In this document: piece by piece, positions 1 to 24,000 of the stretch
Layout: every line of letters starts with the position of its first letter
How positions within the stretch are numbered: the first letter of the stretch is position 1
Assembly (NCBI GenBank): GCA_019561565.1
Contig: JAHEPY010000002.1
Span: 1-24,000, forward strand
Direction of reading: 5' to 3'
DNA: 24,000 nucleotides
Source: Methanothermococcus sp. SCGC AD-155-M21
Lineage (GTDB): Archaea; AGJL01; Methanococci; Methanococcales; Methanococcaceae
Notes under the pieces: model-generated
The model's input: the letters and a program-made list of their open reading frames with translations, nothing else
Told to the model about the DNA's origin: nothing
Database searches by the model: none
Made by a program: the position numbers and the translations under genes

Positions 1-61
1 TAATTTTAAATTTTATTTTATAATGTTATTATCTTAACTCCAATGGTATTTTGGTGAGGTA

Positions 62-1072
62 ATGAAAACTTACAAAATATGTGTCATAGAAGGAGACGGC
101 GTAGGAAAAGAAGTAATTCCAGAAACTGTACAAGTTCTTGAAGAATTAGGGAATTTCCAGTTTATATATGAACATGCAGGTTATGAATGCTTTAAAAAGT
201 ATGGTAGTGCTATACCAGAGCGAACCCTAAAAAGTGCAAAGGAATGTGATGCCATATTATTTGGAGCAGTAACTACTCCAAAACCAGGAGAATTAGAAAA
301 AAAATTATATAAAAGTCCCATATTAACATTAAGAAAGGAATTGGACTTATATGCAAACATTAGGCCAATAAGCAATTTTAAAGATATTGATTTTATAATA
401 ATTAGGGAAAACACTGAGGGATTATATTCTGGTAGGGAATACTACAACCCATACACTGAAGAGGCTATTGCAGAGAGGGTTATTTCAAAAAAGGGATGCC
501 ATAGAATAATAAAATTTGCATTTGAATATGCCTTAAAGCACCATAGAAAAAAGGTATCCTGTATTCATAAGGCAAATGTTTTAAGAATAACAGATGGGTT
601 ATTTTTAAAGGTCTTTTATGAGTTAAGTGAGTATTATAGGAGATTTAATATTATTGCCGATGATTATTTAGTGGATGCCACAGCAATGTATATATTAAAA
701 AATCCTAAGATGTTTGATATAATAGTTACTACAAACCTATTTGGAGATATACTTTCTGATGAGGCCTCTGGTCTCTTGGGAGGACTTGGCTTGGCACCCT
801 CTGCAAACATAGGCAATAGTTATGGATTATTTGAACCAGTGCATGGTTCAGCCCCTGATATTGCTGGAAAGGGGGTGGTAAATCCCTTAGCATCAATACT
901 AAGTGGTGCTATGATGTTATATTACCTTGGAATGAAGGAGGAAAGTAAAATTTTAAGAAATGCTGTTAAATCAGTATTGGAAAAGGGCCATATAACTCCA
1001 GATTTAGGGGGAAAATTAAAAACCAAGGAAGTAACTAATAAAATATTGGAAGAATTAAATAAAATAATTTAA
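62..1072 (+). CDS. Isocitrate/isopropylmalate-family beta-decarboxylating dehydrogenase. It looks more like methanogen homoisocitrate dehydrogenase (AksF) than LeuB.
   Basis: 336-aa ORF. Family motifs are ICVIEGDGVGKEV, IIRENTEGLYSG, HKANVLRITDGLF, NLFGDILSDEASGLLGGLGLAPSANIG and EPVHGSAPDIAGKG. The TTPKPGE...YKSPILTLRK segment resembles AksF-type enzymes as I remember them; this was not searched. Confidence 0.85.
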   Translation: MKTYKICVIEGDGVGKEVIPETVQVLEELGNFQFIYEHAGYECFKKYGSAIPERTLKSAKECDAILFGAVTTPKPGELEKKLYKSPILTLRKELDLYANIRPISNFKDIDFIIIRENTEGLYSGREYYNPYTEEAIAERVISKKGCHRIIKFAFEYALKHHRKKVSCIHKANVLRITDGLFLKVFYELSEYYRRFNIIADDYLVDATAMYILKNPKMFDIIVTTNLFGDILSDEASGLLGGLGLAPSANIGNSYGLFEPVHGSAPDIAGKGVVNPLASILSGAMMLYYLGMKEESKILRNAVKSVLEKGHITPDLGGKLKTKEVTNKILEELNKII

Positions 1073-1176
1073 AAAAATAAAATAATAATCAATAATAAAT
1101 AAAAAAATAATAAAATAATAAAGTACGATAAAATAAAAAATAATTAAAATAAAAATAAATAATTTAAGACTTTAAA

Positions 1177-1330
1177 AATATATAATAAATAGTAATAACA
1201 TAAAAAGTAGAATTTCCATTATTATTTCCTTATACCTAACACTGAGAGAGCTGGGAATACTTTACAGGATAAATTATTAACTTCATCAGGCTAAGGTAAG
1301 GATTTATAGTATTCCTTTTGGATTATTTTT
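1177..1330. repeat. Copy A of a paralogous intergenic element (candidate small-RNA gene; strand unresolved)
   Basis: About 60 nt (1177-1234) align with 9433-9490 with few mismatches, for example agtaaNaacataaaaagta and ccattattaNttccttat. Further shared blocks are cactg, tttacaggata, ttcat and ggtaNggattta. An inverted repeat ggaatact (1254-1261) / agtattcc (1308-1315) is followed by a T-run. Confidence 0.4.
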
Positions 1331-1410
1331 ACCATATATATTTTTTTGGAATTAAAGTAAAAAAATAAGTAAAAATAAAATAATCAATTAAAAAGTAAAA
1401 TTGGGACAGT

Positions 1411-1644
1411 ATGGGAAAAATAAAATATAAAATGACATTACCTGGAAAGGAAGCCATATATAAAAGTCTAAAGGTGGATGATGTAGAGGATGGATTAATA
1501 ATAAAAACATCCTATGATTATGATTTAAAATTATTGGAGTTGTATATTGAAACTAACTCAATAGGTTCCTTAAAAAACATAATTGACGATTACTTTATTA
1601 ATTATGAAATGTCCTTAAAAATAATGGAATTTATAAAAAATTAA
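1411..1644 (+). CDS. Small protein, probably KEOPS subunit Pcc1-like
   Basis: 77-aa ORF. Its size and C-terminal helix (SIGSLKNIIDDYFINYEMSLKIMEFI) resemble the archaeal Pcc1/CTAG family. Recognition is by eye only. Confidence 0.45.
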   Translation: MGKIKYKMTLPGKEAIYKSLKVDDVEDGLIIKTSYDYDLKLLELYIETNSIGSLKNIIDDYFINYEMSLKIMEFIKN

Positions 1645-1663
1645 AGTTATTTAAAGGGGATGA

Positions 1664-2227
1664 TTGGTGAATTTAAAGGAAATTATATCATATTTTAAAA
1701 TGGAAAATTTTGATATAAGGTATGTGATAAGGGGCCTTATTGATGGATCATTATCCTCCCTTGGGGTTATAATAGGTGCCAGTGGAGGAGAGGTTTCCAT
1801 AATCATTGCAGCAGGTATAGGTGGCGGTGTAGCCAATGGTATATCCAATATATTAGGGGCATTAACTGCTGAAAGGGCTATTTTAGAAAGTATAAGGGCC
1901 TCTCAGGAAAAGGTTCTTTTAAGGAAAGAGGGTTCTTTAAAATCCTCTACAACATATAAGGATGCCCTTAATAAAACTACTGTAAGTGGTATATGGGATG
2001 GATTATCCACTATTTTTGGGTCCATTATTCCAATAACTCCCTTTTTATTCTTACCTAAGGATTTAGCAATATATTCTGCAATTATTATTACTATGGCCAT
2101 ATTATTTATCCTTGGTATATTTATAGGTAAAATGTCCAGGGAAAATATACTGATATCAGGGATTAAAATGGCATTGATTGGATTAATTGTGGCATTAATT
2201 AGTTTTGCAATTGAAAATATGTTGTAG
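1664..2227 (+). CDS. VIT1/CCC1-like integral membrane protein
   Basis: 187-aa ORF with a TTG start just after aaagggga; an alternative ATG lies at 1700. It has the motif RGLIDGSLSSLGVIIGASGG and hydrophobic helices at the centre and C-terminus, as in VIT-family proteins. Confidence 0.5.
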   Translation: MVNLKEIISYFKMENFDIRYVIRGLIDGSLSSLGVIIGASGGEVSIIIAAGIGGGVANGISNILGALTAERAILESIRASQEKVLLRKEGSLKSSTTYKDALNKTTVSGIWDGLSTIFGSIIPITPFLFLPKDLAIYSAIIITMAILFILGIFIGKMSRENILISGIKMALIGLIVALISFAIENML

Positions 2228-2240
2228 GATTTGTGGAATT

Positions 2241-2723
2241 ATGGAAAGTAGGGAACTATTTAATTTATTAAAAAATATGGCTAAGGAATTTAGCATATAT
2301 GATTTAATGGATGTAAGGGCCTTTTTGGAGAGGGATATGCAATATCTACCAAAGGACTATAGAGAGCCCTATCTTAAAAACCAGATAATGCACTTTGTAA
2401 ATGTATTGAATGAAATAAGGAAAAAAGAAGAATGTAATATTGAGAATTTTGAAATTAAAGATATTAATTTAGAGAAATTATTTAATAGAATAGAAAAATT
2501 TAAATGTGGTATAAAAGGGGAGGATTCTTTTATTAAACTATCCAAGATTGTAGTTCCATATTTGATATTTATTGCAAAAAAGCCATTACATCCTGTTGGA
2601 ACAAGATTTCCAGGGGGAAAATCCATAGTTAAAAAAAATAATAAATACCTCTGCCCTGTTAAAAATAAACAGAAAAATGAATATTCCTTATGTGAGTTTT
2701 GTATATGTGAGGGTATGGAATAA
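2241..2723 (+). CDS. Conserved archaeal hypothetical protein with a C-terminal Cys cluster (possibly UPF0305/DUF2115-like)
   Basis: The ORF-track start at 2205 overlaps the upstream gene. The first ATG at 2241 (MESRELF...) is more plausible. The Cys pattern CPV...CEFCIC at the C-terminus suggests a metal site. Family recall is unverified. Confidence 0.5.
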   Translation: MESRELFNLLKNMAKEFSIYDLMDVRAFLERDMQYLPKDYREPYLKNQIMHFVNVLNEIRKKEECNIENFEIKDINLEKLFNRIEKFKCGIKGEDSFIKLSKIVVPYLIFIAKKPLHPVGTRFPGGKSIVKKNNKYLCPVKNKQKNEYSLCEFCICEGME

Positions 2724-2897
2724 CATTAAAAATAAAAATTAATTAAATTATTTAAATCATTTAAAATTATTTAAGATTAATAAAACTGTTAAATTATTAA
2801 AATTATTAAAAAATTTTTTTATTTTTTTAAAGTATTATAATTGGTATATTCTAAAATGAATTATATTTTAATTTATACGTAAATAACTTGGGATACT

Positions 2898-3698
2898 ATG
2901 GAGAATATGTATATAATGAAGGTAGCCTATGATGGACGCCATAGGGGATTCCAATCCCAGCCCCATGGCAATACAGTATGTGATTACATTATGGATGCAT
3001 TGATGGAATGTGATTACTCAGATGATAAAAATAGCATAGTATTCCATGGTGGAAGAACTGACAAAGGAGTCTCTGCAACTGGAAACTTTGTAATCGCTAA
3101 GTTAAAGAGGGAGCCCAATCTACCACATATTTACTCTAAATTAAAAAATAAAGGCATTTGGATAGTAGGGTATAAAAAAATAGATGAAATACCTAAGATA
3201 GAATATAGACATTACAGATATATTCTACCAAAATTATATGGTTTTAATTATGATATTGATCTAATGATTCAATGCTCCAAAAGACTTATTGGAACCCATT
3301 CTTTTCATAATTTATCCAAAAGAGATAGAACCAAAAAAAAGAGTTCAATTAGGACAGTATATGATATAAAGATTAATAATTATGATCATTGCTTTATAAT
3401 AGATATTATTGGAAAAAGTTTTTTATGGAACATGGTACGAAAAATAATAAAAGTTCTTTCGGAAGTTGGAATGGGTAATAAACCTTTAAATTGGGTAGAT
3501 AACCTTTTGGATAAAAACCATAAAGAGGGAGTACCTCCTGTACCTCCTGAGGGTCTTATATTGGTAGAATCTAAGACAAATATTGATTATATTTATAGTT
3601 CCTATGTAGTAAATAGGTATAAAAGAGAATGGATGGAAGAATACCTTAAAAGAGTTATGAAATTTGAAGTATGTAAAAATATGATAGAATTAATATAA
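2898..3698 (+). CDS. truA: tRNA pseudouridine synthase A (TruA/Pus1 family)
   Basis: The start VAYDGRHRGFQSQP and the catalytic-Asp motif GGRTDKGVSATGN match the family. The 266-aa length is archaeal-sized. Alternative starts lie at 2910 and 2919. Confidence 0.85.
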   Translation: MENMYIMKVAYDGRHRGFQSQPHGNTVCDYIMDALMECDYSDDKNSIVFHGGRTDKGVSATGNFVIAKLKREPNLPHIYSKLKNKGIWIVGYKKIDEIPKIEYRHYRYILPKLYGFNYDIDLMIQCSKRLIGTHSFHNLSKRDRTKKKSSIRTVYDIKINNYDHCFIIDIIGKSFLWNMVRKIIKVLSEVGMGNKPLNWVDNLLDKNHKEGVPPVPPEGLILVESKTNIDYIYSSYVVNRYKREWMEEYLKRVMKFEVCKNMIELI

Positions 3699-3788
3699 AA
3701 AAATTAAAAAAATAAAAATAAATAAAAAGTATATGGTTGTATAAAATGGTATAAAATAAAATAGAGATATAAAATGAGATGATAATAT

Positions 3789-4511
3789 ATGGAATCTCCC
3801 ATGTATATAACTTCAATAGGCATAGATATATCTTCAAATGATGTAAGGACCAGTAGTAATATAATTAAAAAAATAAATAAAGAATTACCCTTAATTGTTC
3901 CCAATGGAATAAAATCAGTATTATCCAATATTACAGGGGATGATATTGTAATCACATCCCTTGTGCCAGAGGAGTTAATTGCAGAAAATAATGCCTCCAT
4001 ATTATCATTATTAAAAAAACATGCCGAGGGATTTGATGACTTAAATGGAATATCTAAAAATCCCAAGGAGGCAAGAGCAGGAATATCCTATGCTATGGCA
4101 AAGGCAGGTTCTAATTATGGGGATTCAATTATAGTGTCCTTTGATACCTATGGGGGGGAAGATATTGTCGATGAAATGGCCCTTTTTGTTGAGGATATTG
4201 GAAAAAAATATGGATTTGATGTGGGTTCCAGTGTAAGTGAATATCCAAAGGAAATACCTGGAATAGGGTACTCTGGAATAGATACTGATGATCCTGTTGT
4301 GGTTATTACCTTTAAGGAGTTGAAGGACCTTCCTAAGTTAGCAGGTTTAATATTTGGGGGATTATTAAGTTTTAATAACCTATACTTTGTTAAATGTGGG
4401 TCTGCTACTGATATATTGCCTCCTGGGGTAATATATACCATGAGTGCCTTTTTAAATGGGAATGTAATAGATTTATATCCTGGTATAATCAAAAGGTATA
4501 ATATAATTTAA
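3789..4511 (+). CDS. Hypothetical protein (no family recognised)
   Basis: 240-aa ORF with ordinary globular composition. It fills the gap between truA and ilvB on the common coding strand. Confidence 0.6.
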   Translation: MESPMYITSIGIDISSNDVRTSSNIIKKINKELPLIVPNGIKSVLSNITGDDIVITSLVPEELIAENNASILSLLKKHAEGFDDLNGISKNPKEARAGISYAMAKAGSNYGDSIIVSFDTYGGEDIVDEMALFVEDIGKKYGFDVGSSVSEYPKEIPGIGYSGIDTDDPVVVITFKELKDLPKLAGLIFGGLLSFNNLYFVKCGSATDILPPGVIYTMSAFLNGNVIDLYPGIIKRYNII

Positions 4512-4707
4512 AATTCTTAAAGATTATTAATTAATTATTAAAGTTATAAGTTATTAAGATTTTTATAGTATTTATATTTATAAAGTAAGGAATATTTAAA
4601 AAATTTATATTTTATTTATTAATTTTGTTTATCAAAATCTTTTTATTAAATATATTTATTAGATCTTTTTATTAAAATTTTATTTATATTTTAAAATTGG
4701 TGATTTT

Positions 4708-6546
4708 ATGAAAGGAGCGGAGGCCGTAATAAAAGCATTGGAGTATGAAAAAGTAGATGTTATATTTGGATATCCTGGAGGAGCCCTATTGCCATTCTAT
4801 GATGCCCTGTATGATAGTGATCTTATACACATACTTACAAGGCATGAACAGGGAGCAGCCCATGCAGCAGATGGATATGCAAGAGCCAGTGGAAAGGTTG
4901 GAGTATGTGTTGCAACCTCTGGACCTGGTGCTACCAATCTTGTAACAGGCGTGGCCACAGCCCATGCTGATTCCTCTCCCATAGTGGCAATTACAGGACA
5001 GGTGCCCACTAAATTAATAGGTAATGATGCCTTTCAGGAGATAGATGCCTTAGGATTATTTATGCCAATTGTAAAGCACAATTTTCAACTTAGGAGTGCT
5101 AAGGAAATACCTGAAACCATCAGATCTGCATTTAATATAGCAAAAACAGGGAGACCTGGACCTGTGCATATTGATTTACCTAAGGATGTGCAAGAGGAAG
5201 AATTAGATTTGGATAAATATCCAATACCTGCAAAGGTGGAGTTGCCAGGTTATAAGCCTACAAAGATGGGACATCCAAAACAGATTAAATTAGCCTCATC
5301 CCATATATCTAAAGCCGAGCGCCCTGTAATCATAGCCGGTGGCGGTGTAAATATAGCAAATGCCACCTCAGAACTTATGCAACTTGCAGAATTATACAGT
5401 ATCCCAGTATGTACCACACTTATGGGAAAGGGTTCCTTTCCAGAGGATCATCCATTGGCTCTTGGAATGGTGGGCATGCATGGAACCAAACCTGCAAACT
5501 ATGCTGTTTCTGAAAGTGATTTGTTAATAGCCATAGGATGTAGATTTTCAGATAGAATAACTGGAGATATTAATAGTTTTGCCTCCCATGCAAAAATTAT
5601 ACATATTGATATAGATCCTGCAGAAATTGGGAAAAATGTTAGGGTAGATGTTCCCATTGTTGGTGATGCAAAACTTATATTAAATAATATTGTATCTCAT
5701 CTAATTAAAATGAATATGAATAATAATAATGCAAATAGGGAGTGGATAGAATATCTACAATCCTTAAAGAAATCCTGTACTCCTAAGATGGATTATAGTG
5801 ATGTACCTATAAAGCCTCAAAGAATAGTTAAGGGGCTAATGAATGTTATAAGGGAATTAAACATAGAGAAAAGATCCATAATAACCACAGATGTTGGACA
5901 GAACCAAATGTGGATGGCACATTACTTTAAAACCCATTTTCCAAGGTCTTTCCTATCCTCTGGGGGATTGGGAACCATGGGCTTTGGATTTCCCTCTGCA
6001 ATAGGTGCCAAGATAGCAAAACCTGATTTTAAGGTAATATCTATTACTGGGGATGGGGGCTTTATGATGAATATTCAAGAATTGGGAACCATTGCAGATT
6101 ATAATATACCTGTTGTAATATGTTTATTTGATAATAGGACCCTTGGAATGGTATATCAGTGGCAGAACATATTCTATGGAAAGAGACAGTGTAGTGTTAA
6201 TTTTGGAGAGACTCCTGATTTCGTAAAGGTTGCAGAGGGTTATGGAATAAATGCCCTAAGGATAACAAATCCTGAAGAAATAGAGGAATGCCTTAAAGAG
6301 GCCCTACTTAGTGATAAGCCCTATTTACTTGACTTTGCCATAGATCCATCTGAGGCATTATCCATGGTGCCTCCAGGGGGTAAATTAAAAAATATAATAG
6401 ATCCCATTACTGAGCATCCTAATGAAAAAGTTATATGCTTTGATGAAATAAAAAGGAGATTCTTGGAAAAAGACAGTAATAAAAATGAAGATACTCTATC
6501 GGAGGAATTATCTGAATCTGAGAAGGATGAGGGTATAAAGGTGTAG
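4708..6546 (+). CDS. ilvB: Acetolactate synthase (AHAS) large subunit, TPP-dependent
   Basis: Motifs are GYPGGALLPFYDAL, HEQGAAHAADGYARASGKVGVCVATSGPGATN and the TPP motif GGLGTMGFGFPSAIGAK...ITGDGGFMMN. The small subunit follows directly. It ends in an acidic, Ser-rich C-terminal tail. Confidence 0.93.
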   Translation: MKGAEAVIKALEYEKVDVIFGYPGGALLPFYDALYDSDLIHILTRHEQGAAHAADGYARASGKVGVCVATSGPGATNLVTGVATAHADSSPIVAITGQVPTKLIGNDAFQEIDALGLFMPIVKHNFQLRSAKEIPETIRSAFNIAKTGRPGPVHIDLPKDVQEEELDLDKYPIPAKVELPGYKPTKMGHPKQIKLASSHISKAERPVIIAGGGVNIANATSELMQLAELYSIPVCTTLMGKGSFPEDHPLALGMVGMHGTKPANYAVSESDLLIAIGCRFSDRITGDINSFASHAKIIHIDIDPAEIGKNVRVDVPIVGDAKLILNNIVSHLIKMNMNNNNANREWIEYLQSLKKSCTPKMDYSDVPIKPQRIVKGLMNVIRELNIEKRSIITTDVGQNQMWMAHYFKTHFPRSFLSSGGLGTMGFGFPSAIGAKIAKPDFKVISITGDGGFMMNIQELGTIADYNIPVVICLFDNRTLGMVYQWQNIFYGKRQCSVNFGETPDFVKVAEGYGINALRITNPEEIEECLKEALLSDKPYLLDFAIDPSEALSMVPPGGKLKNIIDPITEHPNEKVICFDEIKRRFLEKDSNKNEDTLSEELSESEKDEGIKV

Positions 6547-6719
6547 TTTTAGGAATATATAAAAAAATAATATTATTATAAAAATAAAAATTAAAAAAAT
6601 TAGAATTAATAAAAAAATAAAAGAATTATTAAAATAAAAAATAAAATAATTAATTTAATTTATTCAATTTAGGGCATTATTCCATAGGAACATGCCACAA
6701 TATAAAATCTGGTGGTTTT

Positions 6720-7268
6720 ATGGAATCTATAAAATCAGAAAAAAAGGAAAAAAATAATGAAACCCATACTCATATAATATCTGTGTTGGTATTGAACAAT
6801 CCAGGAGTATTGCAGAGAATTGCAGGACTTTTTACAAGAAGAGGCTATAACATCAGTAGTATTACAGTTGGCTCTACTGAATCTCCAAACCTGGCAAGAA
6901 TGACCATAGTAGTCAAAGGAAATGATAAGATTCTTGAACAGGTGGTAAAACAACTTAATAAACTTATAGAAGTTATTAAAGTAAGTGATTTAAGTGTTAA
7001 TAAGTGTGTAAAAAGGGAACTTTGCCTTATAAAAATCCATGCTCCAAATGAAAGTAGTAAATCCCAGATAATACAATATACCAACGTATTTAGGGGAAAA
7101 ATTGTGGATCTAAGTCAGGAGTCTTTAACAGTGGAAATAACTGGAAATAGTGATAAAATAAATGCATTTGTGGATTTAGTTAGAAACTTTGGGATTAAGG
7201 AGATGGCCCGTACTGGTTTAACAGCCCTTATGAGAGGTCCCAAGATATTAAAATCAAAAAAATCTTAG
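6720..7268 (+). CDS. ilvN: Acetolactate synthase small (regulatory) subunit, ACT domain
   Basis: [34 protein letters not shown] is the typical AHAS small-subunit ACT start. The gene lies immediately downstream of ilvB. Confidence 0.9.
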
Positions 7269-7314
7269 GTTATTAATTTTTAATGAATAATAATATATAA
7301 TTTTCGGTGAAATA

Positions 7315-9312
7315 ATGAAGTTCAATTTAAAAGGAAAAATAATATTCAGTAGGGAGATAAGTGAGGATATTAAAAAGGATATAGAAGAAGTATTGAAAAA
7401 CAGTAGAGACATTTTCCTAAAGGGAGTGCCAAAGGGAAAGGAGGATGAGGCCGCTAAAATAATAGATTATGATTTTCAAGGAAATGAACTTTTATTACAC
7501 ATAGATTCAGGTACTTATGCCAGGGCCCATGAGGCCATTATAAGGTTGAAGAAGCCCATTATTGAGAAGATTGGGAAGAAACATAAGATAGGTATTAGAG
7601 GTATCCTCATTGAGAACTATGATATCAACATACCTGTAGGATATAATATAGTAATGAGTATGAACTTACAAGAAATAGAATCACTATCTAAGAAATTACA
7701 AGAATTACCACTTATGAAATTACGAGAAATGAAATTGCAAGAATTACCACTTATGAAATTACGAGAAATGAAATTACCGGATATGAAATTGCAAGAAATA
7801 GAATCGCAATATAAGAAATTACGAGAAATGAAATTACCGGATATGAAATTGCAAGAAATAATATCACAATATAAGAAATTACAAGAAATAGAATTACTAT
7901 ATAAGAAATTACAAGAAATAGAATCACTATCTAAGAAATTACAAGAAATAGAATCACTATCTAAGAAATTACAAGAAATAGAATCGCAATATAAGAAATT
8001 ACAAGAAATAGAATCACTATCTAAGAAATTACAAGAAATAGAATCGCAATATAAGAAATTACAAGAAATAGAATCGCAATATAAGAAATTACAAGAAATA
8101 GAATCGCAATATAAGAAATTACAAGATACGAAGGTACAGGATACAGAAGCACTAGAATTAAAATTTACATTCGGTGATATATGTGAGAGAGAACTTAAAA
8201 GAAATATCATAGACCGGACCATAAAGTTTGTAAAAACCCATTTAGAGTCAGAAAAGGAAAAGGATTTAACCTTTGATGTTTGTGCCATAGAACCAGGTAC
8301 CATAGTAAGTGAATACAAAAGAAAAAGAGCTATTACATTTAAGGAGGATCCAACAGATGTTGCAGAGAAACTTGGATGGGTTAGAAGGTTCATAGGAAAA
8401 GGACAGTGGTTTTACACTCCTCCAATGACAAAGTTATTTAGAACCTTTGAGGAACTTATAATGGAGGAGTGTATTGATAAAATAGGATTTGATGAATGCC
8501 TATTCCCTAAGTTGATACCTCTGGAGGTTATGTATAAAATGAGATATTTGGAGGGACTTCCTGAGGGCATGTATTATGTATGTCCTCCAAAAAGGGATCC
8601 TCTAATGTTTGAGGAATTTGTAAATGAAATGATGATAAAGAAGGAAATACCCATTGAAAAATTAAGGGGCCTATTGAGGGATCCAGGATATGTATTGGCT
8701 CCTGCCCAGTGTGAGCCATTCTATCAATTCTTTGATCATCAGTTGATTGATGTAGATAAACCTATAAAATTTGTGGATAAAAGTGGTTGGACCTATAGAT
8801 GGGAAGGAGGAGGAGCAAAGGGGCTTGATAGGGTTAATGAATTTTTAAGGATAGAGTGCGTAGAAATGGGAAGTCCAGAGTTTGTTGAAAGGGTTAGGGA
8901 TGATACCTTAAAATATGCAGAAAAACTTGCTGAAAAACTTGATTTAGAATATTGGACTGAGGTTGGAGATGATCCCTTTTATTTGGAAGGTAGAAAAAAG
9001 GAAGATAGAAACATAGAGTTCCCAGAGGTACCTAAGTACGAAATGAGATTATGGCTACCTCACATAAAGGATGAAAGAAAAGGAGTTGCAGTAACCTCTG
9101 CAAATGTCCATGGAACCCATTTTGTTGAAGGTTTTGGCATAAAGGACTATAGGGGGAGAAAGGTTTGGAGTGGTTGCACTGGTTATGGTATTAGTAGATG
9201 GGTAGTGGGATTCTTGGCCCAGTATGGATTTAATTACGATGATTGGCCAGAGATGATAAAGAAAAAAATTAAGAAACTACCAGAAATTCCAAAGGTAATT
9301 AATTGGCCTTAA
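7315..9312 (+). CDS. serS: Seryl-tRNA synthetase, methanogen type, carrying a ~150-aa repeat insertion
   Basis: It aligns by eye with methanogen-type SerRS through [64 protein letters not shown] and [20 protein letters not shown]. The 665-aa length is well above the roughly 500-520 aa I recall for this family. Confidence 0.9.
7663..8126 (+). repeat. In-frame tandem repeat inside serS, built from 30-, 24- and 15-nt modules that all begin AAATT(A/G)
   Basis: There are near-identical 30-nt units, aaattacaagaaatagaatcactatctaag and ...tcgcaatataag ([10 protein letters not shown] / [10 protein letters not shown]). Shorter modules [13 protein letters not shown] and KLPDM are interspersed. This is seen directly in the sequence. 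Confidence 0.95.
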
Positions 9313-9432
9313 ATAATGACTTAAAAAAAAATTATAAAAAATAAAATAATAATTAAAAATAGATATAAAAATAAAATTATAAAAAATAAGATTTTGAATA
9401 ATAAAGGAATAAAAACATAAAAATAAATTAAA

Positions 9433-9590
9433 ATACCTATAAATTAGTAAAAACATAAAAAGTAAAAGTCCCATTATTAATTCCTTATGCTCCCAAGCAC
9501 TGGAAAAAGGATAAAACCCTTTTACAGGATATCTTATGGAAGTTCATATTGATACGGTAGGGATTTAAAGCATCTTTTTATTGATGTTTT
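9433..9590. repeat. Copy B of the paralogous intergenic element (candidate small-RNA gene; strand unresolved)
   Basis: It shares the 5' block and internal blocks with 1177-1330 (see copy A). An internal hairpin aaaagg-ataaaac-cctttt lies at about 9505-9523. The T-run ctttttatt lies near 9575-9583. A perfect tttatata box on the - strand lies at 9620-9627. Confidence 0.4.
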
Positions 9591-9792
9591 ATTCTCTTTA
9601 TTATCTTGGTTAAGGCAATATATATAAACTTGGCAGTATTCTCTTTATATTCTATTTATTGTCTGTATTATATCCTTTTATTTTATTATTGTCCTATATT
9701 TTTAGTTATTTATTTATAGATCTTAAGTTAATTTTATTTATTCTATTAAATTTTTTTAATTTTTTTTATAATATTAAATTATAGGGGATTTT

Positions 9793-10959
9793 ATGAATAT
9801 TGGAGTTGTTGTTCATGGGCCTGAAATAGTGGATAATGGATATGCTGAAAAAATTTTAAAAATATTAAGGGAATTCTCAAAGGAATATGGCCTAAAAATA
9901 AACATAAATGCCAAGATTGGGGGTAATATTGGAAGAACTGCCGTAATAGATAGAAATTTAGAAAGGATCATAGATATATCTGAAAAACTTTATCCCTCTC
10001 AATGTTTAAAGAAATTAAAGGATAATGATATATTACTCTTAATAAACTATGGCAAATCCAAAGAAACTGGGCATACCTTTGGAAGGATTGTTATAGAAAG
10101 GGCAAACATAGATAAACCCATAATCCAGATAGAGAGGCCAGGGGAAGTTGATGGATCTATAATAATATGGAATAAAGAAAAAATGGAGGAGGGCAGTGAA
10201 AAATATTTAAATAAATTAATAGAATACCTATCAAATAAATTGAATTTAAATAGTGAGGAATGCATAAGTAATGGTTTAACCCTATGGGAGGAGGATGGCA
10301 AGGTATTTAGAAAAATAAGTACTGTTGATGCTGGGGAAAATATTATGGTAAATGGCATAATAATAGGTTATGCAATAAAAAATCCAATTATACTAATATC
10401 TAAAGATAATAGGTTGATTGATGTAATTAATGGAGAAATAAAAAAAGAGGGTATGGAACGCTTAGGTCCTATAGATTTAAAAAATGCCATTATAAAAACA
10501 GGTATTTTAAGGAGAAATATTCCCAATATTCCATACAACATAGGGGGCATAAAAAATATGGAAAATAAACCCTCCATTAAACTATCTGAAAGGGGGAGTG
10601 TTCTTATTTTATGGGATACAAAAAGAGATATTTTAAAGGAGTTAAATAATAAAAATATATCCAGTATAATCACAATAGGCAGTGATACAACCATAATTTA
10701 TGGCAATATGTTATGGAGATTTAATATTAAAATAATAGGAATAGTTGAGGATGATTTCCATAATCATAACATAATTAAAAATCCCTTAATAACCAAGGGT
10801 TCTAAGATATTTTTAATAAAAAATAAAACTAATGCTCCCATTTATAAATTAATATGGAATAATTTAAAAAATAAAGAATTAAAGTACGATGATACTTTAA
10901 ATTACATTAATAATCTGTTGGATAGAAATAATGTTGATTATGATATTATTAATAGTTAG
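9793..10959 (+). CDS. Hypothetical protein (conserved-archaeal look, no family recognised)
   Basis: 388-aa ORF with the SD-like aggggatt before the ATG. It is Asn/Ile/Lys-rich but not low complexity. No nuclease, helicase or Cas-type motifs were recognised. Confidence 0.65.
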   Translation: MNIGVVVHGPEIVDNGYAEKILKILREFSKEYGLKININAKIGGNIGRTAVIDRNLERIIDISEKLYPSQCLKKLKDNDILLLINYGKSKETGHTFGRIVIERANIDKPIIQIERPGEVDGSIIIWNKEKMEEGSEKYLNKLIEYLSNKLNLNSEECISNGLTLWEEDGKVFRKISTVDAGENIMVNGIIIGYAIKNPIILISKDNRLIDVINGEIKKEGMERLGPIDLKNAIIKTGILRRNIPNIPYNIGGIKNMENKPSIKLSERGSVLILWDTKRDILKELNNKNISSIITIGSDTTIIYGNMLWRFNIKIIGIVEDDFHNHNIIKNPLITKGSKIFLIKNKTNAPIYKLIWNNLKNKELKYDDTLNYINNLLDRNNVDYDIINS

Positions 10960-11186
10960 AATTTTCTTATTTTTATTATATGAGGATATATTCTTTTATT
11001 GAGATGAATTAATATTAAAAAAATTAAAAATTATAATAAAATTTAATTTTAGAATTTTAATTTAGTTTTTTATATTCATATATTTAAATTTATTAAAAAT
11101 TATTATTATTTTTTATTTTTTTAATTATTTTATTTTTTTTATTAAATAATTTATAAACAAAAAATAATGGGTTTCCATCCCACTAT

Positions 11187-11235
11187 CTCAAAATTCCTTC
11201 GGAATTTTTACGATTTACTCGCTTCGCTCGTAAAT
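11187..11235 (-). repeat. 49-nt insert inside CRISPR repeat R1 (composite repeat 11171-11249)
   Basis: The sequence ctcaaaattccttcggaatttttacgatttactcgcttcgctcgtaaat splits the repeat between ...cactat and ggtctgattttaac. It is identical to the copy at 14344-14392. Confidence 0.95.
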
Positions 11236-11782
11236 GGTCTGATTTTAACTAGAGCAATAGAAACTGGTATTCCGTTAATACCTGCAAGTTTCCATCCCAC
11301 TATGGTCTGATTTTAACTGTATAAATGCATTGAGTTTAGGACAATCACATTTTGCGTTTCCATCCCACTATGGTCTGATTTTAACTATATATTGAAACAT
11401 CATATTGCCATAAGAATTTTAAGTTTCCATCCCACTATGGTCTGATTTTAACATATTGGATTTTCTATTGATTTTGATTTATTGCATAATTAGTTTCCAT
11501 CCCACTATGGTCTGATTTTAACTTAAAGGATTAGTAATGGATTTAGAGAAGATATAAAAGTTTCCATCCCACAATGGTCTGATTTTAACTATTTTGATTA
11601 TGATGATGCATATACAAGTATATTAAAGTTTCCATCCCACTATGGTCTGATTTTAACATATAATAAATCTTTTAAATATAAAAATCAAATATTTAATTTG
11701 TTTCCATCCCACAATGGTCTGATTTTAACAAACCAATACGAGCGGTTATGGAAAGAATTTTAAAAGGTTTCCATCCCACAAT

Positions 11783-11831
11783 CTCAAAATTCCTTCGGAA
11801 TTTTTACGATTTACTCGCTACGCTCGTAAAT
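11783..11831 (-). repeat. 49-nt insert inside CRISPR repeat R9 (composite repeat 11767-11845)
   Basis: This is the same 49-mer at the same repeat position, with one substitution (T to A at 11820). Confidence 0.95.
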
Positions 11832-14343
11832 GGTCTGATTTTAACATAGTAATGAATATATAGAATTTTTAATAAGTAGTATAGGTTTCCATCCCACAAT
11901 GGTCTGATTTTAACCTCCCGGATATGATTTAAATCAAGAAACTAATAAATCGTTTCCATCCCACAATGGTCTGATTTTAACACTGTTAGATTTTTAGGCC
12001 CATCTCCAGTTATAGTCTGTTTCCATCCCACAATGGTCTGATTTTAACCCATTAATGTCCAGGACCCATATAAAAACCTGGTTTTGTTTCCATCCCACAA
12101 TGGTCTGATTTTAACAAGTTTCTCCAAACTCCTCAACTTCAGCAATTAATAGGTTTCCATCCCACAATGGTCTGATTTTAACAGAGTATGATCACATAAA
12201 AAGGATAAAAGTTAAATGTTTCCATCCCACAATGGTCTGATTTTAACTTAATACCCTCACTCATGCATTTTCCCTCTTTCCTGGTTTCCATCCCACAATG
12301 GTCTGATTTTAACGGGGTTCCTGCCAGGTCCTTTTGATTCAAAACCCATCTCCAGTTATAGTCTGTTTCCATCCCACAATGGTCTGATTTTAACCCATAC
12401 ACTCAAGAACAATCTGACAGCACAGAATTCAGTTTCCATCCCACAATGGTCTGATTTTAACATGTAGCAATGATATTATCCATAGTTTCCAAATTCGACG
12501 TAGTTTCCATCCCACAATGGTCTGATTTTAACAAATTATAAAATCTATGAACCTAACTTATTACGAGTTGTTTCCATCCCACAATGGTCTGATTTTAACG
12601 TATTTATTTTAACTTTTAATTTATATGATAATCCAGGTTTCCATCCCACAATGGTCTGATTTTAACTCACTGCCCCAAATGTGCAGATTTATGAATATTC
12701 CTCGTTTCCATCCCACAATGGTCTGATTTTAACTTCATGAGGGGAGAATTTTTAGGAGAGAACTTAGTCAAGTTTCCATCCCACAATGGTCTGATTTTAA
12801 CAATAGATAAGTATAATATTAATTTATATGACTATAAATGTTTCCATCCCACAATGGTCTGATTTTAACGATATATTAGATGATAAAATCCTTGAGATAA
12901 TACCTGGTTTCCATCCCACAATGGTCTGATTTTAACATCCTCCCTCATCATTAGAAAAAACCAGATGTAAATGGTTTCCATCCCACAATGGTCTGATTTT
13001 AACATTAATTTTCCAATATCCTTGCTTTTGATATATTCAAGTTTCCATCCCACAATGGTCTGATTTTAACATGCACTGTATCCTCTTGCATCCCAATTCC
13101 CTGAATTCATGGAAGTTTCCATCCCACAATGGTCTGATTTTAACTGATTACGTGATTTATACAGATGCCAATACCTATAAGTTTCCATCCCACAATGGTC
13201 TGATTTTAACTACCTTTAAGGTTATACTTTAATTTTAATAATTCTAATGTTTCCATCCCACAATGGTCTGATTTTAACCGTATGAATATACCCATATAAA
13301 AAGTTTCCATCCCACAATGGTCTGATTTTAACTTTACATAAGAAGAAACTAAAACATACCCTGCATTTTTGTTTCCATCCCACAATGGTCTGATTTTAAC
13401 GATGTTTAATGGAACACACAATGAACAATTCAGGAATTTGTTTCCATCCCACAATGGTCTGATTTTAACTATTTTTTTTCATATGCTCATATGTCTTTAT
13501 CATCTGTTTCCATCCCACAATGGTCTGATTTTAACAAGATTATATATAAGAATATGATTATACAGAAATAGGTTTCCATCCCACAATGGTCTGATTTTAA
13601 CAAATCGACAAGTTGTCTGTAAAAGAATTAATAGAACTAAGTTTCCATCCCACAATGGTCTGATTTTAACAATTAAATGAAAATGAAATAAAACAAATAA
13701 TAGAAGATTGTTTCCATCCCACAATGGTCTGATTTTAACCTTCTACTTAATAAAGTTATATTTCCATCTCTAACTTCGTTTCCATCCCACAATGGTCTGA
13801 TTTTAACTCGTATTTGCTTGGAAAAGATATTTTAAAGGTGATACAAGTTTCCATCCCACAATGGTCTGATTTTAACTTTAACACTAAGACTGATAAAGGG
13901 ATATACATAAAAATGATGTTTCCATCCCACAATGGTCTGATTTTAACAAAACCCATGCGTACTAGTAATATACATATTCTTTTAATTAGTTTCCATCCCA
14001 CAATGGTCTGATTTTAACTGTAATCATACCAGCATCAACTGTACAGATACTATACAAGTTTCCATCCCACAATGGTCTGATTTTAACTGGAAATTAATAA
14101 GTAATCCTATTAAACACAAATTTGAGTTTCCATCCCACAATGGTCTGATTTTAACATACCATATAAGATTATACACAAGTACCCCAGAAGCATTGTTTCC
14201 ATCCCACAATGGTCTGATTTTAACTGCATGCCCTATATTCGTTGAATTACGGCTATTTTTGTTTCCATCCCACAATGGTCTGATTTTAACTAGAAAAATA
14301 TAGAAATGAAATAGAAAGTATTTATGAGTTTCCATCCCACAAT

Positions 14344-14392
14344 CTCAAAATTCCTTCGGAATTTTTACGATTTACTCGCTTCGCTCGTAAAT
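14344..14392 (-). repeat. 49-nt insert inside CRISPR repeat R46 (composite repeat 14328-14406)
   Basis: This is the same 49-mer at the same repeat position. Hairpin aaaattcc (14347-14354) / ggaatttt (14358-14365) is followed by T5. A second inverted repeat is tttacga (14364-14370) / tcgtaaa (14385-14391). Confidence 0.95.
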
Positions 14393-14441
14393 GGTCTGAT
14401 TTTAACTACCCAGACTGAGATAAACCTAACAATAACCAACA

Positions 14442-14471
14442 CGCTTCGCTCGTAAATGGTCTGATTTTAAC
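14442..14471 (-). repeat. Truncated leader-adjacent unit: the last 16 nt of the insert fused to the 14-nt right half of the repeat
   Basis: The unit reads cgcttcgctcgtaaat + ggtctgattttaac. The left repeat half (gtttccatcccacaat) and 33 nt of the insert are absent. Confidence 0.9.
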
Positions 14472-14519
14472 AGTTAATAATTTTCTTTATTTTACTATAA
14501 AGAAGGTTGTATCTTCTCC

Positions 14520-14527
14520 TATATAAA
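14520..14527 (-). promoter_or_regulatory. Candidate TATA box (TTTATATA on the - strand) for pre-crRNA transcription
   Basis: This is a perfect methanogen box-A consensus about 50 nt upstream of the first array unit. The predicted start is about 25 nt before the repeat. AT-rich background makes chance matches likely. Confidence 0.35.
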
Positions 14528-14561
14528 CCTTTCTATCTCGAATCTATAATAAGGGCACTTC

Positions 14562-14569
14562 TATATAAA
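14562..14569 (-). promoter_or_regulatory. Second candidate TATA box (TTTATATA on the - strand) in the leader
   Basis: This is a perfect consensus octamer, with the same caveat as the first box. Confidence 0.3.
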
Positions 14570-14941
14570 GACCTGCGACTTGATAATCCTCCTTATTTTA
14601 ATCCACACAACCCTAAAATTAATTAAATAAAATAAATAAAGAAAAATTATAAGGAAAACACAATAAACCCAAATAAACTTACCTAATTAATCTAAATCTC
14701 AATAAATTATTAAATCTAAATATATAAAATAATCATAATCCACAATCGATATGAGATCAAAAATCCTATCTTATTTTAATATTTAACAAATTAAAAAAAT
14801 CTTAAAAATAAAACCAAGACCCTACTCCAAGATAAAATAATCCAAAAAAATAAAACACATAGAAAATATTATAAATTTTAAAATTTAATAAAAAGATTAA
14901 GTTTATATAATTTTATTTTTTATTATAATAAAAGGGAGATT

Positions 14942-15499
14942 ATGAAAAAAATAGTAGTATGTATAAGTGGTGCAAGTGGAGTTTGTTATGCCAAAAGGCT
15001 ACTTGAGGTATTAAAGGAAAAAAATGTGGAAACACACTTAATAATTTCCAATTCAAGTAAAAAAATAATAAAACATGAATTAAATACAGATATTGAGGAA
15101 TTTATAGAATTATCCAATAAGTATTATGAAAATGAGGATTTTTTTTCTCCATTGGCATCAGGCTCCCATATATTTGATGCTGCTGTGGTAATCCCATGCT
15201 CCATGAAGACCCTGTCCTCCATAGCCAATGGATATAGCAATAATTTAATATGCCGGGTATGTGATATAGCCCTAAAGGAAAGGAGAAAATTAATAATTAT
15301 GCCAAGAGAGATGCCTTTAAATGCCATACATCTTGAAAATATGCTTAAATTATCAAAATTAGGTGTTATAATCATGCCTCCAATTCCAGGGTTCTATGGA
15401 AAACCTAAAACCATAGAGGATATTATTGATTTTATAGTTGGAAGGGTATTGGATAGTTTGGGCTTGGAAAATGAATTATTTAGAAGATGGGGAGAATAA
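14942..15499 (+). CDS. ubiX: Flavin prenyltransferase UbiX/Pad1 family
   Basis: KIVVCISGASGVCYAKRLLEVL is a flavoprotein N-terminus. The motifs VVIPCSMKTLSSIANG and IIMPREMPL match the family, and the 185-aa size is typical. Confidence 0.9.
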   Translation: MKKIVVCISGASGVCYAKRLLEVLKEKNVETHLIISNSSKKIIKHELNTDIEEFIELSNKYYENEDFFSPLASGSHIFDAAVVIPCSMKTLSSIANGYSNNLICRVCDIALKERRKLIIMPREMPLNAIHLENMLKLSKLGVIIMPPIPGFYGKPKTIEDIIDFIVGRVLDSLGLENELFRRWGE

Positions 15500-15533
15500 C
15501 CTTTAATTTTTATAATATTATAGGTGTGGTATT

Positions 15534-16889
15534 ATGCTTGATAAATTGGGAAAGAATATAACAACTGCATTAAATAAATTAAAAAACGCTACTTTTGTAG
15601 ATAAAAAACTTGTAAAGGAGGTAATTAAGGATATTCAAAAGGCATTAATACAGGCCGATGTAAATGTAAAGTTAGTACTTAAAATGAGTAAAGAGATTGA
15701 AAAGAGGGCAATTTATGAAGATGTACCTAAGGGGCTCTCAAAAAAGGAACATATTATAAAAATAGTCTATGAGGAATTAATAAAATTACTCGGAGAAAAT
15801 GAACAAAAATTGAAATTGGATCCAAAAAAACAAACTGTTATTTTACTTGTAGGTATTCAGGGTAGTGGTAAAACAACCAGTTCTGCAAAACTTGCAAGAT
15901 ACGTACAAAAAAAGGGATTAAAGCCAGGTTTAATAGCCGCAGATGTATATAGGCCTGCAGCCTATAAACAATTAAAACAACTTGCTGAAAAAATACATGT
16001 ACCTCTCTATGGAGATGAATCAAAAACAAAGACTCCAGTGGAGATTGCCAAGGATGGAATAAACCACTTTAAAAAAATGGATGTTATAATAGTAGATACT
16101 GCTGGAAGACATAAGGAAGAGAAGGGATTACTGGATGAAATGAAGGAGATGAAGGAAACTGTTAAACCTGATGAAATTATACTTGTAATTGATGGTACAT
16201 TGGGACAACAGGCTAAAAATCAGGCTAAGGCCTTTAAAGATGCTGTAGGAGATATTGGAAGTATATTGGTTACTAAATTGGATGGTTCTGCAAAGGGAGG
16301 TGGAGCCCTTAGTGCAGTATCTGAAATAAATGCCCCTATAAAATTCATTGGGACAGGGGAAAATGTAGATAGTTTGGAGCCCTTTGATCCAAAAAAGTTT
16401 ATTTCAAGGCTTCTTGGTATGGGGGATTTAGACTCCCTTCTGGAAAAAACAGAGGATATTATAGATGAGGACACAGAGGAAAGCATTGATGCCATACTAA
16501 AGGGAAAATTTACCCTTAATGAATTATATTCTCAATTGGAGGCTATATCCAAGATGGGACCTATGAAGCAAATAATGAGTATGATACCTGGATTTGGTGG
16601 CGCCATATCTAAGGATGCTGCAAATCTTACAGAGCAGAAGTTAAAAAAATATAAAATAATAATGGATTCCATGACCATTAAAGAAAAGGAAAATCCTGAG
16701 GTAATTAAATCATCCAGGATGAAAAGAATATCCAGGGGGGCAGGAGTAAAGCAGGAGGAAATAAAGGAACTTTTAAGGTACTATGCCTCCACTAAAAATG
16801 CATTCCAAAATTTAAAGAGGGGTAAAATGCTTAAAATGGGGGGCCCTGTTGGAAAAATAATGAGACAGTTAATGTATAAGGATGGTTAG
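15534..16889 (+). CDS. srp54: Signal recognition particle protein SRP54
   Basis: The GTPase motifs are [21 protein letters not shown] and [14 protein letters not shown]. The C-terminal M domain is Met-rich ([13 protein letters not shown]). Confidence 0.95.
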
Positions 16890-17056
16890 TATATATGGGA
16901 TAATACATTTAAATAAGATATAATTAATAATAAAAAATTATAATATATAATTAAATAGGGGTTAAATATAAGGATAAAGAATAAAAATATTAAAAAATAT
17001 TTATTAAAAAATATTAAAAGAGGAATATAGTAAAATAAAATTTAGTATAGTAATAA

Positions 17057-18322
<1,266 letters not shown>

Positions 18323-18642
18323 CTTTATATATATTATCTTAAATTTATTCTAATGAGCAATATTTTTATATAGTATAGTTAGAACATATATTTATTAAAA
18401 TATTTATTTTTAATTATATTATAATATTTAATTATTTAATTCAATTTTAAGTATTTTTTTAAATATTATTTTTAAAAATTTATTTTTAATTATATTTTTA
18501 ATTATTTTAACTATTATTATAACTATTACTATAACTACATAATATATTTTTTAATATTTAAATACATAGATATACAAAAAGTATAAAAATAACTTACAAC
18601 TATCTGCTATGGTTATAACTAAGTTAATAAATATCTAAACAC

Positions 18643-18678
18643 GGGGACTTCACTGAATAACATGATCAGGAAGCCTCT
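18643..18678 (+). promoter_or_regulatory. GC-containing hairpin in the rpl30e 5' leader (K-loop-like CUGA...AUGAUCA)
   Basis: The stem cttc-a-ctga (18648-18656) pairs with tcag-gaag (18666-18673) around a 9-nt loop. It is the only GC-rich island in a ~380-nt AT-rich spacer and lies about 35 nt upstream of the SD. Confidence 0.3.
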
Positions 18679-18706
18679 GGAGTAAAAAATGAGAAGGAGG
18701 TATAAT

Positions 18707-19015
18707 ATGGATATTAATAGAGCTATAAGAGTTGCAGTAGATACTGGAAATGTAATATTAGGTACAAAAGAGACCATAAAATCCGTAAAACATGGAGAAG
18801 GTATATTGGTAATATTAGCAGCAAATTGTACAAAGGATACAATGAATGATATAAAACACTATGCAAAATTATCAAATATACCAATTTATATCCATAACCC
18901 AACATCATTGGAGTTAGGAGCCATTTGTGGAAAACCTTTCCCTGTTTCTGCACTATTGATTGTTGAACCTGGAAACTCAAATATCTTGAATATTATAAAC
19001 AAAGAAGGACAATAG
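18707..19015 (+). CDS. rpl30e: 50S ribosomal protein L30e
   Basis: The ATG at 18707 lies 6 nt after aggagg. The sequence [29 protein letters not shown]...[36 protein letters not shown] matches the L30e family, and the gene holds the conserved position before nusA. Confidence 0.9.
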
Positions 19016-19025
19016 GTGGTATTTA

Positions 19026-19628
19026 ATGAAGGTTAAGATAAACAGGGATGATATGATGAAGATTAGCCTCTTTGAAAAAATAACAGAGGCTGGTGTATTG
19101 GATTGTATTTCTGACGATGAAAGAATTATCTTTATTGTCAAGGAAGGGGATATTGGTGCAGCAATCGGGAAAGGTGGAGAAAACGTAAAAACCGCCATGG
19201 AAAAATTTAATAAAAAAATAGATATTATAGAGTACTCCAGTGATATAAAAAAATTTGTAAGAAATATTTTTGAACCCTTGAAGTTGGAGGATGTATGGTT
19301 AAAGAAATTCAACGATAAACTTGTGGTATATGTTAGAGTACATCCAAAACTTAGAAGGACAATTATTGGTAATAATGGTAAAAACATAGATAGGGCTGTG
19401 AATATATTGTGCAGACTTTCAGATGCTAAAAATATTAAGGTAATCTCAGAGCCGAGAAGAGGACCAGGTGAAAGATATAGTGGAAAGCCCAGAAGATTTG
19501 ATAAAAGCCCAGTTAAAAAACCAACATCTGAGGATAATACGAAAACAGAGGATAAAAATAACAGGGATGAGGCCTTAAAAGGGGAATCATTGAATAACCT
19601 ATCTGAAAATGAAAAGGATAATAAATAA
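19026..19628 (+). CDS. nusA: Archaeal NusA-like protein (two KH domains) with a charged C-terminal tail
   Basis: The KH GXXG motifs are GAAIGKGGENVK and IIGNNGKNIDRA. The gene lies in the conserved position between rpl30e and rps12. Confidence 0.88.
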   Translation: MKVKINRDDMMKISLFEKITEAGVLDCISDDERIIFIVKEGDIGAAIGKGGENVKTAMEKFNKKIDIIEYSSDIKKFVRNIFEPLKLEDVWLKKFNDKLVVYVRVHPKLRRTIIGNNGKNIDRAVNILCRLSDAKNIKVISEPRRGPGERYSGKPRRFDKSPVKKPTSEDNTKTEDKNNRDEALKGESLNNLSENEKDNK

Positions 19629-19751
19629 AAAATTAATAAAAAAAATATTAAAATAATTAAATAATTTAATTAAAAATAAATAAAAAATTTATAAATTTAT
19701 AATAATTAATATTAATAAAATAATAATAAAATAATAATAAAGGTGATGTTA

Positions 19752-20195
19752 ATGTCTGGAAGTAAATCTCCAAAGGGAGAATTCGCCGGGAGAAAATTGG
19801 TATTAAAGAGAAAAGAAAGTAGATGGCATCAGTACAAATACATAAACAGGGTTTTAAAGTTAAAGGAAAAATCAGACCCTCTTGAAGGGGCTCCAATGGC
19901 AAGGGGCATTGTAATTGAGAAAGTAGGATTAGAGGCAAAGCAGCCGAACTCTGCTATTAGAAAGTGTGTTAAAGTACAGTTGATTAAAAACGGTAGGGTA
20001 GTTACAGCATTTGCACCTGGAAACCATGCTATAAACTTCATAGATGAGCATGATGAGGTAGTTATTGAGGGTATTGGAGGTCCAAAGGGACAGGCAAAGG
20101 GGGATATTCCAGGAGTTAGATATAAGGTAATTATGGTAGGTAAAAACTCATTAAAGGAACTTGTTAGAGGAAGACAGGAAAAGGTAAAGAGATAA
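19752..20195 (+). CDS. rps12: 30S ribosomal protein S12
   Basis: The ATG at 19752 lies 5 nt after aaaggtga. The motifs [17 protein letters not shown] and [10 protein letters not shown] match S12. Confidence 0.95.
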
Positions 20196-20270
20196 TTAAT
20201 AAAAATTAAAAAATAATTTAAAAAAATAAAAAAATAAAAAATTAATATAAAAGTTAATAAAGGTGATATA

Positions 20271-20837
20271 TTGGAAATTAAATTATTTAATAAATGGGAT
20301 ACTACAGAAGTTGTAGTTAATGACCCAAGTTTAAGAAGTTATATAAACATAGCCCCAATAATTGTACCCCATAGTGCTGGAAGAAATTCTAAAAAGATGT
20401 TTGATAAGGCCAAAATGAATATAGTGGAAAGATTGGTTAATAATTTAATGAGAAATGAACATAACACAGGTAAAAAGCAAATGGCCTTAGAAACCATTGA
20501 AGAGGCATTTGATATTATTGAAAAAAGAACCAAAATGAACCCTGTCCAAGTGTTAATTGATGCATTGGAAAATTCAGGACCTAGGGAAGAAACCACAAGA
20601 ATATCCTATGGGGGAATAGCATTTCTACAATCAGTGGATGTCTCTCCATCAAGAAGATTGGATACTGCATTAAGAAATATAGCCCTTGGATCATTACAAT
20701 CTACCCACAAAAATAAAAAAACCTTTGCTCAGTGCTTAGCCGATGAAATAATCTTTGCCTCAAAGGGAGATGTACAGAGAAGTTATGCTGTAAGAAAAAA
20801 AGAAGAAAAGGAAAGGGTTGCACAATCTGCAAGATAA
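20271..20837 (+). CDS. rps7: 30S ribosomal protein S7
   Basis: The N-terminus [25 protein letters not shown] is typical of Methanococcales S7. The start is apparently TTG, 4 nt after aggtga. Confidence 0.95.
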
Positions 20838-21133
20838 ATAATTTAATTAATTTAAGGTATATAATTTTAATTTAAATTTTTATTTAATTTTTATTATTAT
20901 ATTAATTATTATTAAATTGTTAAATATTAATTAAATGTAAAGATTAAATACATTAAGGTATTTATAGGATGATTAAAATTATTTATATTATTTATGAAAT
21001 CCATATAATATAGCATACTTTACAATAAATAATTCATAAAATATAATATAATATATAAAAATTTAAATAAATATACCTAAAAACTATAATATATAAATAA
21101 ATTTAAAATAATTATTATTTTGAGGAGGAAATT

Positions 21134-23317
21134 ATGGGAAGAAGAGCAAAGATGGTTGAAAAAGTTAAAAGTTTAATGGAAATGCATGATAGAATTAGAA
21201 ATATTGGAATATGTGCCCACATAGACCATGGTAAAACTACATTATCTGACAATCTATTGGCAGGAGCCGGTATGATTTCCAAGGATCTTGCTGGAGATCA
21301 GTTGGCCTTAGATTTTGATGAGGAGGAGGCTGAAAGGGGTATTACCATTTATGCTGCTAATGTTTCAATGGTACACGAGTTTAATGGTGATGAATATTTA
21401 ATTAACCTAATTGATACCCCTGGACACGTTGATTTTGGAGGGGACGTTACAAGGGCCATGAGAGCCATAGATGGGGCAGTTGTTGTTGTATGTGCTGTTG
21501 AGGGAATTATGCCTCAGACTGAGACTGTTTTAAGGCAGGCCCTTAAAGAAAAGGTAAAACCTGTTCTATTTATCAACAAGGTAGATAGATTATTAAATGA
21601 ATTGAAATTAACCCCTGAGGAGTTAATGAATAGATTTACAAAGATTATAAATGATATTAATAAATTAATTCAAAAGATGGCACCTGAGGAATTTAAAAAG
21701 GAATGGATAGTAAATGTTATGGATGGAAGTGTTGCATTTGGTTCAGCATACCATAACTGGGCTATTTCAGTACCATTTATGAAAAAAACTGGAATATCCT
21801 TTAAGGATATTATAGATTATTGTGAAAAGGAGAACCAAAAGGAACTTGCTCAAAAGGCTCCCCTTCATGAGGTGCTTTTGGATATTGTAATTAAACACTT
21901 GCCTAATCCAACAGTGGCCCAGAAGTATAGAATTCCTAACATTTGGAAGGGAGATTTGGAATCAGAAGTTGGTAATGCCATGGTTAATTGTGATCCCAAT
22001 GGTCCATTGGCTGGAGTAATAACAAAAATTATAATGGATAAGCATGCTGGTGCAATATCTGCATGTAGGTTATTCAGTGGTAGAATGAAACAGGGAGATG
22101 AATTATACTTGGTGGGATTAAAGCAAAAGGCAAGAGCCCAGCAGGTAGCCATATTCATGGGTGCTGAAAGAGTACAGGTTTCAAGTGTTTCAGCAGGAAA
22201 TATTTGTGCAATAACTGGGTTGAAAGAGGCCAGTGCAGGGGAAACCATAAGTAGTCCAAATAATATTCTTGAACCTCCATTTGAATCAATTACCCACGTA
22301 AGTGAGCCAGTAATTACTGTGGCCATTGAGGCTAAAAATACCAAGGACCTTCCAAAATTAATTGAGGTACTTAGACAGATAGCCAAAGAGGACAACACCG
22401 TTAGAGTAGAGATTAATGAAGAAACTGGGGAACATTTAATTAGCGGTATGGGAGAACTTCACATAGAGGTTATAACAAATACAAAAATAGGAAGGGATGC
22501 AGGTATTGAAGTTGAAGTTGGAGAGCCCATTGTAGTATATAGGGAGGCTGTAACTGGAAAATCACCTGAAGTGGAGGGTAAATCCCCCAATAAACACAAT
22601 AAGTTATATTTTGTAGTTGAACCATTGGAAGAGGGAGTATTCCAAGCATATAAAGAGGGAAAGATTAAAGATGAGGACTTCAGAAAGAAAACATCACCTG
22701 ATGTGGAAAAGGTATTGATTGAGGCAGGAATGGATAAGGAAGAATCTAAAAGGATAATGTCAATATATGGAGGGAATATGCTTATTAACATGACTAGGGG
22801 TATTGTCCAATTAGATGAGGCTAGGGAGTTAATAATAGAGGGATTCAAGGAGGCTGTTAGAAACGGGCCATTGGCAGCTGAAAAGTGCCAAGGAATAAAG
22901 GTTAAATTAATGGATGCAGTATTCCACGAAGATGCCATCCACAGGGGTCCATCTCAGTTAATACCTGCTGTAAGATTTGGTATAAGGGATGCCATAACCC
23001 AGGCAAAACCTGTGCTGTTGGAGCCTATTCAAAATGTATATATTAACACCCCTCAGGACTACATGGGAGATGCAATGAAGGAACTTAGCAACAGAAGGGG
23101 CCAGATATTGGATATGGAGCAGGAAGGGGATATGACCTTGATTAAGTCAAAGGCACCTGTTTCAGAAATGTTTGGATTTGCTGGTGCAATTAGGGGTGCT
23201 ACCCAGGGTAGATGTTTGTGGAGTATAGAGTTTGCAGGATTTGAAAAGGTACCTAACGAATTACAATCAAAAATTATAAAAGAGATAAGGGAAAGAAAGG
23301 GATTAAAAACAGATTAA
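21134..23317 (+). CDS. fusA: Elongation factor 2 (aEF-2)
   Basis: GTPase motifs are [20 protein letters not shown] and NKVD. The diphthamide region reads [15 protein letters not shown]. The protein is 727 aa, with the SD gaggagg upstream. Confidence 0.97.
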
Positions 23318-23583
23318 ATATATTGTGGAATACCACAAAATATATATATCCCTTTATAATATTAATTATTGCAATTTATATAATAAATATTTTTATAAGA
23401 TTATAGGCTCACATAATGAAAATAATAAAATAAAAATAATAAAATAAAATTAATTAAAAAAATAAATATAAAGAATATAAAAATAATTAAATTAAAAATA
23501 ATTATAAAATAATAAAAATATAAAAAAATTAATTAATAATTAATTAAATATAAAAAATAAAACCTTATTAAGGAGGTAAAAGC

Positions 23584-24000
23584 ATGGCAAAAGAAAAACC
23601 TGTACTAAACGTTGCATTTATAGGACACGTAGATGCTGGTAAATCTACAACAGTTGGTAGATTATTATTGGACAGTGGTGCTATTGACCCACAGTTGTTG
23701 GAAAAATTAAAAAGAGAGGCTGCTGAAAAGGGTAAATCAGGATTTGAGTTTGCATATGTTATGGATGGTTTGAAAGAGGAAAGAGAAAGAGGAGTTACAA
23801 TAGACATAGCCCATAAAAAATTCGACAGTAAAAAATATGATGTAACCATCGTAGACTGTCCAGGACACAGGGACTTTATTAAAAACATGATTACAGGGGC
23901 TTCCCAGGCTGATGCTGCAGTATTGGTAGTTGATGTAAATGATTCCAAAACAGGATTACAACCACAAACAAGGGAGCACATATTCTTAATTAGAACCCTT
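23584..24000 (+). CDS. tuf: Elongation factor 1-alpha (aEF-1alpha), 5' part only; it runs off the window
   Basis: The ATG at 23584 follows aggaggt. The translation is [28 protein letters not shown]...[20 protein letters not shown]. The frame stays open to position 24000. It is absent from the ORF track only because there is no stop in the window. Confidence 0.95.

Follow-up and report, generated by a model that had tools for sequence, protein, structure and literature searches.

The window analysed here, a stretch of 24,000 nt from Methanothermococcus sp. SCGC AD-155-M21 (contig JAHEPY010000002.1, positions 1 to 24,000), carries on its forward strand a serS gene (7315-9312, stop codon included) that encodes a 665-residue methanogen-type seryl-tRNA synthetase (SerRS). 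The open reading frame is intact, free of stops and frameshifts over 1995 nt, and a Shine-Dalgarno-like GGTGA (7306-7310) can be read from the sequence 4 nt upstream of the ATG. Within it lies an in-frame tandem array (7663-8126, forward strand) that accounts for residues 117-271. Two family profiles match the enzyme well above their cut-offs (TIGR00415, serS_MJ, 840.5 bits against 489.55; NF002120, 790.5 bits against 611), and the profile match is split into two stretches that flank the insert. Pfam places the globular N-terminal tRNA-binding domain (PF18490, E = 1.5e-44) and the class II catalytic core (PF00587, 33.4 bits). The sequence matches PDB 3w3s with E = 9.5e-141, and 3w3s_A is also the best Foldseek match (E = 3.8e-48, target-normalised TM-score 0.71). 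An initial annotation of this DNA had called the enzyme a methanogen-type SerRS with an insert in its N-terminal tRNA-binding domain, and the profile and structure matches bear out both statements.

The zinc-site residues C466, E514 and C621 are present and invariant across a 90-sequence alignment. In Methanosarcina barkeri SerRS the zinc-binding Cys/Glu/Cys, which we take to be C306, E355 and C461, was reportedly described with these residues by Bilokapic et al. in 2006; we checked its numbering via a 20-residue tag offset. Domain order, the zinc Cys/Glu/Cys and the positions of the tRNA extra-arm contacts are the same in the window SerRS and in the structures from Methanopyrus kandleri (3W3S) and M. 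barkeri (2CIM/2CJ9). However, in the window enzyme about 155 extra residues follow the fourth strand of the N-domain and precede its last one, and the net gain over the enzyme of the sister genome (L040) is 147 residues (665 versus 518). Compared with this sister, residues 1-74 give a dN/dS of 0.057 and residues 303-665 one of 0.026; serS is under strong purifying selection (0.03-0.06) outside a divergent block that encloses the array.

Anatomy of the repeat array

Unit-by-unit parsing resolves the array into eleven units of 30 nt, two of 24 nt and five of 15 nt, followed by a partial one. Its first unit (7663-7692) is followed by two copies of a proline-bearing 39-nt higher-order unit, KLQELPLM plus KLREM (7693-7770; TRF period 39, 2.2 copies, 95% matches), then by 35 residues of mixed 15- and 30-nt units with a 60-nt higher-order period (7771-7875) and by eight consecutive 30-nt units (7876-8115), the second to eighth of which are of the types SLSK, SLSK, SQYK, SLSK, SQYK, SQYK and SQYK. 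From 8116 onwards stands the partial unit KLQD, and a 15-nt duplication, LQDTK / VQDTE, spans 8120-8149 (TRF period 15, 1.9 copies, 86% matches). TRF also gives period 30, 12.4 copies, 86% matches and a score of 499. A 20-nt core of the unit occurs 11 times within the array at no more than 3 mismatches; elsewhere in the 0.92-Mb genome there are only 2 near-matches, both at 3 mismatches, and a reversed control gives 1 per strand. An open frame of 258 codons on the reverse strand (7617-8393) translates into the repeat read backwards and is probably a side effect of the lack of stops in the repeat rather than a gene.

The initial annotation had described an in-frame array at these positions, built of 30-, 24- and 15-nt units that, as multiples of three, keep the frame, and our parsing agrees with it on position, unit lengths and frame. 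Its further statement that the units are nearly identical applies to the last seven, which comprise two types 3 nt apart, but not to the degenerate 5' third of the array. With these seven units of two types only, 7876-8115 is the youngest part of the array, and the homogeneity of the 3' units argues in favour of the recent expansion that had been proposed.

Position and predicted structure of the insert

In the 40 species genomes of the phylum, the other complete SerRS frames measure 502-545 aa, and the array is absent from all 39 relatives. SerRS lengths run from 505 to 552 aa in the 120 top-ranking clusters out of 450 at 90% identity and reach at most 536 aa among the 50%-identity representatives of 15 billion proteins. 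All full-length family members seen, other than the 665-aa window SerRS, span 482-552 aa. Exact protein look-ups did not return the array from protein records, nor did the two-unit DNA pattern match any metagenome contig; the distinctive 3' flank, searched as protein in metagenome contigs, retrieved ordinary alleles only. Homologue searches with words from residues 60-330, or with the block alone, likewise recovered ordinary SerRS only, including a 218-aa fragment from a second Methanothermococcus clade (clade 2). The array is known from one genome (0.92 Mb, 98 contigs, 55% complete, estimated contamination 0.57%), with neither it nor its flanks found in an independent assembly, metagenome contig or protein record in these searches. 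In genome G001, the contig with serS breaks off at exactly the site of the array.

The insertion site, between a long strand (residues 94-108) and the last strand of the N-domain (280-290), is the main length-variable and presumably solvent-exposed surface loop of the SerRS family. From R95 to R301 most homologues have 53-62 residues and 14 Methanobacteriales sequences have 68-85, compared with 207 in the window SerRS. The initial annotation had considered that the site might turn out to be a known variable loop with unrelated insertions across the family. This is partly the case: unrelated insertions of 15-30 residues occur at the loop in 14 of 89 aligned homologues, whereas the window insert is about 2.4 times as large as the next largest. 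The Methanobacteriales enzymes (541-552 aa, e.g. P0248 and P0231) share the insertion site and, like the window SerRS, carry inserts unrelated in sequence to the rest of the family, two of which hold a small internal duplication (IDAGAMIK / IDVGAMII). Unlike the array, however, these insertions of 15-30 residues are common to many species, keep an MPYV strand and contain no high-identity tandem array.

The flanks of the array, too, depart from ordinary family sequence. A (K/Y/M)(V/I)P strand motif ahead of the last N-domain strand is found in all 38 relatives that cover the segment and in M. kandleri and M. barkeri. The window SerRS lacks this (K/Y)VP motif, which is conserved from Methanopyrus to Methanosarcina, and has the LQDTK / VQDTE duplication where relatives carry the conserved KVPEC strand. 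Normal sequence therefore does not resume directly after the repeat as had been assumed, since the KVPEC strand that follows the loop in all relatives is missing. Profile-based family membership is unaffected by this loss; the structural departure is nonetheless real. In the AlphaFold2 (AF2) model five of the six N-domain strands are present, and residues 270-277 have a pLDDT below 50. A derivation of the units from the lost strand (KVPEC-QEVI) was rejected as a resemblance that lacks support: for four unit combinations compared with nine relatives, local nucleotide alignments were no better than codon shuffles (p = 0.15-1.0).

The AF2 model rests on the 90-sequence alignment; a run with 14 sequences, which gave a mean pLDDT of 47.8 and an unfolded catalytic core, was set aside in its favour. 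The core of the N-domain is modelled at pLDDT 86-97. Residues 134-157 appear disordered, and residues 134-152, within the stretch encoded by the 39-nt units (127-152), fall below pLDDT 50. Two long helices are predicted at 176-233 and 235-272, with a break near 229-234 and a mean pLDDT of 50-84 over the blocks of 10 residues. The expectation of a helix can be kept for the distal two-thirds of the tract, predicted to be helical with moderate confidence, but not for the proximal third, which has four prolines and is predicted to be disordered. Nor is the tract heptad-like: over residues 176-272 the hydrophobic power peaks at a period of 3.35, close to 10/3, with a value of 193 compared with 0.9 at period 3.5. 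Instead, a regular 3-3-4 amphipathic spacing recurs in the 10-residue units for about 100 residues, and the net charge of the tract is +3. Two known folds were considered. A canonical coiled coil is disfavoured by the missing 3.5 periodicity and by a PF09006 score of 19.7 bits, below the cut-off of 22. A leucine-rich repeat fold was dismissed because its matches are weak and compositional: the best PDB sequence match has E = 1.4e-4 with no stretch passing alone, and others are at 0.005 or weaker. Against the LxxLxLxxNxL units of 20-29 residues in that fold, the unit here has 10 residues and 3-3-4 spacing, and AF2 predicts helices.

In the M. kandleri complex the extra arm and elbow of the tRNA are contacted by R40, R69, R72, E75, K82, R83, E86, R90 and H150 (PMC3711452). 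By alignment these positions map to K36, T67, R70, E73, K80, P81, E84, K88 and N297 of the window SerRS. All of these predicted contacts lie outside the array, and the residues are identical to those of the ordinary sister. Among the 13 tRNAs found in the incomplete assembly, from which the other serine isoacceptors and tRNA-Sec are absent, is a tRNA-Ser(UGA) with 100% identity to that of three congeners whose SerRS is ordinary. A co-evolving tRNA was accordingly rejected for the single tRNA-Ser recovered. The suggestion of a convergent, repeat-built arm thus finds no positive evidence here: none of the mapped contacts falls within the insert, each has the same residue as in the sister enzyme, and this tRNA-Ser is unchanged.

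Ancestry of the array-bearing segment

A feature missed in the initial annotation is that the array rides on a block of different ancestry. Maximum-likelihood breakpoints at 7539 and 8219 delimit a divergent segment of 680 nt (7539-8218, forward strand) enclosing the array. Identity to the sister is about 96% and 93% on the two sides outside the block and 62% and 57% inside it; dS is about 0.18-0.19 outside, and synonymous sites are saturated inside, from 7539 onwards. The non-repeat flanks of the array within the block are 82-85% and 73-78% identical to clade 2 and 62-69% to the sister, and site patterns differ sharply between the block (34:12) and the remainder (15:312; p = 1.8e-26). On this sequence comparison the flanks appear to be of clade-2-like Methanothermococcus ancestry. 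In 11 kb this is the only intragenic divergent block, the remaining sequence being colinear. Because the array lies inside a block of foreign ancestry, either serS is mosaic or the contig is chimeric: the observed pattern of sharp breakpoints, a jump in dS and phylogenetic incongruence would also be produced by a chimeric assembly.

Origin and meaning of the insert

We favour, with a probability of roughly 0.55, a working methanogen-type SerRS with a slippage-grown, tolerated and near-neutral helical insert in the variable loop of a mosaic allele. The tract would have grown as units of 15, 24 and 30 nt were duplicated in frame and in nested fashion, presumably through slipped-strand mispairing or unequal recombination. 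It would consist of a flexible, proline-containing proximal part and a distal amphipathic helical part, and would project from the domain. We infer that the enzyme has retained its activity and that the insert is near-neutral and no new tRNA-recognition device, because no change is seen in the mapped tRNA contacts, in the zinc active site or in the remainder of the enzyme. Given the missing strand, the predicted N-domain may still be more disturbed than "tolerated" implies. The allele would be mosaic since the array sits within a 680-nt segment with the ancestry of a second Methanothermococcus clade; the repeat-bearing segment may have been imported by homologous recombination, or the array may have arisen in it afterwards.

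The same observations could reflect an assembly product, in which a clade-2-like serS segment was threaded into a clade-1 backbone and/or the copy number or order of the array was mis-assembled. A strain-switching assembly path would give just such sharp breakpoints and foreign ancestry, and single-cell genomes with the SCGC AD-155 label prefix occur in both clades (L040 and L046), which suggests a common source. The fragmentary state of the genome (98 contigs, 55% complete) and the lack of an independent record among protein look-ups and metagenome contigs point the same way. We nevertheless consider this explanation unlikely. Identity between the block and the sampled clade-2 sequences is only 73-85%, so even a chimera would derive from a real array-bearing serS allele. 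The longest exact internal repeat of the array is 84 nt, and k-mers of at least 85 would therefore give a unique assembly path; every k-mer of at least 99 is unique and several units bear private substitutions, which makes a loop-traversal artefact unlikely, while a collapse would understate the array and not create it. Estimated contamination is low (0.57%), the divergent block stands alone in 11 kb of otherwise colinear sequence, and no other housekeeping gene of the assembly has such an array. A general repeat-assembly problem was rejected as well, as the other coding arrays in the genome are long-period units in large repeat proteins. Much less probable still is that the window serS is a decaying copy whose work is done by another, uninterrupted serS located in the 45% of the genome that is not assembled. 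The incompleteness of the genome and the loss of the conserved (K/Y)VP strand would fit such decay, but the unbroken frame, a dN/dS of 0.03-0.06 outside the block and the intact zinc site speak against it. Moreover, the second, uninterrupted serS that the initial annotation had envisaged was found neither in the genome itself nor in the genus: the 55% at hand holds no second serS of methanogen or bacterial type, a bacterial-type serS scores above the cut-off in none of the 13 genomes of the genus, of which eight are at least 90% complete, and each of the other genomes of the genus in which the gene is complete has a single full-length serS of methanogen type.

A functional helical arm, that is a hairpin or coiled coil that adds contacts to the variable arm or elbow of tRNA-Ser or tRNA-Sec, or a docking or oligomerisation surface for the ribosome or partner proteins, would be a more far-reaching reading, which we regard as rather improbable. 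The two long predicted helices with their break, the regular amphipathic 10-residue pattern, the location in the tRNA-binding domain and a frame that stays open in an essential gene whose other parts are under strong purifying selection are in its favour; indeed, a structural element under selection would likewise be expected to show a 3-3-4 pattern kept for about 100 residues without a stop or frameshift. ArgRS and ribosomal P-stalk proteins are known binding partners of atypical SerRS (PMC10817482). However, the known contact with ArgRS is made via the catalytic domain (PMC10817482), and the mapped tRNA contacts lie elsewhere (PMC3711452) with an unchanged tRNA-Ser. No relative has the insert, including the sister, which is 96-100% identical in protein sequence outside the block. 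In addition, the period of 10/3 differs from the 7/2 of canonical coiled coils, a net charge of only +3 would not provide a basic nucleic-acid-binding surface, and the very young, homogeneous units speak for recent slippage rather than a maintained structure. The bacterial-type SerRS arm (Thermus thermophilus 1SER; TIGR00414, PF02403) is a point of comparison, being a long helical element in the tRNA-binding domain as predicted here, and a two-helix arrangement is predicted for the tract with moderate confidence. Yet the tract shows no sequence or profile kinship with that arm: PF02403 has no Pfam match in the window SerRS, and the score of TIGR00414, 24.6 bits where the cut-off is 301.65, comes only from core positions 224-318 in the class II core. 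Its period is 10/3 and not heptad, and whereas the bacterial-type arm is the N-terminal domain itself, the tract is an internal loop insert with no sign of tRNA contact. That a two-helix arm was built inside the globular domain from scratch within a very short time from 10-residue repeats, replaced a conserved beta-strand and serves to grip tRNA-Ser or tRNA-Sec or to dock onto the stalk is a bolder version that we hold to be slightly less probable again.

The array resembles in-frame, minisatellite-like coding repeats that have grown by slippage or unequal recombination in prokaryotic genes. It shares with them head-to-tail units of high mutual identity whose length is a multiple of three, higher-order units nested in one another, a bias of the youngest and most uniform copies towards one end, and presence or absence between close relatives. 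In-frame coding tandem arrays are typical of surface and repeat proteins, whereas the host here is an essential single-copy translation enzyme. Among insertions in aminoacyl-tRNA synthetases, the CAAD domain, which is conserved and not built of repeats, has membrane helices and a demonstrated localisation role, in contrast to a young repeat array in one genome. It can be likened to the tract as a large, lineage-restricted insert that leaves catalysis intact, as the tract presumably does. The CAAD insertion of cyanobacterial ValRS exemplifies the non-catalytic helical insertions in these enzymes (PMC4893482).

Few enzymes are as conserved as the aminoacyl-tRNA synthetases, in which idiosyncratic insertions tend to be old and to have become fixed throughout a lineage. 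The array of about 155 residues described here is, by contrast, very young. It lies in the tRNA-binding domain of apparently the only SerRS of this thermophilic methanogen and removes a strand conserved across three methanogen orders, while the rest of the gene is under strong purifying selection. Should the contig be an assembly chimera, it would serve as a caution for alleles with repeats in bins from single cells or metagenomes. A real array, on the other hand, would show the structural load that the N-domain can bear and offer a natural starting point for studying the birth of helical arms and appended synthetase domains from slippage. The mosaic block would in turn demonstrate that an allele of this kind can pass from one diverged Methanothermococcus lineage to another by homologous recombination, and, if the arm reading were true, the tract would represent an independent, repeat-driven origin of an arm like that of bacterial-type SerRS and a live example of arm birth.

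The synthetase gene and its repeat array

The serS gene is a stop-free frame of 665 codons at 7315-9312 (+), with GGTGA upstream at 7306-7310 (+). Its product is a methanogen-type seryl-tRNA synthetase (SerRS), as the initial annotation had proposed. The protein scores 840.5 bits against TIGR00415 in a profile search (cut-off 489.55), carries PF18490 (tRNA_bind_4) at the N-terminus and PF00587 over the core, and has Methanopyrus kandleri SerRS 3W3S as its best PDB sequence match (E 9.5e-141). Our AlphaFold model, built on a 90-sequence alignment, matched 3w3s_A with E 3.8e-48 and a TM score of 0.71 normalised to the target. Every profile and structure match falls into two parts; in the PDB sequence alignment residues 1-106 correspond to M. 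kandleri 3-108 and residues 281-665 to 134-526. The gap is filled by an in-frame array at 7663-8126 (+), which had been reported before and which unit-by-unit parsing confirmed. It comprises eleven 30-nt units encoding KLQEIES[L/Q][S/Y]K and variants, two 24-nt units (KLQELPLM) and five 15-nt units (three KLREM and two KLPDM), and ends in a partial unit. TRF returned a score of 499 with period 30, 12.4 copies and 86% matches, and the 20-nt unit core, allowing up to three mismatches, occurs 11 times in the array versus two marginal matches in the remaining 0.92-Mb genome.

By contrast to the earlier claim that normal sequence resumes after the array, its 3' flank lacks a conserved element. A (K/Y/M)(V/I)P-motif strand follows the loop in 38/38 relatives covering the segment and in both crystallised enzymes, reading KVPEC in Methanococcales, KVPYI in M. 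barkeri and YVPVA in M. kandleri. Compared with these enzymes the strand is absent from the window SerRS, and its position is occupied by a 10-residue stretch encoded by a 15-nt duplication (TRF 8120-8149). Seeding of the units from the lost strand, suggested by a resemblance to KVPEC-QEVI, found no support, as nucleotide alignments were no better than codon shuffles.

An antisense frame of 258 codons at 7617-8393 (-) owes its openness solely to a repeat unit that lacks reverse-strand stops; annotating it as a gene would be a mistake. Elsewhere in the genome, a 733-codon K/E/I/L-rich open frame holds an array of 60-nt period (contig C75, 15627-17162; ~25 copies, 70% identity); this is a separate repeat protein with units unrelated to those of serS. 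Upstream of serS, two ORFs of 612 and 182 aa (4708-7268), colinear with the genome of a close relative at ~94.5% identity, by eye resemble acetolactate synthase large and small subunits. A short distance beyond serS, at 11286-13739 (to about 14470), are CRISPR arrays with the repeat GTTTCCATCCCAC(A/T)ATGGTCTGATTTTAAC, and further ones lie at 38200-40600 of the same contig (C2).

An outsized insert in the family's variable loop

The window organism is a Methanothermococcus whose nearest relative is the single-cell genome SCGC AD-155-C09. Across the phylum (40 species genomes), the other complete serS frames encode 502-545 aa. Of 450 clusters at 90% identity, the best 120 have SerRS lengths of 505-552 aa, and in a set of 15 billion proteins clustered at 50% identity the full-length representatives measure 482-536 aa. 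Measured in the 90-sequence alignment from the invariant R95 to the near-invariant R301 (window numbering), the loop spans 53-62 residues in most sequences, 68-85 in 14 from Methanobacteriales and 207 in the window enzyme. This variation identifies the insert site as the family's main variable loop, an alternative considered in the initial annotation; however, the insert is ~2.4 times as long as the next largest and is the sole tandem array in the alignment. Two of the 14 Methanobacteriales sequences have a small duplication of their own: P0248 and P0244 (552 aa), with the next-largest loop (85 residues), contain IDAGAMIK / IDVGAMII, so the window genome is not alone in having such duplications here. 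We found no description of an array-bearing SerRS for this enzyme type.

The encoded tract (residues 117-271) is composed of 19% L, 19% K, 17% E and 13% Q, with a net charge of +3 and prolines at 132, 145, 155 and 175. Used alone as query, it retrieved just weak compositional matches to leucine-rich-repeat proteins. The 90-sequence model has a mean pLDDT of 76.7, with 10-residue block means of 86-97 in the N-domain core (1-110). Helices are predicted at 159-171, 176-233 and 235-272, with block means of 50-84 across 181-270 and a dip at 229-231; residues 270-277 fall below 50, and the last N-domain strand is predicted at 280-290 (pLDDT about 86). The expectation of an alpha-helix is supported at moderate confidence by the predicted helices but not in residues 134-157 (pLDDT below 50), and that of a heptad is not supported. 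Over residues 176-272 the hydrophobic signal is strongest at period 3.35 (power 193) and essentially nil at 3.5 (power 0.9); judged from the sequence, the pattern is a 3-3-4 decad.

A segment of different ancestry

Protein identity to the sister enzyme, the ordinary 518-aa SerRS of a close relative, is 96-100% throughout, except for residues 92-300. Third-codon positions are saturated from 7539 and identity returns at ~8219; the maximum-likelihood breakpoints at nucleotide level are 7539 and 8219. Nucleotide identity to the sister is ~96% and 93% outside this block but 62% and 57% inside, and NG86 dS is 0.19 and 0.17 outside and not computable within the block because of saturation. Outside the repeats, the left and right flanks within the block share 82-85% and 73-78% identity, respectively, with a second Methanothermococcus clade (L045, L046, L010, L009) and only 62-69% with the sister; residues 311-410 match the sister at 98% and clade 2 at 73-78%. 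Informative sites favour clade 2 over the sister by 34:12 inside the block and 15:312 outside (Fisher p = 1.8e-26). Breakpoints, foreign-like identity and site patterns together indicate that the repeat rides on a segment of different ancestry. The block is the sole divergent stretch within a gene over 11 kb colinear with the sister genome, where the remaining low-identity windows are all AT-rich intergenic DNA; those at 2701-2850 and 9301-9500 (53-77% identity, neighbours ~94%) are fast-evolving intergenic repeats. Two origins are possible: recombination with a clade-2-like donor that has not been sampled, or chimeric assembly of the contig.

Competing explanations

An assembly chimera or mis-assembled array is less likely than a real allele, though far from negligible. 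None of the collections searched yielded the array or its flanks from an independent source, and the assembly comprises 98 contigs at 55% completeness. However, the longest exact repeat within the array is 84 nt and k-mers of at least 99 are all unique, which leaves a single path through it at ordinary read lengths. Several units carry private substitutions, no other housekeeping gene of the assembly has such an array, and estimated contamination is 0.57%. Since the block reaches at best 85% identity to any sampled lineage, even a chimera would derive from a real array-bearing serS allele. In a clade-2-like genome of the same genus (G001, contig C58, locus L012), the serS contig ends at 2992 with the sequence 'FRNIGEKELKRNII', within about six codons of the end position of the window array, and the N-terminal half of serS was not found in that assembly. 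This end could be a repeat-induced break, and thus another array-bearing allele, or chance.

That this serS is a decaying copy whose role is covered by another gene is very improbable, given low dN/dS against the sister (0.057 for residues 1-74, 0.026 for 303-665), intact zinc-site residues C466, E514 and C621, which are invariant in the family alignment, and the failure to find such a gene. The search for one, proposed earlier, found neither a further methanogen-type nor a bacterial-type serS in the organism's 55% complete assembly, and no bacterial-type serS above cut-off in 13 genus genomes, eight of them at least 90% complete; each other genus genome with a complete gene has one full-length methanogen-type copy. 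A partial second serS beside the full-length copy in G011, another genome of the comparison set (C8, 2185-2808; 207 aa, 86% identity to window residues 459-665), probably reflects strain heterogeneity or contamination, which is estimated at 2% there. That the insert is a functional arm, such as the convergent tRNA-binding arm once envisaged, is also unlikely. The contacts of M. kandleri SerRS with tRNA-Sec (R40, R69, R72, E75, K82, R83, E86, R90 and H150; PMC3711452) map in the PDB sequence alignment to K36, T67, R70, E73, K80, P81, E84, K88 and N297, all outside the array and identical in the sister enzyme. The sole tRNA-Ser recovered, tRNA-Ser(UGA) at C97:7173-7259, shows no difference from its counterpart in three congeners that have an ordinary SerRS (100% identity), and ArgRS, a known protein partner of SerRS, binds the catalytic domain (PMC10817482). 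Nothing in these sequences points to a new recognition role.

The most likely reading, ahead of these alternatives and with a probability of about 0.55, is that slippage recently built a helical insert which the loop, a permissive site, tolerates. The SerRS would then be functional and probably the organism's only one, and the gene segment bearing the insert would be recombinant.

Follow-up and report, generated by a model that had tools for sequence, protein, structure and literature searches.

What is a 49-nt sequence with two hairpins doing at one and the same internal position of three repeats of a single CRISPR array? CRISPR arrays are sometimes interrupted by mobile elements, and their last repeat often decays. 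A preliminary description of the stretch analysed here (24,000 nt of Methanothermococcus sp. SCGC AD-155-M21, hereafter the window) had reported this insert in the composite repeats R1, R9 and R46, next to 43 plain repeats. The repeats and their coordinates were reproduced (Table 1), and a scripted count bore out every sequence detail of the insert. The count gave 43 plain 30-mers and three composites of 79 nt, that is, 46 full repeats. Examined as an array, these 46 repeats were evenly spaced and identical, while the spacers were unique and alike in length (24-51 nt, mode 37).

We infer that the minus strand is the crRNA sense strand, on which the repeat reads GTTAAAATCAGACCATTGTGGGATGGAAAC. 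The end of the repeat, ATGGAAAC, resembles the 8-nt tag AUUGAAAC of type I-B crRNAs (PMC3479195), and a conserved leader adjoins the GTTAAAAT side in four arrays. The leader of the window displays 84-93% identity to the sequence upstream of the first repeat at three loci of a sister genome (L060, L075 array 2 and L119). The conserved leader on one side and the tag-like 8-nt repeat end both correspond to the I-B-like class of 30-nt unstructured repeats, and the plain repeat has nearly no structure (-2 kcal/mol, z = -0.1). No cas genes were detected in the window or beside the arrays of L060, L075 and L119, where housekeeping genes alone were present. The short-read contig of the window strain itself breaks inside the leader. 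At the other end, the trailer opens with a sequence that pairs with the last repeat half into a stem; a T-run comes next (terminator-like match at 11161-11189), and the 3' end of the array is predicted to fold into three hairpins in succession. Long T-runs are present in the trailer.

The insert is a real, non-coding double mini-hairpin element lying in a CRISPR repeat. In all copies it occupies one site, between nucleotides 14-16 and 15-17 of the 30-nt repeat, with the junctions GACC/ATTTAC and TTTTGAG/ATTG. The junction is ambiguous by AT, corresponding to a 2-nt duplication or to none. The R1 and R46 copies are exact, and R9 carries one mismatch at 11820, which changes the triloop of hairpin B from GAA to GTA and retains the GNA form. 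The spacers flanking the three composites all differ, and two repeat alleles are represented among them, CACTAT in R1 and CACAAT in R9 and R46. On the single base of R9, the two alleles, the different spacers and the AT ambiguity, our analysis agrees with the preliminary description. No terminal inverted repeats were found, the first 11 nt of the insert matching the reverse complement of the last 11 at 3/11 positions.

Folding predicted two hairpins, as RNA or as DNA (z = -1.9 to -3.2), with stable structure on both strands; the contrast drawn earlier between an unstructured host repeat and a self-complementary insert was thus confirmed by the folds. In hairpin A, a 6-bp stem leads through tandem G.A pairs to a GCGAAGC mini-hairpin; hairpin B is an 8-bp stem closed by a GAA triloop (CCGAAGG). 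The two are unrelated in sequence, and each lies 0-5 nt from an end of the insert. On the plus strand, TTTTT follows hairpin B. Neither hairpin core has a further copy in the 24-kb window, in agreement with the earlier search, and shuffled sequence searched with the 49-mer returned 0 matches. Rfam 15 assigned the insert to no family at the gathering threshold; the queries were the window and 18 loci as well as the composite repeat and a tandem array from Clostridia. Matches at E up to 10 were at chance level, and the only families recovered overall were tRNAs and a single unrelated pemK motif. No description of the insert or of its 19-nt hairpin turned up in the literature, whether it was queried by sequence string or by topic. 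Among known structures, a kink-turn/L7Ae site was rejected because the internal loop made by the tandem G.A pairs is symmetric and lacks a bulge. A hammerhead-like core and an integron attC site were ruled out on sequence inspection, and the stem-loops of phage PeSL cassettes differ from those of the insert.

Table 1. Features of the array and its surroundings (positions in the window).
Feature	Position	Strand	Remarks
CRISPR array	11171..14471	minus	46 full repeats and one hybrid unit; repeat/spacer table
Leader	14472..14874	minus	member of a paralogous leader family
Trailer	11047..11170	minus	kept among paralogous arrays (alignment of six array ends)
Composite repeat R1 (trailer end, CACTAT allele)	11171..11249, insert 11187-11235	minus	79 nt; ortholog in L100 by synteny
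Composite repeat R9	11767..11845, insert 11783-11831	minus	79 nt
Composite repeat R46	14328..14406, insert 14344-14392	minus	79 nt
Hairpin A of R1 insert	11213..11235	minus	ATTTAC-GA-GCGAAGC-GA-GTAAAT (predicted fold)
Hairpin B of R1 insert	11190..11208	minus	AAAATTCC-GAA-GGAATTTT (predicted fold)
35-nt unit between hybrid repeat and R46	14407..14441	minus	length inside the spacer range of the array; unique in the window
Hybrid repeat, 30 nt	14442..14471	minus	14-nt 5' half of the repeat and first 16 nt of the insert (GTTAAAATCAGACC+ATTTACGAGCGAAGCG)

The identical insert was found at the same repeat position in loci L060, L075, L100 and L119 of Methanothermococcus sp. AD-155-C09, an independent single-cell assembly whose DUF2117 protein is 93% identical to that of the window. 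A composite repeat is present at 5/6 array ends or solo repeats of this genome, among them the ortholog of the trailer-end repeat R1 at L100, where synteny extends over repeat and trailer and the flanking genes share 92-95% nucleotide identity with those of the window. The insert copies persist mainly in the trailer-end repeat. Five array-end copies are identical at 49/49 positions, whereas the adjoining homologous trailers are merely 80-90% identical. The repeat half beside one perfect insert has decayed to 13/16, one paralogous array end is empty of insert, and a copy without a neighbouring array retains 46/49 positions, its changes disrupting both hairpins. L075 comprises tandem arrays, and at L119 the leader is followed by a solo composite repeat with zero spacers. 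The adjacency of leader and composite at L119 was dropped as an ortholog of that in the window because the window leader is closer to other leaders than to that of L119.

All eight insert copies seen in the lineage sit in CRISPR repeats, and the roughly 56 kb of lineage sequence searched contain neither the 49-mer nor hairpin A at any other kind of site. The search among relatives, viruses and plasmids that had been proposed for the insert thus succeeded for the sister genome and failed for the other two: viral contigs searched with each hairpin gave 0 matches, plasmid BLAST with the 79-mer gave nothing, and phage BLAST with the 79-mer gave as its sole match a 23-nt hairpin in RB43-like phages. 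A metagenome scan with the 23-nt hairpin A returned six matches, none from Methanococcales or CRISPR. No strictly orthologous internal repeat was found occupied in one genome and empty in another, and an array is missing from the orthologous place at the thermolithotrophicus-like locus.

The leader-adjacent unit had been taken for a truncated fourth copy of the insert. Rather than a decayed copy, it is a 30-nt hybrid repeat, made of a half-repeat (14458-14471) and 16 nt of the insert (14442-14457), which equals the first 30 nt of composite R46 exactly and diverges from nucleotide 31 onwards. We interpret the 35-nt unit between the two as the newest spacer and R46 as the formerly leader-proximal repeat; viral contigs searched with both halves of the putative spacer gave 0 protospacer matches. 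The insert splits the mid-repeat motifs GACCA (11-15) and GTGGG (18-22). In the related 30-bp I-B repeat of Haloarcula, the size of the duplication is determined by AACCC (11-15) and GTGGG (18-22), and adaptation is lost when at least 4 nt are inserted between both motifs (PMC4872114). The Cas1-Cas2 of P. furiosus makes paired cuts 30-31 bp apart, at non-CRISPR sites as well (PMC6698737). Because neither cas genes nor a subtype could be read from the sequence examined, these rules are applied here by analogy. On that footing the hybrid repeat would be best explained as what a single Cas1-Cas2 integration is expected to leave when its two cuts are 30 bp apart, by a ruler-type duplication in one spacer acquisition; this would indicate that the integration machinery measured 30 bases rather than recognizing the far repeat end.

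Nor is the hairpin confined to this genome. Its 19-nt core, TTAC-GA-GCGWAGC-GA-GTAA, was recovered from both domains, at no fewer than 119 loci of diverse Bacteria and Archaea, as compared with about 4-9 expected by our own estimate in a uniform-composition library of the same size. The TTAC/GTAA stem was still strongly favoured (17 versus 33 for all other stems) when only those occurrences were counted that the query had not forced. In 44 bacterial units of 45-54 nt, this hairpin comes first and is followed by a variable second hairpin with mostly GNA triloops, which is supported by compensatory changes (98% of cells paired; 0/500 shuffles reached the observed value); the flank repeat of these units is 2-3 nt. 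In Clostridia, 20 units share a single insertion nucleotide in tRNA-Arg(CCT) copies, with two differing duplication architectures; seven of them precede another unit in tandem, and each orthologous locus holds one to three units. The anticodon of this tRNA-Arg is CCU (gene CCT). We know of no earlier description of two-hairpin units at tRNA-Arg(CCU). In Methylococcales the 19-nt hairpin caps GTAG-type REP sequences. In an Altiarchaeota MAG (L072), read by eye, it lies inside an apparent intron at the canonical position (37/38) of a tRNA-Ala-like gene. No transposase or other recurrent family was found near the 119 listed loci, an all-vs-all BLAST of 3449 ORFs revealing local synteny groups only.

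We asked how the insert compares with a family of two-hairpin units of 45-55 nt that start with TTACGAGCGWAGCGAGTAA, carry a second hairpin and end by repeating the last 2-3 nt of the left flank. The insert has all of these traits, a match that is partly imposed by the 19-mer query: when the junction is placed after AT, it is 49 nt long, starts with TTAC, bears a GAA triloop and ends with AT as does the left flank. Since the query fixed part of the similarity, we infer a putative archaeal-clostridial homology from the architecture. Judging from sequence, the insert would be a lineage-restricted member of a wider class of 45-55-nt, REP/PATE-like two-hairpin elements.

The explanation that we prefer, and to which we give roughly an even chance, is that the insert is a very small site-specific element of the REP/PATE-like kind, which array termini tolerate or profit from, and that one spacer was then added by a 30-bp ruler. 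Two-hairpin units would act as tiny site-specific insertion sequences, without terminal inverted repeats or coding capacity, leaving a flank repeat of only 2-3 nt and able to stack in tandem. They would probably be moved in trans by an enzyme recognizing DNA hairpins, of the HUH/Y1 type as for REPs and IS200/IS605, and the CRISPR repeat would be the target in the Methanothermococcus lineage. Copies in the trailer-end repeat would be costless, and would place two stable hairpins just ahead of the T-run ending the pre-crRNA, while the internal copies R9 and R46 may stem from new insertion or from repeat-repeat recombination. The insert is observed between the two mid-repeat motifs, and a composite beside the leader would by analogy with Haloarcula cripple adaptation; one spacer could still have entered, the second cut falling 30 bp from the leader junction, within the insert, and giving the hybrid repeat.

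The earlier proposal of a tiny mobile or homing element is retained in so far as size, two-hairpin layout and the 19-nt hairpin are common to the insert and the clostridial site-specific units; the copy outside CRISPR repeats and the orthologous internal-site polymorphism that would go with mobility were not found. The points against a mobile element are that hairpins A and B differ, unlike typical IS200/IS605 ends, that no REP-style GTAG stands beside a hairpin, that about 56 kb hold no copy outside CRISPR repeats, and that no family recurs near the listed loci. Moreover, the occupied orthologous terminal repeat in two genomes and most paralogous ends fit a single old insertion equally well. 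A broader proposal, tentative and in our opinion rather doubtful, is that a protein-less mobile family of about 50 nt with two hairpins, spanning Bacteria and Archaea and built on one 19-nt DNA mini-hairpin, homes into structured-RNA genes (tRNA-Arg(CCU) in Clostridia, CRISPR repeats in Methanothermococcus) and freezes arrays beside the leader. A unit homing into the CRISPR repeat splits the motifs by which Cas1-Cas2 would measure, and the array would therefore be frozen when the unit lands beside the leader.

A single old insertion is also conceivable, although we do not think it probable: one ancient event in the trailer-end repeat would have been fixed as a useful part of a leader-array-trailer module and have spread by module duplication, repeat recombination or tandem-array fusion only, with no ongoing transposition. 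Its likely role would be that of a stable hairpin pair that shields the pre-crRNA at its 3' end or terminates it, and R9 and R46 would be former array ends. Composites at 5/6 array ends or solo repeats of the sister genome and at R1, the occupied ortholog of R1 in L100, and the paralogous families formed by leaders and trailers are in keeping with this. Perfect inserts beside trailers that have diverged by 10-20% suggest purifying selection, the copy beside no array has decayed to 46/49 with both hairpins broken, and the terminal repeat and trailer add a third hairpin and then a T-run. Tandem arrays that could fuse exist at L075, and copies outside CRISPR repeats number zero in the lineage sequence covered. 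Because the trailer copy is shared with the sister ortholog and composite ends are the rule in paralogous arrays, inheritance and repeat-repeat recombination can explain R1 and possibly R9 and R46, so that the three independent insertions suggested previously are not required. The idea of one insertion spread by gene conversion gains from the same facts as far as inheritance and recombination go, but against gene conversion stands L075 array 2, where the repeat half has decayed beside a perfect insert, as would be expected if the insert had arrived recently or if selection acted on it alone. In addition, growth from a composite founder would have filled the arrays with hybrid repeats, and related bacterial two-hairpin units behave as insertions at several unrelated sites.

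The remaining explanations are less probable. The composite might be a functional alternative repeat whose hairpins, within the pre-crRNA, form a module for processing, for protein binding or for internal termination/regulation, acting between two Cas6b sites or against antisense transcription (plus-strand hairpin B followed by TTTTT). The insert does lie exactly between the repeat halves, is strongly conserved and has a stable predicted structure on either strand, and Cas6b of M. maripaludis reportedly has two binding sites on a repeat without a stem-loop (Shao et al. 2016). We nevertheless find such a function unlikely, as the insert occupies 2/45 internal repeats here and 0 of about 85 in L060 and L075, matches no Rfam family and should harm adaptation where it is leader-proximal, and as long T-runs are already present in the trailer. 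Still less probable, to the point of being very hard to maintain, is an intron-like insert that the archaeal splicing endonuclease would remove from the pre-crRNA at a bulge-helix-bulge, restoring a normal repeat. The precise boundaries and the hairpin in the apparent position-37/38 intron of the Altiarchaeota tRNA-Ala-like gene (L072, by eye) would suit an intron, but the junctions (5' exon end ...CAGACC, intron end ...AAUUUUGAG) cannot form a 4-bp central or exon-exon helix, the predicted fold is two independent hairpins, and the same type of unit occurs in Bacteria, which lack the splicing endonuclease. Finally, repeats assemble poorly, and the GCGAAGC mini-hairpin of the insert is of a type known to disturb sequencing (PMC13037366), but an artefact of assembly or sequencing has a practically negligible probability, given three window copies with unique flanking spacers and the same composite repeat on four contigs of the independent single-cell assembly.

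The insert amounts to a natural repeat mutant, a 49-bp insertion between the mid-repeat motifs. The hybrid repeat would indicate where an archaeal integrase makes its second cut when the far half is out of reach, namely 30 bp from the leader junction. An insertion below 50 nt may cap an array at its trailer end or block it at its leader end, and array-finding software will miscall such composites as spacers or broken repeats. The 19-nt hairpin appears to head a widespread and apparently undescribed class of tiny elements. Were its hairpins to stabilise pre-crRNA 3' ends, the insert could provide a compact module for engineered archaeal arrays; were the homing family real, it would be the smallest known element disabling, or domesticated by, an adaptive immune locus.

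Several known systems can be set beside the insert. IS and MITE insertions also interrupt CRISPR arrays, yet they are larger, carry inverted repeats or transposases, and do not sit at one repeat nucleotide across arrays; a DDE-type MITE was rejected for want of inverted repeats; the insert has a flank repeat of 2 nt, the bacterial units one of 2-3 nt. Degenerate terminal repeats are likewise found in arrays, but here the terminal repeat is interrupted identically each time, not mutated at random. REP/BIME sequences (RAYT, HUH Y1) resemble the insert in being short, non-coding and hairpin-forming, with adjacent hairpins forming composite units, and several enterobacterial REPs have hairpin tips of the GCGNAGC type (PMC2817692). 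They differ by a GTAG/GTGG tetranucleotide beside the hairpin, which the insert lacks (GTAG occurs only in the variant loop of R9); in addition, high-copy dispersal of the insert outside genes was not observed in the lineage sequence covered, and neither of its hairpins is an inverted copy of the other. A RAYT gene was looked for in the 8-kb loci and not found.

The IS200/IS605-derived PATEs of Haloquadratum walsbyi (PMC3119063) are closer: they too are archaeal, about 50 bp long and non-coding, without terminal inverted repeats and with palindromes near their ends. PATEs insert 3' of a fixed 4-6-nt target without real target duplication; the insert lies at one site in all copies, and its AT ambiguity corresponds to a 2-nt duplication or to none. 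The insert shares the lack of inverted repeats, the near-end palindromes and the lack of coding capacity, while its hairpins A and B do not have the mutual similarity of PATE end palindromes, and no parental IS or TnpA was found. Haloquadratum also has 52-bp terminal-only IS605-type elements, possibly still mobile (PMC3119063), which unlike the insert consist of one fused palindrome and can be traced to full-length IS copies. Compared with IS608, the insert has differing hairpins that lie much nearer to the ends (0-5 nt). The clostridial units share with the insert their size, the identical 19-nt hairpin at one end followed by a hairpin usually with a GNA triloop, an end that equals the 2-3 nt of the left flank, and a fixed insertion point in a structured-RNA gene. 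They differ in the base of the second hairpin and the linker, in the target (copies of a tRNA gene or other sites instead of CRISPR repeats), in the G.A-rich strand, which is antisense to the tRNA there and sense to the crRNA here, and in tandem stacking, which was not seen for the CRISPR insert.

With the Cas1-Cas2 repeat rulers of Haloarcula hispanica I-B (PMC4872114), Pyrococcus furiosus (PMC6698737) and E. coli I-E (PMC5039180), the array has in common a 30-bp repeat with GTGGG at 18-22 and a C-rich motif at 11-15, a hybrid unit that is a 30-bp duplication from the leader junction, and an insert between both motifs, where insertions of at least 4 nt abolished adaptation in experiments. In Haloarcula the far cut is measured from GTGGG, whereas here GTGGG is 49 nt away and the cut lies 30 bp from the leader junction, as in promiscuous or off-target events. 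Unlike the ruler assays, the window offers one natural event.

We searched the window with a script seeking both halves of the CRISPR repeat. It returned 46 full repeats, 43 of them plain 30-mers and three composites (R1, R9 and R46), in which the gap between the halves was exactly 49 nt. A pattern search with the 49-mer recovered three copies in the window and none in the shuffled window sequence, confirming the preliminary description of an insert in three composite repeats. The cores of its two hairpins (A and B) had no further copy in the 24-kb window. All spacers of the array are unique and mostly 36-39 nt long, and the repeat allele is CACTAT in R1 and CACAAT in R9 and R46. Two spacers share their last 20 nt, which a small rearrangement or repeated acquisition (twice, from overlapping protospacers) could explain.

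Features located in the window
Feature	Position	Strand	Remark
CRISPR array	11171-14471	minus (sense strand)	repeat search by script on both repeat halves
Insert copy in R1	11187-11235		exact
Insert copy in R9	11783-11831		differs by a single base, at 11820
Insert copy in R46	14344-14392		exact
Extra half-repeat	14458-14471		preceded by 16 nt of insert
Spacer	11982-12018		last 20 nt cccatctccagttatagtct
Spacer	12314-12364		last 20 nt cccatctccagttatagtct; abnormally long (51 nt)
Spacer between R30 and R31	13279-13302		24 nt, unusually short; array mode 37 nt
tRNA-synthetase gene	7315-9312
Segment of this gene	7636-8177		~540 nt, against ~100 nt in sister contig L100 (2267-2367)

On the minus strand, the repeat consists of GTTAAAATCAGACC followed by ATTGTGGGATGGAAAC and its 3' end is ATGGAAAC, close to the 8-nt tag AUUGAAAC of type I-B crRNAs (PMC3479195). 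The ~400 nt past position 14471 are 84-93% identical to the sequence before the first repeat in three other arrays, which places the leader at the high-coordinate end and makes R1 the trailer-end repeat. Read on the sense strand, hairpin A is ATTTAC-GA-GCGAAGC-GA-GTAAAT, followed by a CGTA linker, and hairpin B is AAAATTCC-GAA-GGAATTTT, followed by GAG; both loops are GNA triloops. Folding predicted the two hairpins both as RNA and as DNA, and the plain repeat as essentially unstructured. GCGAAGC and CCGAAGG are "mini-hairpin" sequences, extremely stable as DNA (PMC13037366). No cas gene was found in the 24-kb window, where the array neighbours are housekeeping genes (a SepRS-like class II tRNA synthetase, acetolactate synthase, SRP54, an RNA polymerase subunit, ribosomal proteins and an elongation factor of the EF-G/EF-2 family).

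The gene beside the window trailer encodes a product that shares 93% identity with a protein of Methanothermococcus sp. SCGC AD-155-C09 (runner-up 59%), and the complete insert was found at the same site in the same repeat on four contigs of this single-cell assembly. The composite is the last of 46 repeats on L060, and on L075 it closes the second array of a tandem pair. On L119, a leader is joined to a lone composite with zero spacers, whose insert carries three changes breaking both hairpins; a second solo composite, with a trailer, lies ~1 kb off, and the same copy is also present on L100. Since L100 is syntenic with positions 5370-11249 of the window (92-95% identity), its composite is orthologous to R1. 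At the end of the first L075 array, a degenerate repeat lacks the insert and is followed by a homologous trailer, which makes it an unoccupied site within a paralogous module. Five array-end copies of the insert agree at 49/49 positions, next to homologous trailers that are 80-90% identical, and on L075 the repeat half adjoining it has decayed to 13/16. These copies and their conservation indicate that the insert is real and that, at R1, it dates back at least to the divergence of the two genomes (or was re-acquired); it is kept intact by selection or else by renewal. The data establish that the insertion point is fixed, that the insert is conserved and that it prefers array termini.

Further features of the two genomes were observed. 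The leader-array-trailer modules of the window, L060, L075 and L119 (leaders 84-93%, trailers 80-90% identical) are dispersed among housekeeping genes without cas genes nearby. No normal repeats separate the two L119 composites (50-1177, corresponding to the end of L100), which flank a ferritin-like gene; the leader adjoins one of them, and the orthologous trailer the second. The segment of the tRNA-synthetase gene that is longer in the window than on L100, or too diverged for alignment, may be inserted or fast-evolving. The sister genome has ~426 nt extra between the DUF2117 gene and the trailer (L100 5780-6206, against window 11046/11047).

The leader-adjacent unit had been described as a truncated fourth copy. 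The 16 nt of insert are indeed present, but the unit is a 30-nt hybrid repeat, of exactly repeat length, and this has a specific, testable explanation. Next to the leader, the sense strand reads GTTAAAATCAGACCATTTACGAGCGAAGCG (30 nt), then 35 nt of unique sequence and then composite R46, which starts with the same 30 nt and diverges from nucleotide 31. This arrangement would be the expected outcome of one spacer integration with a composite repeat next to the leader and strand-transfer sites 30 bp apart. A deletion could also have truncated an insert copy; this origin requires a chance stop at nucleotide 30 together with a chance remainder of spacer size. No protospacer for the 35-mer was found in the viral contigs searched. 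In the type I-B system of Haloarcula hispanica, with the 30-bp repeat GTTTCAGACGAACCCTTGTGGGTTTGAAGC, duplication begins at the leader junction, requires AACCC at positions 11-15 and as a rule stops at a constant distance from GTGGG (18-22); insertions of at least 4 nt between the two motifs abolish adaptation, and mutated far repeat halves lead to 30-31-bp duplications at low efficiency (PMC4872114). Pyrococcus furiosus Cas1-Cas2 makes paired cuts 30-31 bp apart, non-CRISPR sites included (PMC6698737). Where the Haloarcula repeat has AACCC and GTGGG, the window repeat has GACCA (11-15) and GTGGG (18-22), and the insert is located exactly between these two ruler motifs. By analogy, a composite repeat beside the leader would nearly block adaptation, and the hybrid unit would be a rare event guided by the ruler only. 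The L119 leader and composite without spacers are consistent with such a block.

When one genome per species was scanned for the 19-nt hairpin A core (TTACGAGCGWAGCGAGTAA), at least 119 loci were recovered, against ~4-9 expected by our own estimate for a uniform-composition library of equal size. The matches listed include Clostridia, Bacteroidales, Patescibacteria, Gammaproteobacteria, Planctomycetia, Omnitrophota, methanogens, Altiarchaeota and Aenigmarchaeota, often with several contigs per genome. Where the query did not force the stem, TTAC/GTAA occurred 17 times among the matches listed, versus 33 for all other stems combined, indicating that the entire 19-mer is a conserved module, beyond the core alone. 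In Methylococcales it tips REP sequences of the GTAG type (compare PMC2817692); elsewhere it caps lineage-specific long hairpins or adjoins tRNA genes. No recurring protein family was found near the hairpin among the at least 119 loci.

Individual loci illustrate these settings. In four Methylococcales MAGs (L014, L037, L084, L095) the 19-mer tips a classical-REP-like GTAGGCCGGAATAAGACT-[19-mer]-AGCGTTTCCGGC. In an Altiarchaeota MAG (L072, minus-strand read, ~2460-2600 of the printed segment) the hairpin lies inside a putative intron, at canonical position 37/38, of a tRNA-Ala(GGC)-like gene, and in Aenigmarchaeota L048 it appears to break a tRNA-like 5' region. In candidate-phyla bacteria (metagenome and Patescibacteria contigs, L121-L126 and L066) it precedes an opposite-strand ATG by 3-4 nt (for example ...GTAAAT-cac-ATG), where a ribosome-binding site would fall. 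In RB43-like T4-type phages, an intergenic region (phage RB43, L129 601-640 and 730-770, uvsY to gene 24) contains several unannotated hairpins of the GA-GCGAAGC-GA kind, one with a 22/23 match to hairpin A; they differ from the stem-loop consensus sequences published for PeSL cassettes.

Among the matches listed, 44 clostridial units of 45-54 nt (mode 50) consist of the 19-mer followed by a second hairpin, with a conserved base, a variable upper stem and usually a GNA triloop. Changes in this stem are compensatory: both sides change in 5 of 12 pairs, the paired cells amount to 98%, and the observed value was not reached in any of 500 shuffles. The last bases are NTA in the left flank and TTA in the unit (an end set by the search pattern), which recalls the AT/AT ambiguity seen in the CRISPR insert. 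Twenty units lie at one nucleotide, after GGATATAA at the D-arm end of a partial tRNA-Arg(CCU) copy adjoining an intact one. At three such loci (L005 5563-5791, L064 5412-5684, L012 3100-3390) the partial duplicate is cut by one to three ~50-nt units. The duplication exists in two different layouts, suggesting that this nucleotide was hit independently at least twice. Seven units directly adjoin a further unit, others lie in unrelated contexts, and loci with common flanking genes contain 1, 2 or 3 units with differing second hairpins. With a fixed site, tandem units and varying unit number, the clostridial units act like tiny insertion sequences that have a preferred site. In size, part order, TTAC boundary and triloops the archaeal insert resembles them; we take it to be an element of this kind, part of the resemblance having been imposed by the query.

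These units of like build make plausible the mobile element considered in the preliminary description, which is unproven for this lineage: every copy seen in this lineage sits in CRISPR repeats, and no partner enzyme for the insert was found near the loci examined. Both observations are compatible with the main rival, one old insertion that was incorporated into the array module and would have spread by module duplication and tandem-array fusion, with R9 and R46 as former array ends; we consider it somewhat less likely than the mobile reading. Gene conversion or recombination, also raised previously, is a possible alternative. A mobile insert would probably move through a single-stranded DNA hairpin intermediate and an HUH/Y1 enzyme, like REPs and IS200/IS605 elements, families that leave neither inverted repeats nor a real target duplication. 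Haloquadratum contains 52-bp terminal-only derivatives of the IS200/IS605 family, possibly still mobile (PMC3119063). Copies would survive in trailer-end repeats, where insertions are presumably harmless. They may even be beneficial, as the two stable hairpins and a modelled third, between the last half-repeat and the trailer, would precede a T-run.

In the searchable literature we came across no account of CRISPR repeats with such inserts, nor of the 19-nt module, and no Rfam family matched the hairpin loci, composite repeat or clostridial tandem units searched. Placed in a CRISPR repeat, the insert would have an informative side effect on adaptation, and we rate it as a REP/PATE-like hairpin element with an unusual target.

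Follow-up and report, generated by a model that had tools for sequence, protein, structure and literature searches.

Chimeric leader-adjacent repeats in CRISPR arrays of a deep-sea methanogen and their probable origin in spacer integration at an interrupted repeat

Almost all that is known of the rules by which Cas1-Cas2 measures the repeat that it copies comes from mutants engineered in a small number of model organisms. In the type I-B system of Haloarcula hispanica, the duplication always starts from the leader junction and needs the AACCC motif at repeat positions 11-15, and it normally ends at a fixed distance from the GTGGG motif at positions 18-22 (PMC4872114). In the H. hispanica repeat mutants Rm16-30 and Rm18-22 adaptation is impaired but not abolished, and duplications of 30-31 bp are produced (Wang et al. 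2016, PMC4872114), while insertions of at least 4 nt between the two motifs leave no detectable expansion (PMC4872114). In Pyrococcus furiosus, Cas1-Cas2 makes paired attacks 30 bp apart, a distance that is mainly set by the leader-repeat junction (Grainy et al. 2019, PMC6698737); the last four bases of the repeat are dispensable, and both sites of attack show a preference for G or C (PMC6698737). The use of a stored spacer places a separate demand on the repeat: a crRNA-producing repeat needs an 8-nt 5' handle that resembles AUUGAAAC, the tag that type I-B crRNAs of Methanococcus maripaludis and Clostridium thermocellum carry at the 5' end (PMC3479195).

Here we describe a CRISPR array in which the unit that adjoins the leader consists of the first half of a repeat joined to the beginning of an insert. 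The array lies in a stretch of 24,000 nt from Methanothermococcus sp. SCGC AD-155-M21 (positions 1-24,000 of contig JAHEPY010000002.1, assembly GCA_019561565.1), which we refer to as the window. An earlier reading of the same DNA, made from its letters alone and called the sequence-only reading below, had pointed out the unusual unit and had taken it as a sign that the array may be disabled at its growing end. Comparison with other arrays in the host genome and in a sister genome leads us to a different view, in which chimeric units of this kind form a natural, multi-step record, left in a deep-sea methanogen, that is the counterpart of the laboratory experiments with repeat mutants.

Layout and orientation of the array

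The array (11171-14471, with crRNA on the minus strand) is flanked by the genes aksF, truA, ilvBN, serS and ubiX, and no cas genes were found within the window. It contains 43 plain 30-nt repeats, three interrupted 79-nt repeats and one terminal 30-nt unit (Table 1). The regular repeats are of a single length and are separated by unique spacers, mostly 35-42 nt long with a median of 37 nt. All 43 plain repeats match Rfam CRISPR-DR13 over the full length of 1-30 on the minus strand, at scores of 31.1-34.3 bits that lie below the gathering score of 37; the same search of the chimeric and interrupted units gave no match. Some spacers are irregular in other ways. Spacer 30 (13279-13302) is only 24 nt long, well under the norm; spacers 11 and 16 (11999-12018 and 12345-12364) have 20 nt in common beside the repeat, spacer 16 being 51 nt long; and spacer 21 (12678-12698) overlaps, in reversed orientation, 21 nt of a spacer at C2:38874-38894 in a second array on the same contig (C2), where the adjacent spacers 38318-38353 and 38384-38419 are identical.

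Table 1. Positions of the repeat units, spacer 46, the insert and the leader in the window
Feature	Positions	Strand	Length (nt)	Remark
Interrupted repeats	11171-11249, 11767-11845, 14328-14406	minus	79	The first is the leader-distal terminal repeat of the array
Older part of the array, R1-R45 (45 repeat units) and spacers 1-44	11171-14290	minus		
R46, full repeat interrupted by the 49-nt insert	14328-14406	minus	79	
Two-hairpin insert in R46 (predicted fold)	14344-14392	minus	49	
Spacer 46, self-matching	14407-14441	minus	35	Between the chimeric unit and R46
Chimeric unit adjoining the leader	14442-14471	minus	30	Positions 1-14 of the repeat joined to nt 1-16 of the insert
CRISPR leader	14472-14940	minus		Recognized by likeness to 14 other leader copies

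In the alignment, the chimeric unit and the leader-side end of the interrupted repeats agree in exactly 30 consecutive nt, and the base that follows is a mismatch (A at 14441, T at 14376). Its pattern has four matches in the window when at most one mismatch is allowed, compared with none in 100 shuffles. The insert and the second half of the repeat both start with ATT and, consequently, the first 17 nt of the unit equal those of a normal repeat, from which it differs at positions 18-30 only. The GACC at repeat positions 11-14 is retained, whereas GTGGG and the ATGGAAAC end are absent, and no hairpin is predicted for the unit. The sequence-only reading had thus described the unit accurately, as half a repeat plus 16 nt of the insert followed directly by spacer 46, with the second repeat half missing; it was also right that the next repeat, R46, is interrupted too, and that the defective repeat is on the leader side of the array, where it meets the leader without a gap.

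The orientation of the array is provided by the sister genome, Methanothermococcus sp. SCGC AD-155-C09 (hereafter G017), in which the flanking genes are 93-96% identical to those of the window. The type I-B operon of G017 has the order cas7-cas5-cas3-cas4-cas1-cas2-cas6 and is followed by a leader and then by an array whose repeat stands in the window's minus-strand sense. On this locus (L027), cas4 occupies 9569-10111, cas1 10159-11124, cas2 11099-11401 and cas6 11398-12108. Window positions 14472-14620 are 93% identical to this cas-adjacent leader, and over its first 149 nt the window's leader shares 81-97% identity with 14 further copies, among them the cas-adjacent one. The chimeric units meet the leader at the junction where plain repeats do so in 10 other copies of it. 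A TTTATATA box at 14520-14527 on the minus strand, some 50 nt upstream of the first unit, is a putative TATA box in view of what is usual in methanogen promoters. The repeat ends in ATGGAAAC, which is one base different from AUUGAAAC. The cas-adjacent leader of G017, the sense of the repeat that follows it, the strand of the DR13 matches and the ATGGAAAC end together place the leader from 14472 onward and the crRNA on the minus strand, as the sequence-only reading had assumed.

That reading had also named the arrangement under which the unit would be nothing unusual, namely transcription on the plus strand from a leader in 10960-11170, with the unit a decayed leader-distal repeat. The left flank is indeed AT-rich, non-coding and conserved among arrays, but it is the homolog of the right flank that the G017 cas operon precedes, the DR13 matches and the 3' ATGGAAAC handle agree with the minus strand, degenerate or nested terminal repeats occur at the left ends of arrays, and the stepwise inheritance in a paralogous array described below indicates growth at the right end. 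We regard the plus-strand arrangement as the least credible of all the alternatives considered in this article. An ordinary degenerate terminal repeat was likewise rejected as an identity for the unit, which adjoins the leader, whereas such repeats sit at the leader-distal end. On the side of the array away from the leader, the intergenic stretch after serS (~9310-9790) is part of a multi-copy element: a BLAST search with window positions 7300-10960 gave 122 matches in G017, nearly all of them at query positions 2000-2480.

The insert and chimeric units at other loci

In the crRNA sense, the insert splits the repeat after position 14-17, the junction being ambiguous by 3 nt (ATT), and the 49 nt are identical in the three interrupted repeats of the window. 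The insert is predicted to fold into two hairpins, each with a CGAAG loop. All 14 copies in the two genomes are inside CRISPR repeats. Of the 23 genomes covered by a pattern search across the family, 2 contain the insert. In a scan of representative genomes, Methanothermococcus sp. SCGC AD-155-C09 alone showed the junction, and neither the chimeric/insert junction nor the insert core was matched in metagenome scans. Variants of the interrupted form occur at the leader-distal ends of arrays. Nested terminal repeats, consisting of the left half, the first 8 nt of the insert, a second copy of the left half's final 10 nt, and then the complete insert with the right half, are found in the host at C2:37685-37779 and C38:4961-5057 and in G017 on contig C116 near 9708, which points to slippage or a double event where the insert entered. 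A degenerate terminal-repeat allele, …GATGATAAC in the crRNA sense, is without the insert at the cas-adjacent array of G017 (C34; L027 near 16332) and carries the insert at G017 contigs C73, C102 and C11. Because this allele exists both with and without it, the insert is polymorphic and has been gained, lost or converted.

The host assembly (G000) is 55% complete and consists of 98 contigs with some N. On its contig C38 (6160-6697; L052:956-1493), a single interrupted repeat precedes seven chimeric units, after which comes a homologous leader. These units have 29 invariant nt and one variable base each, and the spacers behind them are all unique and 35-37 nt long. Toward the leader, position 30 reads G, T, T, T, C, C, C. 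Such a stepwise change fits a process in which each new unit copies the one adjacent to the leader, and it confirms the direction of growth. Position 29 is C in the chimeric units as opposed to G in the adjacent interrupted repeat and its ortholog, which requires one additional early mutation or an imprecise first event.

The C38 array has an ortholog in the sister genome. As far as the interrupted repeat, host positions C38:5205-6238 align with G017 positions C112:144-1177 at 96.4%, and the alignment resumes in the leader; a 431-nt chimeric block is present in the host and absent from the G017 ortholog. The lone interrupted repeat beside the leader on C112 probably represents the retained state from before the chimeric units were added. 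Nearby, at C38:5190-6159, two CRISPR repeats directly enclose a 970-nt segment that includes a gene for ferritin (176 aa, minus strand); the segment is also found at two contigs of the sister genome (C112:129-1098 and C21:30414 onward), and the mini-array upstream of it has no leader.

The locus on the ubiX side in G017 (contig C73) is the ortholog of the window's leader. It consists of the leader, a degenerate chimeric unit of about 30-32 nt, an unrelated 36-nt spacer and a degenerate interrupted repeat, which is the layout of the window in decayed form. The sequence-only reading had proposed that related arrays be compared for newer spacers and for an intact first repeat; at this ortholog the first repeat, too, is a degenerate chimeric one.

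At each of the three loci, an interrupted repeat stands on the distal side of the oldest chimeric unit. In the arrays examined in both genomes, no chimeric unit was found among plain repeats and tandem duplication of the 79-nt form was never seen. The duplicated length is maintained regardless of the sequence at the far end: 30 nt in the window, 29+1 in the seven C38 units and 30-32 nt at G017:C73. The spacers behind chimeric units have a mean length of 35.5 nt (range 35-37, including spacer 46) versus 37.7 nt for the comparison set of 89 normally flanked spacers (median 37 nt; Mann-Whitney p = 1.5e-4). The sister genome also has four modules that consist of a leader and a lone interrupted repeat.

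Origin of the chimeric unit

We consider it probable that the terminal unit of the window is a chimeric repeat that arose when a spacer was integrated in the normal way at a first repeat that was itself abnormal. At the time of acquisition of spacer 46, the repeat next to the leader would have been the 79-nt interrupted form. R46 could have come to adjoin the leader either through insertion of the 49 nt or through fusion with a module of leader and lone interrupted repeat, and the template would be the same both ways. The type I-B Cas1-Cas2 would then cut at the leader-repeat junction and make its second cut at the fixed repeat length of 30 nt onward, a point that now lies 16 nt into the insert. 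Gap repair would duplicate these 30 nt, with R46 as the presumed template, and produce the order leader, chimeric unit, spacer 46 and intact interrupted repeat. Such a ruler cut on a 79-nt first repeat copies only its first 30 nt, which matches the layout in the window, and continued integration would yield the C38 array with its seven successive chimeric units. The spacer between the two copies is new, unique and of normal size, although about 2 nt under the array norm. Points against an origin through the integrase are the C at position 29 of the C38 units, the reduced length of the spacers behind chimeric units, the cas genes not found in the host assembly, and the tolerance of a 49-nt insert, unlike in H. 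hispanica, where insertions of at least 4 nt abolished detectable adaptation. Copying of the whole 79 nt by means of a second anchor beyond the insert was also considered, and it was never seen here.

The geometry, recurrence and polarity of the chimeric units are observed in the arrays themselves; that Cas1-Cas2 made them we infer, taking the enzyme from the sister genome, in which cas1 is present. In the 55%-complete host assembly, no cas1, cas2, cas4 or cas6 was found by searches for the Cas1 and Cas6 families and by tblastn with the I-B proteins of G017. The non-cas gene pdxT, used as a control, was likewise not found in the assembly, which indicates that the cas region is simply unassembled. 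An exact look-up of UbiX gave one Logan contig, which ends inside the leader. The seven acquisitions at C38 with such units imply that a full-length canonical first repeat is not required by the integrase, which would appear to depend on the leader junction and the repeat's first half alone, and on neither GTGGG nor the end of the repeat.

The sequence-only reading had drawn the opposite conclusion from the same unit: since Cas1-Cas2 was taken to require a full-length first repeat, a defective leader-proximal unit would block it and the array would be frozen at its growing end. The absence of a canonical first repeat, including GTGGG, the anchor of the ruler in H. hispanica, favors this interpretation, as do the single spacer that the window array holds behind the interrupted repeat and the failure to find adaptation genes in the assembled part of the genome. 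However, the unit has exactly the geometry expected of an integration product, the leader is intact and 93-97% identical to the leaders of long arrays, and the paralogous array on C38 gained seven spacers with such units while its ortholog gained none. We therefore find a freezing of adaptation unsupported and hold it to be unlikely; the supposed requirement for a full-length first repeat does not agree with the seven spacers added at C38 behind an interrupted first repeat. The unit is best read as the likely trace that adaptation left when the first repeat was an interrupted one, and it is probably the read-out of the array, not the writing, that is disabled.

An origin without the integrase is very unlikely in our judgment. 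Deletion, slippage or recombination of insert-bearing repeats could have produced the unit, in which case spacer 46 would represent a captured piece of some host gene; the arrays of this lineage do recombine, as the mixed repeat alleles, the nested partial duplications of the insert and the duplicated spacers attest, and spacer 46 is derived from the host. A random breakpoint, on the other hand, would coincide with the repeat length about once in 50-65 cases, yet the length is 30 nt (30-32 nt) at three loci, and neither deletion nor slippage can make seven unique, normal-sized spacers between identical units. Even less probable is an artefact of assembly or single-cell amplification. It is suggested by the fragmentation of the genome and its N positions, and by the closest relative being a single-cell genome that comes from a study of such genomes (PMC8417812), but it would require two exact junctions, both at repeat boundaries and separated by 35 nt, and units of the same type recur elsewhere, seven of them, with unique spacers, on a second contig and one in a second genome. 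Integration into an interrupted first repeat is thus the explanation that we retain in what follows.

Read-out of the spacers and comparison with described systems

The chimeric unit ends in GCGAAGCG rather than ATGGAAAC, and it is without the region of the 8-nt handle and without the mini-hairpin. As the presumed Cas6 cleavage region and the handle are missing, spacers behind chimeric units should yield no handle-bearing crRNAs; such spacers would be stored but not matured into working crRNAs. The sequence-only reading had called the newest spacer unprocessable. That the half of the repeat with the Cas6 site and the handle is absent from the unit is borne out, and it follows as a probable consequence that spacer 46 does not mature.

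Spacer 46 matches the host's own contig C60 (3984-4015) over 32 of 32 nt and the paralogs at C7:1200-1231 and C52:1443-1474 with 1-2 mismatches. Within these genes for secreted NosD/beta-helix surface proteins, which are also present in G017, the target falls in the CARDB region. In the crRNA sense the spacer is antisense to the mRNAs of these host surface proteins, so that a working crRNA would be hazardous with type III-A as well as with type I-B systems. Both are associated with arrays of this kind: the same repeat and leader follow the I-B operon in G017, and a III-A csm module is located on the window's own contig (C2:41289-50169; L073), outside the window and beyond the leader of the second array, with genes for cas10/csm1, csm2, csm3, csm4, csm5, an unassigned 501-aa protein and a Csm6-like CARF protein. 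None of the 338 normally flanked spacers from both genomes matches the assembled host genome outside the arrays; the comparison of these spacers with their own genome and the fetched loci gave no protospacer and, consequently, no PAM. Scans of IMG/VR with 20-mers of the C38 spacers gave no match, and BLAST of the C38 block against the genus gave only repeat matches among the matches listed, from which no PAM is derivable. Spacers that remain unmatured behind a chimeric unit would explain how the self-matching spacer 46 is tolerated. Its match to the host is consistent with non-processing but, as one spacer out of eight, is suggestive only.

We also consider, as a rather unlikely extension, that the 49-nt insert is a repeat-specific mobile or gene-converting element which, once in the leader-adjacent repeat, alters what the integrase copies and thereby turns the array into a write-only sink for spacers. 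If this is true, a sink array would absorb spacers, including self-derived ones, that never mature; this could amount to selfish or viral poisoning of the CRISPR memory, or else to diversion of dangerous acquisitions by the host, and the modules of leader and lone interrupted repeat, four of them in the sister genome, would be standing sinks.

The proposed origin of the chimeric units has implications beyond this locus. Type I-B integration would go on when everything past position 17 is replaced, with ~30 nt still copied, which would place the essential information at the junction with the leader and within the repeat's first half. Adaptation and read-out appear to be separable in nature, such that arrays may record spacers that are probably useless or even self-directed, and this uncoupling bears on the practice of reading spacer content as a history of infections. 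Array-detection software would miss or mis-orient chimeric units.

Among described systems, H. hispanica is similar in subtype, in the 30-nt repeat, in an AACCC-like motif at positions 11-15 and in GTGGG at positions 18-22, and its mutants are similar in that the distal half of the repeat is replaced and a duplication of about repeat length still ends independently of the sequence. By this analogy, the chimeric unit, in which positions 1-17 are kept, may be regarded as the natural counterpart of the mutants with positions 18-30 replaced. The differences are that 1) the replacement is natural, was brought about by a 49-nt insert and is fixed over up to seven successive acquisitions, 2) 29-30 nt are duplicated (perhaps 32 at one decayed locus) instead of 31, and 3) the GTGGG of the template is 49 nt further off and is absent from the chimeric units, and the copy is still ~30 nt long. 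The G at positions 1 and 30 of the chimeric unit corresponds to the preference at the attack sites in P. furiosus, which, in contrast to the present case, also uses an A-rich block in the repeat's middle portion (16-22); positions 18-22 of the chimeric unit are unrelated to those of the normal repeat. The two-ruler model of the Escherichia coli type I-E system (Goren et al. 2016, PMC5039180) shares the principle that the repeat size is measured from internal anchors. It concerns, however, another subtype with a palindromic repeat, and a second anchor beyond the insert would predict a 79-nt copy.

Two further comparisons concern the defective repeat and the spacer beside it. Like a degenerate terminal repeat, the chimeric unit is an off-consensus repeat at the end of an array, but the classical degenerate repeat is leader-distal and arises by drift, whereas the chimeric unit is leader-proximal, of exact length and propagable. 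Self-targeting spacers that are tolerated by means of defective flanking repeats or other kinds of inactivation (reviewed in PMC6990116) likewise combine a host-matching spacer with a non-canonical repeat; here the defect would be a systematic by-product of integration and not a secondary escape mutation. Set beside these systems, the chimeric repeats would represent a natural variant of a known mechanism.
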